Shown here: positions 1 to 64,000 of the stretch, one piece after another | Layout: each line of letters begins with the position of its first letter | How positions within the stretch are numbered: position 1 is the first letter of the stretch | Source of the DNA: Candidatus Thorarchaeota archaeon | GTDB taxonomy: Archaea > Asgardarchaeota > Thorarchaeia > Thorarchaeales > Thorarchaeaceae | Assembly: GCA_048884965.1 (NCBI GenBank) | Contig: JBHLQH010000015.1 | Location: 19,337-83,336, forward strand | Direction of reading: 5' to 3' | DNA length: 64,000 nt | Translations under genes and position numbers: made by a program | The notes under the pieces: generated by a model | Databases searched by the model: none | Seen by the model: only the letters and a program-made list of their open reading frames with translations | Told to the model about the DNA's origin: nothing

Positions 1-690
1 CAGAGAAAAGACTGGAACTTTTGGCGCATCACGTTTGATGAGCTTGAGAATATCCTTGCTGATGATTACGTTTCTGAGGGATGAGTCGCATACCAAGAAG
101 ATAACATCGGCTCCATGGAAATAGAACTTCCACAGATTTCGAAAACGTTCCTGTCCAGCAAAGTCCCATAGGACGAGAGAATAGTTACCAAACCGAATAT
201 TCTCTACAGTTTCCAGATTCAATGCGATTGTGGGCACGTACTGTAGCGGAGGTGTATCACCCATTAGGAGATGAAGTGTCGTTGTCTTTCCAACACCACC
301 TTCTCCAACCAATGCAATCTTCAATCGGGTAATGACCGATGGTTCGATAATCTGCTCATATTGCTGAGCGATATTGAGTATGTCTGATTTCACCAGTTTA
401 GATCTTAGGCCTTTGATTGCAGCATCAAGGCGATCCGCAATTGCAGATTCATCTTCCCCTTTATCAGTGACAAAAACCACAACCACATCTTGAGAGAGGT
501 CCCGACCATGAAACTTGTCATCACCAACAATTAGAGGGAAATTAGCCAGAGAAACGTCTTCTGTTCTTAGCTCTTCCCTCGTTGTGATGAATTCCTCTAT
601 GTCTTTCTTCACAACTTCAACTGGCCAGTATTGTGTATGTGCTAGAATCTCAAGATTGGAGATTCGAACAAGATATGTATTATGAATCAC
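1..690 (-). CDS. Longin-like N-terminal domain fused to Arf/Rab-like small GTPase (3' end outside window)
   Basis: Not in ORF track. Manual translation from GTG at 690 (GGTGA RBS upstream): MIHNTYLVRISNLEIL...LKIALVGEGGVGKTT (G1)...YVPTI (G2)...LWDFAGQERFRNLWKFYFHGADVIFLVCD (G3). Frame is open to position 1. Confidence 0.9.
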   Translation of the reverse strand, partial: MIHNTYLVRISNLEILAHTQYWPVEVVKKDIEEFITTREELRTEDVSLANFPLIVGDDKFHGRDLSQDVVVVFVTDKGEDESAIADRLDAAIKGLRSKLVKSDILNIAQQYEQIIEPSVITRLKIALVGEGGVGKTTTLHLLMGDTPPLQYVPTIALNLETVENIRFGNYSLVLWDFAGQERFRNLWKFYFHGADVIFLVCDSSLRNVIISKDILKLIKRDAPKVPVFSL

Positions 691-829
691 GGTTTGTCAC
701 CAGTTTCCTTCATACGAAGTTGCTTGTCCCCGGTCACTCTAAGGAAGTGAAGAAACTCCTTATGAGATAATCTTGTGTATTATATAGGAAAGAGAGAAGT
801 TCGATTCTATAAAAGAGATGTTGGGAAAC

Positions 830-1060
830 GGAACCACCTAAGTGGCCCCGCATCCGTGGATTGCCTTCGTCTTGAGCGCATGGAAGAAATCAATTATGCG
901 CAAGTTGGGAATTACTTCCCGGGGACCAATGCGTAGAAACTCTTTAGGGACCGTAAACCGTGTGTGTTGCGAATGCGAGTTCCTATGACGGGGGATCCAT
1001 GTACTCAACACAGTCGGCAAGAATGAAGGAGTTTTTCCACATATGAACCTTCCTAGTTTG
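830..1060 (+). ncRNA. Candidate structured non-coding RNA (unknown family)
   Basis: Closing stem GTGGA..CCTTCGT-CTTG (856-874) / CAAG-A-ATGAAGG..TCCAC (1018-1040) encloses several hairpins. G-U pairs favour the + strand. TATA-like CTATAAAA at 807-814. Confidence 0.5.
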
Positions 1061-1126
1061 CAAAATAACGAAAGGAACCACTATAAACTGGAATAAGTTC
1101 GACAAGACCAATGCGATCTGATGCAA

Positions 1127-2287
1127 TTATCTTGGAAAATTGTCGCGTAGTAAACGTAGGTGTTGATGAACCATTTCCATGAGTCGAGAATCATCAGGAG
1201 TCTTTTCTAACTCGGTCACAAGTGTGCTGAGAAAATACTCAGGGAAGAATAGCCGTACTCGAATATCATTAAGAAGGAATAACCACTTGTCATACTCACC
1301 AGAGGCACCCTTCCGTCGTTTCTCTGAAACGATTCGGAATTTCTTCAAAAGTTGAATTGCTTGCTTGAGTTCTTTTGGCGGGATACCAAGTGTAGCTTCG
1401 AGCTCAGAGATGTTTGTTGGTTGGCGTCGAAGCACACTAAGAGTGTCATACGCATCCGGATCGGCAAGGATTTCTGCAACCGCAACCGTATCTTCAGGTG
1501 TCTTTTGCCATTCGGTTAGAAACTCAAGGACTTCGGTCTTGTACTCTGCAGTAAGCTCAGGATCAAGAACAGATGCCGCGGATTCCATAGAAACCAATGG
1601 GGGTGCTCTGAATATCTCAAGATCCTTGATCATAAAAACACAGGTCCTTCCGATTTCATCAACCCATTCTGTCTTAACTAGACCCAGCTCTTCAAAAGGA
1701 GCAAGAATTGAATCGACACTAACACTTGGGAGTCCTGTTACCATCTTCAGCCATTCTTCAAGGTCCTCCTTCGTGATGCCACCTTTCCAGAGTTTTGGAA
1801 AGACTGCTCTAGACACCTCATCAGAGAATAGACGAGCAAGTCGAGACTCATCTGTCATTCCAGCAAGGCGGATGATTCTCCGATAGGTATTGTCAAGTTC
1901 TGTTTGCAACTCAGCATCAGTCATTGAAACTACTGCATTCGTAATCGGAGATACGACAGAGGTGATCGCAGCTTCGTAAGTCTTGGCATCCTCAGATGGA
2001 GTGAGAAGAAGAGAGATACAATATTGCTCTTCCTCACGAACGATCCCTGTGTAGTAGGAGGCGACATTATACTCCTCCCCACCAATCCTAACACTCAAGG
2101 ACGAGAATCCGGCTGTCGCATCACCCATTGCGTGTGATGTGAATATTCTCATTATTTCCGTGTTCAAGTCCTCACGGTAATAATCTGCAAAATCATTAGG
2201 TACCTTTGCTTTTAGAACGGCACCAATTTTTGAGTCCCAGTCGATTAGTAGCATTGCGACAGGCATTTTCCATTTCTCCGGTCCCAT
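1127..2287 (-). CDS. uDENN/longin-domain protein with C-terminal winged-helix domains
   Basis: N-terminal MLLIDWDSKIGAVLKAKVP resembles uDENN/NPRL-type longin starts. HTH-like segments include ISELEATLGIPPKELKQAIQLLKKFRIV. Confidence 0.65.
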   Translation of the reverse strand: MGPEKWKMPVAMLLIDWDSKIGAVLKAKVPNDFADYYREDLNTEIMRIFTSHAMGDATAGFSSLSVRIGGEEYNVASYYTGIVREEEQYCISLLLTPSEDAKTYEAAITSVVSPITNAVVSMTDAELQTELDNTYRRIIRLAGMTDESRLARLFSDEVSRAVFPKLWKGGITKEDLEEWLKMVTGLPSVSVDSILAPFEELGLVKTEWVDEIGRTCVFMIKDLEIFRAPPLVSMESAASVLDPELTAEYKTEVLEFLTEWQKTPEDTVAVAEILADPDAYDTLSVLRRQPTNISELEATLGIPPKELKQAIQLLKKFRIVSEKRRKGASGEYDKWLFLLNDIRVRLFFPEYFLSTLVTELEKTPDDSRLMEMVHQHLRLLRDNFPR

Positions 2288-2401
2288 CTAATTGGCTTGC
2301 GAGGAGCTATTCAATGATACGGTTCTATTAGTGCGCCTAAAAAAGCTTGTCACTAGCCAATTCGCTTTTCAGTGGATGAGTACTGAAAATCGTTACCACG
2401 G

Positions 2402-3061
2402 TTACTTTTCCGTTTCTTGCTTTTCTAGTATATATGTGTGTATGGTTTTGTACACAAATTCCACTACTTGTTCCAGGTCCTGCTTGGCATCAACAACCAC
2501 ATAATTCCCAAGGTCCTGCTCAGACATTTCAAGATAAGCAGCTCGAACCAGGACCAATCGCTCATATTGCTCAAATTGCTCATTCTTCTCTGCCCTGCTT
2601 CCGAATACTCTTGAGAGACCTTCATCTGCAGAGATGTCTAGAATGAAAATGATATCAGGTTCCGGGGCATCGATATCTTCTCGATTCTTGCGAAGTATTT
2701 CTTGCCAAGGAAGTCCAGTGCTTGTACATTGATAGGCACCTGTAGCGAAGAAGTATCGATCCATAAGAACCACTTTTCCGGATTCTAGGGCAGGCAGGAT
2801 ACGATTTTGAATGTGCCAATGACGGTCCTTGATGAACAGATCCAGCTCCTCAGCTGGAGAAAGCTCACCTCGCGGAGATCTTTCTCTAATCTCTCGCCCC
2901 CAAGGACTTTCACTAGTTGGCTCTCGCAATCTGACAACATCAAAGGATTGCTGCATCAAGAGAACTTCTACGAGGTCACATACTGTGGTCTTCCCAGCAC
3001 CATCGATTCCCTCAAGAACGAAAAGATACCCTGGATGTAGCCTTGTGCCTTCTATGTTCAA
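2402..3061 (-). CDS. tmk: Thymidylate kinase
   Basis: LEGIDGAGKTT P-loop, REP motif, MDRY motif, PDIIFILD. Confidence 0.95.
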   Translation of the reverse strand: MNIEGTRLHPGYLFVLEGIDGAGKTTVCDLVEVLLMQQSFDVVRLREPTSESPWGREIRERSPRGELSPAEELDLFIKDRHWHIQNRILPALESGKVVLMDRYFFATGAYQCTSTGLPWQEILRKNREDIDAPEPDIIFILDISADEGLSRVFGSRAEKNEQFEQYERLVLVRAAYLEMSEQDLGNYVVVDAKQDLEQVVEFVYKTIHTYILEKQETEK

Positions 3062-3199
3062 TTAGATAGGTCTCCTCAAAGATAGGATAGATGAATCTCA
3101 AGTGACTATGTTTTAGATGCTTCGGTGCTCTTGGATGCATTTGAAGCGTGAGAATAAGACTCGGATAAACCTCTTATACTCTTACACATCCGTAAGAAA

Positions 3200-3400
3200 T
3201 GCGTCAGGGGAACTTTGGACGTGGGACAAGAATGGGAGATGGAATCAATTCGATTCTAGGGTGAATATTCGACCGGATACATCCCATGTTTGAAAAGACT
3301 GCGAAAGCGATAAAAAGATCGCATTTCGTCATACCCGTTTTTGGGTCTAAGGTCCCCTTGCAGAGTTCTCGTATCCGGTCGATTCACAAATCACCTTCTT
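3200..3400 (+). ncRNA. Candidate structured RNA / riboswitch-like leader
   Basis: Perfect 12-bp inverted repeat 3269-3280/3371-3382, a 13-bp pairing 3206-3219/3346-3358 and internal hairpins. TATA-like CTTATA near 3173 and a T-rich end near 3396-3402. Confidence 0.55.
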
Positions 3401-3437
3401 TTACAGCGGCGGGAAGAGTTATATTCCCATTTGATTC

Positions 3438-3477
3438 GTAGGACAACATATCCTAGAGTAGGATAACATATCCTAGA
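3438..3477. promoter_or_regulatory. Tandem 20-bp repeat of a palindromic operator-like site
   Basis: GTAGGACAACATATCCTAGA then GTAGGATAACATATCCTAGA. Core TAGGATA-N3-TATCCTA lies just downstream of TATA-like GTTATAT (3418-3424). Confidence 0.7.
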
Positions 3478-3492
3478 AGAGAGGTGAATTAG

Positions 3493-4029
3493 ATGCGTTG
3501 GAAGATTTCGATTCTTGTAATCCTTCTAGTCATTTCAAGCATCCCAATCAGTAGCGGGATAGAGGAAGGTACACATGAACGAGCGTACTTCAACCTCTCT
3601 GATACAGTGAATCTTGAAATCGATTTTGGAAATGGGACTGTTACTCAATTCACTGACGCGAACGGAACGAATGTGCTAGAAGCCACTGAATCAAAGGTGA
3701 ATGTTGTCGTAGAATGGTATGGCAACCTTGCATACGTTGTGGAGATAGCTGGTGTCCATAATGATGGTATAGCAGGACTCTATTGGCAATACTGGATCAA
3801 TGGGGATAGAGCACCGTTTGCGGCAAATCAAATGGATGTTAAATCCAATGATTCAATAGAATGGAAACGAGTCCCTTCTACATTTACCGACACAGACACC
3901 ACTGTTACAACACAAATCGATACTGATTTGATTCTGGGGTCTCTCATTACAGTAGTTTTGGGTCCAGGATTTCTAGGATTTCTATACGTAATTAAGATTA
4001 GGAGATCGATTGATGAAGAACATAGTTAG
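3493..4029 (+). CDS. DUF4430/transcobalamin-C-terminal-like surface protein
   Basis: Signal peptide, YVVEIAGV...YWQYWING...AANQMDVKSNDSIEW motif, Thr-rich linker, C-terminal TM anchor. Confidence 0.8.
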   Translation: MRWKISILVILLVISSIPISSGIEEGTHERAYFNLSDTVNLEIDFGNGTVTQFTDANGTNVLEATESKVNVVVEWYGNLAYVVEIAGVHNDGIAGLYWQYWINGDRAPFAANQMDVKSNDSIEWKRVPSTFTDTDTTVTTQIDTDLILGSLITVVLGPGFLGFLYVIKIRRSIDEEHS

Positions 4030-4756
4030 GATTTTACCAATTTTGATACTGCTAATTCTGGTTATACCAGCTAATGCCGCAGGGAATTATAGTAGCATAC
4101 TTGACCCGACACCGTTTGGAAATACAACAATCAGCTGGCGTATTGTTGATGCTCCTGATGTGCCATTCAGTTTCTACTGGGCAGGAACGGAGATCTGGTT
4201 AGCTGAGCCAGAAAGCTTGATGTCATTCACAATTCAAGAGGTGAGTAATGACATTCTTGGCGAACTAATTCTCGGGAATGCCACTCTGATAGGAAATGAT
4301 ACAGATATTGCTAAAGACCTGACTTTAGGAATATGGGGGATTACTGAGTTCCATCCAGGATTGATTATCGAGATTTCAGATTCAAAAATAAATGAGCTTA
4401 ATCAGACAGCTTTTGCTTCAGCAGAACGAGTTTCAGGAAACTACCTTAATGGTACCATTGATTCCTCATATGAAGAGATTACTATCTTTGGGTTGCCATA
4501 CAGTTGCATCACGTTCACCTATGTACAAGACGATTCGGGATTTGGGAGTCCTCAGAGAACATATCTAGCTTATGATGTAAACACAGGAGTCCTTGTCCAG
4601 GCAAATACGACCTACACATTTACAACTCCATATTCATTGGTACTGGAACTGAATGATGTTGTTACACCTTTAGCCATCGGACCAATGATATTGGTTGGCT
4701 CTGGATTTGCTGTCATAGCTGTGATCCTAGTACTTCGGTCAAAGATGAATCGGTGA
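4010..4756 (+). CDS. Secreted membrane-anchored hypothetical protein
   Basis: Signal peptide, several N-x-S/T sequons, C-terminal TM helix with basic tail. Confidence 0.75.
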   Translation: MMKNIVRILPILILLILVIPANAAGNYSSILDPTPFGNTTISWRIVDAPDVPFSFYWAGTEIWLAEPESLMSFTIQEVSNDILGELILGNATLIGNDTDIAKDLTLGIWGITEFHPGLIIEISDSKINELNQTAFASAERVSGNYLNGTIDSSYEEITIFGLPYSCITFTYVQDDSGFGSPQRTYLAYDVNTGVLVQANTTYTFTTPYSLVLELNDVVTPLAIGPMILVGSGFAVIAVILVLRSKMNR

Positions 4757-4757
4757 G

Positions 4758-5360
4758 GTGCATCGTATGCCAACGCGCCTAGCTAATATTGGAATGGACC
4801 GAACACGTTGGGTTTCCATAACGTCCATAATGACTGCATTGACGTTAGTAGGCAACTATATCGTCGTTTCTATTCCTAGTGTTGAACTCGGCACCACAGT
4901 CCTTTTCGTTACGGCATACGTTTTCGGATACATGATGGCATTATGGGTGACTCTCATAATGTCAATCATCTATGGCACAATAAATCCATGGGGAGGATTC
5001 ATTCCTCAAATATGGCTGTCACAAGTTATCGGATGGTTGTATGTAGTTGCAGCGGGAGCAATAGCAGGAAATGGAGAGGATAAAAGAACTGCATTTGGGT
5101 CGAAGGAGCTAGGTATAATCGGAATCGCAGTGACCATCTTCTTTGATGTGGTGACAACAATCGGTTACTCAATCACCTTTGCAGTCCCATTCATCTTGGG
5201 ATTGATAGGATTGATCCCTTTCATGGTCGTCCATGTCATTTCCAATGCGATACTGTTTGCAACGGTGGCACCAAGACTCCAGAAGACGATAAGAGAAGTA
5301 TTCTCCTCAATAATCGCTTCCAAGAAGGATGAGGTATTACTGTTAGAGGGAGAAGGATAA
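4758..5360 (+). CDS. ECF transporter S component-like membrane protein
   Basis: About 200 aa with about 6 TM. IPSVEL...AYVFG and HVISNAILF motifs are typical of S components. Confidence 0.7.
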   Translation: MHRMPTRLANIGMDRTRWVSITSIMTALTLVGNYIVVSIPSVELGTTVLFVTAYVFGYMMALWVTLIMSIIYGTINPWGGFIPQIWLSQVIGWLYVVAAGAIAGNGEDKRTAFGSKELGIIGIAVTIFFDVVTTIGYSITFAVPFILGLIGLIPFMVVHVISNAILFATVAPRLQKTIREVFSSIIASKKDEVLLLEGEG

Positions 5361-5379
5361 AAGAGAACAAAGAATACTC

Positions 5380-6036
5380 ATGGAAGGAGCTTGTGATAGT
5401 TTGTCGTGGCAAAAAGAGATTCGTCATATCGCTCAGCCTGCAGATGGAAGAGTTGCGCCAACATTCGGTCCACACCATGTAGCAGTTGCGATCACCATGA
5501 TAGGAAGGGAACAACCCCTTGGCCGATATGAACTCTGTGAGAGGATGTCTATGGGGGAAGGTAGTGCTCGAACCCTTCTCAAACGACTCAGAGAATCCAA
5601 TTACATCATGGCGGAAGGCAAGCAAGGTCAGAAGCTCACTGAGAAGGGGTTGTCTCTTTTCAATAGGATTACCGCAGACGTGCCAATTGGTTTGTCCTTG
5701 ATATTGGGCGATTTAGTGGTTCATGAGTTTTCGTTTGCTCACTTGGTACGGAGAAAGGCAGCAAGGGTGACTGATGGAATTCGACAGCGGGATGAGGCTA
5801 TCATTCAAGGAGGATCGGGAAGAGCTGGAGCGACTACATTGATACAGAAGAACGGATTACTTCTTATGCCGCCAGATGGATTCAATATTCTTCTCGAATA
5901 TGAAGATGAAGCCCTACTTATTGCAGAGAGCTTGAGAGTAGAAGATGATGATGTTGTAGTCATAGGATCAGCTGATGATGCGAACCTAGCTAGAGAGGTC
6001 TCAATGGCTGCAGTTATGACTTTATTCGAGGACTGA
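5380..6036 (+). CDS. DUF4443-like winged-helix protein
   Basis: N-terminal HTH (PLGRYELCERMSMGEGSARTLLKRL) and GIRQRDEAI..G motif. Confidence 0.7.
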   Translation: MEGACDSLSWQKEIRHIAQPADGRVAPTFGPHHVAVAITMIGREQPLGRYELCERMSMGEGSARTLLKRLRESNYIMAEGKQGQKLTEKGLSLFNRITADVPIGLSLILGDLVVHEFSFAHLVRRKAARVTDGIRQRDEAIIQGGSGRAGATTLIQKNGLLLMPPDGFNILLEYEDEALLIAESLRVEDDDVVVIGSADDANLAREVSMAAVMTLFED

Positions 6037-6038
6037 GA

Positions 6039-6857
6039 ATGCAGAGTGACTTATTCGGAAATGTTCCACAGATAGTCATCGATGTTCATGAAACAGGTGG
6101 AAAGGGGATGAATGCTGTCAAGCATTTGATGAGTATGCTTGACAAGGAAGGAGTGCAATACACGGTTCAGAAGATCCCCATTGGAGACATACTAGGACCA
6201 GAGGGAGTCGCAATAGAACGAAAGACAGTCAATGATTTTGTGAACACTCTCAAAGGAAGCGCGTCTGGTGTTCCCCGGTTGACAAAGCAATTGGAAGCAC
6301 TTGAGGAATACGAGCGACCCTATATCTTGATAGAGAACATTCTTTCGATCAGGAGAGATCCAATGAAGGGGTGTATCTATATCCCATTTTCGACCAAGAA
6401 GACAAAGAACAAGCCATACTTTGTTACTATGGAACGTGTTAGCTTTATACATCCTAGTTCTCTGGATGCATTGATTGAGAGTATCAAGGATAGGGGTATA
6501 GAAGTTCTAGAAGGGTATAACGCCCTGCATTCTGCAGGTCTCATCTATGGAGTTCTAGCCGGTGGCGAGTCCATCAAGAAATCTGGTCAGAGGCTCCCAG
6601 TGATCAGGACAAGAAAGGGATTAGATACGCAGAATGATGAACAGGAATTCTTCATCGCAGGATTTCCTCAGGTCAACGTTGTGAGAGCTAGAGTTTTGCT
6701 TGAGAAATATGGCTCTCCAATCGAGGCTATTAGGAATGTTGATGAATGGGGAGATGTCCCAGGCATAGGTCCAAAGACAGTAGCGTCTGCCAAGAAACTC
6801 CTCTTTTCAGACTATCACCTTGAAGAGAAGGGGAATGAGGAACAAAATGAAGAATAA
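6039..6857 (+). CDS. ERCC4-domain (XPF/Mus81-type) nuclease with HhH2
   Basis: IDVHE, GDIL, ERKTxxDF nuclease motifs; C-terminal VPGIGPKT HhH. Confidence 0.85.
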   Translation: MQSDLFGNVPQIVIDVHETGGKGMNAVKHLMSMLDKEGVQYTVQKIPIGDILGPEGVAIERKTVNDFVNTLKGSASGVPRLTKQLEALEEYERPYILIENILSIRRDPMKGCIYIPFSTKKTKNKPYFVTMERVSFIHPSSLDALIESIKDRGIEVLEGYNALHSAGLIYGVLAGGESIKKSGQRLPVIRTRKGLDTQNDEQEFFIAGFPQVNVVRARVLLEKYGSPIEAIRNVDEWGDVPGIGPKTVASAKKLLFSDYHLEEKGNEEQNEE

Positions 6858-6928
6858 AGCACTACCGCGATATTTTTAAAAGCTCAAGTATTCTCTGGTC
6901 ATATAATAGTTGAAAAGGTGACTAAAGT

Positions 6929-8017
6929 ATGGGAGACGTACGCATAGCAATAGCAGGTCTCGGAAACTGCGCATCTGCATTGATCCAAGGCACTCATTAT
7001 TATCGAGATGCCAAGGCAGAGGATGAAGTTCCAGGCCTCATGCATGTTGATTTTGGTGGTTATTATCCAAAGGACCTCAAATTCGTTGCAGCTTTTGAGG
7101 TGAATAAGAAGAAAATTGGTCTAGATATCGCAGACGCCATGTGGGTCGAACCGAACTGCTGTGTGAAATTCGCCCCAGATGTTCCAAAGACCGGAGTGAA
7201 AGTCCTCCCAGGCCCTATATCCGATGGTGTTGCCCCTCATATGCGAGAGTCATTCTTCACATATGATGAGAACGAGATTGAACCTGTTGACATTGCGGAG
7301 GAACTCAAGAAGTCAAAAGCAGATATGCTCGTATCATATCTTCCAGTTGGTAGCGCGGAAGCATCACGAATATACGCGGATGCAGCCATTGAAGCTGAAG
7401 TCGGATTCATCAATGCATTTCCAGAGTTCATTGTTTCAGATCCGAACAGTCCTCATGCACAAGCTTTCGAGAAGAAAGGCATCCCTGCAGCTGGAGACGA
7501 TATCAAGAGTCAGCTAGGCGCAACCATTTTGCATCGCGTTCTTGCGCAGCTTTTTGACAAACGCGGATTGATTCTACAGAACACCTATCAGTTGAACATC
7601 GGCGGAAATACAGACTTTGAGAACATGCAAGTCGAGAATCGTCTTGCCTCAAAAAGAATTAGCAAGACAGAAGCAGTAACCAGCTGCGTTTCCTACGAGC
7701 TGCCTACAAAGATTGGTCCTAGTGATTATGTTCCATTCCTTGAAGACAATAAAGTATGCTACATCACTATGAGATCAAAGGCATTTGGGGATCTACCGAT
7801 TGACCTTGACCTAAAACTATCTGTGCAAGATTCCCCCAACAGCGGTGGAGTCATCATTGACGTTGCCCGAGCAGTAAAAATTGCACTGGACCGTGGTGTA
7901 GGCGGTGAATTATCCAGTATCAGCTCATACAGCTTCAAACATCCACGTTACCAAATTGATGATTTCGAAGCCCGAAAGAGGGTCGACGAGTTCATCGAAG
8001 GCAAGCGTGAAAGATAA
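6929..8017 (+). CDS. ino1: myo-inositol-1(3)-phosphate synthase
   Basis: GLGNCASAL, YLPVGS, GDDIKSQLGAT, QLNIGGNTDF, DSPNSGG motifs. Confidence 0.95.
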   Translation: MGDVRIAIAGLGNCASALIQGTHYYRDAKAEDEVPGLMHVDFGGYYPKDLKFVAAFEVNKKKIGLDIADAMWVEPNCCVKFAPDVPKTGVKVLPGPISDGVAPHMRESFFTYDENEIEPVDIAEELKKSKADMLVSYLPVGSAEASRIYADAAIEAEVGFINAFPEFIVSDPNSPHAQAFEKKGIPAAGDDIKSQLGATILHRVLAQLFDKRGLILQNTYQLNIGGNTDFENMQVENRLASKRISKTEAVTSCVSYELPTKIGPSDYVPFLEDNKVCYITMRSKAFGDLPIDLDLKLSVQDSPNSGGVIIDVARAVKIALDRGVGGELSSISSYSFKHPRYQIDDFEARKRVDEFIEGKRER

Positions 8018-8135
8018 ACAAGAGAGAACGAGTCAAATTGCCATTGGCTGTGACTCGTTTTACTTTTAGTTCAAAAAGAGAAGCAACACGCCAATACAAT
8101 GACTTGATTGGCGTGCATATCTATAGAATGCAGCT

Positions 8136-9272
8136 CTATAGTCTTGTAAAACTATCAACGGTTTCTTGGTCTAGACGTTTTATTAGTTCGACTAGAAGTT
8201 GGACCGCACTCTCAACATCTCCCAAATCAAGCATTCCGTTATGGGAATGAATGTAACGTGTGGGGATGCCAAGGAACAATGATGGAGCACCCATTCCTGC
8301 AAGGTGAATCTGACCTGCATCAGTACCTCCTGCGGGTAGAAAAGCTGCCTGATGTTTAATCTTCATCTCCTCAGCTATCTCTAGAGCGAACTTGCGAAGC
8401 TTTGGATTTGGAATCATCGAGCCATCACCTGCAGATATCGCTACGCCGGATCCCATCTTCTGGACGAGTCCTTTGGAACCAGGCGAATCGCCAGAGATGT
8501 CAACATCCAATGCAAAGCCGATATCAGGTTGAATCATTTGGGCTGAGGTCTTGGCTCCTCTCAGACCAACTTCCTCTTGAACAGTAGATACTGCATAAAC
8601 CGTATTTGGATGCTTGATGTTGCCTTCTGAGAGCCTTCGAAGTGCCTCGAGGACGATAAACACCCCAATTCGGTCATCGAATGCCTTTGCGACAGCTAGA
8701 TGAACATCGACTGTTTTCTCCTCAGCATCTTCATCATCTTCATCCTTCTCTTGGCGAGTTCGTTTCAACGTGCGGAATACGGATCTAGGTACAGCAGGGT
8801 CTCCTACTCTAATACCTAGCTCTTCGACTTCCTTCTTGGAAGAGCAACCAATATCGATGTACATTTGGTCCTTGGTGACGACCTTTGTACGTTGCTCAGG
8901 TGTGAGAACGTGTGGCGGAGGTGCGCCAATTACGCCAATGATCTTCTCCCCACCCTTGAATGGACGTACAATCACCTCTTGCGTCAATAGTGTCTGATCC
9001 CACCAACCGCCTAGTTGATGGAACTTAAGATAGCCTTCCTTCGTGATCTCAGTGATCACAAACCCAATTTCATCCATGTGCCCTGCAAGCATGATCTTCG
9101 GTCCAGAATTACCTCTCTTGAAGATCACACTTCCAAGTCGGTCAAACAGAACCTCATCAGCAAATGCCTTACCATATTCATGAGCAATCTTTTGAGATTC
9201 TGTTTCATGTCCACTTGGACCAAAAGAATTGCACATATCTTCCAGAAACTTAAGATTTAGTTTGTCAGTCAT
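8136..9272 (-). CDS. M42 family (TET-like) aminopeptidase
   Basis: AGHMDEIG, KAFDDRIG, QEEVGLRGA, GGTDAG, RYIHS motifs. Confidence 0.95.
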   Translation of the reverse strand: MTDKLNLKFLEDMCNSFGPSGHETESQKIAHEYGKAFADEVLFDRLGSVIFKRGNSGPKIMLAGHMDEIGFVITEITKEGYLKFHQLGGWWDQTLLTQEVIVRPFKGGEKIIGVIGAPPPHVLTPEQRTKVVTKDQMYIDIGCSSKKEVEELGIRVGDPAVPRSVFRTLKRTRQEKDEDDEDAEEKTVDVHLAVAKAFDDRIGVFIVLEALRRLSEGNIKHPNTVYAVSTVQEEVGLRGAKTSAQMIQPDIGFALDVDISGDSPGSKGLVQKMGSGVAISAGDGSMIPNPKLRKFALEIAEEMKIKHQAAFLPAGGTDAGQIHLAGMGAPSLFLGIPTRYIHSHNGMLDLGDVESAVQLLVELIKRLDQETVDSFTRL

Positions 9273-9364
9273 ATCTGATTACTTCCAGAATTCATTATCT
9301 GATTGGTCTTCATCCAAAAAGAATCCGTTATAGTGTGTTTTGGTTGAAGATGTTTTTCATTGAA

Positions 9365-9898
9365 TTAGACGATGGTCGCTTGAGCGAGAATCTCGAACGC
9401 TGTATCAATATTCTCACCAGTAAGGGCACTGGTTTCAAGATAGCCATTTAGATTGTTCTCCTCAACAAATTCAAGTGCCATCTCTCGGGTAATCACACGC
9501 TCATCCACCAAATCGACCTTATTTGCTAGCAGGACAATTGGAATCCTTGTACCCAAGGCAGATTCCGTTTCGGCTATCCATTTTGGAAGCTCTTTCCAAG
9601 TGTTCTTTCGAGTGACATCAAACACAAGGAGTGCTCCTTTGGAACCTTTGTAATAGCTTGTGCGGATGAAGTCAAAACGTTCCTGGCCAGCTAGATCCCA
9701 CACCAGTAATTTGACTCGAACGTCGGTCCCACTATGAGATTTCACAGCTACTGTTTTCACAGCGAATTGGGAACCAATAGTGACGATATACTGTTCGGAG
9801 AATTTCTGGGTCAGAAAGCGGTTGACAATAGCTGTCTTCCCACTACCTCCAGCTCCTATCATGCATACCTTTCTCATGTAATCAAATGATTCGCTCAT
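9365..9898 (-). CDS. Rab-like small GTPase
   Basis: GAGGSGKT, TIGSQF, WDLAGQERF, YYKGS, NKVD, ETSAL. Confidence 0.95.
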   Translation of the reverse strand: MSESFDYMRKVCMIGAGGSGKTAIVNRFLTQKFSEQYIVTIGSQFAVKTVAVKSHSGTDVRVKLLVWDLAGQERFDFIRTSYYKGSKGALLVFDVTRKNTWKELPKWIAETESALGTRIPIVLLANKVDLVDERVITREMALEFVEENNLNGYLETSALTGENIDTAFEILAQATIV

Positions 9899-10105
9899 CA
9901 GTAGATGTCCTCATAATTGGTAGAGTATTGACTCACATCGCTTGTTTTGACTTCAATTACCCTGTGAACGGGATTGTCCGCCATATTTAGCCTTTTTCGG
10001 AATGGATACCTTATCCATAACGCGCGACTTCGCTAAATGAAAGCTTCTAGTACGAAGGGATTATATCAATTCTGAAGAGTTGATTGGGGTGCCGGGAGGA
10101 TACCA

Positions 10106-10294
10106 ATGGAACTGATCACAGTAAAAATGAGCGACATCTATGTGAAGGGACTGGATAGACTAGTAGAATTAGGCATGTATCCATCAAGAAGTGAAGCAAT
10201 CCGAGTTGCTATCAGAGACCTACTAATGAAAGAACTGTGGCCACGCGAAGGACTTCCTGGAAGATTGGAGAATAAGGCTGAAGAAGAAGGATAG
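10106..10294 (+). CDS. Ribbon-helix-helix (CopG family, CdrS-like) regulator
   Basis: ITVKM...LDRLVELGMYPSRSEAIRVAIRDLL. Confidence 0.85.
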   Translation: MELITVKMSDIYVKGLDRLVELGMYPSRSEAIRVAIRDLLMKELWPREGLPGRLENKAEEEG

Positions 10295-10321
10295 AGAGCA
10301 CCTTTTTTAGCACCCGAAAGA

Positions 10322-10888
10322 ATGATTAGGCAAGATTATTGCAGAACTATTGACACGCTACATGGAGGAAATTCGGGATTGAATCTTAGAATTCTGTTTA
10401 AAAGTTTCAAATTTGCATTTCGTGCCCGTAAACGAGTCTTATCGTTCATCGTCGTTTATGCGATGCTGTACATATTTGTTGCAAAAGGAGAACCCCTCTT
10501 AGGGGTGCCATCATATATCATGGCATTTGTTGTCGCCACCGTATATGCAATTCTGATTGCACAGTTTAGACGTCGGGACATCGCGATTTTGAAATGTGTT
10601 TCTTGGAGTAATTCGGAAATCATGTTGCTTCTGGTAGGGGAAGTCATCCTCGTTTCTGTGACCGCATTCTTAGTCGTGTTCCAATTGAGTGTTGAGATAT
10701 TGGGTCTGATGGAGTATGTCGTTGGCATTGGCCCAGCATTGCAACCAATCAGGGATGCTATAGTGATTGGACTTGAACCAATGGCTGCTACATTGTTCAC
10801 GATAATTGTGCTTCAGATTCCAGGTCTTATTCTAGCTCAACTAAGAGCAATGAGCATTCCGCCAATGAAGGCGCTAAGGGAGGAATGA
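10322..10888 (+). CDS. Small FtsX-like ABC permease (true start possibly TTG near 10379)
   Basis: RRRDIAILKCV..S FtsX-type motif, 4 TM, C-terminal IPPMKALREE. Confidence 0.8.
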   Translation: MIRQDYCRTIDTLHGGNSGLNLRILFKSFKFAFRARKRVLSFIVVYAMLYIFVAKGEPLLGVPSYIMAFVVATVYAILIAQFRRRDIAILKCVSWSNSEIMLLLVGEVILVSVTAFLVVFQLSVEILGLMEYVVGIGPALQPIRDAIVIGLEPMAATLFTIIVLQIPGLILAQLRAMSIPPMKALREE

Positions 10889-10892
10889 TACC

Positions 10893-11579
10893 ATGACTAA
10901 TCCTATTATTCGAGTTGAAGGTGTTGACAAGGAATATGGTAGAGGAAGGAACACAGTTGCGGCACTCAAGAACATCAACCTTGAGGTACAAGCTGGTGAG
11001 TTCATCGCGGTTGTTGGACCTAGTGGTTGTGGCAAGTCAACTTTGCTGCATGTCATGGCAGGTCTGGAACAGCCATCTGATGGGAGAATACTATTAGACG
11101 GTGTTGATGTCACGCTAATCAGTGAAAGAGACCTCCCAAAGGTTAGAGCTCAGAAGATTGGTTTCGTCTTCCAGTCATTCCTCTTAATTGATGACCTTAC
11201 CTCATATGAGAACATCGAAGCTGTTCTTTGGACTATTCAGGAGTACACCAAGGAGAAACAAGAGTCGATGACACTTGATGTGCTTCGTGAGGTGGACATG
11301 CTTGAGCGGCGGGATCATCGTCCTATGCAATTGAGTGGTGGCGAGCAACAACGAGTAGCAATAGCAAGAGCACTTGTGAACAACCCACCAATTCTCTTCT
11401 GTGATGAGCCAACAGGTAATCTCGATACGAATACTGGGGAAACCATCATGAAGCTCATATCACGTCTAAATCGTGATAGAAAGATGACAGTCGTCTTGGT
11501 TACCCACAACGAAGAATTGACCAAGTACGCTAAGCGAACGATTCGCATGCGTGATGGTGCAATCACATCAATCAAGTAA
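10893..11579 (+). CDS. ABC ATPase, LolD/MacB/FtsE family
   Basis: GPSGCGKST, LSGGEQQRVAIARAL, DEPTGNLD, VTH. Confidence 0.95.
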   Translation: MTNPIIRVEGVDKEYGRGRNTVAALKNINLEVQAGEFIAVVGPSGCGKSTLLHVMAGLEQPSDGRILLDGVDVTLISERDLPKVRAQKIGFVFQSFLLIDDLTSYENIEAVLWTIQEYTKEKQESMTLDVLREVDMLERRDHRPMQLSGGEQQRVAIARALVNNPPILFCDEPTGNLDTNTGETIMKLISRLNRDRKMTVVLVTHNEELTKYAKRTIRMRDGAITSIK

Positions 11580-11581
11580 GT

Positions 11582-11607
11582 GCCGCCTTCTGGCGGCCCC
11601 ACTTTTT
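11582..11607 (+). terminator. Hairpin plus T-tract terminator
   Basis: GCCGCC-TTCT-GGCGGC followed by CTTTTT directly after the ABC ATPase stop. Confidence 0.6.
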
Positions 11608-12502
11608 GTTTTTAGCCAAAGCTTTAGATGCCAATCAATGTACGTTTGAGCAATCTGGAGAGCATCGTGAGATGGAAAAGGCTGATTGTAGTCGTTTGTT
11701 ACACAAGGCTGAAAATGAAGCCAAGGAAGGTAACAATGAAACATCTGCCGAGCTATTCTTCTCAGCAGCTCAGTGTTGGGCGAGATGGGAATTCTTCACT
11801 AAAGCAGCACAGGCATATGAGAGAGCGTATGAGCATGCAATGCTTGCACACAGATACTCCGATGCTGCAGATTCAATGAAACTGGCAGGTCATTGCTGGA
11901 TACGACAGAGTGAACATGAAAAGTTCGAGATTGACTATCAAATCGCTGCTGAAGCCTATATCTATGCTGCTGAGGAGGAGAGAGATCCAACACGATTTGT
12001 CGATGGAGCATTCTGTGCCATAGTAGGAGGAGACCTTGAGCTAGCCCGTCAATTGATTCATGCTGCCGCAGAAACAACAAAAGGCAAAGTAAAGGAACTC
12101 ATCAATTTGTGTCTGATGATGAATGAATATCACTTTGGCGATGCTGAGATGTATATCGAAGCAGCGCTAACTCGAGTCCTCGATAAGGAAGGGGTCACTA
12201 GGATTAGAGAGATTTTCTATCTTGCCTTTGCGGGCTTTGCAAGGTCGCTACTTGAGTCAGAGGTGGCAGTGTCTATCAAAAGTATCGCCGAGAGTACGGG
12301 ACTCACAGTTCAGAAAACGAGAAGGATATTGGAACGTGGTATTGAGCAGGGGCATATACCTGCATATCTTGACCCCGAGTCTGAAGAGATAGTAGTGGAC
12401 AGCGATAGACTCGATACTGAGGATTTACAGAGGAGAAAACGACCTATTCTCAGCAGGGATATAAGAGATCCTGGTGCATGGGATATAGACTTGGATGATT
12501 GA
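11606..12502 (+). CDS. alpha-SNAP/TPR-like helical repeat protein with C-terminal PCI-like domain (likely start ATG near 11672)
   Basis: AAQAYERA / AADSMKLAG helical repeats; VSIKSIAESTGL...RILERGIEQGHIPAYLD PCI-like winged helix. Confidence 0.7.
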   Translation: MFLAKALDANQCTFEQSGEHREMEKADCSRLLHKAENEAKEGNNETSAELFFSAAQCWARWEFFTKAAQAYERAYEHAMLAHRYSDAADSMKLAGHCWIRQSEHEKFEIDYQIAAEAYIYAAEEERDPTRFVDGAFCAIVGGDLELARQLIHAAAETTKGKVKELINLCLMMNEYHFGDAEMYIEAALTRVLDKEGVTRIREIFYLAFAGFARSLLESEVAVSIKSIAESTGLTVQKTRRILERGIEQGHIPAYLDPESEEIVVDSDRLDTEDLQRRKRPILSRDIRDPGAWDIDLDD

Positions 12503-12677
12503 CCTCGAATACTTGAGGAACACTCAAAGGAGTCCACGCATGCAACATTAAAATTGGGATAAAACACCTAATCTGATAACCTCAGTTATGGTTTAAGCGA
12601 AGAGGCAGTAGAAAGCATTTTTAGTACGATTGCTTTCACTGACTACTTGCCTTAACCTAAAAGGTACGGTGTGACTG

Positions 12678-12893
12678 ATGAACGAAGGGCTGAAATGGCT
12701 GCAATGTCCTGTCTGTAAGGAAACGATTTCATGGCAGGTTCCAGCAGACGCTTTAAAGGATGTGAAGCGATTTCCAGCAGGGATTGTGATAAAGCATAGG
12801 GACCACTACGTCATTTGCTACATTGATAGTCATTATCAGCTAGCCGATACTGAAGCTGCAACTGCTTGTGTTGAAGGCACCTCAAAACAGTGA
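12678..12893 (+). CDS. Small CxxC/His zinc-binding hypothetical protein
   Basis: LQCPVC...KHRDH; GGTG RBS-like sequence upstream. Confidence 0.7.
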   Translation: MNEGLKWLQCPVCKETISWQVPADALKDVKRFPAGIVIKHRDHYVICYIDSHYQLADTEAATACVEGTSKQ

Positions 12894-12901
12894 GTTGACA
12901 T

Positions 12902-13453
12902 CTACTCTTTCTTGAATTCGAGATTATTATCAAGGGCCCATTCTAGCACTTGAGCAGCTTGTGTACTTGATATGCCCCAGACCTGTAATTTGTTGATCAA
13001 TTCGCGAATTCCCAAAACCCAATCCCGCAACAAGTCTCTGATTCGAAAGACAACATTTGTATCTTCAGATTCTCGAAGAATCGGAAGGAGCTTTGTCACA
13101 AGACTCTGTGAAAGAACAAGGATAGTTTCAAGTCTTGCTATCCATTCTTCTCGGGGAAGCCCTGTAAGTGTTTGAGCGACAGATAGATGATAGTCATATT
13201 GAGTGGCGAAGTACCGCAATCGCCAGCTCAAGAACTCTATTATTAAGGTTCTATGGGCATCGCTTGGAGCGGTCTTCATGAGAAGTAATAGAAAACGCTC
13301 TGTCATTTCATCCGCGGATACACTGGCATCGTAGAATTGAGCCATTGCTTGTTGATACTTCTCATTCAGCAAACTCTCTTCTGCTTCTCGTGCTGCGTTT
13401 TTGAATCTCTGAATAATGGCTCTTGTGGAGTTGAGATCGTGGTTATTCTTCAT
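12902..13453 (-). CDS. Hypothetical all-helical protein
   Basis: 183-aa ORF, GGAGG RBS, end of a co-oriented operon. Confidence 0.75.
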   Translation of the reverse strand: MKNNHDLNSTRAIIQRFKNAAREAEESLLNEKYQQAMAQFYDASVSADEMTERFLLLLMKTAPSDAHRTLIIEFLSWRLRYFATQYDYHLSVAQTLTGLPREEWIARLETILVLSQSLVTKLLPILRESEDTNVVFRIRDLLRDWVLGIRELINKLQVWGISSTQAAQVLEWALDNNLEFKKE

Positions 13454-13482
13454 GTCGCCATTATTCCTCCACCAACTATTCT

Positions 13483-13893
13483 CTATTCATTCTTCGTCAG
13501 GTAGATGAGCTCTACAGCTAGGACCACATCCATTGCGCGGAGCCACTCAACGAACTCTTCAATATTGTCCTTCTTCGAGATATTGAAATACCCTTCCCAT
13601 ATGCAAGAGTCCTCCATTGGGCAAAATCCTGTGGAGTGTAATAGCTTGATTTCTGATTTTCGGATTTTCTCATAGACCAATCGTGATGCCTGTGTAAAGG
13701 CATTCAAATCCAATGAAACTCGAACTTGGGTAGTGAACTCACTTTCGAGGGGAATGACACGAAGAAATCCACTCCGTGATCTGATAATGAGCACATCTGA
13801 TCCATTTGAGATTCCAGCAGATTTCATATGTGGCTCAATCAAGATTCGTCCATCTTTTACTTCTGATATCGATCCATCTGTAAGTTCCTTCAT
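13483..13893 (-). CDS. Hypothetical protein, AbrB-like N-terminus plus ACT-like domain
   Basis: DGRILIEPHMKSAGISNGSDVLI resembles AbrB; ATGA overlap with the upstream gene. Confidence 0.55.
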   Translation of the reverse strand: MKELTDGSISEVKDGRILIEPHMKSAGISNGSDVLIIRSRSGFLRVIPLESEFTTQVRVSLDLNAFTQASRLVYEKIRKSEIKLLHSTGFCPMEDSCIWEGYFNISKKDNIEEFVEWLRAMDVVLAVELIYLTKNE

Positions 13894-14279
13894 TTCTTCC
13901 AGCCTGTAAGTTCTAGTAAGATATCGTTACCAAGTTCTGTTATGAAATAGATACCATTTTCTATCTTTATCAAACCGAGTGTTTCCAATAGTGGCACCTT
14001 AACATCCAAACATGACTTCGTTACAGTGCTCAATCGGATTATTTCTTCATCATTCATACATCCTTGGGCAATTAGTCCAAGTGTTTCAATCCCTAATTCA
14101 CCCAAGAGGTACTTGATAGTGGTTGGGTCTAGGTCGATCTTCATTGCAGTGGTTTCCATTTCATGTCTGTCTAGAGAATATAGACGGAAAAAGAAAGCTA
14201 TGATGTCCTCCAAGAGGAATCCTATCCCAAGCAGGGCGGAGGGTGTTTGAACTTGTATTCGTCTGTCGAGCAAAGCCAT
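13890..14279 (-). CDS. Small winged-helix protein (true start probably near 14160)
   Basis: LLETLGLIKIENGIYFITELG wing motif. Confidence 0.6.
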   Translation of the reverse strand: MALLDRRIQVQTPSALLGIGFLLEDIIAFFFRLYSLDRHEMETTAMKIDLDPTTIKYLLGELGIETLGLIAQGCMNDEEIIRLSTVTKSCLDVKVPLLETLGLIKIENGIYFITELGNDILLELTGWKK

Positions 14280-15199
14280 TCCATGAATCTGGCGGAAGGA
14301 GGATATTCCTCATAGAGGCGACTCCTATGAGCTTCTAACAATACAGGTTCTATTCCAGAGAAACCTGCCATAGATGTCACTTGGTTGCCAGATGCTTCAG
14401 ATATCGATATGACAGGACTAATCCAAGATTCCCATTCAGTCGTTCTTAGTAGATGATGGTCAACCACAAGATATCTTATGGACTTGGCAAGCTGCGTAAG
14501 TGAGTCATGCGATTGCTTATTCTCTGAAGGTGAATAGCTCTTTAGGTAGATTGGTGGTCCGCCAAGAATAGCAGTATCAGCATTTCTGGATGCCAGATAT
14601 TCAAATGATGATTTACTGCTTGGACCTTGAACATCGGGTGCAAAAACCACTGTAACATCTTCATAATAGACAGTTGTCGCAAGAACATAGCCTAAGGGAC
14701 TATTGTCAGGACCATGGGGTAATGGATGAGAGAATTCGAGTCTGGTGTTGCCGATTTGAAAGGTCTTCCCATCTGCGACCTCAATGGATGCGACATTGCG
14801 CAAATCCCGCTCGAAATAGTATGATCGTCGTCTTTGTGAGGGATTGATGTTCATACGTCCATCTTTCGCAAGTATTCTCTTTCCAGCATAGGTTCGAACA
14901 CGATCCTGAGGTGTACTCAGATTATACCTTTGATTAGTTGCCCCAGGTCGTACATGATCAAAGTGATAATGTGAGATTGTCAGAATGTCGCAATCTTTGG
15001 CTGCTTCTTCTATCCTGATGAGCGCCTCTTGAAGAGCAAGATACTCTTTTGGGTGTGGCTCATGTGGAGGACGGAAAGCAAGAGCTGCTGATGGATCTAA
15101 AAGAATCGAAAGATCAGGTGTTTTGATTTTGGTGCATAGAGATCTAACACCCAAACTTTCAGCAGCTAGTGGAATGACATCGATATCTCCGATTTTCAA
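14222..15199 (-). CDS. MBL-fold metallohydrolase (UPF0282-like)
   Basis: AAESLGVRS, ISHYHFDH, PHG, DVQG, DHHLLR. Confidence 0.9.
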   Translation of the reverse strand: MKIGDIDVIPLAAESLGVRSLCTKIKTPDLSILLDPSAALAFRPPHEPHPKEYLALQEALIRIEEAAKDCDILTISHYHFDHVRPGATNQRYNLSTPQDRVRTYAGKRILAKDGRMNINPSQRRRSYYFERDLRNVASIEVADGKTFQIGNTRLEFSHPLPHGPDNSPLGYVLATTVYYEDVTVVFAPDVQGPSSKSSFEYLASRNADTAILGGPPIYLKSYSPSENKQSHDSLTQLAKSIRYLVVDHHLLRTTEWESWISPVISISEASGNQVTSMAGFSGIEPVLLEAHRSRLYEEYPPSARFMEWLCSTDEYKFKHPPPCLG

Positions 15200-15693
15200 A
15201 CGTAGCCCTCACGATAGTAACTTAGACGGTAATCCTTTCCATCCTGTATAAGCTCAGCCTCATGATATTCAACATGCTCGGTTGATTTTTCATGAAAACG
15301 TGTGAACATCTGAAAATCAGATGGAACGACTTTGGCTTGCATTCCAAGAATTTCTTCAAGCTCGAACAGGGCTAGTTGGCCCTCCCGATGGTCCTCGCAA
15401 AACGAGTCGATTTTGGCATCTCCAACGAAGATTAGGAAATGGGATTTCAATTCACCGTCTATTGAAACCAGACGTTCTGAAACAATCCCCTTTAGAGCAT
15501 AGCTGTTCGGTAGAGATGAACCGGTTTCTTCCATGACCTCACGTATTGCAGCAGAAGGTATATGCTCCCCCACATTCACCTTCCCACCTACTAAGCCCCA
15601 TAGATTCTCGTAGGGAGGATTTCGCCTTTTCAAGAGGAGGAACTTGCCATTCAATCGTAGAATGGTTATTGCGATCGGGACTGTCTTCGTCAA
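15196..15693 (-). CDS. NUDIX hydrolase
   Basis: Nudix box GGKVNVGEHIPSAAIREVMEETG. Confidence 0.9.
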   Translation of the reverse strand: MTKTVPIAITILRLNGKFLLLKRRNPPYENLWGLVGGKVNVGEHIPSAAIREVMEETGSSLPNSYALKGIVSERLVSIDGELKSHFLIFVGDAKIDSFCEDHREGQLALFELEEILGMQAKVVPSDFQMFTRFHEKSTEHVEYHEAELIQDGKDYRLSYYREGYV

Positions 15694-15813
15694 TTCGCCT
15701 CACTACTCCTTGAATTGATAGCCATACGTATGCCCCTCTCTATAAACATACGGAACACACGAACAAGCTAAGATTCTTAGCATCGATAGTGATTAGTTTC
15801 CCTGTGGATAAAA

Positions 15814-17259
15814 TTGAAGGACTTGTTGACGCAATCATTGCGAGAGGATATCCTTGAAAGGATAACACCAACACAAGAAGAGGTTGACCGTCAACATAAG
15901 ATAATTTCTGACCTTACAGATGCAATCTCTTCACTCGCATTGAAAAAGGGATTTAGCTACTCCTTCATTCAACCTCAAGGTTCAACAGGGCAAAAGCAAA
16001 CACAGCTAAGAGGAACAAGTGATATCGATCTATTTGTGGGGTTGAACCCTGAAGACTATATCGACATACTTGACCTTCCTACGAAGTTGAGAAATGAAGA
16101 GCTGGATAGGATATTCGACAACTTTGTAGATAGCTGGTTCACTCCGGCCTTAGATGGCCTGAAAGCTGCATCATTGCAGAAGACATATTCACAGCACCCA
16201 TATCTATCAGCAGATTATTTGGGGAACGATGTTGATATCCTTCTATGTTTCGATCTGACTGCAGAATGGATAGCAAAAGAAGGTCCGATAACAGCAGTGG
16301 ATAGGACCGTTCACCATTCGGAATATGTCGCATCACGATTGACCTCAGAATTGCGTGATGATATTAGAATCTTGAAGTCCTTCATCCGGTCCTGTCATGC
16401 ATATGGTGACACATGTGCTGTAGGACGTATGGGATTCACGGGTGTGGCACTTGAACTGCTTGCTATTTGGGAAGGTGGGTTTCAAAATGCGGTCAAGGCG
16501 TTGATCGATCTCAAGAGCAAATCCTTAGACCCACTCAAAAGGACCTTTGATGAACTAGTAAAAATCCCATCTTTTAAGGACGACCATATCTTCATTATAG
16601 ATCCAACAGATACAAATCGGAACATAGCATCTAGCTTCTCAAAGAGAGCGTATAGATGGATTACGAGTAGAGCGAAGGATTTACTTCAAGATGATATCTC
16701 TAATGATAGGATTCTAGACCTCATAATAGAAAGCCCAATCTCTATAGTTAGACCTCCTGAATTGATCGAGAAACATCTTTTCATCCATGAGGTTCAATCT
16801 AAGAAGGAATCGCACTATACTGTTGTGCGAGACAAATTGTACAGATTTGCCAGTAGGATTTGTAGGGAGGTTTCTCTAGAACGAACAGGCGAACCTAGAT
16901 TTGGAAAGGTCACCTTTGAGATAATATTCGATGCCTCGAGATTCGCATTGGGATTTGTTGTAGAAGAACCAGAAATCTCGAAAACATTTACTCGTCGTGG
17001 ACCGCCTTCTAACATCCCTGCAGCCTCTAATTTTCAAGCTACCCATCCAGACGCCTATTTGCGAGATGATTATCTCTGGGTAGATCGAAAACGAAAATGG
17101 ACTAGTGCTGGTAGAATGATAGAACATTTGCTTTCCGCCAATCTTCCGAAAAATCTTGAGTTGCTTCAGGATAGGTCAGATATAGGAAGGCGTCTGGCGA
17201 CCATACTGCATGAAATCATCATCCCCCTTGAGAGTTTTCCAATCAAGGCAAGAGTTTAA
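15814..17259 (+). CDS. cca: Class I CCA-adding tRNA nucleotidyltransferase
   Basis: GS...T.LRGTSDIDLFV, HPY, TAVDRTVHH, GFTG..ELL, IIDPTDTNRNIA, RRGPP. Confidence 0.9.
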   Translation: MKDLLTQSLREDILERITPTQEEVDRQHKIISDLTDAISSLALKKGFSYSFIQPQGSTGQKQTQLRGTSDIDLFVGLNPEDYIDILDLPTKLRNEELDRIFDNFVDSWFTPALDGLKAASLQKTYSQHPYLSADYLGNDVDILLCFDLTAEWIAKEGPITAVDRTVHHSEYVASRLTSELRDDIRILKSFIRSCHAYGDTCAVGRMGFTGVALELLAIWEGGFQNAVKALIDLKSKSLDPLKRTFDELVKIPSFKDDHIFIIDPTDTNRNIASSFSKRAYRWITSRAKDLLQDDISNDRILDLIIESPISIVRPPELIEKHLFIHEVQSKKESHYTVVRDKLYRFASRICREVSLERTGEPRFGKVTFEIIFDASRFALGFVVEEPEISKTFTRRGPPSNIPAASNFQATHPDAYLRDDYLWVDRKRKWTSAGRMIEHLLSANLPKNLELLQDRSDIGRRLATILHEIIIPLESFPIKARV

Positions 17260-17280
17260 TCCTCTGCACTGCAAGGAAAC

Positions 17281-18366
17281 GTGGGAATATGCATGACAAT
17301 AACGAAGGCCACTCTGATAACGCATCCAAAGTCGCATCAACATGTAGCTCCATTTCCGAGGCCAAATCTTGAAGCTTTTGAGGCACCGCTCAGACTCCAG
17401 ATGGCTGATAGATATCTATCTATGCATGCTCAAACAAAGAACATGGAGAGAATCAAGGCCCCACGAGCTTCTCAAGAGGACATCATGCGAGTTCACACGC
17501 CCTATCTTTATGAATCGGTCAGACTAATGGCGAATCTGGGAGGGGGAAATCTGGGAGAATCTGCACAAGCAAGTCCAGATCTGTTTAGGAATGCTTTGGT
17601 ATCTGCAGGAGGTGCAATTCATGCTGCAGAATACAGTTTGGAACATCAGGACACACATCCATTCTCACTCATGAGGCCACCGGGACATCACGCCACACGT
17701 TCCAATCCAGGTGGCTTATGCTTCTTCAATAATATCGCCATTGCTACTGCAAAGGTTAAGGAAGAGAGAGCAATTGAGAGAATAAGTATTGTAGACTTTG
17801 ATGATCACTACGGAAATGGGACTGCAGAAATCTTCTATGCGGATCCCTCTGTGCAATACATTAGTATCCATGAATATGACTATGAGAATTATGGGACAGG
17901 GCATTATGAAGAGCTAGGATTTGGGGATGCTCTTGGAACGAATATCAATATTCCACTTCTAGATGGCGCATCAGATACGGTATACAAGGCAGCATTTGAA
18001 AATATCATAATTCCCGCATTGAAGAAGTACAAGCCAGAGATGATTGCGGTATCTGCAGGATTTGATCCCCATTATGCAGACCCCGTAGGAAACATGAATA
18101 TCGATAGCTCCACATTTTGGGATATTGGTAAGAAGATACGTGTGATTGCCAAGGAACTCGATGTAAAAGGATCATTCACCATATTAGAAGGAGGATACAA
18201 TCCACTGGCAACAGGACCATCAATTGTTGCATATCTCCTAGGATTGTTGGGAGAAGAGCAACCTATCCTAGAGGACCAAGTCGCTCGCGAAGCAATCGAA
18301 CCACTAGATAAAGCGAATCTGGACATTATCGATCAGGTTGTTTCTATCATTAGTAGATTCTGGTGA
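17281..18366 (+). CDS. Histone deacetylase superfamily protein
   Basis: RPPGHHA, GLCFFNN, DFDDHYGNGT, SAGFD, LEGGY. Confidence 0.95.
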   Translation: MGICMTITKATLITHPKSHQHVAPFPRPNLEAFEAPLRLQMADRYLSMHAQTKNMERIKAPRASQEDIMRVHTPYLYESVRLMANLGGGNLGESAQASPDLFRNALVSAGGAIHAAEYSLEHQDTHPFSLMRPPGHHATRSNPGGLCFFNNIAIATAKVKEERAIERISIVDFDDHYGNGTAEIFYADPSVQYISIHEYDYENYGTGHYEELGFGDALGTNINIPLLDGASDTVYKAAFENIIIPALKKYKPEMIAVSAGFDPHYADPVGNMNIDSSTFWDIGKKIRVIAKELDVKGSFTILEGGYNPLATGPSIVAYLLGLLGEEQPILEDQVAREAIEPLDKANLDIIDQVVSIISRFW

Positions 18367-18444
18367 TTTTTTCCAGTGATATGAACAAGATTTTAAGTGC
18401 ACCTTTGAAGGCTACCTTGAATCACAACCTGTGGAAGTGTATAG

Positions 18445-18732
18445 TTGGCTAAAAAACGAAAGTCTGGAGGCCGTTCAAAGGGTGCCTCTGGAAAATCAAA
18501 GAACGTTCAATGTTCAAAGTGTGGAAGAATTGTTCCATCAGACAAGGCAAAACGAAGAACCAAGAGGGTCGCACAAGTAGATCCTCAGCTTGCGCGTGAG
18601 CTAAGACAGCAAGGTAGCTTTGTTCCTTCAAAGATAGTAACTCAAACATTCTGTGTTAGCTGTGCGGTTCACACTGGCAAGGTGCATATTCGTCAGGCAA
18701 CTGAACGAAAGTCACACCTTGGCAATCGCTAA
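18445..18732 (+). CDS. rps26e: 30S ribosomal protein S26e
   Basis: KKRKSGGRSKG, QCSKCGRIVPSDKA, FCVSCAVH. Confidence 0.95.
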   Translation: MAKKRKSGGRSKGASGKSKNVQCSKCGRIVPSDKAKRRTKRVAQVDPQLARELRQQGSFVPSKIVTQTFCVSCAVHTGKVHIRQATERKSHLGNR

Positions 18733-18811
18733 TTGAAACATACAATGAACGGATCTCAGAGATTCTCAAGCATTTCTGGTCTATGAACCATCGCATTAGC
18801 TGGTACTCCAA

Positions 18812-19399
18812 ATGGCCAACTCGACAGGTCTTAGATTCATAATGGTGCTCCCAGAGATCCAATCAGATGGTAATTTCCTGCTAAAGGATCTGCCAGGTTC
18901 TGGTAAGCGAATAGACATTCTCTGCAGATCACTTGCTGCTTGTTTTGATTGGGCGGCACCTGTTGGAAGTACAAGATGTTTAGAACTAGTAGCAATCCTC
19001 TCTGATAATGTCATCTTGCATTTTACTGCACCAGATAGATGTGAGGAGAAAGGCGAAACTTGGTGGGCGAGTGCCATCCAATTGGCTCTGAGGGAGAAAG
19101 AGCCTCCAGATTTTATTACCATAACAAGGATTAGTCTCGAAGAGTATCTTTTGAAGATTCTAGATGACGATAATCGTGTCATTGTACTTGAAGAGGATGG
19201 AGAACATCTGGATACGCACTTACTAGAGCGCGCATCACAATACAGTTTTATGCTTGGAAATCATGAGGGCTTCGACGAGAATACAACAGAGGTAATAAGA
19301 AAACTTCGATTGCCATCTGTTTCGCTGGGGGCTTATAGCTACCTAGGAAGTCATTGCATTGCAATAGTAGTATCCGCGTTTGAGAGGCTTGAAAGATGA
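18812..19399 (+). CDS. trmY: tRNA (pseudouridine54-N1)-methyltransferase, SPOUT family
   Basis: LKDLPGSGKRIDILCR, LEEDG, FMLGNHEG, VSLG..SYLGSHCI. Confidence 0.85.
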   Translation: MANSTGLRFIMVLPEIQSDGNFLLKDLPGSGKRIDILCRSLAACFDWAAPVGSTRCLELVAILSDNVILHFTAPDRCEEKGETWWASAIQLALREKEPPDFITITRISLEEYLLKILDDDNRVIVLEEDGEHLDTHLLERASQYSFMLGNHEGFDENTTEVIRKLRLPSVSLGAYSYLGSHCIAIVVSAFERLER

Positions 19400-19746
19400 G
19401 TGAAGAAAAAAAGAGCGAGATTCGTCCAAGGGCAATGAATCGATTAGTCAATAAACTGACGAAGGAAATGCTCTGGATATACATTCTACGGCTCTTACAG
19501 GAACGGCCTCATTATGGATATGAAATCAAACAACTTGTTACTGATAGATTCGGATTCTCTCCAGCCACAGTCAGTGGTTATGCTATCATCTATCGCCTCA
19601 TAAAGGACGGTCTCATCAATGAACAAAGGAAAAATGATTCTCCCCGGAAATACTATGAGATCACTCCCAAAGGCAGAATAGCGATGAAGGAGGCAAAGGA
19701 TTTCCTCTCAGCCACAATGGATTTGGTATTCGATATAACCGAGTAG
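19396..19746 (+). CDS. PadR family transcriptional regulator
   Basis: YILRLL..RPHYGYEI, RKYYEITPKG. Confidence 0.9.
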   Translation: MSEEKKSEIRPRAMNRLVNKLTKEMLWIYILRLLQERPHYGYEIKQLVTDRFGFSPATVSGYAIIYRLIKDGLINEQRKNDSPRKYYEITPKGRIAMKEAKDFLSATMDLVFDITE

Positions 19747-20676
19747 TTACTTCACAACAATTCGGTCGGATATTTTCTGCTGGCGTCGATTAAGCTCTTC
19801 AGGAGATAGTACGAATTCAGCACAACTCGTTTCCATAACAATACTTGCAGCACTAGAAGCTAGAGCGGACCGTTCAGTCATGGATTTCTTTTGCAACATC
19901 CCTACCACGAAAGCGCCTAAGAAGGCATCAGAAGCTCCAAGAACGTTTCTACGGGTAGAGCGATCAAGAGGTACAATATAGAACTCCTCTCCATCATATA
20001 TTACAGCACCCATGGACGAAACCATAGCAATTCCAATCTCGGCTCCACTCTCCACGATGTATTCTGCTGCGAGTAGTGGATCGGTTTCGCCCGTTATCAT
20101 CCGCCAGAGAGGTCGTTCCATCCTAATGATATTGGAATACCCCATAGCTTCGGTGATTTGACTTGCATTTGGAGTAATATGAACAACTCCAGATTCGTCT
20201 GCTCTAACACCCATTCCTTGGACATCTAGTATGATCGTAGCATCAGATGTATCAGAAATCCATTCGACCAATTCAGAATCTATCTCTCGATATCCTGGTG
20301 CTATCACAATGTATTCCGAGTTCAGGAACTCCTCAGGGATGTCACGGATTTTGAGAGCTCTTGCTGCTCCGATTAGCTCTATGGTTGGTGCTCCGCCATC
20401 ATCACAGCTGATATGGAATCCACCAGTGCTTGGAGAGTCGATTGCATAGTATTCAGGTATGCCCAAGATGTCAATATCATTGGCAAATCTATCCCTGAAA
20501 TCGACTCCAATTGCACCTATTGTCACTATTTCATGGACATTTAGTTTAGCGATAACTTGAGAGATATTGATTGCGGGACCAGAAAGGATTCGTTCTTCAG
20601 TTTGAAATTCGACAGTTGAAACGGAATTGTAGAGTGGATTTCCAATAACAGCAATTTCATACATCAGTGTCTTCAT
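19747..20676 (-). CDS. PfkB/ribokinase-family kinase
   Basis: GAIGVDF, LDVQG, NVLGASDAFLGAF (variant of GAGD). ATG at 20676 abuts the upstream stop. Confidence 0.85.
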   Translation of the reverse strand: MKTLMYEIAVIGNPLYNSVSTVEFQTEERILSGPAINISQVIAKLNVHEIVTIGAIGVDFRDRFANDIDILGIPEYYAIDSPSTGGFHISCDDGGAPTIELIGAARALKIRDIPEEFLNSEYIVIAPGYREIDSELVEWISDTSDATIILDVQGMGVRADESGVVHITPNASQITEAMGYSNIIRMERPLWRMITGETDPLLAAEYIVESGAEIGIAMVSSMGAVIYDGEEFYIVPLDRSTRRNVLGASDAFLGAFVVGMLQKKSMTERSALASSAASIVMETSCAEFVLSPEELNRRQQKISDRIVVK

Positions 20677-20677
20677 C

Positions 20678-21397
20678 CTAGCCCTCACGGGGAATCATTT
20701 TGTTTGCATATGCGAGTCTTTGTACGACAGTAATATGTGAAAGAATTCCTGCGATAACAACACATAGGGTTAGCACATTGGTGATTTGGATTAGTACGAA
20801 GAAGTCTAAGACAGCAGGAGGGAGTAGTAATAGGAAATCAACCCATAGATTGGAACTTGGAAGAGCCAAAAGTAAAATGCCAACAATTGTTAGGATTAGT
20901 TTCTCTTGACGCTCAGCAATACCTACAGAGCAATTCTCCATCCCACCAACAGATTCAGCTTTAGCGCGACTGAAACTTGCCATAATCATTCCGAACAGGG
21001 TGAAGAATCCCCAGAACCAAGGTATGAATGTATCTCCAGGCATGTAGGGCCACCAAGGAATTGAAACTAGTCCAATGGGACCCCACATAATTCCGAGCAT
21101 GAAGAAGTACTCAGCATATCGATCAAGAGTGTGGTCAAAGGTGGCACCGAACTTCGAAGATAGATTTGCAGCTCTCGCAACTGCGCCATCGAACATATCC
21201 ATTACTACAGTCAATATCATAATCGCGAGTCCAAGCAAGAGATCACCGATTACAAAGAAGTAACAGCTAATAACTGCAACAAGTAGAGTGAGTCCAGTGA
21301 TCATGTTAGGAGTTATACCAGTCCTAGCAATGATTCGGCCCACTGGCATCATTACCTTTTGATATCGTTCTCGTAGCTTGCCAAGCATGATAGTCAC
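20678..21397 (-). CDS. CDP-alcohol phosphatidyltransferase (archaetidylinositol-phosphate synthase-like)
   Basis: TPNMIT, DMFDGAVAR..SKFGATFDHTLDRY, SFSRAKAES, GIAERQE. Confidence 0.9.
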   Translation of the reverse strand: MTIMLGKLRERYQKVMMPVGRIIARTGITPNMITGLTLLVAVISCYFFVIGDLLLGLAIMILTVVMDMFDGAVARAANLSSKFGATFDHTLDRYAEYFFMLGIMWGPIGLVSIPWWPYMPGDTFIPWFWGFFTLFGMIMASFSRAKAESVGGMENCSVGIAERQEKLILTIVGILLLALPSSNLWVDFLLLLPPAVLDFFVLIQITNVLTLCVVIAGILSHITVVQRLAYANKMIPREG

Positions 21398-21469
21398 TTA
21401 CCCAGTTACAGCGCGAGCCCTTTGTTGTGCTAATAAAGGTGTTGAGAGAACCATTCTAGGGGAAGGGGT

Positions 21470-23137
21470 TTATAGTACACTCTCCAGTCTACTTGCAACC
21501 CACTCTCGACCCAATAGATTGATGAACGGACCTAGCCTTGGACCGAATTTCTGAGATATCAAGATTCGGTAAAGAATCAGGAATGCCCTCTTCTCTTTGA
21601 TGCCAACATCTCGTGCTTTCTCAAAGGCAGCAGCTTGGATATCATCGTCATCCATCTCACCTGAGCGAAGTACGTCTGCAAAGGCAACAATGAAGTTCCT
21701 ATCAGCTTCGGCAAACGTTGACCTAATCTCCTGTGGTACTACATCAGGAATTCTCACCTTGTCACGTTCTGAGCCAAACATCTCGACCCAGCCGCGAGCT
21801 TGATGAAGACGTTTCTCCATCAATTGCAAAGCTAAGTCAGACACATGATCCAGATTGTGCAGCTTCATCAAGACGTTCTTCGAACGTTCAATCATAGCCT
21901 CTTTGCCAATTGTGCCTTCAAGCTGAGCTGTAAGTGCTGCGAATTTGAATGGTAATTTTGGAACATATCCTTCATCTAACGATCGAGCGGTACTCAGTGG
22001 ATAGAGTATCTTGGATAGTTCCTTTTGATCGTCAGCAACTTCTTCGAATCCAAAGAAAATTCGTTCGAATCTGTCAAATTCATCGACCATATCAGGTATC
22101 CGATCAGGTTGAATATTGATTGCTCTTGCAAGGTCCGTTTTTAACATTAGAAATCTGTAAAGCTCAGGAGGGGCAATATCGAGCCAAGTTTTTGGAATGA
22201 ATACAATCCCTTCGGAAGTACTCATATCACGACCTCCGATTCGAACCCATTCATAGGGGACCTTTACAGGTCCACACCAACCAAAAACCTTGCGTGATAT
22301 CTCCAATCCAGTGTCATACGAACCTCCTTTGACAGAGTGATCCTTTCCAGCAGGTTCGCATGAAACTTTGTAGATATACCATTTAGCCGGCCAATCGATT
22401 CTCCATGATAGTTTCATACGAACTTCAGCGATAGGTAGGGTGTCAGACAAACCGCAAGCAGGACACTCGAAAGAGACAGTATCACGTTCTTGATCATAGA
22501 TAGTTACCCTATTAGGTACAATCTCGCCCTTCACACCAGCCTGCAATCTACCACATTTTGGACATACAACAGAAACAGGGGACCATGTCTTCATTGATTC
22601 TAGGTAAGTTTCGCGTTGCTCATCATTGAAATCCTTGGCAACGTACTCGATCATGATTTCTTTGATAGTGTCGGTCTTCTGCAAGCAAGTGCGGATGACA
22701 TCTCGCATCTCTTCTGTTTCATATATGTCGCTATTGTAGACTACTTCAGGATCCACGCCAAAATCACTGAATGTGTTTGCTAGCTCATTTGCCCAATGAG
22801 CACCAAAGCTTTTGCAGCATCCAAATGGATCAGGAACATCAGAGTAAGGAATGCCAGCCCATTCTTCCAAATCAAGCGAAACAGAGCTTGGGAAGGACCT
22901 AACTGGATCAAAGTCATCTATGATCAGCATCGTACGTGCTTTCTCACCGCGCTTCAGAAGCTCCCGTTTAATCACATCGCAGATGATGAGTTCACGTAGA
23001 ATGCCAACATGGATGCTTGCACTTGGACTCTTACCTGCATTCAAGAGGTATTGGTCCTCATTACGTTGCAACACTTCTTCAACTACATCTTCTATCCAAT
23101 GGATAGAGAATTCATCATTCGGAGCTTCCTCTGTCAT
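21470..23137 (-). CDS. lysS: Class I lysyl-tRNA synthetase
   Basis: SPSASIHVG, WRIDWPAKW, EPAGKDH, MSTSEG, GPRLG. Confidence 0.95.
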   Translation of the reverse strand: MTEEAPNDEFSIHWIEDVVEEVLQRNEDQYLLNAGKSPSASIHVGILRELIICDVIKRELLKRGEKARTMLIIDDFDPVRSFPSSVSLDLEEWAGIPYSDVPDPFGCCKSFGAHWANELANTFSDFGVDPEVVYNSDIYETEEMRDVIRTCLQKTDTIKEIMIEYVAKDFNDEQRETYLESMKTWSPVSVVCPKCGRLQAGVKGEIVPNRVTIYDQERDTVSFECPACGLSDTLPIAEVRMKLSWRIDWPAKWYIYKVSCEPAGKDHSVKGGSYDTGLEISRKVFGWCGPVKVPYEWVRIGGRDMSTSEGIVFIPKTWLDIAPPELYRFLMLKTDLARAINIQPDRIPDMVDEFDRFERIFFGFEEVADDQKELSKILYPLSTARSLDEGYVPKLPFKFAALTAQLEGTIGKEAMIERSKNVLMKLHNLDHVSDLALQLMEKRLHQARGWVEMFGSERDKVRIPDVVPQEIRSTFAEADRNFIVAFADVLRSGEMDDDDIQAAAFEKARDVGIKEKRAFLILYRILISQKFGPRLGPFINLLGREWVASRLESVL

Positions 23138-23187
23138 GGGTCTTTCCTCATGGAATCCATCTACTATGTTCTAAAGAATATTTCCAA

Positions 23188-25056
23188 CTAGACCGCGAAC
23201 TCTGACACGCGAAGATCAGTCCTACTCTGGAATAGCAAGTAGACAGGAACTGCAGCAAGTCCTATCACCAATAGGAGGGATGCTAGTATGATAATTGCTG
23301 TCAATGGCAAGTATACTAGAGAGGGAATAGCTGCTTCGGGGACCAGGAAGGAGATACTGAAGACCATCGCAATTGCAATGGCAGGTATTCCTGCTTTCAA
23401 TCCAATATCGATTCCTTCTGCCATCATTGTCTTGGCGATGAAGATTGGCTTCGCTCCTACGGATCTCATTATAATGAAATCTCGGAATCTACCAAAGATG
23501 GATATGAGTAGATAATACATCAAACTGAGAAAGGCACTAAGCAATGCCATGAGTGGCAATGGCTGCATGAGTCCCCAGAATGATCCAATTATGCTGAGAT
23601 TTGTTTCCAGAACCTCTTGTTGAAGGTATATACCTAGACCATGAGCATTCGCTGCTTCTTCTAGATTTGAGATTACAGAGTTGGAATACCTGGAAAGTTG
23701 GACTAGAAGTATATTGCCGCCTGAAACTCCCCAAATGCCAATCATCTCGCTCAAGGGGAGTAATGCCATCATGCCACCATTGGCGACATCAAACGCTATC
23801 GCCTTTATATCAAATGATACGCCTTTTACACCAAGCGACTGGACCAATGGATCGTCATACATGGTTGTTGCTACTTGACCTCCAAGCCATGCATCTCTAT
23901 CCTCTGCAACGACTTCACCTTCAAAGTACCAGTCTGAGAAGGTATTATCCCAGTCAAGCCCCACAACAAGAATTGAGCCAGCACGTTGACCACCGATCTG
24001 CTCATATTGCTCCAGGGTTGGATTCCAAATGACTGCTGATCCTTCCGAGAAGGTAGTATAATCCACTAGACGTGTTTCAACAAGCCCAACACCGGAGATC
24101 TCTTGGACTTCATCGATCAAATCCTCAGGGATGATGTCACTAGCTTCAAGGTAGCTGAATGATTCATTCAAAGGAGATCCATCCAAAGAATAGGCTGAAT
24201 AGTACTGCTCAAGTAAGTCAGGATTACCAATAGCTACCACATTCTGGCCCATTGATCGTATTACATACGCATCCATAGTTGTTTCAACAATTCCACCACC
24301 AATCCAAAGAACAGAGGCCAGTGAGAAACTTAGAAAGAGAGTAAGGATTGTTCTTCGAGTTCCTTTGATTCTACGTCCAGTCCCCTTTGTAGCAAGCCTA
24401 AAGGGAAGACCGAATGTGTCAAGATACCCTACTCGCCGCACTTTTGTGCCAATTTCTGGATTCAATGCAACTATTGGAGATTGATGAACAGCATCGAAAA
24501 TGGGCTGTTGCGCAGAGAAATATCCTGCAAAGAGAAGAATTGCTGCTAGAAATCCAATTTGAAGCCACGGAAAGATGAATGTGAATTCGACTCCAGCTAC
24601 TGCAAAAGAAAGCCAGACAAGACCAAGGAAGTACAGGATAGTTCCAGCTGCAATCCCTAACACTATTCCTACAAGGAGAAGTATCACTGCTTGAGCCATG
24701 AAATGATCGAAGATAGTATCCATTAGAGTGCCAATTGACTTCATTAGACCTATATCCTTCCGTCTGCTCTCAAGTTCTAATGAAATATTACTAGAAATAA
24801 CAGCAATTCCTAAGATAAGCACAAGCAAGAGCGTTCCCCAGATGAATGTATCAAAGAATACGGAGAGAACAGATCCCAATGCATTAGATGTAAAAGCGGC
24901 TGTAACGTCCAACATCACATTCGCAAAGAGAAAGAGAAACGTAGTTGCCGCAACAGCGGTTATCAATGAAATTAGAACCAGAGTGGTTCTAAAAGGACGA
25001 CGTTTCAAATCCTGCGAAGCGTAATCTTGCTCAGACATCCTCAAATAGCACCCCAT
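23188..25056 (-). CDS. ABC permease with two FtsX-like domains
   Basis: RRKDIGLMKSIG and RFRDFIIMRSVGA motifs; large extracellular loop. Confidence 0.9.
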   Translation of the reverse strand: MGCYLRMSEQDYASQDLKRRPFRTTLVLISLITAVAATTFLFLFANVMLDVTAAFTSNALGSVLSVFFDTFIWGTLLLVLILGIAVISSNISLELESRRKDIGLMKSIGTLMDTIFDHFMAQAVILLLVGIVLGIAAGTILYFLGLVWLSFAVAGVEFTFIFPWLQIGFLAAILLFAGYFSAQQPIFDAVHQSPIVALNPEIGTKVRRVGYLDTFGLPFRLATKGTGRRIKGTRRTILTLFLSFSLASVLWIGGGIVETTMDAYVIRSMGQNVVAIGNPDLLEQYYSAYSLDGSPLNESFSYLEASDIIPEDLIDEVQEISGVGLVETRLVDYTTFSEGSAVIWNPTLEQYEQIGGQRAGSILVVGLDWDNTFSDWYFEGEVVAEDRDAWLGGQVATTMYDDPLVQSLGVKGVSFDIKAIAFDVANGGMMALLPLSEMIGIWGVSGGNILLVQLSRYSNSVISNLEEAANAHGLGIYLQQEVLETNLSIIGSFWGLMQPLPLMALLSAFLSLMYYLLISIFGRFRDFIIMRSVGAKPIFIAKTMMAEGIDIGLKAGIPAIAIAMVFSISFLVPEAAIPSLVYLPLTAIIILASLLLVIGLAAVPVYLLFQSRTDLRVSEFAV

Positions 25057-25801
25057 TACTCATCTTTAGATGACGTACTCCAGGTAGGGCCATGATACGT
25101 TCATCGTGTGTCATAACAACAATTGTCTTTTCAGCACGATGAAGCTCCACCAACATGTCGCGAATCATTTCTCCTGATTCCAAGTCCAAATTCGCTGTAG
25201 GTTCGTCAGCCAGTATTATTGGCGGGTCATTCGCTGTGGCTCTTGCGATTGCCACACGCTGTTGTTCACCTGAACTAAGTTGCCAAGGAAGGTGATCCAG
25301 GCGGTCTTTCAGTTTGACTTTCTCAAGCAGGTTGGTTGCATTTTCCTCTAATTCGGAGCGGGTTCTCTCAGTGAGTTGCATGGGAAACATTACATTCTCT
25401 AATGCTGTGAGAGTAGAAATCAAGTTATAGCTCTGGAAGATGAAACCAGTGTTGCCTAACCGAAAAGTTGCACGGAATGATTCGTCATAGTCTCCGATTG
25501 GTACATCCATAACCAATACACGACCACTTGACGCATAGTCAATACCACCTATTAGATTCAGAAGTGTTGTCTTACCAGAACCTGAAGGACCACTCACCAC
25601 GATGAACTCACCGGGTTTCACTTCGAGATTCACAGCCTCCAAAGCAGTTATCGTACGGGGTCCCAAATTGTATTCTCTAGTCACATCGATGAGCTTGATC
25701 GCGAAGTTCACATCATGCGAGAGATCTAGATCCATCTCATCATCGAAATCATACATACCCTCATTGGGGCGATGTATTGAATCATCATTCATTTTCTTCA
25801 C
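25031..25801 (-). CDS. ABC ATPase, LolD/MacB family
   Basis: GPSGSGKTT, LSSGEQQRVAIARA, DEPTANLD. Confidence 0.95.
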   Translation of the reverse strand: MKKMNDDSIHRPNEGMYDFDDEMDLDLSHDVNFAIKLIDVTREYNLGPRTITALEAVNLEVKPGEFIVVSGPSGSGKTTLLNLIGGIDYASSGRVLVMDVPIGDYDESFRATFRLGNTGFIFQSYNLISTLTALENVMFPMQLTERTRSELEENATNLLEKVKLKDRLDHLPWQLSSGEQQRVAIARATANDPPIILADEPTANLDLESGEMIRDMLVELHRAEKTIVVMTHDERIMALPGVRHLKMSNGVLFEDV

Positions 25802-25911
25802 ACTCTTTCAAATCGCAAGTGCTCTGGTAAGGACAAAGAATCCTACACTTCATGACCTTCTGTTTGTCATTCAAGTGCAAAAGATAAAGCTAGGGGTACG
25901 ACCCCCTAAGC

Positions 25912-26658
25912 CTATACCAGAGCCAAATTCTGTATCGTTGTATGCGCCCATTCAGATAGTATGAGTGGACGCTCACGTCCAAATACTCGTACTGTATTCA
26001 GAATCTCTGCATCAAGCAGTGTTCCTGTGTAGTACGAAATTAGGCTCTTATCCAATGACATGGTTCGGCTGAGCTCAGCCTGTGTCACGCGACCCTTCTC
26101 AAAGACCTCACTAAGGATGGTCCTTATTGTAGGGTTGCGGGAAAGTGCACTCAGTTTCAGAACCTGATCATCTGGAGAGTAATCTGAGGCAAAGAAGTGC
26201 TTAGAATTACCAACCTTGACCGACATTATGTCGTTACACTGTTCCAAGTTTCGCAAGTGGTATTGCAGCGCACCCATGGCACAACCGACATTTCGCTGGA
26301 GCTCTCGGAGATGGATACCTGGATTCTCATATATCTCAAGGACTATCACATCTCGAAGCTTGGGGGCTTTCTCCTCCGTCTTACGATCTATTACAACCGT
26401 CGCTAGTGACAGGGCGAATATCGTAGAGGGTGAGAACGCCTTTGTCAGAATGCCAGGAAAAAGGACTGAAGTTCCACTACTGATAGGAGCTGCCAAGGTC
26501 TGAAGATTCAGTGACAGGATTCCTCCATTCGAAGAAGGAGACATGTCTTGTACAGCAAAATCAATAGTCTGGTTTATTGAGCTGAAATAGAAGAAACTAA
26601 AGACACCTGAAGTCACTAATGAGAAGACTAGTATCAAGCATAGTTTCTTAGTCATCAA
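25912..26658 (-). CDS. Membrane-associated double winged-helix regulator
   Basis: Hydrophobic N-terminus; ENPGIHLRELQR..GALQYHL; second HTH VTQAELSR. Confidence 0.8.
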   Translation of the reverse strand: MMTKKLCLILVFSLVTSGVFSFFYFSSINQTIDFAVQDMSPSSNGGILSLNLQTLAAPISSGTSVLFPGILTKAFSPSTIFALSLATVVIDRKTEEKAPKLRDVIVLEIYENPGIHLRELQRNVGCAMGALQYHLRNLEQCNDIMSVKVGNSKHFFASDYSPDDQVLKLSALSRNPTIRTILSEVFEKGRVTQAELSRTMSLDKSLISYYTGTLLDAEILNTVRVFGRERPLILSEWAHTTIQNLALV

Positions 26659-26737
26659 TTACTTTCAACTCCTGTTCTTGAAGGTATACATTTGCTTATA
26701 GGCACTTTGAATGTAGTAAACTCGTACTAATATCACA

Positions 26738-27286
26738 TTAGCCTTTTGGCGGATAGCTTAGCTTGATATGAAATGAGCAAGCATCAGATCCTGCAGAAAC
26801 ACATGTTTCTTCAATAACAGTAAGGGTCTGAAATTCAATCCTGTTGTAATCTGTAAGATATTCTAGAACTGATTCGATGAATCCCTTAAGGAAGAAGCAA
26901 GAAGGCTCTTTGCTATCATACCCTTCTGCATATGGATTGTCTTTTATCTCAATGATAGCTTCCTCATCAAGCCAGAGTTTGTAGAGTTTGGCAATCTTGA
27001 TATCACCAAATGGTACTATGAGGGTTTCCAAAGCCATCTTGATGAACTCGATGATGCCTTTGAAATCACCAGGAGGTTTTTGTTTACCAATCTTGAAGTA
27101 TTCTCTTTGCGCTTCTAGACCCGCTAGTCTGCCAGCACTATAATACAGATCTCGTACACGGTCTGGAAACATTACTGCTATTCTGCTCCCAATCTTGTTC
27201 CACGTCTTGGAGAAGAATGCACGCATTAGATCTCGTTCCTTTAGCTTACCTTGCCACCATGGAATGACTTCATCCTGCTTAGACAT
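26738..27286 (-). CDS. V4R-domain protein
   Basis: PSCFFLKGFIESVL...EETCVSAGSDACSFHI. Confidence 0.85.
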   Translation of the reverse strand: MSKQDEVIPWWQGKLKERDLMRAFFSKTWNKIGSRIAVMFPDRVRDLYYSAGRLAGLEAQREYFKIGKQKPPGDFKGIIEFIKMALETLIVPFGDIKIAKLYKLWLDEEAIIEIKDNPYAEGYDSKEPSCFFLKGFIESVLEYLTDYNRIEFQTLTVIEETCVSAGSDACSFHIKLSYPPKG

Positions 27287-27362
27287 AATCCTGTCACCTT
27301 GTGATTCTAGCTGACATTGTCAGCGCTGAATAAGTGCTTTGTGTCGATGAATACTTCTTTCT

Positions 27363-27836
27363 CTAAGAAAGTCGCACGTTCCAAACGCACTCATCAGAGC
27401 CAGTGGCGCGACTCATTTCTTGGAAGACCTTCGATTTGACACCTTTGAACTCTAGTATTGCTTCCATAATCCCACTAAATACCTCACAATAACCAAAGCC
27501 TCTCATTCCCTCAAGAGAGATTTCCTGACACCATACACAATCTCTGTCAGACACTCGAATTGAACCTCGAGCCGAATCCATATCGACATCCTGTGGCCTT
27601 CGGTCGTAGAGTATCTTATACACAGTATCAATGAGCTTGGATACATCCTCTCTAGTCGTTATTGTGTCCTTAGTCTTTTCAGCAATCTCTGTATTGAGAT
27701 ATAGCTGAGAGCCAATATCGCGACCGATTTGACGAAGCGCTTCATTTGCTTCTTCAATATTACTGGTTTCACTCAGCACTTTGTCAACAGTATGTGCATA
27801 CATCACGTGGAGTAAGGGATTCTCTAGCTTTGCCAT
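27363..27836 (-). CDS. Bet3/TRAPPC3-like V4R protein
   Basis: MYAHTVDKVL..NIEEANEALRQIGRDIG; CVWC; YCEVFSGIMEAIL. Confidence 0.75.
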   Translation of the reverse strand: MAKLENPLLHVMYAHTVDKVLSETSNIEEANEALRQIGRDIGSQLYLNTEIAEKTKDTITTREDVSKLIDTVYKILYDRRPQDVDMDSARGSIRVSDRDCVWCQEISLEGMRGFGYCEVFSGIMEAILEFKGVKSKVFQEMSRATGSDECVWNVRLS

Positions 27837-27861
27837 AATCTACGACCTCTTGATTTTCGCC

Positions 27862-28839
27862 CTACAAGGTCTTACCAATCATCTTGACGACTTTTCGATG
27901 CTTTGCAAGGATCTTAATGACCTCTGAATTGGGTACACCTGCAGCCTCTGCAACTTCCTCTGTGGTCCGGGATCCGTTGCATAGATTAAGGATATCAAGG
28001 TCCTCAGAGGGGATTTTCGTGTCATCGCCACTGAACTTGGGACACTTGACAAATTTGCCCATGGTTGATGGAGCTTTCGTGGTGCTACTCGTTACCTCAG
28101 ATACAGGTACATCAACGATACCTTTGGCAGCAGCCCATCTCAAGCATTCACTGATCCTCTCGGTTGGTTGGAACATTGAGTCAGCGATCTGTGTAACATT
28201 CATGCTTCCGTCTACCAACATGAGTACATCAAAACCAAAGTTTCGATATTTTGTTTTCATCTCACTATACAGATCTGAATCGAGTGAGAGTGCATTCGAG
28301 TAGGTAGGACCTCTTTTTGGAACAGTATTCGGTTGGACAATAAAATCATCGGGAGAGCGTTCTACTTCAGCGGGAGGCTCCGGTACAATCACTGGAGTGA
28401 CGGATGTCGTACCCATTGTGAGTTCCTCAGTTGTAGTGGAGGCAGCTTTTATCGCGATGGTTTCTAGGACTTGCAGGTTGTCCTCGGCAGCATCCTCGAA
28501 CTCCTCCGGAGGCGGAGGAAGCTCTATGCCTTCAAGCAGTCGCAGGACGTTCTTTGTCTTTGCAATAGCTAGTCCTAATTGAAGTTCTGGAACATATAGT
28601 ACAGTTAGAATCCAATTTTCATCAACAGGCGATAGTACGACAAGACCCTTTTCTGTATCGATGGTCATGAGTCGTAAATCAGACTTGTATAGATTGATTG
28701 AGTCTTTTACCCGAGGAAAAAGATCATCGGGAAAAGCGAAGCTAACAAAGGGCCTTCCACCTTTTGTCATTAAAGAATATCCAAGTACTTGATCATCAAA
28801 TCGTAACTTGGACAGGGCTCGTTCCAGATCACTTGACAT
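27862..28839 (-). CDS. Roadblock-like domain plus Pro/Thr linker plus two winged helices
   Basis: LERALSKL..DDQVLGYSLMTKGG roadblock start; VLMLVDGSMNVTQIAD and ILNLCNGSRTTEEVAE HTHs. Confidence 0.75.
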   Translation of the reverse strand: MSSDLERALSKLRFDDQVLGYSLMTKGGRPFVSFAFPDDLFPRVKDSINLYKSDLRLMTIDTEKGLVVLSPVDENWILTVLYVPELQLGLAIAKTKNVLRLLEGIELPPPPEEFEDAAEDNLQVLETIAIKAASTTTEELTMGTTSVTPVIVPEPPAEVERSPDDFIVQPNTVPKRGPTYSNALSLDSDLYSEMKTKYRNFGFDVLMLVDGSMNVTQIADSMFQPTERISECLRWAAAKGIVDVPVSEVTSSTTKAPSTMGKFVKCPKFSGDDTKIPSEDLDILNLCNGSRTTEEVAEAAGVPNSEVIKILAKHRKVVKMIGKTL

Positions 28840-29032
28840 TATACCCTACCTCACGGTCTCTGCGGTCACATGGACTTGCACTTACAACATTTATTTCGAA
28901 GGCACTCTGAAAAGCATTGTGGTGGTGTAGCTATACCAAAATGCTGCTCATTTGTCCATACAATACCATATTTCAGAAACCATTAAGAGCTCTTGTAGTA
29001 CGAACCAGTACTAGAAACGAGGCTTAGATAGC

Positions 29033-29620
29033 ATGAGAAACCTATTAGGAGGTATCATCGGCAGCATAGTAGGTGCGAGCTATATCTCGTATACCCTCAT
29101 GCTACCACAACTACTATGGCCAGAATCAGTTTCGTCGATTACTTTCATTCTAGAAGGATCCTTTTGCCTTATGCTGTATGTTGTGCAAACCCCTTACGAT
29201 TATATCATCAGTTGGCTGGCGGCTTGGATGCTAGTTGGCGTAATTATTTCTGTGTTCTCAAAATCAAAATATAACTCAGTAAGAACAGCAATGTGGACTG
29301 GTGTCAGTTTCTTCATTCTGCTTCTTGCAGGAGTATTCATCCAAGACCCGACGTTTTGGCAGAGTACTGAAAGGAATTTCTTTCTCTTGGTGTGGTTCAT
29401 AAGAAGCACTCTTACCTCAATGCTTTCACTTGTTTCAGCGATTCCACTGCTGGTGCTGAAAGAAAAGATGGTAAGTGAAAAGGAGAAAGTACCTCCTGAG
29501 AAGATTGAAACAATTTGTACTTGTGGTGCCACATACAAGTCTAACCCTTTAATCTGTGCTGAGTGTGGAAAATCCTTGCGACCAGTGTCAGCGCTCCCTA
29601 GTGACTCCGCCACCAAGTAA
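29033..29620 (+). CDS. Membrane protein with C-terminal zinc ribbon
   Basis: 4-5 TM, then CTCG..SNPLICAECG. Confidence 0.8.
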   Translation: MRNLLGGIIGSIVGASYISYTLMLPQLLWPESVSSITFILEGSFCLMLYVVQTPYDYIISWLAAWMLVGVIISVFSKSKYNSVRTAMWTGVSFFILLLAGVFIQDPTFWQSTERNFFLLVWFIRSTLTSMLSLVSAIPLLVLKEKMVSEKEKVPPEKIETICTCGATYKSNPLICAECGKSLRPVSALPSDSATK

Positions 29621-30103
29621 GCCACCAATCACTGCAGCAATTGCAGGGAAAATGGAGCTGCTAAGAACGACTTCAAGGATAATCATGGATACATCGCTTA
29701 TCAGAGCTAGAGGGTCTGAGGTAGCAATGAAGAATACGAGCAACCAAGTTAGGAATGCGGCGAGGAACACAGAGAATATCGCAGAGAGAATTCCCTGCAC
29801 GATATCTCGAGTGAGAAGACCAGCCACCAATCCACCGGTCCCCCAGGCAAGGTATGTTAGGACAGTACCACCCTGTGCTCCATAGCCAACATAAGTTCCC
29901 AAATTAACGGATGTCAGACTTGTCGGGAAGAGGATAGTTGAAACAATAGTAAGTTTGAGCTCAAGGTCTGTACGAGACAGAAAATCGTTCACGATTACAG
30001 GATCTATGATCTGAGCAGGAACGAATTGTCCAAGTGTTAGCATTATGAATGTCATAACGAATGCAGCTATCAATCCAGCCAAGATACCAACAATCTGACC
30101 CAT
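29588..30103 (-). CDS. Small Gly-rich 4-TM membrane protein
   Basis: GGLVAGLL, AVIGGLLGG; GAGG RBS. Confidence 0.8.
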   Translation of the reverse strand: MGQIVGILAGLIAAFVMTFIMLTLGQFVPAQIIDPVIVNDFLSRTDLELKLTIVSTILFPTSLTSVNLGTYVGYGAQGGTVLTYLAWGTGGLVAGLLTRDIVQGILSAIFSVFLAAFLTWLLVFFIATSDPLALISDVSMIILEVVLSSSIFPAIAAVIGGLLGGGVTRER

Positions 30104-30163
30104 TCAAATCATCCTCAAATTGATTTTAGAACTGACACCTTTTATGATTATGCCATATGGAAA

Positions 30164-30679
30164 CTAATCTCTGAGCTTCAATGTCCATGTGCAAGCGCTA
30201 TCACCAAGAGCTTTGCATGACTCTTGATACGAGTCTGCATTGAAACCTCTAAGTTCCATCACTGCATCGAAAACACCGCTAATCAAGTTACAGTACTGAA
30301 GTCCGGGCATATCATTAATGACAACTCCTGCACAGATAACACAGTTCTCATCTGTAAACTTGATCACTCGATGATCGTCGCTCATCTCGATACGAGTGAA
30401 TTCTTGCCCAGAGTTGACTTTGTATGCTAATTGCAAAGTATTGGAAAACTCAGCAAATGAAACAGCATGCTGTCTGATTCTGTCAGCATAATCCATGAGA
30501 AGAGTCTCACCAACTTTGAAACCTATGTCCTTCACTTTTTGGTTGATATCATCAACACTTGTGCTACCTGACATAAGCAGATTCATCATCTCTCGATATG
30601 TTGCTTGATAGAGAGTTTTCGATACCTTATCGATCTTTAGTGTCCATGCAAGTTTACCTTTTACGCCCATTACATTCAC
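30164..30679 (-). CDS. Bet3/TRAPPC3-like V4R protein
   Basis: LYQATYREMM..VDDINQKVKDIGFKVGETLLMDY; CVIC; LQYCNLISGVFDAVMEL. Confidence 0.8.
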   Translation of the reverse strand: MNVMGVKGKLAWTLKIDKVSKTLYQATYREMMNLLMSGSTSVDDINQKVKDIGFKVGETLLMDYADRIRQHAVSFAEFSNTLQLAYKVNSGQEFTRIEMSDDHRVIKFTDENCVICAGVVINDMPGLQYCNLISGVFDAVMELRGFNADSYQESCKALGDSACTWTLKLRD

Positions 30680-31603
30680 CTACTTCGACTTTCGTATGAA
30701 TTGCACTGATTTGCCCCGATAGGGTACAAGACATTGCAGCGCCTGAAAGTAGAGTATTCCCAACTGGTCTGCGATTTCATGGAGAGTTCTATTTCCATCA
30801 CATAGTTCAATGACTGCACGATGCTCTTTCTTGACCTTCTTCAAGTCCCCGTCAAATATTGGAAGTTCTACAATCTCCTTCTCTCCCAGAGATTGTTCCT
30901 CTGGGCATTCGACCTTGACGATGTGTCGAGAAACGCACCACTTTACAATGGTAATTGCGCTTTCAACGGTTCGATCAAGACTTTGAGCTATTTTGAAAAC
31001 AGTTCGTTTCTCATCCACCATCATGAGAAGATCCATGGCACGATTCGCAAAGTTATCCTTAATCTCTTGATATAACGTAGAGTCAATACGCATTGCCTCT
31101 GGATATCTAGTGCCTTTATGTACGATGCAACCATGTCTTACCTCAATGGTTTCGAGAGGAATTAGTTCTTCAGGGACGGTAGATTTGGTTGCTGAAACCT
31201 CCACAGAATCTGGGATTGGGGGGGCTACAGTTGCTGTTTCCTCAGGAGGTGGGGAGGGTATTGGCTCTATCACTTTGGGGGGAGGAGGTAAATCTACATC
31301 TTCCATAAGTTCCAAAACATTCTGGGTCTTCTGAAGGGCACTTCCCAATGACTCATCACTAAGGAAGAGGACTCCCAAAACCCAATTCTTGTCGACTCGA
31401 GCAAGAATTACAATGCCCTCTCCTGTCATCACGTTCATGAGTTTCATTGAACTTGAATGAATCCTCATGGTTCCCCGAATAACTGGAATTATCTCATCTG
31501 GCAATGAAAAGGAAAGGAAAGGTGCTCCATCGTTCGTAAATAGAGCATATCCTCTGACAGACTCATCGTATCTGAGTTTTGTGAGGACTCGCTCCAGTTC
31601 CAT
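30680..31603 (-). CDS. Roadblock-like domain plus polyproline linker plus two winged helices (paralog of 27862..28839)
   Basis: LERVLTKLRYDESVRGYALFTNDG; LPPPP; LLMMVDEKRTVFKIAQ; VIELCDGNRTLHEIAD. Confidence 0.75.
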   Translation of the reverse strand: MELERVLTKLRYDESVRGYALFTNDGAPFLSFSLPDEIIPVIRGTMRIHSSSMKLMNVMTGEGIVILARVDKNWVLGVLFLSDESLGSALQKTQNVLELMEDVDLPPPPKVIEPIPSPPPEETATVAPPIPDSVEVSATKSTVPEELIPLETIEVRHGCIVHKGTRYPEAMRIDSTLYQEIKDNFANRAMDLLMMVDEKRTVFKIAQSLDRTVESAITIVKWCVSRHIVKVECPEEQSLGEKEIVELPIFDGDLKKVKKEHRAVIELCDGNRTLHEIADQLGILYFQALQCLVPYRGKSVQFIRKSK

Positions 31604-31648
31604 TTTCTGCAGACATCCCTATTGTTGCGAATACAACGCACAGTAATC

Positions 31649-32752
31649 TCATCTAAGCTTAAGTAATTTTGTGCCATTTGCGGATAGAGAGGGGTATGTT
31701 TCAAGAAAAGAGATAACTTGATGCAAGGTAGGATGCTCTGCGGTACCAAATGAAACATAGAGAGCGGCAACTGCATTTGCCAGGACCAAGCGCTCATCGT
31801 GGGGCAGATTTGATAGAAGACCATAGATTGAACCTGCATTCCATGCATCTCCAGCACCACAAAGAATCTTTGATTCCATCTCAAAAGAGGGTTGCATCGC
31901 GATCTGATCAGCTTTGATGCTTGCGGAATAATAGGGTGTATGCAAATCCGATCTGACACCCGTCTCATTTGAAATCAACTCAGCAGCCAAGATCCACTTG
32001 TCAGGGTGCTTTACATTCCCCCGCCATGCCTCATTATTCCCACTTAATGCCCATGCAAACCATCCTGCTTCATTTTCATTCATCCCAAGAACGTCAACTA
32101 GTCCATCAGCAATGACATGCTTTATGATAGGGCTTAGCTTCTCAGGCTTTCCGGAGGGGTCACCGATGTCCAAGAAGGTAATGGCATTGCTACTCTCTCG
32201 GACATATTTAAACAGGTTTTGTGCTAATTCAAGTGCCTTTGAGTTGTGATTAAGATTGAGCAGGCATACCAACCCACTGTCAGAAATTGCATTCAAATCA
32301 TCTTCTGTCAAATCATCGAAGCTGAAGCTTGATGCGGAGCCGCTATCACTAACCATTAGATTGACTCTACGATGGTCATACTCGAGTTCTATAGAAACCG
32401 TCGCGGATAATCGTCCATCAGTGTGGACATGATCTAGATTCAGATCAGGATGAACTAAGGATTCCAACAGCTTCTTCCCCTGCTCATCGGTCGTTACGAT
32501 TAGTGTAGGATCTGCGCCTAATGCATGCAGTGCTGCAGCAGTATTAGCAGAATTTCCGCCCCTTCGTACAAGATGCTTTGAGCCAAGGAGATTTCCGCCA
32601 CCTTGCCTTGCAATTGACTCAATACCCTCGATGAATTTCTCAAAGGTGTCGGTGATTACAAAATGATCCAGAAAGAAGTCTGGCAGGATTACGGGCTGAT
32701 TGAATGGAACAGGATTTGATAGTCTATCAATGAGGGCTTTGTAAGTCTTCAT
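31649..32752 (-). CDS. PfkB-family carbohydrate kinase
   Basis: GGNSANTAAAL, LGMNENEA, CGAGDAWNAG. Confidence 0.9.
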   Translation of the reverse strand: MKTYKALIDRLSNPVPFNQPVILPDFFLDHFVITDTFEKFIEGIESIARQGGGNLLGSKHLVRRGGNSANTAAALHALGADPTLIVTTDEQGKKLLESLVHPDLNLDHVHTDGRLSATVSIELEYDHRRVNLMVSDSGSASSFSFDDLTEDDLNAISDSGLVCLLNLNHNSKALELAQNLFKYVRESSNAITFLDIGDPSGKPEKLSPIIKHVIADGLVDVLGMNENEAGWFAWALSGNNEAWRGNVKHPDKWILAAELISNETGVRSDLHTPYYSASIKADQIAMQPSFEMESKILCGAGDAWNAGSIYGLLSNLPHDERLVLANAVAALYVSFGTAEHPTLHQVISFLETYPSLSANGTKLLKLR

Positions 32753-32780
32753 AGTGCCCTCATTGGAACCGTTTGCACTC

Positions 32781-33227
32781 TTAGACTTTGTTAAGGGCTG
32801 CCTTAACCATTGCCATCAATCGGTCCTCATCGATTCCAGATTTCTTGGCAACTTTGTCAATCTCACAATATGCAAGATCCTCAAGACTGGATATTCCTGC
32901 GGCAGCTAAAGCTTCAGCGTCAGCCTTCTTGATAATCTTCAACGAGGAGAGTTCAGTGATTGCATCAGAAATGCTCGGTTTGGTTTCTTCCTCAGCAATA
33001 AGTGCCTCAACAAGCTCTTCCATTTCCTTGATGTAGGTCTTCAGAATCTCAACATTTTCAGGATGTAGTGTCTTTCTTCGAACGTCCACCAATAGTCCCA
33101 TATCACGGGCTTCCTTTATTGTGAGCCCAGATTCCTTTAGCTCTCCGCTAGTAAAACCTCGTCCTCTACGGGGCTTGGCATCATTGGGGGATTTCACAAA
33201 GGGTTCTGCAGTAACGTCGAAGCTCAT
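32781..33227 (-). CDS. rpl13e: 50S ribosomal protein L13e with C-terminal HhH-like extension
   Basis: RRGRGFTSGELKESGL..ARDMGLLVDVRRKT.H.ENV. Confidence 0.9.
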   Translation of the reverse strand: MSFDVTAEPFVKSPNDAKPRRGRGFTSGELKESGLTIKEARDMGLLVDVRRKTLHPENVEILKTYIKEMEELVEALIAEEETKPSISDAITELSSLKIIKKADAEALAAAGISSLEDLAYCEIDKVAKKSGIDEDRLMAMVKAALNKV

Positions 33228-33364
33228 ACGATAACCACCTGACTCGGCTCAACCTTCAGGGTTGCCTTATTAGCCTTTCGAGATGGACATGTTCTGATGG
33301 CTCATTGTAACTAGGGGTAAAATGCATAATCTATGTCATTCTAGCTAGTAGGGTATGTCTGAAC

Positions 33365-33399
33365 AAAAAAAGGGAGGATGGTAGGAGAAGTCCTACCAT
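33365..33399 (-). terminator. Intrinsic terminator
   Basis: Perfect 9-bp hairpin ATGGTAGGA-GAAG-TCCTACCAT (33378-33399), followed on the - strand by a T7 tract. Confidence 0.7.
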
Positions 33400-33410
33400 T
33401 TGATCAAGAA

Positions 33411-34526
33411 TCAATCCTGCCAATCCATAGACTCGAAGTCTCTATACTTTTGCCACTGAATCGCACCTGCAATTCCCGCAACACCTAACAGTGAAGCTAT
33501 GAAAACAGCTATATTCTGGTAGACATCGAAAGCATCTGCAAAGAACCAGAACCATAGTGCAAGGGTTATCACCCAAGCAAAGGTGAGACCTATAGAGAAC
33601 CAACTCTCGGGCCCCTCGTCTCTTGTTCTAGCCCATGAGTACCATATTGCGATGACTAGACCGCTGAATATGGCTAGCGATATGAGAACTGCTGAAGCAT
33701 TCTGGTAACCGGAGTATGAGTCTGCGATAAACCACATCCAAAGGACCAGTGAAAGTATCCAAACATACAACAAGCCAACAGTAGCTTTAGGCCTCTTTCC
33801 TGTCGTGACTTCTCCATCTATGGCAATCTGCATATCGCCCCACCAGGGAGATATCACGACAATTAGCATCAACAGAATAGATGCAACAACAATCGCAATT
33901 GACTGGTAGTAGGTAATACTGTAAATAGTCTCAGAGAAATTGTTCGCAAATGGAAGCCAGAGTACAATGAAAATCAACCAGATTATTGCAGCAGAACCGC
34001 TTATCCTAGCATCTCCTTCATCTCCGTGTTTCGGTACCCAGAGTAGCATGTTCAATAGACCAACAAATAGTAGGGATGCTATGGCAATTCCAACGTTCTC
34101 ATAGAATCCAAAACCTGTGGCAAAGAAGATAATCCACACTATCAGGAAGATGATCCATCCAAATCCGCTAATAGCGCTTGCCTGAGGTCGCCTTCCCTCT
34201 ATGGAAGGTATCCAGATCAAGGTGATTATTGCACCTATTACTAATAGGGCAATGAACACAACAGCTATATTCTCAAGGATATTGTAATTGACTGCAAAGA
34301 AGAACAACCAGATTATCGTGAATATTACCCAAGCAATAAATCCGGTCGTTGTAGCGTATTCCTTGCCCTTAGATTGTCGTCTGCGTGTCCTACGTCGCCG
34401 TCTGATCACTTTTTCTTCATCATTATCGTTATTCGCTAAACCAGATGCGTCTTCAGTAGCATCTTCATCAATTGGTTTCATCTTGCTAAACCTCTTTTCA
34501 ACTAAGCAGCCAATGGCCAATTCCAC
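33411..34526 (-). CDS. Polytopic membrane protein built from five internal repeats
   Basis: Repeated W..F..W..FFA...Y[EQ]N.A motif; Arg-rich N-terminus. Confidence 0.8.
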   Translation of the reverse strand: MELAIGCLVEKRFSKMKPIDEDATEDASGLANNDNDEEKVIRRRRRTRRRQSKGKEYATTTGFIAWVIFTIIWLFFFAVNYNILENIAVVFIALLVIGAIITLIWIPSIEGRRPQASAISGFGWIIFLIVWIIFFATGFGFYENVGIAIASLLFVGLLNMLLWVPKHGDEGDARISGSAAIIWLIFIVLWLPFANNFSETIYSITYYQSIAIVVASILLMLIVVISPWWGDMQIAIDGEVTTGKRPKATVGLLYVWILSLVLWMWFIADSYSGYQNASAVLISLAIFSGLVIAIWYSWARTRDEGPESWFSIGLTFAWVITLALWFWFFADAFDVYQNIAVFIASLLGVAGIAGAIQWQKYRDFESMDWQD

Positions 34527-34765
34527 TGACTACTCGCCGTAACAACTGCATCATACCTCTACATTTCGCTATATAAAACAGGGGCACAACTTGAGGACAC
34601 AACAAGTGACTATTGTGGAACTCCAAGCGGGGTACATCATGCCATTTTGCGATCAACCGATCTACAACAAGAGAGAACAGAATGCACAGAAATTCTGAGT
34701 ACAGTGTCACCGTAGGCATGCTTGGAAACAATAATAGCAAGCAGCAATTCCCTTTGGGTTGCGAT

Positions 34766-35590
34766 TCAGAAATTATCCAAGGTCGTTTGCTGACGTGACA
34801 GCATCTTCTTCATTCGCTGAAGCTTCTGGTCTTGTTGTGGAGTACTCATCTCCAAGAGCTGGAGCATCTGTAATGCATTGAATGGAGCATATCCAAAGAA
34901 ATGATTGTTGAAATATCCTACAACTGCATCAGTTTGCTCCAGAATGTGACCAATATGAGGTTTCCATGATTCCAGCTCCTCCAGTGAGTATCGATATTTG
35001 TACCAAATATCCTCTCCATGACCATGCCAGCGAATATAGGAAAAATCTGTAGTAACACGTGTGTCTATTGGCAACCTAGGCTCATCGACAATGCAGTGTG
35101 CTATATTATACGTTTCAAGAAGGCTCCAAGTGTTCGAGGTCAACCAGCTTTCATGGCGGAATTCGATAGCATATCGATATGTGGGCTCTAGTGTAGATAG
35201 GAACGTTTCCAAATCCCCCATTGAACTGATCTCCCACGGCGGTAGTTGGATGAGCAGTGCCTCAATACGAGATTGCAATGGTTTCATGCGTTCGAAGAAT
35301 TCGTTTAGGATTGATTCGCCCTCACCAATCAATTGCAGCCTATTCTCGTGAGTCACTGATTTCGGTATTTTGGCAGTGAAGAACTTGTCCGGGGCAATAT
35401 GAGTACTCAGTGATTCTACCACTTTCTGGCTTGGAATTGCGTAGAATGACGAGTTAATCTCAGCTGTGTCGAAATAGGAAAAGTATTGCTGCATCATTGA
35501 GGTAGCAGAATGATAGAATACTCCCTTCCAGTCTTCTTTGTAAGACCAACCACTCGTACCTATATGCAGTCCTTTCCTCATCGTACTCAA
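34766..35590 (-). CDS. DUF72 (YecE-like) protein
   Basis: IGTSGWSY..W.GVFY, EINSSFY, QLPP, EFRHESW, YIRWHG, YFNN. Confidence 0.9.
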   Translation of the reverse strand: MSTMRKGLHIGTSGWSYKEDWKGVFYHSATSMMQQYFSYFDTAEINSSFYAIPSQKVVESLSTHIAPDKFFTAKIPKSVTHENRLQLIGEGESILNEFFERMKPLQSRIEALLIQLPPWEISSMGDLETFLSTLEPTYRYAIEFRHESWLTSNTWSLLETYNIAHCIVDEPRLPIDTRVTTDFSYIRWHGHGEDIWYKYRYSLEELESWKPHIGHILEQTDAVVGYFNNHFFGYAPFNALQMLQLLEMSTPQQDQKLQRMKKMLSRQQTTLDNF

Positions 35591-35683
35591 TCATCCTAAT
35601 GCATCATCATGGTTTGTGTCTTGCGCATGAGCTATCCTTCGTTGAACATGAAGTTCAAAAGGGTTTAGACTTCGTGTCATATC

Positions 35684-36004
35684 GTGCAGACAATGAAGGC
35701 AGAAGAAGTTAAGGTAGAATTCGAAAACCTAGAGATCCATATGGGCGAATTCAATGAGAAGAAATTCAAGATGAAGTGCAGCATAGAGTACGAAGACCTC
35801 ATGCTTATTATGGACGGAGGAAAAAGGACAGCCAGACTTCATGCACGCAATATCGGAAATGTCCATCTTGAGAAGAAAGGAATCAGGATAGCCGCGATGA
35901 ATTTTGAAATCAAGGACGGCGAAGATGTTAGTGTCGCAACCGGTTCGATTCGGCTAGAACTTGATGATGACGCAGAGGCATGGTACAAGGAGCTCTGGGG
36001 ATAG
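35684..36004 (+). CDS. Small beta-rich hypothetical protein (possible PH-like fold)
   Basis: 106-aa ORF ending in the helix DAEAWYKEL. Confidence 0.7.
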   Translation: MQTMKAEEVKVEFENLEIHMGEFNEKKFKMKCSIEYEDLMLIMDGGKRTARLHARNIGNVHLEKKGIRIAAMNFEIKDGEDVSVATGSIRLELDDDAEAWYKELWG

Positions 36005-36044
36005 ATTAGCTCACAGAGCAGGTTTTTAATAGCTGTTCGTAGGG

Positions 36045-37379
36045 GTGTTTTTGCCTGCGGCGCAGGGGCTTGATGACATGTCGGAAAAAATTAGATACGT
36101 GGAATTCAGGATAATAGACATTCTGGGCAGACTAAAAGCGATGATTGTACCTTGCAATCCAGTGGATACTATTGAAGAGCTTCGAAAGGATCCCATACTA
36201 GTTGATGGAACAAGTATTGATGGAAGCTCTATCATAGGATTATCAAGGGTGGAGGCCTCAGATCTCAGACTAGATCCCGATATGTCTTCATTGATTGAAT
36301 TGCCTTATACATTCAATAGAACAGCAGCAATCATGTGCTTTGTGAGAGAGAAGGGGGTTGAAGATGGCGACTTCCTTCCGACTGATACCAGAGGGGTTCT
36401 TCACAAGGTATGTAGGAACCTTCTTTCAGAGGACATGTCATTAAAGACCAAAGTCGAACCTGAATTTCATTTTGTTACTCCTGATGGACACAAGTTCGAT
36501 AAAGCACAATATGCAGATACATTCCCGGGCAATCCAGGAGCTGAGGTGCTCCTAGAAATCGCCAATCTCATTCAAGATATTGGTGTTGAAGTGAGAGTCG
36601 TACATCATGAGGTGGGTGAGTCTCAGCAGGAGATCGAACTCGCATTTGCGGACATCAGAAAGATGGCTGACGATCTAGTGGCATTCAAGAACATAGCTAG
36701 AGCTGCGGCTCAGGACGCTGGCATTGAGATTAACTTCATGCCCAAACCTTTTGCAGGGGCGGCTGGAAGTGGATTACATTGTCATCTTCAGCTATGGAAA
36801 GGCAATAAGAATCTGTTCGGTGTTGAAGGAACAGCTGAACTTTCTGAAACAGCCAAGAGCTTTGTGGCAGGCCTCTTAGAACATGCACCTGCCATTACTG
36901 CAATCGCAAATCCAACTGTAAACTCATACAAACGATTAGTACCACATCATGAAGCCCCAGTCTATATTTCATGGGGATTGATGAATCGGACTGTATTGGT
37001 CAGGGTTCCTCTCTTCACTTCAAGCAAGAAAGCTGCTATCGAATTCAGGTCTCCAGATCCACTGGCAAATCCATACCTTCTATTCGCTGCACTCTTAGCC
37101 GCTGGAATGGACGGAGTGAATCGAAAACTCACACCTCCCGAACCTCGAAGCGAAGATATCTTCACATTCTCTGCCAAAGAGATGGACGCCCATGGAATAA
37201 CAGCTTTACCAGAGAATCTTGGAGAATCCCTAAGAGCCTTGAAGCAAGATGAAGTGATTAGAGCCGCACTTGGTGAGGAGATTGTGCAGAGATTCATTGA
37301 TCTCAAGATGCGAGAATGGGAGGATTATACTGGAGAGGTCGTGACAAACTGGGAATGGGAAACTTATTCGGACCTATAG
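36045..37379 (+). CDS. glnA: Glutamine synthetase type I
   Basis: DGSSI, EPEF, HHEV..QQEI, FMPKP..GSGLHCH, NSYKRLVP..EAP, NR..RVP, EFRSPD. Confidence 0.9.
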   Translation: MFLPAAQGLDDMSEKIRYVEFRIIDILGRLKAMIVPCNPVDTIEELRKDPILVDGTSIDGSSIIGLSRVEASDLRLDPDMSSLIELPYTFNRTAAIMCFVREKGVEDGDFLPTDTRGVLHKVCRNLLSEDMSLKTKVEPEFHFVTPDGHKFDKAQYADTFPGNPGAEVLLEIANLIQDIGVEVRVVHHEVGESQQEIELAFADIRKMADDLVAFKNIARAAAQDAGIEINFMPKPFAGAAGSGLHCHLQLWKGNKNLFGVEGTAELSETAKSFVAGLLEHAPAITAIANPTVNSYKRLVPHHEAPVYISWGLMNRTVLVRVPLFTSSKKAAIEFRSPDPLANPYLLFAALLAAGMDGVNRKLTPPEPRSEDIFTFSAKEMDAHGITALPENLGESLRALKQDEVIRAALGEEIVQRFIDLKMREWEDYTGEVVTNWEWETYSDL

Positions 37380-38539
37380 GTTTCAAAGAACCCAGCGAGT
37401 CTATTGAAAGCTTCATCGACTGCATCTGCTGTCAGAGGACCAATAGAGATTCGGATATGTCCCTCACCAGACTCACCGAATACACTTCCTGGCAATACCA
37501 ATGTTTCAGTGGATTGCAGGATATCTAATACTAGCTCACGGGAATCCATGCATCCAGTCACTTTTGGAAAGAGATAGAATGTGCCCTTGGTTTCAGTAAC
37601 ATCCAATGCATCTATTTCCCTTGCACGAAGGTATGCGAATTCTCTCAATAGAGAAAGACGACGTAGCTCTTCCTCTACCCAGTTCATATCAGACTTTAGG
37701 GCTTCTAATGCAATCATCTGGCTTGCAGTCGGAGCGCAGATAGAAATTGTGTCTTGGACCTTGAGAAATTCATCCATGAACTCACTGTTACCAAGTACAT
37801 ACCCAACTCGCCAACCACTAATTCCGAAGTCCTTTGAAAAGCTACCAACAGTAATGATGTTCTCCCTAGCATCCCGCCGTTTTTTAGGACTGTAATGCTC
37901 TGCGTCACAAAATACAAGTCTTGAGTAGGCCTCGTCAGAGATTAAGATAATATCGCGCTCCAGACAAATATCTACTATCCTGTCGACGGTGCTCGAGCTG
38001 TAGACAGCACCTGTAGGATTATTTGGACTGACCAAAAGAATCGCCTTAGTGCGATCAGATATTGCTGCTTCAATATCGGTAGGATCAGGAATGTATTGGT
38101 TTCCAACAGGCACCTCAGTAACAGACCCACCGGCTAGCTTGATAGCCATGACCGAGTTGAAGTAATATGGTGAAGGCATGACAACATTATCGCCAGACTC
38201 TATCAGAGTAAAGATAGTCCCTGCAAATGCCTGATTCCCACCAGCAGTGATAGTCATCTCATTCTGGGGGTCGATAGCAATTCCAGAATATTGGCGTAGA
38301 TAGAGTGCAAGTTCCTCTCGTAGCTCAAGATGACCCTGATCAGAAGTGTAACGATGCGTGAGTGGGTGAGATATCTTTTCAGCTAGTGCATTCATCACAC
38401 TCTTGGGAGGCACGTGGCCGGGTAATCCTTGGCCCATATCAATGAAATTTGAAGACCCCATGAATCTCTTAGCGGCCTCAGCTAACTTCACAATAGGAGG
38501 GGGACGAATATCACTTGTTCTATACTTCATGGCACCCAC
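37364..38539 (-). CDS. PLP-dependent aminotransferase class I/II
   Basis: SPNNPTG, SDEAY, SFSKDFGISGWRVG. Confidence 0.95.
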   Translation of the reverse strand: MGAMKYRTSDIRPPPIVKLAEAAKRFMGSSNFIDMGQGLPGHVPPKSVMNALAEKISHPLTHRYTSDQGHLELREELALYLRQYSGIAIDPQNEMTITAGGNQAFAGTIFTLIESGDNVVMPSPYYFNSVMAIKLAGGSVTEVPVGNQYIPDPTDIEAAISDRTKAILLVSPNNPTGAVYSSSTVDRIVDICLERDIILISDEAYSRLVFCDAEHYSPKKRRDARENIITVGSFSKDFGISGWRVGYVLGNSEFMDEFLKVQDTISICAPTASQMIALEALKSDMNWVEEELRRLSLLREFAYLRAREIDALDVTETKGTFYLFPKVTGCMDSRELVLDILQSTETLVLPGSVFGESGEGHIRISIGPLTADAVDEAFNRLAGFFETYRSE

Positions 38540-38683
38540 GCAACTTTGTCAGTACCTCATTCTCTGTCATAAACATTCTAAAAAGGCATTGGCACGATGA
38601 TGTGAGTATAAAGAGCATGAATATAGGTGCTTGCTTAAACTTAATAATGACCCTAAATCCTAACATATCAAGAGGCGGAATAA

Positions 38684-39460
38684 TTGAAAGATGAAGTGTG
38701 TGGAATTAAGATTCTAGGTGCTCCAGAAGCACAAGTAGTTCAGACAAAAGAGGTTACCATGGAGAAACCACTACTAGTCTGCGGATTCCCTTCAGCAGGT
38801 GTTGTAGGTACAATCGCAGCCAATGCGATAATCGACCAATTCAAAATGGTAGAGATTGCACACATCCGATCCAAATACATGCCATCGGCAGCAGTCTTCA
38901 TTGATGGGAGGTTAAGACACCCATTCCGCATCTATGCAAGTGAGAAGAACAACCTTCTAGTGGTGACCACTGAATTGATGGTCGCTGAGGAGGGTATGTA
39001 CCATGTTAGCTCTATTCTCTTAGACTGGGCAGCAAGCCTAGGTGTCAGAGAATGTGTAGTGCTTGACGGCATTCCTGTCCAAGGAATCCCTAGTGAACGG
39101 AAAGTATTCTACGCGGCAGAAGAAGAGAAACTAGCAGAACTCGAAGATGACAAAGAGATGGAGATTTTCCAAAAAGGAATTATCTCAGGTATCTCTGGAT
39201 CAATTCTTTCAGAAACTCTTTGCCGCGATATGATCGGTTTCGCACTATTGACTCCTGCAATAACGATGATACCAGACCCAGAAGGTGCCGTCAAACTTCT
39301 ACAGGCACTGAATAGACTCTACAATGTTGGAGCAGAGGTTGAAGAACTCCAAAAGAGTGGAGATATCATCAAGCAGAAGATGCACGAGGTTGCTGAGCAT
39401 AACGAAGGACAGCGAAGTCGTGATGCCGCTCGAAAAGGGTACGAACGCATGTTTGCGTAG
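38684..39460 (+). CDS. Proteasome assembly chaperone (PAC2 family)
   Basis: GFPSAGVVGTIAA, PFRIYA, GIISGISG, PDPEGA. Confidence 0.9.
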   Translation: MKDEVCGIKILGAPEAQVVQTKEVTMEKPLLVCGFPSAGVVGTIAANAIIDQFKMVEIAHIRSKYMPSAAVFIDGRLRHPFRIYASEKNNLLVVTTELMVAEEGMYHVSSILLDWAASLGVRECVVLDGIPVQGIPSERKVFYAAEEEKLAELEDDKEMEIFQKGIISGISGSILSETLCRDMIGFALLTPAITMIPDPEGAVKLLQALNRLYNVGAEVEELQKSGDIIKQKMHEVAEHNEGQRSRDAARKGYERMFA

Positions 39461-39517
39461 AAACGAATTCTATCTCAAGGCTAGCCGTTATCACTGGCTA
39501 CCTTTCGTTTGCAGTGG

Positions 39518-40141
39518 CTACTTGTCAGTGCAGGTATCATAGGCTTCCTTAGCGCCTTCGGCGTTGCGTTCACCAACTTTGCCAGACCATTTCTCCTTGA
39601 TGACATTCTGGACTGTTTCAAGCTTGACTAAGCCAGTTGCCTTGGCGAATGCTCCAAGCATTGTGGTATTGACCACGGGCAGTCCAGCAACAAGCAGGTT
39701 GTGCTTCAATGCGATACCAGTACCATCATATGTGAACACCTTGGCAGTACCATAGTGAAAAACTGTAGGCGCTTTTGGCGTATTGATAATGATGATTCCA
39801 TTCTCCTTGAGACCTTCCATGGGATCAATCAAATCAACAATTCCAGGATCCAGAATAGCTACGATATCAGGTGTATAGATCTGGCTCCTGACATTGATTG
39901 GTTCATCGGATATTCTCGTGAATGCCTTAACTGGAGCCCCTCTTCGTTCAGCTCCAAAATAGGGGAATGCTTGGACACCCTTGTATCCATCAATGAATGC
40001 AGCTTTTGCTAGTAGTTCAGCGCTGGTTACGCCTCCCTGTCCACCTCGACCGTGCCATCTGATCTCAATCATGGGCATTTTTGAATGACTCCTCAACAAA
40101 GGTACTCTTGGTACACCCTCAGCGCAACAGAAGCCAAACAA
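39518..40141 (-). CDS. porG: Pyruvate/2-oxoacid:ferredoxin oxidoreductase gamma subunit (start probably MPMIEIRW near 40076)
   Basis: EIRWHGRGGQGGVT, FGAERRGAPV, NTTMLGAF. Confidence 0.9.
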   Translation of the reverse strand: MFGFCCAEGVPRVPLLRSHSKMPMIEIRWHGRGGQGGVTSAELLAKAAFIDGYKGVQAFPYFGAERRGAPVKAFTRISDEPINVRSQIYTPDIVAILDPGIVDLIDPMEGLKENGIIIINTPKAPTVFHYGTAKVFTYDGTGIALKHNLLVAGLPVVNTTMLGAFAKATGLVKLETVQNVIKEKWSGKVGERNAEGAKEAYDTCTDK

Positions 40142-40180
40142 AACTGTTTCGCTATCAACAACATAGAGCTTTTCTGGATT

Positions 40181-40561
40181 CTACATGAAGAAAAGGAATA
40201 CTGCGGATGTGATCAGTAGTGGGAAGATCGGAACGAGTGTGCATTGAAAGCAAGATCGGTCTATATCATCAGCCCATATCACTCCAGCCTTGAATCCTAG
40301 AGAAGAACCCAGGAATGAACCTCCGAATATCGCCGCATCGGGACCTAGAAAAATAGCTCCTGAAGGCCAATCAAATATCACGACAAAGGGGGTTAGGTTC
40401 CACAATAAGATGGTAGGTAGAAGGGGGACCACGAATCCTGATATAGCTAACACAATAAGAAGATTGATTGATTTCCTCACTCCATAGGTGCCTATGAAGA
40501 CTGAGAATAGCATCCCCACTAGCGCCAAACTAATTCCTATAGTTGTCCATGCGAATGCCAT
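40181..40561 (-). CDS. Small membrane protein (paralog of 41509..41886)
   Basis: FDWPS, IFGGSFLG..LGFKAG.IW.DD.DRSCFQC. Confidence 0.75.
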   Translation of the reverse strand: MAFAWTTIGISLALVGMLFSVFIGTYGVRKSINLLIVLAISGFVVPLLPTILLWNLTPFVVIFDWPSGAIFLGPDAAIFGGSFLGSSLGFKAGVIWADDIDRSCFQCTLVPIFPLLITSAVFLFFM

Positions 40562-40682
40562 GGTCTATCATTGGTCTGAAAGAGTATATGGATTCTCAAC
40601 TCAATTCATCAGGTGTTGCCAGTTCAGATACTTTAGCGATACCTCTTTGTAGGACTGGACCTCAATCTTAGTTGTTGGAGCT

Positions 40683-41501
40683 TTGGATATAATGGATGAA
40701 TTCTTTGATGCGAACAGAGACCTTTGGGACGCAAAGGTAGACATTCACAAAGACTCTGAGTTCTATAACGTTAGAGGCTTTCTGGAGGGAGAAGATGCAC
40801 TCGACCCAATGGAGATAGAAGAAGTTGGTGATGTGAAAGGAAAGTCCTTGCTTCATCTTCAGTGCCATTTTGGTTTGGATACGATGTCATGGGAACGAAG
40901 AGGTGCCAAGGCAGTTGGTGTCGATTTCTCAGGGGAAGCGATTAAGCTAGCACGCACTTTGGCAACAAAGACTGGACTGAATACTAAGTTCGTTGAATCA
41001 AATATCTTTGACTTACCTAAGCATCTGAGTGGAGAATTCGATATCGTATACACCTCAGGGGGAGCTATCATGTGGTTGAATGATCTACAGAGATGGGCTG
41101 AAATAATTGACCTTTTTCTCAAACCTAGTGGATTCTTCTATATCAGGGAGTTCCATCCCTTTGGCTATATCTTTGATGATGAATGTGAAGAGCCAGTCCT
41201 TAAAGTAAGATATCCATATTTCCAGGGTAAGGAACCAATTAGCTATATTGCTGATTCTACCTATTCCAACCCGGAAAAGAAGTTGGAGCCAAAGAAGGCG
41301 TACGAATGGAACCATAGCATATCACGGATAATCAATGTACTCACAGGAGTTGGCTTACGAATAGAATTCTTCAACGAGTTTCCCTTCACCACATACCAAG
41401 CTTTGCCCTTTATGACTAAGAATAGCGAAGGGAGATATATCCTACCTGAAGGTATGGTTGCTATTCCATGGTTATTCTCTCTCAAGGCATCCAAACCCTA
41501 A
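40683..41501 (+). CDS. Class I SAM-dependent methyltransferase
   Basis: LLHLQCHFGLDT, GVDFS, FDIVYTS, LKPSG. Confidence 0.9.
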   Translation: MDIMDEFFDANRDLWDAKVDIHKDSEFYNVRGFLEGEDALDPMEIEEVGDVKGKSLLHLQCHFGLDTMSWERRGAKAVGVDFSGEAIKLARTLATKTGLNTKFVESNIFDLPKHLSGEFDIVYTSGGAIMWLNDLQRWAEIIDLFLKPSGFFYIREFHPFGYIFDDECEEPVLKVRYPYFQGKEPISYIADSTYSNPEKKLEPKKAYEWNHSISRIINVLTGVGLRIEFFNEFPFTTYQALPFMTKNSEGRYILPEGMVAIPWLFSLKASKP

Positions 41502-41508
41502 TCATATA

Positions 41509-41886
41509 TCAAAGAAAGAATAGAATCACGAGCGATGCCACAAGAACAAGGGAGATTGGAACTAACAAGCATTGAATGCATGAACGATCATTATCATCGG
41601 TCCAAATCATACCAGCTTTTAGACCCAGAAAACCTCCAATGAAAGAACCAGCAAAGATTGCCATTTGAGGTGTTGCGAACCACGATGATGGCCAATCAAA
41701 TAATGTAATGATGGGAGTCAAGAATCCATACACAAATGAAAAGACGATGGGAATTATCAATACAAACAACAGGAGAGACGGAAGCAATGCACGTTCTTCC
41801 TTGCCACCCCAGGTACCAACGAATAACGATATGAAAAGGGATATCATTGCTAGAGTAATAGAAAGTGTTAGTTCAGTAAATGCCAT
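41509..41886 (-). CDS. Small membrane protein (paralog of 40181..40561)
   Basis: FDWPS, IFAGSFIG..LGLKAG.IW.DD.DRSCIQC. Confidence 0.75.
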   Translation of the reverse strand: MAFTELTLSITLAMISLFISLFVGTWGGKEERALLPSLLLFVLIIPIVFSFVYGFLTPIITLFDWPSSWFATPQMAIFAGSFIGGFLGLKAGMIWTDDNDRSCIQCLLVPISLVLVASLVILFFL

Positions 41887-41930
41887 ACAGAATGTAAGTT
41901 CTTCCTAGCTCAATAGTTTTGTGATTATCT

Positions 41931-43154
41931 TCAGACTTCTTTGAAGATGAATCTCACGAGAATCAGATTTACCATAAGTGTGAACAATTCCATCAATCCA
42001 GCTACAACAAATGCAATCACGAAATCTGAGAGGGTCAAGATTATACCAAGGACAATCGGTCCTAGTGTTATCCCGACATTTCCAAGGAAGTTGAAGAATC
42101 CCATTGCCATTGCTGAATCCTCTGAACCGATTGCATCTCCAACAAGGGCCATAGAGGGAGGAGCTGTGATACCAGAGAAAACTCCCAAGAGAACGAGCAT
42201 AACAAGTAAAGATGAGAAACCTGTAGATCCGATTATTCCAAGGAAGATGAGTACTGTACCATAGCCTAGGCTTCCAATAATGAGCGGTTTGTAGCGACCA
42301 TACCTATCCGACAGACGTCCCATAGGATATTGCAATATAATGAAGGGTAAAGCAAAGATCGCGAGAGAGTAACCTCTGAGAGACTCTGATAGACCAAGCA
42401 CGATTGAGAGAAACAATGGGAGGACAGTCAGGATGAATCCAATATGTAACCGGTCTATGAAATTGAATAGTCCAGGGACAATCAACACGGGTTTCCTTAA
42501 TACAATGCCAATACTATCCCGTAGTGTAGGTCGCTCTTTGGGCATTTTGGGATCTCTCAAAAAGATAGCTGCAATAACAAAGACAATGACATTTAGGATG
42601 GCTGCTGAGTAATAGGGCATATAGATTCCGTAAGATGCTACCAGCCCACCAACTGCAGGACCCATTCCCATAGCTAATGCTAAGAATGCACCGAAGACCC
42701 CCATATTCTTTCCTCGATTATGAGGTGTTGAGAAATCGAGAGCAAGGGTCATCAGTGTCTGCCAGACCATGACGGTGAAGACACCTTGAAGGAATCTGAA
42801 TACCAGTAGAAGCGAGTATGATTCTGCAAGGGTCATTAGCCAATAGAAAGGGACCGAGCTGGCGGATCCAATGATTATGAACAAACGTCTTCGTTTCCAC
42901 CTATCTGATAAAGCGCCTGTTGTCAAACCAAAGATGAGATATGAGAGATACAGGACCCCATCAAAGAGCGCGTACTCGAACTCGGAAACATTGACAAAGC
43001 GACCAAGAATGAACTCAGGTTGATTCACATGGAGCAATGCTGCTGCTGCGATAGTTAGGAGCGTTAGTAACCCTAATAGAGGGATTTTTCTTGAGATAGA
43101 CGATGAGGACATTTCCTGAGATTCTTTTGTACTGACTTCATCCACCAAAGACAA
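41931..43154 (-). CDS. MFS transporter
   Basis: GALSDRWKRR and GRLSDRYGR motif A; about 12 TM. Confidence 0.95.
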   Translation of the reverse strand: MSLVDEVSTKESQEMSSSSISRKIPLLGLLTLLTIAAAALLHVNQPEFILGRFVNVSEFEYALFDGVLYLSYLIFGLTTGALSDRWKRRRLFIIIGSASSVPFYWLMTLAESYSLLLVFRFLQGVFTVMVWQTLMTLALDFSTPHNRGKNMGVFGAFLALAMGMGPAVGGLVASYGIYMPYYSAAILNVIVFVIAAIFLRDPKMPKERPTLRDSIGIVLRKPVLIVPGLFNFIDRLHIGFILTVLPLFLSIVLGLSESLRGYSLAIFALPFIILQYPMGRLSDRYGRYKPLIIGSLGYGTVLIFLGIIGSTGFSSLLVMLVLLGVFSGITAPPSMALVGDAIGSEDSAMAMGFFNFLGNVGITLGPIVLGIILTLSDFVIAFVVAGLMELFTLMVNLILVRFIFKEV

Positions 43155-43225
43155 CTCACTCCATTTCTGATTAAACGAATGCTTAGCTTAGTCATAAAAA
43201 GGATTGAGCAAGGTGCACTTTGAGT

Positions 43226-44617
43226 TCAAATGACAGAATCATTCTTCATTGCCGCAAGAGCGCCCTCAGCTGAATTTGCAGCCTGCTGAAGCCCCACACC
43301 AGATCCTGCAGTATCTGTGCCGACAATGTACAGACCCTTGATTGGTGTAGTTGGTCCAGGCCGGTCCAGATCAGTCTGACCTGGAATCAACGCAGCTCGA
43401 GTAGCATACGACATTTGTACATGTTCCATCTCAATTTGTTTTAGGACATCAGGAAAATATTTCTCAAATCCATGGGATTTCATGATTGCGACCTGCTCCT
43501 CGACACTCTTGCCGGGAATCGCCATCATTGCCATCGCCAAGAGTTCCTTTCCATCAGGAGCACTTGATGGGTCAAAGCTTGATATTGATACGATCCATCT
43601 ATTTGGGTTCGGATGTACAAGAACACGATTCTTCCTATCTCCTATCACGACCTTATCTAGACCAAGCCAAAGAGTGATTCCTCGTGTTGGCTGGAGAGAA
43701 CTCCACCTTTCAAAGAAGGTCTTGATTTCGGACGACGATGAGTCAATGATTTTTGCCATATCCCATAACGGGATGTTGCCAATGATGAGTGAATGGTCGA
43801 TTCGCTTTCCAGCAATGGTAAGACCCGTCGCCTTTCCACCAGACTCATGTATCTTTTCAACAGGCGCATTAAGGACATAGCTTCCATTGATGGACTCAAT
43901 CACTCGATTGAGCAATCCGTCCATACCACCTATGACATAACCCTCGTCGTAATCCTCAGTGCCAAACAGAAGTCTCTTAGCTTGCTCCAGCTTTCCTGAC
44001 TCCTTGTCAGTATCCTTGAGGGTTCGAAGGGCCTCATATGCCGATGCCTGATCAATTCCAACTCCAGCAGCCATGTAGATTGCAGATTGCATCACATCAA
44101 GCATGACTTGATTCGTTGCCTTCTTTGATTGCATGAATTCCAGGAACGAAATATCCTTGTATGTCTTCATCTCCTCGAGCTTCATGGTCTTGATCTTCGC
44201 ACCAATCTTAGCAAGTCCCAGCCTACCGCGCATATTTGTAAGAGGCCATCGAAGAGTTTCTCCAACACTCGTGGGAATCGTTCCAACCTTATCGTGAACT
44301 CGAAAATACCACCCTTCATGGAGAACGAATTCAGGAGGTGGCGAAAGGTAATTACGCATGAACCTCGCAAATGCTCCACGCTTTACTCTAGTGATGACAT
44401 GGAGCCCATTGTCGATCCGATAACCATCAATCCAGTAGCCAAACCAGACACCGCCCAATTTGTCACCCTTCTCAATGACAAGCACCTTCTTGCCCTCAGC
44501 TGTCAATGCTAAGGCACTCAGGAGACCTCCGGCACCTCCGCCTGCGATCACTGCATCGTAATCAGATGGTTCAACAGTATCCAATGAGATAGGCTTCATG
44601 GTAATCGCATGCTCCAA
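43226..44617 (-). CDS. FAD-dependent oxidoreductase, phytoene-dehydrogenase-like
   Basis: GGGAGGL..A, EK..LGG, DNGLH, APDGK, GLYIVG. Confidence 0.85.
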   Translation of the reverse strand: MEHAITMKPISLDTVEPSDYDAVIAGGGAGGLLSALALTAEGKKVLVIEKGDKLGGVWFGYWIDGYRIDNGLHVITRVKRGAFARFMRNYLSPPPEFVLHEGWYFRVHDKVGTIPTSVGETLRWPLTNMRGRLGLAKIGAKIKTMKLEEMKTYKDISFLEFMQSKKATNQVMLDVMQSAIYMAAGVGIDQASAYEALRTLKDTDKESGKLEQAKRLLFGTEDYDEGYVIGGMDGLLNRVIESINGSYVLNAPVEKIHESGGKATGLTIAGKRIDHSLIIGNIPLWDMAKIIDSSSSEIKTFFERWSSLQPTRGITLWLGLDKVVIGDRKNRVLVHPNPNRWIVSISSFDPSSAPDGKELLAMAMMAIPGKSVEEQVAIMKSHGFEKYFPDVLKQIEMEHVQMSYATRAALIPGQTDLDRPGPTTPIKGLYIVGTDTAGSGVGLQQAANSAEGALAAMKNDSVI

Positions 44618-44645
44618 TGTTGTCTACTTAAGGATGGCGTCATAG

Positions 44646-45755
44646 CTATAGTAAGTCTACAGGTCGCTTCTTATTTGCTGACTCATAAGCGGCGTCTACA
44701 ATACGATGAGCTGCAACAGCATCCTTGAAACTCGGAGAAGGTACAGCATCAGTAGAGAGCGAAGAAAGGAATGCATAGCTCAGGGCAGCATATCTTTCTG
44801 GACCAACTGATGTCAGTGTATCTATTGCATCCTGAGACATGCTATTCTTGGATTGTAGTCCTAGATGTCCAAGGAGTGCATCGTTAGCTGTTTCCTGCCA
44901 TATTCGTAATGGAGAGTTGTCAAGCAATTGATACTCCAAGTAGCGCTTTCCTGATTCCAGACGAATACCCAAGTACCCTTTCTCAAAGAAGAATTCGATA
45001 TTCCTTTCATTCGGCCTGTCAACCCAGTGCCAAACCGAATCGAGGGTGCTGACTGCACCATTCTTGTGGGTCATTATGAGTGATGCTTGATCTTCAACCT
45101 CTTTTCCTGAGAAGTGATTTATCCTTGCATATACATCATCAACATCCCCAAAGAACCATCGTAGAACATCTATGTCATGAATGCTATGCTCAATGAGGGT
45201 TCCCCCACCAGCTTGAGACTTGAATCCTCTCCATTTACTGTAGTAGATGTAGTCAATAGGAAATCTCTGATCATCTCGAATATGGGCCAGCATGGGTTGT
45301 CCAAACTCATGAGTTTCGATCAAATGCTTTGCATACAGCAGAAATTGATCGTATCTGAGAACCAAGCCAGCGACAGACTTCACATTTGAGTCCATGACTA
45401 CACTCAGTAGTTCCGTGGCCTGAGGACAGCTATGTGCAAGGGGCTTTTCACAGAATATTTGCTTTCCAGCCTTTGCAGCAGCTTTGACCATATCTATGTG
45501 TTTGTTTGTAGGAGTGCAGACGTATACAACATCTACGTTCTTGTCTTGTACAAGATCAATATAATCCTCATAGACAGTTGGCACGCCAAAAAGATTAGAT
45601 GCAGAATTAAGAGTTTCAACATCAATATCACACAGTGCCGTGATTTCAACATCAAGAAGACCAGATTCCTTAATTGATAAAAGACCGGTAAGATGGATCT
45701 TTCCGATATTTCCGGTACCGATTACACCAACACGGATTTTCTGTCCATTGCTCAA
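44646..45755 (-). CDS. Gfo/Idh/MocA oxidoreductase
   Basis: GTGNIG, CEKP, GGGTLIEHSIHDID. Confidence 0.9.
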   Translation of the reverse strand: MSNGQKIRVGVIGTGNIGKIHLTGLLSIKESGLLDVEITALCDIDVETLNSASNLFGVPTVYEDYIDLVQDKNVDVVYVCTPTNKHIDMVKAAAKAGKQIFCEKPLAHSCPQATELLSVVMDSNVKSVAGLVLRYDQFLLYAKHLIETHEFGQPMLAHIRDDQRFPIDYIYYSKWRGFKSQAGGGTLIEHSIHDIDVLRWFFGDVDDVYARINHFSGKEVEDQASLIMTHKNGAVSTLDSVWHWVDRPNERNIEFFFEKGYLGIRLESGKRYLEYQLLDNSPLRIWQETANDALLGHLGLQSKNSMSQDAIDTLTSVGPERYAALSYAFLSSLSTDAVPSPSFKDAVAAHRIVDAAYESANKKRPVDLL

Positions 45756-45910
45756 TAGACTTCCCTTGCCAAGCAGGAATCCTCAAGAATGCTATATGAG
45801 TCTTCTGCGCCCAGAGATTCCAGCTAATACCTCATGACAATCAATATCAGGGAGATGTTAACTGAGAAACATTGAAGTTGCACAGAATGAAATCTTCCGG
45901 GTGAGTCCTA

Positions 45911-47710
45911 TTGTCAGACAAAGAGAAGCTTCAGAAGGCAATGCAAGCAATAAAGGAAGATAAGAAAGAGCTTGCACTAAAACTACTCAGTCAGGTTGCT
46001 GAGAACTTCTCTGCAAAGAAAGCTTATGACAACGCGGCACGCATCTTTGAGAAGGCAGGTCTCCTAGCCAGAGATATGTACCTTCTTGACGAGTGCTTAG
46101 CATACTTAGAGAAGGCTACATTAGAGCAGATGCGGAAAGGGACAGAGGACAGTCATCCAGAAATTGTACGATTAAATGTCACCGCTGCGGAGATTTCAGA
46201 AGAGGCGCTCGAATATGGTACCTCGGCAGAATTCTATTTCCGTGCCGTAGATTTTGCGGCAGATGAAGAAAAGGACAAAATCCTACTCAAAGCAGCAGAC
46301 GCTCTAGAAAATCTTGCTGACAAGCGTGAGGAAGAAGGAAAGCTGAAAGATACGATTGGATTGGTTAAGAAAGTCGGACGTATCTACTATTCGCTTGGCG
46401 ACGAAGAGCTAGGTTCCAGAGTCAATGAACGAGCAATCAGAACAGCACTGCGATGGGCAGAGATATCCAAAGAGAATCGAGATCATCTTCAAGTTGGAAA
46501 TGCACTAGCAGAGGCCGCTCAACTCTATCAAGCTAAAGATGATTTTGTAGAAGCAGCAAGACTGATGATCGATGCAGGGGAGAACTATGAGGCAGTCCAA
46601 CTCTACGAGAAAGCTGGCAATATCTATGATGCAGCTCAAGAAATCTACAAGCTTGAGAGATTGACTTCAGCTAGAAATCAGGCAATGTTCAAGGCGGCTG
46701 AGGCATATGTGAAAATGGAAGGCAAACCCGAGGTTGTCGCTCCCCTTTTGGTGAAGGCGGGAGATATGTTCTCGGAACTGCAAAGCACCATGAAAGCCAG
46801 GTGGGCGTATAAGCGAGCCAACGAGATCTTTGAGGAGCTTGCAAAGGCAGCAGCGGATACTCAAGATAGCGAATCAGAAAAAACCTATCTCAGGTTCCAA
46901 GCGATGTGTCTGAAGAAGTGGGGAAGCGAAGAGGAAGCAGAAGAGATTTACAGTGAGGTTATTGATTACTTTCTAAGCCAAGCAAAACAGGAAGAAGAGA
47001 AGGAGAACAAGGAGCTCCAAGCCATCTCACTCGAAGCAGTCGCCGAAGTCATGAGTGAGGCTGATAGACCGGATGATGCTAGAGTACAACGAGAAAAGGC
47101 TGTCGAGCTGTATGTTGAGCTTGCAGATATGAACGCTGCAGCAGGAAGTCCTGACGAGAGTTCTAGATTCTATTCAAAGGCAGCAGAGTGTTCCAAGAAA
47201 CTGGGAGATATAGAACGAGAGGAGTCGTTTCACTGGATCGCCAGTGAGAAGGCTGAGGAAGCAGCAAAGTTCTACGAAGGCTTGGAGGTTCATGAACTTG
47301 CGACTGTTTGGACCAGAACAGCAGGTCTTGAAGCCCTTCACATCAATAAGCCAGATGTCTGGGAAAAGGCAACAGACCTCCTAGAGAAATCAGCAAGAGG
47401 ATTTAGATGTGTAGGAGAAGAAAAAGAAGCCTTTGAGGATTTATTCACTGTCTTTGAAACAGTTTTCTCGAACAAGAGGACGGGGAATAAGAGACGCTTG
47501 AATGCTATCGTCAAGGAAATGGATGAGATTGCTAGAACAAAACGAGATGAGAGAATGCTTGCAACAATGGCGGTGATTCAAGCCATTCAAAAGGACAAAT
47601 ACATCGCAGCCTTACTTGCCCTACAGGAAAGAGAGGAAGACGTACTAGATATCCGTGACAGATTACGTGCTCTAATCAAGCTTGGGGATTCAGTCTTTGG
47701 CATAAAGTAA
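45911..47710 (+). CDS. Long alpha-SNAP/TPR-like solenoid protein
   Basis: Repeated AA..[FY].KA / AG..Y..A helical units over 599 aa. Confidence 0.75.
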   Translation: MSDKEKLQKAMQAIKEDKKELALKLLSQVAENFSAKKAYDNAARIFEKAGLLARDMYLLDECLAYLEKATLEQMRKGTEDSHPEIVRLNVTAAEISEEALEYGTSAEFYFRAVDFAADEEKDKILLKAADALENLADKREEEGKLKDTIGLVKKVGRIYYSLGDEELGSRVNERAIRTALRWAEISKENRDHLQVGNALAEAAQLYQAKDDFVEAARLMIDAGENYEAVQLYEKAGNIYDAAQEIYKLERLTSARNQAMFKAAEAYVKMEGKPEVVAPLLVKAGDMFSELQSTMKARWAYKRANEIFEELAKAAADTQDSESEKTYLRFQAMCLKKWGSEEEAEEIYSEVIDYFLSQAKQEEEKENKELQAISLEAVAEVMSEADRPDDARVQREKAVELYVELADMNAAAGSPDESSRFYSKAAECSKKLGDIEREESFHWIASEKAEEAAKFYEGLEVHELATVWTRTAGLEALHINKPDVWEKATDLLEKSARGFRCVGEEKEAFEDLFTVFETVFSNKRTGNKRRLNAIVKEMDEIARTKRDERMLATMAVIQAIQKDKYIAALLALQEREEDVLDIRDRLRALIKLGDSVFGIK

Positions 47711-47760
47711 TACGCAGAAAATTACTGGTTCTCAAAGAGAGACAACTAAAGGTGAGATAG

Positions 47761-48180
47761 ATGACAACATATCATTCTGCTATTGAAGTGAGGTCAAGAG
47801 GTAACTGTGACATGATTGACATCACTGAGCAGGTTTCCAAGATTGTGCTAGAAAGCGGAATAAAGACAGGTATTTGCACAGTCTTCTGTCCGGGCTCTAC
47901 AGGGAGCATAACGACCATTGAGTATGAAGGAGGTCTTCTGCAGGATTTTCCTGAAGCGATGGAGCGAATTGCACCACAAGAAGCTGTTTACCAACATCAT
48001 CTGAGATGGAGAGATGGAAACGGGCATTCGCACATCAGAGCATCTGTACTAGGACCAAGCATCACAATTCCATTTGTAGATAAGAAACTGACATTGGGAA
48101 CCTGGCAGCAGGTAACTTTCATTGATTTTGATAACAAAGCACGAAATCGAAGTCTAGAGGTGCTGCTAATTGGAGAATGA
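47761..48180 (+). CDS. yjbQ: YjbQ (UPF0047) family protein
   Basis: NGHSHIRASVLG, LGTWQQ..FIDFD. Confidence 0.9.
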   Translation: MTTYHSAIEVRSRGNCDMIDITEQVSKIVLESGIKTGICTVFCPGSTGSITTIEYEGGLLQDFPEAMERIAPQEAVYQHHLRWRDGNGHSHIRASVLGPSITIPFVDKKLTLGTWQQVTFIDFDNKARNRSLEVLLIGE

Positions 48181-48504
48181 TTACCACAGTACTTCGTTTG
48201 GATCTAAGTCCCAAGTGAGCTCGCGAACACTCGGAGAACTTGGTGCCGTTTCTCGAATCTTTAGGGCCAAATAATGGATTCTCAGAGCTCTTCGCAATCT
48301 ATGTAGTTGAAAGGGTCTGTTCCACCCTTGAGGCGAGTTTCGATAGTCATACGAGTCCATCAAGTTTCTAATTGTGTCTATCTCACGTTGCACCTGTTTC
48401 TTTACATCATCAATCTCGCGGTCAATCGTGAGTCCTCGTTTCTGTTCCACAAATGTCGCCTCATCAATGATAGAAACAAGTTCCAACATAACGACGAGTA
48501 TCAC
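48181..48504 (-). CDS. Hypothetical protein
   Basis: 107-aa ORF co-oriented downstream of nob1. Confidence 0.5.
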   Translation of the reverse strand: MILVVMLELVSIIDEATFVEQKRGLTIDREIDDVKKQVQREIDTIRNLMDSYDYRNSPQGWNRPFQLHRLRRALRIHYLALKIRETAPSSPSVRELTWDLDPNEVLW

Positions 48505-48525
48505 AGAGGTATTACTAAGAGGGGA

Positions 48526-49035
48526 TTAGATTTGACGACGGGATTTCGTCTTTCTCTTCATTTTAGTACCGCATACTATGCATTCGATTTCAGACGAATC
48601 TGTGCTAATGCGTCCACATGCGGGACATTTCTGCATCCATTGGATTGCATGTTGCATTCGATTCTCAGGATCAAGAATCTCCAACCCAAGATGCTTGGAT
48701 GTATTCAAGAGAGCCAAATCAGTAGAAACAAGGACTACATCGAAACCAGCATCCATTCTCTGTAAAGCAAGCCCAATCAGCTCCAAATCATGCTTGGAAA
48801 GAACAGTTGAATCTCCAGTCTTCTCTGAAGCCTTCCTAGCTTGTTCGATCTTTGAGTCATCTACTGACTCTATGATTAGACGACCTACAGATATCAATGA
48901 TTCAGCTCTTTCTAGACTCGGTCTATTGTTCAGTTCTTCTAGAATACCAATGGTAGTAGCAAAAGTTGATTCAGGCTTCTTCTTGACCCAATCAGAGAAT
49001 AGGACTCCAGCATCAAGAACAAAAAACTTGGTCAC
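48526..49035 (-). CDS. nob1: Nob1-like PIN endonuclease with zinc ribbon
   Basis: VLDAG, TGD..LSKHDLELIGLAL, STD, CPAC..CIVCG. Confidence 0.9.
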   Translation of the reverse strand: MTKFFVLDAGVLFSDWVKKKPESTFATTIGILEELNNRPSLERAESLISVGRLIIESVDDSKIEQARKASEKTGDSTVLSKHDLELIGLALQRMDAGFDVVLVSTDLALLNTSKHLGLEILDPENRMQHAIQWMQKCPACGRISTDSSEIECIVCGTKMKRKTKSRRQI

Positions 49036-49923
49036 TTATGTCACCTGCTTGCGAGGTATCAAACGAGTGTTCAACCTGTGATAGTAATTATCTGTAAGAC
49101 GAATGAATCGACTCTGTCCTTCAGATTTCCTGATCCATACGGTATCCCCTGATTCTACATTGAAGTTCGTCTGTCCATCAATAACAGCAAGTCCCTGAGC
49201 TCCCTTCTTTACAAGTTCAAGCTCGATATGTCCATCATCAGGGAACACCATGGATTTCAACTCGAATCGGGGTGGGCAGACAGGGACGAATATCAGTCCG
49301 TGAACTCGAGGTGTTAGAATAGAACCACCTGCAGCGAGTGCGTATGCGGTGGACCCAGTGGGAGTCGAAACCATAGCTCCATCAGCGCGACCATAGTCTA
49401 CCTGGATACCATCAACACGTACATCGAAGGTTAGCAGTCGTCCCGGGATTCGAGAAACGATATAGACCTCATTTAGCGCATCCTCAAACCTCGTATCACC
49501 AACACCTGATGCCAAGTTGATGTTGTTCTCGATTATGCAGTTGTTTTGCAACACTTCCTTTAGAGCTGCTTGTGCTTGTTGTGTGTTGCTTTCTGTCATA
49601 AAACCAACTGTACCTTTATTGATACAGAACAGGGGAATGTTACGATCTGGTAGTCGGTATAATGTGTAGAGGATGGTTCCATCACCTCCAATGGTGATGA
49701 CGAAATCTACAAGCATGTCTTCTATGTCAACAACTTCAACTCGTTTGTGAGTTGATGGACAAGACCCTTTATCGACTAGGACTTTGATATTCCTACGGAT
49801 TAGCAAATCAACCAGAAGGCTCGCTGTCTTTTCAATGTCCCTCCTTCCGGGTTTGCAAACGAGACCGACAGTTCGCTGCTTGCTCAAAATCCTAGGGTTC
49901 GTCTCTATTGACACAGGTAACAC
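49036..49923 (-). CDS. nadK: NAD kinase
   Basis: GGDGT, ALNE, ADG..STPTGSTAYALAAGG. Confidence 0.95.
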   Translation of the reverse strand: MLPVSIETNPRILSKQRTVGLVCKPGRRDIEKTASLLVDLLIRRNIKVLVDKGSCPSTHKRVEVVDIEDMLVDFVITIGGDGTILYTLYRLPDRNIPLFCINKGTVGFMTESNTQQAQAALKEVLQNNCIIENNINLASGVGDTRFEDALNEVYIVSRIPGRLLTFDVRVDGIQVDYGRADGAMVSTPTGSTAYALAAGGSILTPRVHGLIFVPVCPPRFELKSMVFPDDGHIELELVKKGAQGLAVIDGQTNFNVESGDTVWIRKSEGQSRFIRLTDNYYHRLNTRLIPRKQVT

Positions 49924-50070
49924 CCTATTCCGACCAACCCAAGCTTCCCTTTTACTGTTGTTGTTGGGATATCCATTTATTAGACAGCAGCGAACAAAGA
50001 AAAAGTATAATTGGGTACCACTAGATGAGATAGTTGCATTGGTCTGCGAGACTAATATGAGCGTGATATT

Positions 50071-50466
50071 ATGAGTATCAAGAAAGTTGTTGTAAAGAGC
50101 CTCAAGCCAGGAAGTTACTTCATGATTGATGATGAACCTTGCAGAGTAGTTAGCCTTGAGAAGTCAAAACCTGGAAAACATGGGGCTGCAAAGGCAAACA
50201 TCATTGCTGTCGGTTTCTTTGATGGACGAAAACGTAATGTAATCCATCCTGCTGATCGCATGGTTGATGTGCCTGTCATCGATAAACGTAGTGCAACCAT
50301 TATCGCAGATCTAGGAGAAAATCTTTCTCTCATGGACACTGAAACCTATGAAACCTATGAGGTTGAAAAGCCCACAGATCAAGAACTAGCAGATAAAATT
50401 GAAAACAATGCAGAAGTCGAAATTTGGGACGTGATGGGGAAGAAAGTCATCACACGAGTCAAATAG
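50071..50466 (+). CDS. eif5a: Translation factor aIF-5A
   Basis: SKPGKHGAAK hypusine motif. Confidence 0.97.
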   Translation: MSIKKVVVKSLKPGSYFMIDDEPCRVVSLEKSKPGKHGAAKANIIAVGFFDGRKRNVIHPADRMVDVPVIDKRSATIIADLGENLSLMDTETYETYEVEKPTDQELADKIENNAEVEIWDVMGKKVITRVK

Positions 50467-50532
50467 GCGCGAATCATCTGTCACGAGGAAATATTCGACA
50501 TTATTTATCTCTAGGTTCGCTATAGAACCTTC

Positions 50533-50997
50533 TTGAAAGGGATGGTCTTAATGGGGTCAAATGAGAGAGTAGATGATAATGATAAAATTATCATCGATAT
50601 GCTTAGAGAGAACGCCCGAAGTTCATTACGGGATATTGCTAAGATCGTTGAAATGAGTCCATCCTCAGTAAGGAATCGTATCGAGAAGCTTATAGATCGA
50701 GGTCTTATCAAGCGCTTTACCATAGATGTGGACTATCGAAAGATGGGATATGATATTCAGGTGATCGTATTGATCACCTCGCGTCCGGGTTCATCTGAGA
50801 ATCTCTACAAATCACTTCAATCCTTTGAACAAATCTCTAGAGTCTACTGGACATCAGGACCTGCTAATTTCGTATGCTTAGTCCGAGTTCATGACATGCA
50901 TGAGTTGTCGCGGTTCCTAACTACGCATCTGGAAAAGCTTGAAGGAGTAGAGCGAGTCGAGAGCATGTTCCTAATGCCACAACTCGAAAATGTATAG
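50533..50997 (+). CDS. Lrp/AsnC family regulator
   Basis: D.KIIDMLRENARSSLRDIAK..SVRNRIEKL..GLIKRFT. Confidence 0.9.
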   Translation: MKGMVLMGSNERVDDNDKIIIDMLRENARSSLRDIAKIVEMSPSSVRNRIEKLIDRGLIKRFTIDVDYRKMGYDIQVIVLITSRPGSSENLYKSLQSFEQISRVYWTSGPANFVCLVRVHDMHELSRFLTTHLEKLEGVERVESMFLMPQLENV

Positions 50998-51073
50998 ATA
51001 GCAGTGTCTATCAACTCAATGTATACAAGAATGTTCTAAATGGATGTAGAGAGCATTTCAGAAACGTCGAGGC

Positions 51074-51757
51074 TTGCACATGGAATCAATTGAAGAGAGT
51101 GGGGTCCGCAACTATGTCCGTGAGAAACGGTTGCAAGCTCTCAAGACATTGATGACGATAAATGGCAGGTACAATGAGGTCATCAAGGAACTAAAGGATA
51201 GACGAGAGGTCATTGCCAAGCAGCGCTATGATGGTGAAATTACACTCCAACAATATTGGGATTCCAGAATGGAGCTGGAAGATAGGATACAAGCAATGAC
51301 AGAGAAAAGGGATGAGGTCGTAAAGAGAATCATCACACTTCTTCCGAAAACAAAGGCAGATACTAGATATATCAAGGATAAGGAAGAACCTCAGGTCAAG
51401 GAAACGATATCTGAAGAAGATGGTTTACACGAACCTAAAGCCAAGAAAACTACCTTGGAAAAAGAAATAGTCAAAGAGGAAGAACCTGAAGAGGAAGATG
51501 ATTCAGAAACTGAAGAAGCTAAAACCTTGGATACTATAGATGCGGAAATTGAATCTGAAAAAGCTCAAGAAATCGTTGTGGTAAAGGAGAAAAGTGATAC
51601 TCAATTGGATTCTGAAGAGTCTCGGGCTGAAGAAGCAAATTCAGGGGATGCTGAAAACAAAGGAGCAGCAACTGAGGAATCTGAAAATGGTGAATCGGAA
51701 GAAGGTGAAACTGAAACTCTGGAGATAAATGATGATGCCAAAGAAACTAGGATATAA
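51074..51757 (+). CDS. Coiled-coil protein with acidic low-complexity tail
   Basis: Helical N-terminal half, Glu-rich C-terminal half. Confidence 0.7.
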   Translation: MHMESIEESGVRNYVREKRLQALKTLMTINGRYNEVIKELKDRREVIAKQRYDGEITLQQYWDSRMELEDRIQAMTEKRDEVVKRIITLLPKTKADTRYIKDKEEPQVKETISEEDGLHEPKAKKTTLEKEIVKEEEPEEEDDSETEEAKTLDTIDAEIESEKAQEIVVVKEKSDTQLDSEESRAEEANSGDAENKGAATEESENGESEEGETETLEINDDAKETRI

Positions 51758-51900
51758 CAGTTCTTTTCGGGAAAGTGATATGCACCAATGCTTGTAATCA
51801 CTCGGTTAAGGAATTGCATCAAAACGGGGAGAGTCGAGGACCTGCTTGATGGATGATAGCCTCTATTGAAAATGAGATGTATTGGCAGTGATTTAGCATT

Positions 51901-52017
51901 TGGTGCGGAGGGCGAGATTCGAACTCGCGATTCGGCCAGAACTGGGAATCAGTCCATGTACACCTACGTGATAGGGATCTGAACCCTACGCCTTTGACCT
52001 GGCTTGGCAACCTCCGC
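51901..52017 (-). tRNA. trnL: tRNA-Leu(CAG) with 29-nt intron (51931-51959) and encoded CCA
   Basis: Acceptor GCGGAGG/CCTCCGC-A-CCA; anticodon arm TAGGG-TTCAGAT-CCCTA; variable arm CAC-GTAG-GTG; T arm GCGAG-TTCGAAT-CTCGC; TATA-like TTTAATATA upstream. Confidence 0.95.
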
Positions 52018-52222
52018 GTACAACTGGCTCACGCAGTATATTAAATGATAAGGATTTCTATGGACTCGATTTCGGGGGGGCATTCTATCTCAGAAGGATA
52101 TCCATTGACATCCTCGGAATAATCGAGGCCCTCCAACGAACTTTCAATCCATTCATTTAATGTATGCATAACCCGTTCTTACAAGTTATAGATAGCTGTC
52201 TTGAATGATGCGTGATGGGAAT

Positions 52223-53152
52223 CTAGAGATACTTCCGCCAAGCATGAACATCAATCCTTGAAAATCCTAATGAATCGTATAACCGAGTGGCACCTTCTGT
52301 GGCTGCAGCTCCAAGGATACAAATCATAGTAGGATTGTAATCTTTAACTCGTTTTAATCCCTCAAGTATAACAGATCTTGCTAAACCCATTTTCCGGTGG
52401 TTGGGATGGGTTCCAACTGGTTCAAATTCAGTTATCCCGCTTGCAGTGTCCAGTCTTACTGTGGTGAATGCTGCGAATTTTCCATCAGGTGCTACAGCAA
52501 CCAAATCCAAACCTTCATGCCAAAATGATGCTTGGGAGTACTTGATCGCCATCCTCTCGGTCATATACTTGCCACAATGACTAAAGACAGATCCGACCAC
52601 CTCATGATAGTTCTCATAATCCTCTGGAAGAGTAACATGTCTAATAGAATAACCATCAGGTAGCTCATAGTCAGGAATTGGTAAATCTAGAGGTCTAGTG
52701 CGATTGTGTTCACATACTCCAAGGTCGTTGTATCCCATCTCTTTATAGAGCTCGATTCGCTCTGTATCCGTCGCCTCAATGAAGAATGCGATTCTGGAAC
52801 CACGGTCATCGTTGAGAGGTTTGGCAGATCTCATTCTCTCCATATCCAGAACAATTTCGCGCTCCAAGTGTTTGTATTCAGGATGAAGATTCAGAAACGA
52901 ATCTGGAGAATCAGATAAAATGCCTACTGCCACAATCTTGGAGTCTCCTGTAGCATCGACATCCTCCCATATCTTCACAAACGAGTCATCTTCATCATTA
53001 TATTCGGGGCCGCATGGACCAAATCGTCTATTCTCAAAGCGTTGAGGAATCCAGTTTCTTAGTGATTGGGTCATCGTCCATACTTCTGTGAGAAAGTCCA
53101 TCACGGACCCAAGATCATCGTACCAATGAAAATCGCGGACTCGTATTGTCAT
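52223..53152 (-). CDS. GNAT acetyltransferase (tandem-domain type)
   Basis: FEPVGTHPNHRKMGLA, ATRLYDSLGF. Confidence 0.9.
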   Translation of the reverse strand: MTIRVRDFHWYDDLGSVMDFLTEVWTMTQSLRNWIPQRFENRRFGPCGPEYNDEDDSFVKIWEDVDATGDSKIVAVGILSDSPDSFLNLHPEYKHLEREIVLDMERMRSAKPLNDDRGSRIAFFIEATDTERIELYKEMGYNDLGVCEHNRTRPLDLPIPDYELPDGYSIRHVTLPEDYENYHEVVGSVFSHCGKYMTERMAIKYSQASFWHEGLDLVAVAPDGKFAAFTTVRLDTASGITEFEPVGTHPNHRKMGLARSVILEGLKRVKDYNPTMICILGAAATEGATRLYDSLGFSRIDVHAWRKYL

Positions 53153-53224
53153 TTAATCCACAATATCGCCGAGGAAATTCATCTTAAAATTGTACACACT
53201 AACGCCAGAATTTTCCCGAAGATT

Positions 53225-53986
53225 CTAGGATCGTTCGTCATAGATTCTGCTTCGGTTCATGTCTCTGCGAAGGGATTCCCAATCGCCAATCTGAGCAAGT
53301 ACGTCTTCATTCTTCAGAGCCTTATGCGTGGGACCATCAAAGATAACCTTCCCTTCCTTCAAGACGACTACTGAATCAGCCCAGTTCTCGATGAAGAAAC
53401 GATTATGTGTTGTGAATAGAACGCTAATACCATCGTCCCTCAATTTCTGGATGATATCAAAAATGCTTCTTACCATGGGAAAATCGAGACCTGAAAAAGG
53501 TTCATCGAGGAAAAGAATCTGTGGCTTCATTGCAAGAATACCAGCTAGCGCAACTCTCTTAGCTTGTCCATGAGACATCTGATTCACTGCCCTGTTGACG
53601 AAGTCAGACATCCGAACGAACTGCAGTGCATCTTTGACTCTCATTTCGACTTCGTTTTCTGGTAATCCAAGATTCCGAGGACCGAACGCGACATCCTCCC
53701 ATACAGTTGGAGCGAAAAGCTGGTCATCAGGATTCTGAAATAGAAATCCGATATCCTTCCTGATTTCCCATAGATTCTCATTGGTCATCTTTCGATCGAA
53801 GACATAGATATCCCCCGCATCAGGCTCTAGTAGTCCAAGCATTAGTTTGAACAATGTAGTCTTTCCAGAGCCATTAAGCCCGACAAGGGCCTTATGCTCG
53901 CATCTATGAAGCTGCATATTGATATCTTCCATTGTGAACTCTTCATATCTAAAATACACATGTTCTACATCGATCGCGCAAGTCAA
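53225..53986 (-). CDS. cbiO: ECF ATPase NikO/CbiO
   Basis: GLNGSGKTT, FQNPDDQLFAPTV.EDVAFGP, DEPFSGLD. Confidence 0.9.
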   Translation of the reverse strand: MTCAIDVEHVYFRYEEFTMEDINMQLHRCEHKALVGLNGSGKTTLFKLMLGLLEPDAGDIYVFDRKMTNENLWEIRKDIGFLFQNPDDQLFAPTVWEDVAFGPRNLGLPENEVEMRVKDALQFVRMSDFVNRAVNQMSHGQAKRVALAGILAMKPQILFLDEPFSGLDFPMVRSIFDIIQKLRDDGISVLFTTHNRFFIENWADSVVVLKEGKVIFDGPTHKALKNEDVLAQIGDWESLRRDMNRSRIYDERS

Positions 53987-54768
53987 CTTATAATCACCGC
54001 CAGAATATCTTGAATGAAGAAAGTAACAAAGATGACAAGAATTGTCAGGAACATGAAAAGAAGTGCATCTCCATGTTTGAAGCCAGTAGAACGAATGATC
54101 ATTCGTCCTCCAAATCCTCGGAGTGTCATTGCCTCGTAAACAGAAATACTTCTATCAAAGGCTCTGTCTATCGTTGAGCCCACCATATAGCCTAGTGATT
54201 TTATCTTATCGAATCTCTCACCTCGTTCATATCCCCTGAGGCATTGGGCTTCCTGCATTCTTTTTCTCTCACCGATAAAGAGAGGAATATATCTCAACAT
54301 GATAAGCAGTGAACCCAGAATCGCCATTGGGACCCTTAACGTTCGAAGAGCCCCGATGAACTCAGATATTGTCATGTGCGATAGAGCAGAGACGAATAGG
54401 ATGACCATGGTCATCATCCGAAATCCGATTAGAATCCCAAATTCTAATCCTTCTTGATAAGCATTCAAAACTCCCCAGGGTAGCTGAAAACTAAGGATCA
54501 CTGTTTCACCAAATACAAAGGGCATCAAGAACATCCAGAAGAGGATGAGAACCTCGAATTTTGCAACGAGCGATAGTACTACCCGCCACCTAGTACCCGC
54601 TATAGTAGCTCCTAGAAGGACGAGCAAAAGAATGGTCAGAACAACGAACAAATCGGTCTGAAGGGCAGTGGTCACTCCCACTCCTATAGCAGAGATAAAA
54701 ATCGCAGTGGAAGAGAACCGGTGCAATACTCCACGGCCTTCTCTGAAGGGTAATAGGAAAACTCCCAT
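53983..54768 (-). CDS. cbiQ: ECF T component NikQ/CbiQ
   Basis: LRYIP, AQCLRG, AMTLRGF. Confidence 0.9.
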   Translation of the reverse strand: MGVFLLPFREGRGVLHRFSSTAIFISAIGVGVTTALQTDLFVVLTILLLVLLGATIAGTRWRVVLSLVAKFEVLILFWMFLMPFVFGETVILSFQLPWGVLNAYQEGLEFGILIGFRMMTMVILFVSALSHMTISEFIGALRTLRVPMAILGSLLIMLRYIPLFIGERKRMQEAQCLRGYERGERFDKIKSLGYMVGSTIDRAFDRSISVYEAMTLRGFGGRMIIRSTGFKHGDALLFMFLTILVIFVTFFIQDILAVIIS

Positions 54769-54840
54769 ATTCTTTGCTCCAAATATTATCTTAGCTTAAT
54801 TCAATTCTACATTCATATGCATTAGAAGTTAAATCAGGAA

Positions 54841-55128
54841 TCATTCCTCTTTTCGAGAGGTATACCTGAAGAAGATGTACGCAATCACTAGTATCAGGAC
54901 GATACCAATCCCACCAGTTATTGCATCAACCAAGGGTCCTTCACCAAGGAATGCGAACAATCCTTCATAGCCGCTTTCTGGCTCAGAAATTCCAGCCCAT
55001 TCGAATAGAGCCCATTCAAATCCATCTGGATTCTCTGAAGCTAGACCAGAAAGAATCAGGACGGTTGTGATTGCAACTAGGATGATGATAGTTGGTAGAA
55101 CTACCTTGAATAGCGTGTCGCGGTTCAA
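54841..55128 (-). CDS. PDGLE-domain protein (NikN-like)
   Basis: ASENPDGFE between two TM helices. Confidence 0.85.
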   Translation of the reverse strand: MNRDTLFKVVLPTIIILVAITTVLILSGLASENPDGFEWALFEWAGISEPESGYEGLFAFLGEGPLVDAITGGIGIVLILVIAYIFFRYTSRKEE

Positions 55129-55826
55129 GTGGTCGCCTCCTCAACAAGGACTGTCTTGGTCTCTCGTTTCAGAGCTTTTCCAGTATCGCTATCCTTCAAG
55201 AATGAAACAAGACTCGGCTTTGCACGAACAAAGTATAGGAGGATGACAAAGGTTAGTATCGCCTCTCCAACAGCGATGATTCCATGAATTCCAGTGATGA
55301 TTATCACAAAGTCAAAGCTGAGACCGGGAATCGTGAGAAGTTCCATTCCTAGGACAAAAGCTGATGCAATAATAACTGCAAATGCTGCAATTGGTGTAGC
55401 AATCAGAACAGCAGTCTTTTCGTTTCGTATTCGCTTCAATCCCTTGAAAAGAAGAAGGGATATGCTCCAACCTAGGACAGCTCCAAGAATGCCCATATTG
55501 AAGAAGTTCAATCCAAAAGCCAAGAGACCTCCGTCTGCATATAGAGCTTGTACAAACAGGACTAGTGCCATAATGACCATTGCAGCCCATGGCCCTAGCA
55601 TGACTGCAAGCAAGGTCGTTCCAACGAGATGACCACTTGCAGGAGGAACTGGAAAGTTCACCAGCTGGGCTGCAAAGATCACAGCCGCGAGCACACCCAT
55701 GTATGGAGTGAGTCGTTCATTGAATCGCTTGTTCACTCTCTGAACTGCATACCCCAAGATGGGGATGCTAATTACAAGGAAGAGAACATACATCCAGAAT
55801 GGAAGAACACCATCGGGAACATGCAT
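55125..55826 (-). CDS. nikM: ECF S component NikM/CbiM
   Basis: N-terminal MHVPDG, SGHLVG, QAL..DGG..G.N. Confidence 0.9.
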   Translation of the reverse strand: MHVPDGVLPFWMYVLFLVISIPILGYAVQRVNKRFNERLTPYMGVLAAVIFAAQLVNFPVPPASGHLVGTTLLAVMLGPWAAMVIMALVLFVQALYADGGLLAFGLNFFNMGILGAVLGWSISLLLFKGLKRIRNEKTAVLIATPIAAFAVIIASAFVLGMELLTIPGLSFDFVIIITGIHGIIAVGEAILTFVILLYFVRAKPSLVSFLKDSDTGKALKRETKTVLVEEATT

Positions 55827-55873
55827 CGCTATTCACATCTCTCTGCCAATAACCCATCCAAATTTACTTAAGT

Positions 55874-55922
55874 GTGTTACTTCTTGTGAAATCGTGTTAC
55901 TATTCAAGGTAAGATGTGTTAC
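55874..55922. promoter_or_regulatory. Three GTGTTAC direct repeats in the nikM-nikR intergenic region
   Basis: GTGTTAC at 55874, 55894 and 55916. Confidence 0.55.
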
Positions 55923-56375
55923 CAACAATTGGTGAGATGCAAAATGAGTTTGAAACGATTTGGTGTTTCGATTCCAGAGGACCTCTTGGCTCAGTTCGAT
56001 GAGATTGTTGAGAAGAAAGGATACGTGGGAAGATCAGAAGCAATCAGAGATGCTATGCGTCTATTCATATCCAAATACCAGTGGCAAATGGATATCTCAA
56101 CAGGATTTGCTAGCTTGAATATCGTCTTTCAACACAAACCACGTCTTATGGCGGATCTCTTGAAGAGTCAACATGATGCAGAAGCGGAAGTCATTTCGAC
56201 TCTGCATACTCACATTACCAAGACACATTGTTTTGAGATATTGACAATGAAAGGTACAGCACAAGGTATCAAGAGACTAGCAGACAAGATTAGCGGCTTG
56301 TCAGGTATTGAGTTTGCTGAATTGTTCACATTTGCCCTTCCTGAACTAAGTGGTGGTCATCCGCACACGCACTAA
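55914..56375 (+). CDS. nikR: Nickel-responsive regulator NikR (likely ATG at 55943)
   Basis: RFGVSI..LL..FD..GY..RSEAIRDA RHH domain; QH..HTH...HC metal ligands. Confidence 0.93.
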   Translation: MCYQQLVRCKMSLKRFGVSIPEDLLAQFDEIVEKKGYVGRSEAIRDAMRLFISKYQWQMDISTGFASLNIVFQHKPRLMADLLKSQHDAEAEVISTLHTHITKTHCFEILTMKGTAQGIKRLADKISGLSGIEFAELFTFALPELSGGHPHTH

Positions 56376-57082
56376 GAGATTCGATTCTTCAGGAAGAACC
56401 CCACCAGTACAACTATGATGATAGATGATGAGAATGCAAGGATTACCAAGGGAGTGTAGTCAACGCATTCTTGACAGGGTACGTCTATGAATTGAAAGTC
56501 TTGTAGTACGCCATCCGTATCGATCATTAGAGTCCAACGTTCAGTTTCGCCTACAAGATAGAATTCAAAGAGCCAAATGGCATCAATATCAAGTCCAACA
56601 TGAGAACCTGGTACAAGCAGAATCTCTTCGCAGAGACCCCAGTAATGTCCATCGTCAGCAAAGAAGTCGGTTGCAGTCCTTACCGCCAGAGAATAGTTCG
56701 CAGAAATGGTCGAGGCAATAATATCAAGCCATTCCACTTCAAGTGTTTCAGAGTTCAAAGCAACGATGGTCTGATAGAATCCTGTACTGTTGAGCTGGAC
56801 AATAGCATAGCTTGCTAGAGAAACGTTGAACATCAGGGATGCATCATAAGAACCGATCTCTTCCCAAAAGAGCGTGTCATTTTCCTGTAGAAGTGAGATT
56901 AGCAGATCATCTGTTCGGAATGCCTCAACACTCTCACTAAGTATAGAGAAATCCTCAGGGACGAGTTGCAGCTCTCTATAGTCTACAGTCACCACGGGAT
57001 AGGGTTGAGCTTGGGTAGGAAGTATAGGAACCAATAGAAGTACAAGTAATAGTCCAAGTCCCATTGTTCTCATGTTCATCAA
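56372..57082 (-). CDS. Secreted membrane-anchored hypothetical protein
   Basis: Signal peptide, CxxC before the C-terminal TM. Confidence 0.75.
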   Translation of the reverse strand: MMNMRTMGLGLLLVLLLVPILPTQAQPYPVVTVDYRELQLVPEDFSILSESVEAFRTDDLLISLLQENDTLFWEEIGSYDASLMFNVSLASYAIVQLNSTGFYQTIVALNSETLEVEWLDIIASTISANYSLAVRTATDFFADDGHYWGLCEEILLVPGSHVGLDIDAIWLFEFYLVGETERWTLMIDTDGVLQDFQFIDVPCQECVDYTPLVILAFSSSIIIVVLVGFFLKNRIS

Positions 57083-57130
57083 TTGGAGAGAAGAAAATCA
57101 GAGATAAAACCGTGTTGTAATAGGCTATTA

Positions 57131-57410
57131 CCATGGGGGCAAGAGAATAAAGTGGCAGGTCCGGGCCAATAAAGGGGCAGATGCGTCAGATTATCCATCC
57201 CCAGATGGAGTTCCTGACACCGATATGCCGTGCGAGGCTAATGGAGGATTATGGAGTTGATTGAGTCATGAGGTTCTGAGAGTTTCTATCAACACCTTCC
57301 CCCTTGTGTGGAACCGAGATAGTAAGGAGGAACCGGGGAGTTAGTAACCTTAAGCACCCCAGCACCATCAGGGAATGATGCTCTGGCCCGTACCGCCTGA
57401 ACCACATGGC
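57131..57410 (-). ncRNA. Candidate multi-stem non-coding RNA of about 255 nt (unknown family)
   Basis: Closing stem GGCGGT-A-CGGGCC / GGCCCG-G-ACC-T-GCC plus GTGG/CCAC; six internal hairpins; three G-U pairs all favour the - strand; TATA-like TATAATAT near 57438-57445. Confidence 0.65.
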
Positions 57411-57600
57411 TCTTACAACTAGTGTCATCTAAGTAGTATATTATATTATCCAACTCAGCGATGAGGAATTCGTACCCAATCCGAGGGGATTTTCATCTAA
57501 ATCCGAACCATGTGGTTCAGATTTCGTTGATGGCGCGAAAATTCGAATCGTTTTGCTCAGAAAGGTTGGCTCTTAGTAAACCTGAGAATATGAATCTTGA

Positions 57601-57864
57601 ATGAAAATGGAACTAGAGGAATCGAGTGAATCATCTCCTCGAAGGCGAGTGAATATTTGGTGGATCGCTTTGACAGTTGTATCAACAGCATCAACAGCCT
57701 ATATCATGTCAGTGTTTGGATGGATCCCGGTGAATCCAGTCTATGCTGTGATTATGGGTTCAGTCTTCGGGATTCTCTTCGTGATTTACCAATTCTTCTA
57801 TTACAGGGAGATTGCGAAGCGAATCGAACCTGAAGCACCTAAGCGAGATGGCGAACTGTTCTAG
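57601..57864 (+). CDS. Small 2-TM membrane protein
   Basis: Two hydrophobic helices, 87 aa. Confidence 0.7.
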   Translation: MKMELEESSESSPRRRVNIWWIALTVVSTASTAYIMSVFGWIPVNPVYAVIMGSVFGILFVIYQFFYYREIAKRIEPEAPKRDGELF

Positions 57865-57873
57865 TAATTGTTA

Positions 57874-58818
57874 CTAAGGTTTGAGTAGGACCGTCAAATT
57901 CCGTGTGAATATTGGAAAATACTCAGCAGAAGTAGCAGCTGAGAACTTGCTCAATTTAGTTCCGAGTGTTTCTGAGAGGGTCTCATCAAATGCCCCATTC
58001 AGAATTGCCCGTGTTTCCGCCTCAATCACAGTATCCAGCTGGATAACATGGTCTAATGCACTTCGATTAGCAGGGCATTTCTGTTGACACCGTAGGCAGC
58101 CCATCAAAGCATTATGAGCGTTTGAAGGAATCCATTCAGGAAATTCACCATTCACTTCATTGTACAGAGAGATACATCTTCCTGCATCGATTACAAACTC
58201 GCTTTCTCGGATCGCATGCGTAGGACATTGATTGCTGCATATCTTACAGGTCTTGCATGCATCCATCATTGCAAGCTCTGTCCAATCATACGAATCAAAT
58301 TCAAAATCAGTCCAGAAGGCATACAAAGTGATAAGACTACCCATGTTCCCTACATAGCATAGGTTGTTCTTCCCATACCTGCCGAGACCGCTTCTCACTG
58401 CAACCTGCTTAAGAAAAACATTACGAGCAATTTCAACACGGAATCCCTTGTCTTGGATTATTTGCTCGTGAATAGTAGTTTCAAGCTGCTTCTTTGTTAC
58501 TCCTGAATCATAGTACTGATGCGGAATAACAATCTCACGGCGTTCACCGTGATATTCAAAATCGGCACGGGCAATCGGAGTGTAGACAGCCATTATTATC
58601 AAAGATTTGGCATCTAAGAAATCATCCGGTAGTGCGTATACCTTACCTTCAATGTAGCTACGAAAGGTTTCATTATCGCTTAGTTTTCCACTGGCCTGTA
58701 GATCCTCCATATCCGACTTCAACTTCGGAAGATACTCTGTTGATATTACACGATATTGGTATGTCGCGTGAGGCAAAGATTCTACAATTTCACTTTGAAT
58801 ATTCATATCATAATTCAA
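57874..58818 (-). CDS. QueG/reductive-dehalogenase-like 2x[4Fe-4S] protein
   Basis: KQVAVRSGLGRYGKNNL, CKTCKICSNQCP.AI, RCIS, GCLRCQQKCP. Confidence 0.85.
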   Translation of the reverse strand: MNYDMNIQSEIVESLPHATYQYRVISTEYLPKLKSDMEDLQASGKLSDNETFRSYIEGKVYALPDDFLDAKSLIIMAVYTPIARADFEYHGERREIVIPHQYYDSGVTKKQLETTIHEQIIQDKGFRVEIARNVFLKQVAVRSGLGRYGKNNLCYVGNMGSLITLYAFWTDFEFDSYDWTELAMMDACKTCKICSNQCPTHAIRESEFVIDAGRCISLYNEVNGEFPEWIPSNAHNALMGCLRCQQKCPANRSALDHVIQLDTVIEAETRAILNGAFDETLSETLGTKLSKFSAATSAEYFPIFTRNLTVLLKP

Positions 58819-58919
58819 TCATATTCTATTATATAGAGAAATCCTTCAGAGTAAGTATTATTGCAGACAATGTAGTTCGGGTGAAAAAGAAGCATAAGTG
58901 CCAAAGTATCTCTGTATGT

Positions 58920-59237
58920 ATGTTATACGAACGTGTCAATGATTCACCGGTTCTTGGTTCAAAGAACTTTCACGAATTCGAAGAGCCAATAGTTGCCAAT
59001 GATGACAACGAATGGACATGGATGGAGTTCTACGGATCAGGTGTAGACATCGAGGATCACCCACTGAAGGATCGCTGCCGTATGCATGGGTGCGCAGAAT
59101 GCAAAAGCGAGAAGGTAAAAGTCATCTATGGCAAATGGTGTGTCAGTACGCATAGCGGAGATGCCTACTACGACTATGAGATCGTGTGTGAGGATTGCGG
59201 AAAATTCACAGCACGTTCATTCAATGAGAATGACTAG
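58920..59237 (+). CDS. Small zinc-ribbon hypothetical protein
   Basis: In-frame ATG at 58920; CAEC...CEDC. Confidence 0.65.
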   Translation: MLYERVNDSPVLGSKNFHEFEEPIVANDDNEWTWMEFYGSGVDIEDHPLKDRCRMHGCAECKSEKVKVIYGKWCVSTHSGDAYYDYEIVCEDCGKFTARSFNEND

Positions 59238-60574
59238 AATCCAAATCTTCTAGCGTATGCTTCTATGTCGAATTTTCTCCTGAGCCCCTTGTCATTCATA
59301 TAGCGCACCTTCCCAAAGATGGGACGTTCAGCCCAAGCTCGGTCATGCTTTCCAAAGCACCAAGCAATACCAGTATAGCCGTTCGGGTCCCTCCCATCAA
59401 GTTCGTATCTATCATTCAGGTAGATAGCAATTTCATATGCATCCTTGGGATTCTTGGACCATTCGAGTATCTTCTTGCCCCAATACATCCGCATGTACCC
59501 ATGCATCTTACCATCAACAACCATCTGCTTCTGAGCTGCATTCCAGTATGGATCATGGGTCTGGTAGTTCTCGAATTCCTCGCGATTGTATATGTATTCA
59601 CGATGATCTTTTCGGTGCTCATCAAGAGTTGTCTTTGCCCATTTGGGTAGGCAATCAATCGAATCATATCGTGTATTATAATGAGCAAAATTCATACTTA
59701 GCTCTCTTCGTACGATCAGTTCTTCCAAATAGGATTCTTCAGCTGGAGAACCTGCTTCCAAGACCTTCATGGCTATCTCTATTGGAGAAATCTGTCCATA
59801 ATGAAGGTAGGGACTCATATTGGAGGAGGAATCTAATGACGGATCATTTCGATGCTCGTCGAATCTATCGAGCTTTGTGTTTATGAATGCTTGAAGCTGC
59901 GAGATTGCTTCTTTATATCCGCCTTTAAGCCATGGAACAGATGATACAGTTCTATCCGCAGAGAGTTCATCAAGGATGGAGGAGATGCTTTCAAGACTCA
60001 GCTCTTCGGTGAATCCTTGGGAAGAACTACGTTTTATTCGTTGGATTTTATATTCCTGAAGGAATCTCTCCATGTGCCGGTGTATCTTGGGGCGAAGAGT
60101 GCCAGCGGTGTATTCCTCCTTGGACGAAGCAAGCTCTATTGGAACCACAACATCTGTTTCTACTTGAATGAGTGGACATTTAGCTTTTGCAGCCGCATAA
60201 GTCCTCCACATCTTTTGGAGTCGTTGATAATCACAGTCCACAACAATCATAGAAGCATCATCTGCTAGTGAGATGATGCCATTGTCAGGGGATTCCATTC
60301 TAATGATGAAATCACCTCCGAGCCTTAGTATGGATTTTCTCACCTCTTGGAGACCTTGGAGCATGAAGGTGTAACTCCTTTCGTTCGCGGAGGGGTAATC
60401 GGTCAATCCAAAGTAGACCAATAGAGGAAGACCATACCTGTTCGATTGTTCAATCGCATATCCGAGTGCATGATTATATGATACTCTTTGTGATGCTTGC
60501 ATCCAATAGAGCACATATTTGCCATCTTGGATCTCCCGTTCGTTTAGCATCTTGATTCGTTCAGGCTCGATCAT
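59234..60574 (-). CDS. phrB: Class II CPD DNA photolyase
   Basis: VLYWM...R..NHAL, MSPYLHYGQIS, EELIVRREL, THDPYWNAAQ, MHGYMRMYWGKKILEW, DGRDPNGY, ERPIFGKVRYM. Confidence 0.95.
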   Translation of the reverse strand: MIEPERIKMLNEREIQDGKYVLYWMQASQRVSYNHALGYAIEQSNRYGLPLLVYFGLTDYPSANERSYTFMLQGLQEVRKSILRLGGDFIIRMESPDNGIISLADDASMIVVDCDYQRLQKMWRTYAAAKAKCPLIQVETDVVVPIELASSKEEYTAGTLRPKIHRHMERFLQEYKIQRIKRSSSQGFTEELSLESISSILDELSADRTVSSVPWLKGGYKEAISQLQAFINTKLDRFDEHRNDPSLDSSSNMSPYLHYGQISPIEIAMKVLEAGSPAEESYLEELIVRRELSMNFAHYNTRYDSIDCLPKWAKTTLDEHRKDHREYIYNREEFENYQTHDPYWNAAQKQMVVDGKMHGYMRMYWGKKILEWSKNPKDAYEIAIYLNDRYELDGRDPNGYTGIAWCFGKHDRAWAERPIFGKVRYMNDKGLRRKFDIEAYARRFGF

Positions 60575-60758
60575 CCTCGATTACTCCACTCCTCGTAATA
60601 TATGAATTGCGAAGGAGTAATTCAGTTGGGTATGAAATGATGCATTCGCTTAGAAAAGAAAGAATATTTTAAGTATAATTTTCTTTTCTAAAGCTTTATT
60701 AGTCGCCTAGCTTCTGTCTGGAAAATAAGATGGAACCATTCTCAGCGAAATGTTGTGA

Positions 60759-62390
60759 ATGGTGAGAGATAGAAACGGAGAAAACACAATGAAAACAAGG
60801 AAGACCTTTGGTCTGATACTTGCATTTGTTTTTGTCACTTCAATGTTCCTTGGCACAAGTGCTGCAGCGTTGAGTGGAGGAGATTTCAATTCCGCGCTCA
60901 TGGCAGTCAAGTATGTGACGATCACAAATCCAGCAGATGGATCTGTGGTTTCAGGAACTGTGACAATCACAATCGATGCATCTTCGACCCCCACCTTATA
61001 CATCGACGGTGTAAGGATTGGGTCCTATACATCCTACTCTTGGGATACAACTGCATATGTAGATGGTAGCCATACCATAAATGCTCGTATCCCCGGTAGA
61101 TCCGACACCAATGTTGTGACGGTGAATAATGGAGGAGGAACCAATTCCGCACCTACTGTGACAATTACTGCTCCTGCAAATGGTGCGACAGTTTCCGGTA
61201 CAACCACTATTTCAGTATCAGTTGATGACGAAGATACGATTGTACCAGACATCTACATTGATGGTTCATGGGTAGCGACCGCCTATTCCTATAGCTGGGA
61301 CACAACCGCATATGCAGATGGATCCCATTCAATCTATGCAGAAGCTACAGATACCGGTGGTCTCTCAGGAGATGATACCAACACCGTTACAGTCGATAAC
61401 GGCGGCAGTAGTCAAGGATGGAACAAGGACTCACTTCCACACATGCTTCCCTGGTGGAATGATGTCATTGATGTTGAGAAGACCAGCTATACCGGCGCTG
61501 GTTCAGTTGTCGTAATCATCGACACTGGTCTTGTCAGCAACTGGCTCGATTATTTCCCGCAGGAGAACATCCTTACACAGTACTGTCGTAGCTACACTGA
61601 CGAACTAGGATTGGACAATGTAGCATGGGATGAGGATACCGAAGGACACGGTACAGCTTGTACTGGAACTATCATCGGCTACAGACTCGACAGCACGACC
61701 GACTATTGGATCGAAGGTGTCGCTGAGGATGCCAAGATCGTCATGCTCAGATGTGTCTACTGGATCGGTGGCGGGGTCACTGAGACAACAATGCTCAACA
61801 ACTGGGCGACTTGTATCAACTATGCGGTATCTCTGCACAATGGTGCTCTTAGTAGCTATAATATGGTCATTTCCATGTCGCTTGGCTACGACAATACCAA
61901 TACTGCACTAAATACAGCAGTGGCAAATGCTGAAGATGATGGAGTCGTCGTCGTTACATCCGCAGGTAATGACGGCCCCGCAGCTGATACTACTGCATAC
62001 CCAGCCAACCTGGCAGACTGTACATCAGTCGCAGCTGCTGGATATGTAGGACTCACTGATGCCTACGGACTGACTGGTATCTGGACGGATATCCCTGAGA
62101 ACGACTTCTCTGATGTCTTCGTGTCTGACTTCTCCTCCCGAGGAAAGGTCGATGTGACTGGCATTGGTGAGAACCTTGTATTGCCATACTACGGTGGCTA
62201 CTACTATATCAGCGGTACGAGCTTTAGCTGTCCACAAACCGCAGGTGTCTATGCCTTGATGTTCCAGGCCTTTGGTGGCCAGAGCGTTGCTTGGCTAGAG
62301 GGTCATCTACAGGATGCGTGCGTGGACCTTGGTTATGATTCTACAGTCCAAGGTGCTGGATTCATCCAAGCTGACGGTGCCACGACATAA
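60759..62390 (+). CDS. Secreted S8 (subtilisin) peptidase with two Ig-like repeats (likely ATG at 60789)
   Basis: IIDTG, GHGT, SAGN, GTSFS catalytic motifs; repeated YSWDTTAY.DGSH. Confidence 0.93.
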   Translation: MVRDRNGENTMKTRKTFGLILAFVFVTSMFLGTSAAALSGGDFNSALMAVKYVTITNPADGSVVSGTVTITIDASSTPTLYIDGVRIGSYTSYSWDTTAYVDGSHTINARIPGRSDTNVVTVNNGGGTNSAPTVTITAPANGATVSGTTTISVSVDDEDTIVPDIYIDGSWVATAYSYSWDTTAYADGSHSIYAEATDTGGLSGDDTNTVTVDNGGSSQGWNKDSLPHMLPWWNDVIDVEKTSYTGAGSVVVIIDTGLVSNWLDYFPQENILTQYCRSYTDELGLDNVAWDEDTEGHGTACTGTIIGYRLDSTTDYWIEGVAEDAKIVMLRCVYWIGGGVTETTMLNNWATCINYAVSLHNGALSSYNMVISMSLGYDNTNTALNTAVANAEDDGVVVVTSAGNDGPAADTTAYPANLADCTSVAAAGYVGLTDAYGLTGIWTDIPENDFSDVFVSDFSSRGKVDVTGIGENLVLPYYGGYYYISGTSFSCPQTAGVYALMFQAFGGQSVAWLEGHLQDACVDLGYDSTVQGAGFIQADGATT

Positions 62391-62401
62391 AATACAGCAA
62401 A

Positions 62402-62434
62402 GAGGAAGGTGTGTCCTTCCTCACTCTATTTTTC
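62402..62434 (+). terminator. Intrinsic terminator
   Basis: GAGGAAGG-TGTGT-CCTTCCTC followed by a T tract. Confidence 0.65.
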
Positions 62435-62445
62435 TTGAATCTAAT

Positions 62446-63543
62446 CTATTCACACATCATGAAACGAGGATCAGTTCGCCACTGGTTTCGTTCTTCATCA
62501 AACGCTTCATCCCATATTCCATAGACAGATGTCTTCTCGTAGTCAATAGTTGAAAGCCTTAGATTTTCCACGTTCTCATGCAGAATACTCAACAGCTTCG
62601 AAAGGTGACCTGATGGGAGTCGTAGATACCAGAACATGAAATCATCGGTCATCCTCAAAGTTGTACGAAATGGAAAGGGACGAGTCTTGATTAGTGATTG
62701 AAATGCTGATGAGAAATCTGGGTCGCAGTTGGCAGTGATTACTACGTTACTATAGAGATCAAATGTATCACTATCGATGTAGACATGATATTGCAAAATA
62801 AAGTGTTCTTTCAACAATTGCATCCGACGAGAGAACTCCTGAGAAGTGAACTCAACTCCCATCCCCTTCAGCTCCTGCATTATGTCCTTTTGCTTTCTTC
62901 GAATGCCATTTGTAGATATGGAACTAAGGATGGATACATCACTTTTAGAAAGCAAATCTATCTTCGAGCCGTTAGGAGGTTCAACAGGATCAATGGAGAT
63001 TGCTGATAGTTGTTTGAGCCATTTGTTCCAATTGAAATCCCAACTGAAACTCTCAATATTCCAAAACTCAAGCTGGGGAACGGTGAAAAGTGTTCGAGTG
63101 TTCTCAGTAGGCAATAGTCGATAGTCCTTGAAGGTAGATTTCTTTTTTGAAGTGTCAAGGAATCTTCTCAGTAAGTGCATAGACCCTTTTGGAATTCTAA
63201 ACTGAGCGAAAACTTCACTCCCGCCACCGTAAGATCTAGCTCTATATTTGGTGTAGGGATGCTCATCACATAGAAGCTCTACAGCTTTCAGTGATTCATT
63301 AGTAGGAGTTTCGAAAAATACATCGACGGTGTGCATTCCTAATGCATCTTCATCAAGATGGGGTATAACTCTGAAGTATCGCTTGCTTGACTTCTTTGCC
63401 CCTGAGAGCCACTTAAGGTAGCTTGCAACCGTGGTTTTCGACATCTGGACATGAGCCGCTATTTCTTCAAGTGTATCCATAGGTCCTTCCTGTAGGGCTA
63501 TGAGTACTTGCAAGTGTTTTGCAGTTATCTGTGTACTTCTCAA
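62446..63543 (-). CDS. Tandem Lrp/AsnC-like HTH regulator
   Basis: Two HTH-plus-ACT-like halves (TLEEIAAHVQMSKTTV; KQKDIMQEL..SQEFSRRMQLL). Confidence 0.7.
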   Translation of the reverse strand: MRSTQITAKHLQVLIALQEGPMDTLEEIAAHVQMSKTTVASYLKWLSGAKKSSKRYFRVIPHLDEDALGMHTVDVFFETPTNESLKAVELLCDEHPYTKYRARSYGGGSEVFAQFRIPKGSMHLLRRFLDTSKKKSTFKDYRLLPTENTRTLFTVPQLEFWNIESFSWDFNWNKWLKQLSAISIDPVEPPNGSKIDLLSKSDVSILSSISTNGIRRKQKDIMQELKGMGVEFTSQEFSRRMQLLKEHFILQYHVYIDSDTFDLYSNVVITANCDPDFSSAFQSLIKTRPFPFRTTLRMTDDFMFWYLRLPSGHLSKLLSILHENVENLRLSTIDYEKTSVYGIWDEAFDEERNQWRTDPRFMMCE

Positions 63544-63572
63544 TCAACGACCTTCTGCATGATTTACCGACA

Positions 63573-64000
63573 CTATTCGCAGAGCATTACTTTTATCGAG
63601 GGATCTCCGCGACCGCCACCGGTTGGAGGGTCGAAATCTAAAGCGTCCGTATCATATCCACCTTTGATACCAACAGCCCAAGCCTCAACGAACACATTAT
63701 ACCAACCTGATTCCCACGCGCAGTCGAACCAGTGCAGTTCAAGCTGAATATCTCGATAGTGACCTATGACAATCACTAATGCGTATAGTTGATGTCCAGA
63801 AGGCAGTGTGAGAGTGAAGAAGAACTCAGATCTTTGAGGGCTTTTGATGAAATCTGCAATGATAGCTGAAAAGAACACTACAACATCATCGCATATTGTA
63901 TCATTGTCCAAATCGCCGTATTCTGCACTATCGATTGTAACGACAAACTTCTTTGGAATTGCCGCAGCTTCTTGAGGCACTACTGTAAATAGTACAGAAG
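63573..64000 (-). CDS. Secreted hypothetical protein (5' end outside window)
   Basis: Frame open to the window end; hydrophobic SVLFTVVPQEAAA resembles the end of a signal peptide. Confidence 0.6.
   Translation of the reverse strand, partial: SVLFTVVPQEAAAIPKKFVVTIDSAEYGDLDNDTICDDVVVFFSAIIADFIKSPQRSEFFFTLTLPSGHQLYALVIVIGHYRDIQLELHWFDCAWESGWYNVFVEAWAVGIKGGYDTDALDFDPPTGGGRGDPSIKVMLCE

Follow-up and report, generated by a model that had tools for sequence, protein, structure and literature searches.

The region at about positions 3201-3392 of the window (the whole 64,000-nucleotide stretch analysed here, from contig JBHLQH010000015.1 of a Candidatus Thorarchaeota archaeon) is, on the + strand, a real and uncatalogued Thorarchaeaceae noncoding RNA (ncRNA) gene; the element is called RNA-1 below. 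The reading we favour, with appreciable doubt, is that RNA-1 is a stand-alone ncRNA gene whose transcript would be the precursor of a circular RNA, processed at a bulge-helix-bulge (BHB) and equipped with a leader that masks part of the RNA itself. A preliminary description of the region had left the choice between a novel archaeal riboswitch and a stand-alone ncRNA; the second option gains support because RNA-1 has its own upstream TATA-like box and persists apart from the transporter genes that it usually precedes.

A Thorarchaeaceae RNA gene ahead of an uptake operon

RNA-1 sits in a 430-nt gap, with tmk (minus strand, PF02223) on one side and four co-oriented genes on the other; these encode a DUF4430 protein (PF14478), an unnamed 248-aa protein (orf248), an ECF S component (PF07155/PF12822 as read in the G013 homologue) and a wHTH-DUF4443 protein. 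The preliminary description had assigned the RNA to the + strand, a choice that G-U pairs, TATA spacing and BHB handedness now make alike, and all the segments that it listed lie at the coordinates it gave. The features referred to below are the following.

3164-3180, + strand: BRE/TATA-like promoter of RNA-1, read from sequence; its spacing puts the predicted start near 3201-3203
3201-3260, + strand: 5' leader (predicted 5' exon), of which 3206-3219 pairs with the invariant segment as the outer helix of set A
3259-3268, + strand: 5' half of the BHB, with outer pairs at 3259-3260, GUGA at 3261-3264, a 3-nt bulge at 3265-3267 and a predicted cut after 3266
3267-3389, + strand: predicted excised, probably circular, 123-nt RNA, as BHB cleavage rules would have it
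3269-3280, + strand: 5' strand of the rod (set B), the intron-side helix, supported by covariation
3281-3350, + strand: head, seen in alignments, with a C-rich junction (3281-3289), near-invariant CUGCGA (3299-3304), an irregular hairpin (3301-3329) and a variable hairpin (3333-3346)
3351-3370, + strand: near-invariant motif GGUCCCCUUGCAGAGUU(CUC), seen as invariant alignment columns; predicted to be masked by the leader, its GGUCCC being common to RNA-2
3371-3392, + strand: 3' strand of the rod (3371-3382), central strand UCAC (3384-3387), 3-nt bulge (3388-3390) and outer pairs (3391-3392)
3396-3402, + strand: U-rich tract, possibly the 3' end of the precursor, read from sequence and poorly conserved
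3412-3424, + strand: separate BRE/TATA-like promoter of the DUF4430/ECF-S operon, a TATA-like box before the operator in loci with and without RNA-1
3439-3455 and 3459-3475, + strand: two palindromic TAGG-N9-CCTA operators (0 expected by chance)
809-1026, - strand: RNA-2, a structured RNA gene that carries GGUCCC twice and lacks a BHB, recognised by folding and conservation

A covariance model built from 22 homologues finds one copy of RNA-1 in each of 27 of the 86 Thorarchaeaceae genomes, spread over 6 of the 16 genera, and no copy among 124 genomes from other Asgard families; five further copies, from metagenomes, have the same gene context. The source genome has a single copy, and every positive genome holds RNA-1 at one syntenic site, from which it is absent in an unfiltered search of loci from RNA-negative genera, although a very divergent copy could lie elsewhere in those genomes. 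No copy was found in viral contigs, and bacterial and viral pattern matches, two Caldilineaceae among them, gave no score with the model. Neither RNA-1 nor any of six homologous loci has a match in Rfam (cmscan at permissive E-values, E<=10), and the literature searched, with incomplete coverage, yielded no description of it. In a tree of the neighbouring proteins from 22 genomes, the RNA-1-positive genomes fail to group as a single clade (AU p 0.022) and four changes are required, which suggests an old gene that was lost several times, or one that was transferred. The homologues are mutually related rather than independent, so the shuffle counts reported below are not probabilities.

Homologues carry TATA-like boxes at similar spacing upstream of RNA-1, and for genera g3 and g9 this puts the predicted start on a GAGGAC/GAGAAC anti-motif. 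The U-rich tract of the preliminary description is present; its conservation is poor. Some loci have been rearranged: a 3.3-kb insertion with transposase-like fragments parts RNA-1 from tmk in one genome (locus L050 of G004), and G013 has a degenerate copy (L147:5577-5672, minus strand) which keeps the head and the invariant motif and has lost the leader and the BHB, with two genes in the usual place of tmk.

Crossing helices, the bulge-helix-bulge and a sibling RNA

The fold consists of two crossing sets of pairings. Set B, which forms a rod, is, judged by covariation, the best-supported structural element of RNA-1. Among 1000 dinucleotide shuffles, 3 contain a perfect 12-bp Watson-Crick helix like this one; for the region as a whole, the nested fold is unexceptional (z -1.64), as expected where helices cross. 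The extension of set B, described earlier as GTGAA/TTCAC, holds firmly as GUGA/UCAC: in 22 homologues, 96.6-96.7% of the cells of the helix and its extension are paired, with two-sided changes at 11 of 16 pairs, while a slid-partner control gives 33-44%. Genera g3, g9 and g15 lengthen the rod by up to ten covarying pairs.

The outer helix of set A (leader with 3346-3358) brings the leader onto the near-invariant GGUCCCCUUGCAGAGUU segment of 3351-3370. This duplex is worth -26.7 kcal/mol in the source genome, a value that 0 of 200 shuffled leaders equal, and between -17 and -30 kcal/mol in all 23 homologues tested; in 18 of the 23, at most 3 of 200 shuffled leaders match it. The G/C core of the helix shows no two-sided change, and its support comes from lineage-specific matching extensions (G004, G001, G020). 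The leader accepts mismatches and the motif stays invariant, so something beyond this pairing seems to constrain the motif, and we read the leader as a mask. Of set A as first drawn, then, the outer helix stands, on complementarity conserved across the 23 homologues, and the inner helices fare less well: pairing between 3219-3226 and 3282-3289 is clear in genus g1 only, the hairpin at 3301-3329 is variable in homologues and competes with an alternative helix (3299-3304/3358-3363), and the hairpin at 3333-3346 is variable and missing in genus g7. The alternative helix is itself 98.5% paired with zero two-sided changes, and in most rings its predicted probability is low; for the head, which lies between the two strands of the rod, alignment and folding data fail to discriminate between at least two candidate folds. 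The earlier wording, in which A and B form either a pseudoknot or alternative folds, remains apt.

What the preliminary description lacked, and what the alignment was first to reveal, is a BHB of conserved geometry at the base of set B. The BHB is the motif cut by EndA (PMC7714728; bioRxiv 10.64898/2026.10.13.758758). All 16 aligned homologues have a 3-4-3 BHB at one and the same position, in differing sequences: the 4-bp central helix and the 3-nt inner bulge are present in 16 of 16, and the outer bulge is closed in 15. The central helix occurs in at least seven different sequences and, by lineage, in two registers, with both bulges constantly 3 nt long; pairing is 100%, with two-sided changes, at the three shared central pairs, and the bulge letters vary freely. 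The 3-nt bulges lie 3' of each central-helix strand, on opposite strands, a handedness that is cleavable on the + strand only.

How strict is this geometry? In the source genome it is relaxed, with a U3268.U3383 mismatch and an outer helix of 2 bp. The inner helix is always present, and a strict BHB, with an outer helix of at least 3 bp, characterizes 12 of the 24 copies from genomes and 4 of the 5 from metagenomes; the remaining genome copies, including that of the source genome and most of those of g1 and g7, have an outer helix of 0-2 bp or a mismatched one. Minimum-energy folding of the two strands returns the exact 3-4-3 form in 3 of 24 copies and a form with a one-base slip in 4 more. 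As to base rates, 17 of 1212 long-range helices of the source genome (1.4%) have a BHB outside them, none of 30 RNA-2 rods has this geometry, and random interrupted rods show it in 0.1% of cases by minimum-energy fold and in 6% by a loose pattern. An unanchored BHB pattern is present in half of shuffled sequences; with this frequency, and the 6% in random rods, only the anchored conservation of the BHB counts.

With the second predicted cut after 3389, within the bulge at 3388-3390, the excised piece would measure 107-140 nt in homologues and 170 nt in one. The 123-nt piece predicted here holds the invariant core and is probably circularised. Invariant bases fall within the predicted intron, except for one G of the leader and one of the central helix, and the predicted ring has no conserved small ORF. 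The source genome encodes two EndA subunits, one catalytic (with Tyr/His/Lys motifs) and one structural, and RtcB; Asgard EndA has been reported as a relaxed (alpha-beta)2 type (PMC5829648).

RNA-2 lies 2.2 kb from RNA-1, between a longin-wHTH gene and a longin-GTPase gene, behind its own TATA-like box; the conserved promoter favours the minus strand. Its fold is stable (z -3.95), and it occurs in 24 of 26 other Thorarchaeaceae genomes searched and in 0 of 124 other Asgard genomes. The two RNAs share a closing rod, a C-rich junction, GGUCCC followed by GAGUU, and a TATA-like box of their own; RNA-2 differs in being near-universal in the family, in carrying GGUCCC twice, in having a 3' trailer, and in lacking both a BHB and a masking leader. 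A profile of RNA-2 is matched by 20 of 22 RNA-1 sequences, 19 of them at the GGUCCC motif, while 19 of 1100 shuffles are reported at all; the similarity is confined to the motif, with scores below 7 bits. RNA-1 and RNA-2 are likely, though not proven, to be paralogous.

A processing model and its rivals

The favoured model builds on conservation, the rod, the BHB geometry, leader complementarity, the enzyme genes and the independence of the operon. Transcription would start at about 3201, and the leader, emerging first, would pair during transcription with the GGUCCCC segment (set A), hiding the motif. The rod (set B) would then form, allowing the two-subunit tRNA splicing endonuclease to cut both bulges and RtcB to join the ends into a circular RNA of about 120-140 nt; removal of the leader, or of the spliced exons, would leave a ring that shows GGUCCC and the C-rich strand, which RNA-2 appears to present unprocessed. 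Both crossing helices exceed one turn, so full coexistence of A and B would need threading; the two probably compete kinetically, and a switch between them may gate splicing, rather than the operon. What would the ring do? Our best guess is that it binds a protein common to RNA-2, as a decoy or a scaffold, and our second choice is base-pairing to G-rich targets. Counting against the model, a leader duplex of -17 to -30 kcal/mol would need a helicase or a nuclease for its release. More tentatively still, and with the balance leaning against it, the whole could be a dedicated Asgard circular regulatory RNA gene, in which the leader inactivates the motif, a fold switch gates splicing, and the ring and its linear sibling meet in a ribonucleoprotein.

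If RNA-1 precedes transporter genes, why not let it control them? A new riboswitch over the DUF4430/ECF-S operon that senses a cobamide or a flavin, as first proposed, would suit an RNA that lies upstream of a DUF4430 gene and an ECF S component, has two crossing folds and possesses an invariant core able to form a pocket. However, the covariance-model check suggested at the outset, against cobalamin, FMN and TPP models at permissive E-values, produced no aptamer match; Rfam similarity is absent; and the faint FMN-like look at 3258-3276 turned out to be specific to the source genome, its letters varying freely among homologues because they are rod strands. There is no expression platform, and the ribosome-binding site lies 90 nt off, behind a second promoter. 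The operon has a promoter and operator of its own in all 45 loci (19 with RNA-1, 26 without), where a TATA-like box and then a TAGG-N9-CCTA operator stand ahead of the first downstream gene, and RNA-1 outlives the transporter genes. The two part company in four genomes, which bears out in part the earlier caveat that homologues might not be tied to transporter genes: G003, G004 and G006 have kept RNA-1 and lost DUF4430, orf248 and ECF-S, and in G014 a 735-aa PAS/HATPase gene stands between RNA-1 and the operon. Control of the operon appears to lie with a protein operator rather than with RNA-1, and we give the riboswitch very little credence. Scarcely better placed, and improbable in our view, is an intron in the 5' UTR of a transcript that begins at the upstream promoter and reads through; its removal would tune the downstream genes as in Haloferax HVO_1309 (PMC7714728). 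The same-strand operon, about 100 nt downstream in most genomes, and the lack of a conserved terminator between RNA-1 and the operon accord with such an intron; yet the downstream gene varies (DUF4430, DUF4443, PAS/HATPase), the operon is everywhere supplied with a promoter and operator of its own, and the interior of the predicted intron is conserved beyond the needs of mere removal.

Two further explanations leave the operon aside. RNA-1 could be a linear stand-alone ncRNA, in which the 3-4-3 rod would serve as a structural element, a protein-binding site or a signal for decay, and the A/B pseudoknot would be the working fold: the rod and the leader duplex occupy different bases and could coexist, RNA-2 is similarly laid out (rod, C-rich junction, GGUCCC) without a BHB, and the outer helix is relaxed in many copies. 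We consider this unlikely but worth keeping in view; against it, both bulges stay fixed at 3 nt while the central helix shifts in sequence and register, which fits EndA rules, and RNA-1 lacks the tandem G.A pairs of a kink-turn. Alternatively, the working product might be the leader or the spliced exon RNA, acting as an antisense antagonist of the GGUCCC motifs of RNA-2. RNA-2 carries GGUCCCC, to which the leader is complementary, and the genes are 2.2 kb apart; however, in 18 of 19 genomes duplexes of the leader with RNA-2 do not surpass those of shuffles, leader variants follow the cis target (G004, G020, L191), and conservation resides in the intron rather than the exons, which makes this reading very doubtful.

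Returning to the operon, its operators resemble the IdeR/DtxR box (PMC8464063), and it may be metal-regulated via a DtxR-family protein; a second candidate for the regulator is the wHTH-DUF4443 protein encoded within the operon. Further copies of the TAGG-N9-CCTA operator lie elsewhere in the genome (G000 contigs C2, C3, C7, C9, C28 and C50), which has one DtxR-family gene (C3:179695).

RNA-1 among known RNAs

Several familiar identities were tried and rejected. ARAGORN and nhmmer, run on doubled rings and on spliced exons, found no permuted or intron-disrupted tRNA, SRP, RNase P or 5S RNA, and a divergent RNase P, SRP or 5S RNA is disfavoured by intact genes elsewhere in the genome. A box C/D guide RNA does not fit either: box C is found in 0 of 16 rings, and complementarity to rRNA is limited to short matches. 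For a guide role on rRNA (G014 16S, 23S and 5S), short complementarities were all that appeared, the 5S match of RNA-2 being specific to G014; 23S rRNA has the same AAGGUCCC letters, probably by chance. RNA of a mobile element (IS200/IS605 omega RNA, HEARO) is at odds with a single syntenic copy, no Rfam match and none in viral contigs. A motif common to three RNAs was also dropped, GGUCCC being present in only 1 of 25 homologues of a third RNA, on contig C56.

The C56 RNA is a separate find: a conserved intergenic structured RNA (L218:2100-2430, minus strand; G000 C56:9099-9429) with covarying hairpins and a conserved 3' AGGUGGUGGCGCGGC, matched in 50 of the 86 family genomes and without an Rfam match. 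Its 3' motif is reminiscent of a T-box antiterminator. Other observations concern stable RNAs: a 16S rRNA match in G014 spans 2411 nt (L187:1501-3911), implying an insertion or intron of about 900 nt, and in G000 about 19 tRNA genes of atypical sequence lie densely packed in a block at about 160883-163299 of one early contig, possibly viral or a contaminant, while many of its other tRNAs carry introns.

In the literature surveyed, described substrates of the archaeal splicing endonuclease other than tRNA and rRNA are very few: cbf5 mRNA, the HVO_1309 leader and the Thermoproteus SRP RNA. If the favoured model is true, a gene devoted to making a circular RNA, masking leader included, would add a regulated ncRNA to the scope of protein-catalysed splicing, and would do so in Asgard archaea, the closest prokaryotic relatives of eukaryotes. 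The model makes a sharp prediction, a junction of 3389 to 3267; independently of it, a false riboswitch lead is removed for the uptake operon.

How does RNA-1 compare with characterized systems? With cobalamin and FMN riboswitches it shares a position upstream of an ECF S-component gene and alternative pairings; unlike them, it has no covariance-model match, lacks their conserved motifs and an expression platform, and is not bound to transporters. Circular BHB introns, exemplified by the C/D guide in the tRNA-Trp intron and the 5'-UTR intron of Haloferax HVO_1309 (PMC7714728, PMC12558985), have in common with RNA-1 a 3-4-3 BHB, a similar intron size and a circular product, which for RNA-1 is predicted. 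However, the exons of RNA-1 form no tRNA, box C is absent, and the unit is self-promoted, with the downstream operon promoted separately. In the circular SRP RNA of Thermoproteus, a leader and a trailer form the BHB, a heterotetrameric EndA cuts it, and closure by RtcB is predicted (PMC4731332). There, a non-tRNA precursor is processed at a BHB into a functional ring, as we predict for RNA-1. The Thermoproteus molecule, by contrast, is a permuted SRP RNA, whereas the genome that carries RNA-1 has its SRP, RNase P and 5S RNAs elsewhere; and the leader of RNA-1, besides contributing to the BHB, would additionally mask the core motif.

Follow-up and report, generated by a model that had tools for sequence, protein, structure and literature searches.

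To our knowledge the repertoire of non-coding RNAs in Asgard archaea, the closest known prokaryotic relatives of the eukaryotes, is almost unexplored, and a search of the literature turned up no catalogue of small RNAs for the Thorarchaeota. In shape, the nearest known likeness of the RNA gene described here is the archaeal SRP (7S) RNA (RF01857). Both RNAs are of comparable size (~300 nt for SRP RNA, ~265 nt for our element), and both have paired 5′ and 3′ ends, a long interrupted rod, a small 5′-proximal hairpin and, at the apex, a branched domain with conserved sequence. The likeness is restricted to the shape: SRP RNA is universal and encoded once per genome, whereas our element was found in only 2 of the 86 genomes of its family and, as an earlier note on this DNA had already remarked, does not have the motifs of SRP helix 8. 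By every test of SRP membership it falls outside that family. Archaeal RNase P RNA (RF00373) is also a multi-helix RNA of similar size which is closed by a terminal stem, and the stretch GGGGAAGGU of the element is faintly reminiscent of the CR-I motif. The element differs from it in its narrow distribution and in not being matched by the covariance model.

Archaea also possess small RNAs that stand alone and have a promoter each, such as sRNA154 and sRNA162 of Methanosarcina mazei. Like RNAs of this type our element is intergenic, apparently transcribed independently, lineage-restricted and endowed with conserved exposed segments, but it is two to three times longer and rod-shaped, and a search gave no conserved complementary target for its best conserved block. 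Finally, the orphan structured ncRNA motifs of the Weinberg/Breaker type share with it a conserved fold that has no Rfam family, although our element does not extend beyond a small clade. In general terms we count it among the structured ncRNAs that are orphans and restricted to a lineage.

The window, by which we mean the whole stretch of 64,000 nucleotides that was analysed, is part of the genome of a Candidatus Thorarchaeota archaeon (assembly GCA_048884965.1, contig JBHLQH010000015.1; here G000). The element is situated on the minus strand of the window at 57145-57412, is ~265 nt long (266 nt in the contig comparison) and lies in a 517-nt gap between the divergent gene P0002 and the co-directional gene P0001. 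A second copy was found in a genome of the same genus (G001, see below). The features of the locus are as follows:

57601-57864, plus strand: P0002, the divergent neighbour, encoding an 87-aa membrane protein
57452-57461, minus strand: invariant 10-nt block TCGCTGAGTT, identical in G000 and G001
57438-57443, minus strand: TAATAT box, which probably serves the RNA gene as TATA element, identical and similarly spaced in G000 and G001
57145-57412, minus strand: RNA gene, from the conserved 5′ block GAGCCAUG.GGU.CAGGCGG to just beyond the 3′ strand of P1
57399-57412, minus strand: 5′ mini-hairpin H0 (GAGCC/GGUUC) within conserved block A, predicted in both MFE folds
57384-57397, minus strand: 5′ strand of the terminal stem P1, pairing with 57154-57168
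57361-57382, minus strand: side hairpin P2 (AGCAUCAUU/GAUGGUGCU); G001 has a hairpin of unrelated sequence (GACC/GGUC) at the equal place
57306-57360, minus strand: 5′ arm of the rod P3-P6, pairing with 57174-57220 in the MFE fold
57215-57303, minus strand: conserved apical core, free of indels between the two species (alignment A4)
57174-57220, minus strand: 3′ arm of the rod P3-P6 (MFE fold)
57154-57168, minus strand: 3′ strand of the terminal stem P1 (MFE fold)
57141-57151, minus strand: U-rich tract UUUAUUCUCUU directly after P1, read from the sequence
57103-57117, minus strand: BRE/TATA-like promoter of P0001, CAACA..GTTTTATC, outside the RNA
56372-57079, minus strand: P0001, the downstream neighbour, encoding a protein of 234 aa with a signal peptide and a C-terminal membrane anchor

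Adjoining P0001, the genes nikR (55914-56375, plus strand) and cbiM (55125-55826, minus strand) are arranged head to head.

The earlier note had placed the RNA at 57131-57410, near the best boundaries (~57145-57412) with the exact ends shifted, and had described a GC-rich island without a long open reading frame. Both parts of this description are borne out: the G+C content is 52% in the element compared to 39-40% in the intergenic flanks and 44% in the window, and the longest open reading frames across the element comprise only 59 and 54 aa. The covariance models R1 and R2 match the RNA gene over its full length, R1 has only this one match within the window, and according to BLAST, covariance model and motif search the element is single-copy in G000. 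We consider it rather probable that this stretch is a genuine stand-alone gene for a structured non-coding RNA, which is read from the minus strand and has its own TATA box.

Known RNA families do not account for the element. When all 4227 models of Rfam 15 were searched at the relaxed threshold of E ≤ 10 on the copies of G000 and G001, no meaningful match was obtained in either copy, but only a chance match to a lncRNA model with 12 bits. With the gathering scores the element was likewise unmatched, and the sole match in the whole window was an intron-bearing tRNA 5 kb away. This tRNA (51904-52017, minus strand, 49 bits) is interrupted by ~40 inserted nt that separate its anticodon arm from its T arm; an intron at this position is non-canonical. 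Within the element itself nothing tRNA-like was detected with ARAGORN and the Rfam tRNA model.

It had also been considered that the element could be a highly diverged housekeeping RNA. This suggestion has to be abandoned, as the true SRP and RNase P RNAs of G000 are encoded on other contigs and the element is limited to the two family genomes mentioned above. The archaeal SRP RNA was found in full length on contig C50 (84.5 bits, E 3e-19) and the RNase P RNA at C16:41010-41342 (157 bits). It follows that the element is no diverged form of one of these two RNAs; nor does it match RF01857 or RF00373 at E ≤ 10. As an aside, the SRP RNA gene (L001, G000:C50:11887-12197, minus strand) scores below the Rfam gathering score of 96.5 bits and would thus be missed by standard annotation. 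BLAST searches of the element against collections of phages and plasmids gave no match either. An RNA of a MITE or of another mobile element is ruled out by the single copy and by the lack of phage and plasmid relatives.

In a BLAST search of 40 relatives only one weak match was detected, namely in G001, with 73% identity over 85 nt. This match is syntenic: it is located between the orthologs of P0002 and P0001, the homologous stretch being 1395-1658 of locus L004. The copies of the two genomes share exact blocks of 8-20 nt, between which the sequence is close to random; the proteins encoded on either side are only 49-56% identical. The following blocks are identical in G000 and G001:

GAGCCATG.GGT.CAGGCGG, at the 5′ end
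GGGGAA.G.GTTGATAGAA
CATGACTCA
GCCTCGCACGGCAT..CGGTG
GATA.TC

Over the ~90 nt from GGGGAA to CGGTG the alignment A4 contains no indels at all.

The whole-RNA covariance model R1 recovers the element from G000 and G001 and from no other of the 86 genomes of the family; in particular it is not found at E ≤ 10 in the other five genomes of the same genus. The core model R3 scores 111-113 bits on these two copies and gives nothing credible elsewhere, neither in 41 relatives nor in 151 genomes of the phylum. Weak model matches in G011, inside an ORF of 367 aa, and in G202, where the hairpin P9 is missing, are at chance level. A pattern scan with the conserved blocks returned only G001 among the genome contigs, and among the metagenome contigs one chance match in a GC-rich bacterial contig. 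A third copy is visible only indirectly. Six Logan/ENA contigs encode a predicted protein of 50 aa, P0041, which is 88% identical to a spurious ORF of 87 aa across the element of G001. Of the earlier proposal of an Asgard ncRNA class, the ncRNA is upheld, whereas a class of Asgard rank is too broad for an RNA seen in two or three species. It appears that the RNA gene is young and limited to one small clade of a Thorarchaeota genus.

The helices that the earlier note had listed are all present on the minus strand where it had drawn them: the terminal stem, AGCATCAT/ATGGTGCT, GGGG/CCCC, TTCCTCCTT/AAGGGGGAA, GTTGAT/ATCAAC, GCC/GGC and GTGTCAG..TCCATC/GATGGA..CTGACGC. The comparison of the two species retains only a part of them. 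The terminal stem, the AGCATCAT hairpin and the apical core are common to both species, whereas the local helices GGGG/CCCC and TTCCTCCTT/AAGGGGGAA as well as the 3′ hairpin are available in G000 but not kept in G001 and are replaced by long-range pairs of the rod in the common fold. This fold is a long rod from which a single hairpin branches off to the side and whose apex is formed by the conserved core. From the 5′ end it comprises the mini-hairpin H0, the terminal stem P1, the side hairpin P2, the rod P3-P6, in which nt 53-107 pair with nt 193-239, and the apical core P7-P9. The helices P1b, P2, P3, P4 and P6 are found at equal places in both species with differing sequences. The terminal stem of G001, for instance, is formed by largely different sequence (GGCGGAG/CUCCGCC, CAU/AUG, CCA/UGG), and the rod helices of G001 occupy the matching alignment columns, again with differing sequences.

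In the apical core the conserved blocks read GGGGAA.G.GUUGAUAGAA, CAUGACUCA and GCCUCGCACGGCAU..CGGUG on the RNA strand, and the helix P7 would be formed by GGGGA/UCCYC. In addition, a hairpin of block D, GCACGG-CAUR-YCgGUGY, is possible in both species, and its stem changes only from G-C to G-U. Where the amino acids of P0039 and P0041 differ, the underlying nucleotide changes between G001 and its close relative can be deduced, eight in all; three of these are in loops, three turn a Watson-Crick pair into G-U and two would break pairs. At the 3′ end of the RNA there is a tandem direct repeat of 18 nt (57146-57163 and 57168-57185, 83% identical), whose copies read CUGCC(C/A)CUUUAUU on the RNA strand. 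Both are base-paired, one of them in P1 and the other in P3.

Taken alone, the predicted fold of G000 is borderline better than chance and is suggestive rather than decisive: the z-score is −2.0 on the minus strand, where 6 of 200 shuffled sequences equal it, and −0.28 on the plus strand. The sequence of G001 even folds better on the opposite strand (z −2.68) than on the RNA strand (z −1.84), and one G001 helix of 11 bp is better on the opposite strand, where a U-G pair stands in place of a C-A mismatch on the RNA strand. RNAalifold, applied to a MAFFT alignment with column shuffling, gave an equal result for both strands which is not significant (z −1.5, SCI 0.33), because the MAFFT alignment between the conserved blocks is off by a few columns. 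A refit of the model that was built on the G000 fold reproduced only the same columns.

Stronger than this single-sequence evidence is the comparison of independently predicted folds, which is based on the two full sequences. On the minus strand 64 of the 82 pairs of the G000 MFE fold have a counterpart in the MFE fold of G001 within three alignment columns, and 37 have one within one column. When the unconserved segments of G001 were shuffled with the conserved blocks held fixed (n = 300), the mean number of shared pairs was 4.5 and the maximum 31, so that none of the 300 reached 64. The opposite strand, with equal sequence identity, has only five shared pairs. The tree edit distance, which does not depend on an alignment, points in the same direction: it is 142 for the minus strand compared to 223 ± 25 for shuffled sequences (1 of 200 and 0 of 200 as low), and 202 for the opposite strand (43 of 200 as low). 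G-U pairs number nine and five in the two folds. Thus, for these two full sequences the modelled architecture is shown to be conserved on the minus strand only.

Upstream of the RNA the earlier note had seen a TATA-like box. We could identify it as TAATAT, placed 25 nt (G000) or 26 nt (G001) before the conserved 5′ block; its role as promoter is deduced from the geometry of archaeal promoters. A further 8 nt upstream lies the invariant block TCGCTGAGTT, which may be the binding site of a regulator. In a regulon search the combination of TCGCTGAGTT and a TATA box was not found elsewhere in the G000 genome. At the other end the U-rich tract UUUAUUCUCUU is the probable stop of transcription in G000, whereas in G001 no run of U follows the terminal stem until the TTTT of the TATA box of the next gene.

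Two further repeats were observed around the promoter. A 16-nt inverted repeat, 94% complementary and spaced by 92 nt (57397-57412 and 57505-57520), joins the conserved 5′ block of the RNA to the near-palindromic GAACCACATGGTTC upstream of the TATA box of the RNA, and G001 has a looser direct repeat of its own 5′ block ~80 nt upstream. Such repeats may serve as sites for a regulator on either side of the RNA promoter.

With regard to expression, we compared four public runs over 6 kb: three DNA runs of sediment from one study, which carry the organism, and one soil metatranscriptome from another study. The metatranscriptome contains only two mismatch-free contigs in these 6 kb. One of them, 217 nt long and 100% identical, is wholly inside the element (57169-57385) and the other is in cbiM (55180-55396). 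By our own arithmetic a random piece of 217 nt would fall wholly inside the 266-nt element in ~1% of the placements. This is a hint of a comparatively abundant RNA, given by a contig that carries neither strand nor end information and may stem from DNA carry-over. A break at 57169 is common to the Logan contigs of two different studies, and those of two sediment runs end at 57414, just upstream of the 5′ end of the RNA, with one of them resuming at 57416. A minor variant contig differs at five positions within 57465-57498, and no variant was seen inside the RNA; the strain diversity of the Logan contigs is therefore in the promoter region and not in the RNA.

In conclusion, the blank Rfam search of both copies, the architecture on one strand, the conserved promoter of its own, the lack of a conserved ORF and the hint of expression together support the claim of the earlier note that the locus encodes an undescribed ncRNA. 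Other explanations of the same observations have nevertheless to be weighed.

The element could act in cis on P0001, be it as a long structured leader or a riboswitch-like sensor, or by transcriptional interference, with an upstream transcript reaching and occluding the promoter of P0001. It shares the strand of P0001 and stops ~35-45 nt before the TATA box of this gene, and in G001 this TATA box is itself the first run of T after the RNA. Just past P0001 lie the genes for NikR and CbiM, which belong to nickel and cobalt uptake, and the terminal stem of G000 followed by the U-tract resembles an expression platform of the terminator type. However, neither the cobalamin riboswitch (RF00174) nor NiCo (RF02683) nor any other riboswitch model matches one of the two copies at E ≤ 10, and promoter occlusion does not require a conserved rod of 265 nt. 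Moreover, P0001 has its own promoter: the motif CAACA..GTTTTATC is located 25-40 nt before the start codon and is kept in the orthologs across the genus whatever lies upstream, including G003, G005 and G006, where a DUF4332 gene replaces the RNA. In two other genera (G044, G014) the TTTTATC box alone precedes the P0001 orthologs. Of the 23 other P0001 orthologs examined, 22 lack the RNA on their upstream side, and where it is missing the upstream regions contain differing protein genes and none of the motifs of the element. Likewise, P0002 keeps its proximal palindromic AAATTCGAATTT-like motif in G005. As both neighbours keep their own proximal promoters where the RNA is absent, the element looks like an independent transcription unit rather than a leader, and we regard an action in cis as unlikely.

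The gene upstream of the P0001 orthologs varies by genus and encodes a DUF4332 protein, membrane proteins, a phosphatase-like protein or others; P0001 is a conserved gene in a rearrangement hot spot (loci L006-L009, L019, L020, L029 and L030). In G003 and G005 the gap between P0002 and P0001 is occupied by a gene for a DUF4332/HhH protein, which in the RNA-bearing genomes is found elsewhere (L052, G000:C56:109-882, and L053, G001:C581:93-860), in each case ~100 nt from the start of the contig and beside a common neighbour with 83% identity. Since G000 and G001 share a gene order that is absent in G003 and G005, the distribution agrees with the RNA having arisen once, in a small clade. The same circumstances could also be taken to mean that the element is a functionless transcribed relic, for example, of an old insertion or of a decayed gene fragment, and that the two copies resemble each other by shared ancestry only. 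The very narrow distribution, the location in a hot spot with a wandering DUF4332 gene and the fact that neither a function nor a target was found would all suit such a relic. Yet neutral DNA should be saturated with changes between genomes whose neighbouring proteins are only ~50-56% identical, while 14+5, 6+10 and 9 nt have stayed identical as blocks and no indel has entered the core; a congruence of folds on one strand is not expected from shared ancestry alone. A tblastn search with the genes found upstream of P0001 in other genomes detected nothing in the element, so that a relic of these genes is rejected, and the single copy speaks against a MITE. A relic appears quite unlikely to us.

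It is very unlikely that the conservation is due to a DNA-level element, that is, to regulator sites or inverted repeats in the divergent promoter region between P0002 and P0001. Inverted repeats are indeed present, including the one of 16 nt which pairs the 5′ block of the RNA with a site 92 nt upstream, and the short invariant blocks could be operators. A symmetry of the DNA should, however, let both strands fold alike, whereas only the minus strand yields the shared architecture and makes use of the G-U pairs counted above. Furthermore, both flanking genes have proximal promoters of their own, and the contig from the RNA library falls on the element.

A small protein gene, intact as the 87-aa ORF in G001 and decayed to a pseudogene in G000, is highly improbable: although in both genomes a single open frame runs through the equally spaced blocks B, C and D (GE.VDR, MT.S, LARH.G) and there is an ATG at a distance of 6 nt from where the transcript presumably starts, the ORF shrinks from 87 aa in G001 to 50 aa in the 88%-identical relative, G000 has an in-frame stop and requires a different frame at the 5′ end, the substitutions show no third-position bias and are mostly non-synonymous beside the blocks, and protein libraries of 5.8 and 1.8 billion sequences hold no relatives except P0041, the G000 ORF not being on record. 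As the ORFs across the element end differently in each copy, the element is, judged by its reading frames, non-coding.

For the stand-alone RNA gene we suggest the following mode of action. A minus-strand RNA of ~265 nt would be transcribed from its own TATA box, and its two ends would pair, so that the body forms a long interrupted rod (P1, P3-P6) with the side hairpin P2. This rod would carry the apical core of ~90 nt with the sequence blocks that are identical in the two species; the rod may serve to stabilise the RNA and to present the invariant core as the working part. Most likely the core would be a platform for protein binding, either in a small RNP or in a regulator that titrates a protein. 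We hold an antisense action to be less likely, as the searches gave no complementary target that is conserved, and would take protein binding to be roughly twice as probable. For block D the search for antisense targets gave two sites of 14 bp with G-U pairs in G000. Chance alone would give about as many, and G001 keeps neither of them. A bolder proposal, which we hold to be rather doubtful, is that we are dealing with an RNP RNA of recent birth and specific to its clade, whose SRP-like rod with the invariant apical core recruits a dedicated protein and which arose at a site that the DUF4332 gene occupies in sister species. If true, it would be a rare datable case of the de novo origin of a large structured RNA.

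The element is neither a universal nor a eukaryote-like housekeeping RNA, and its weight is modest. It is one more uncatalogued structured RNA of the Asgard archaea, an unusually large one, and, being so narrowly distributed, it may exemplify a structured RNA gene of young age.
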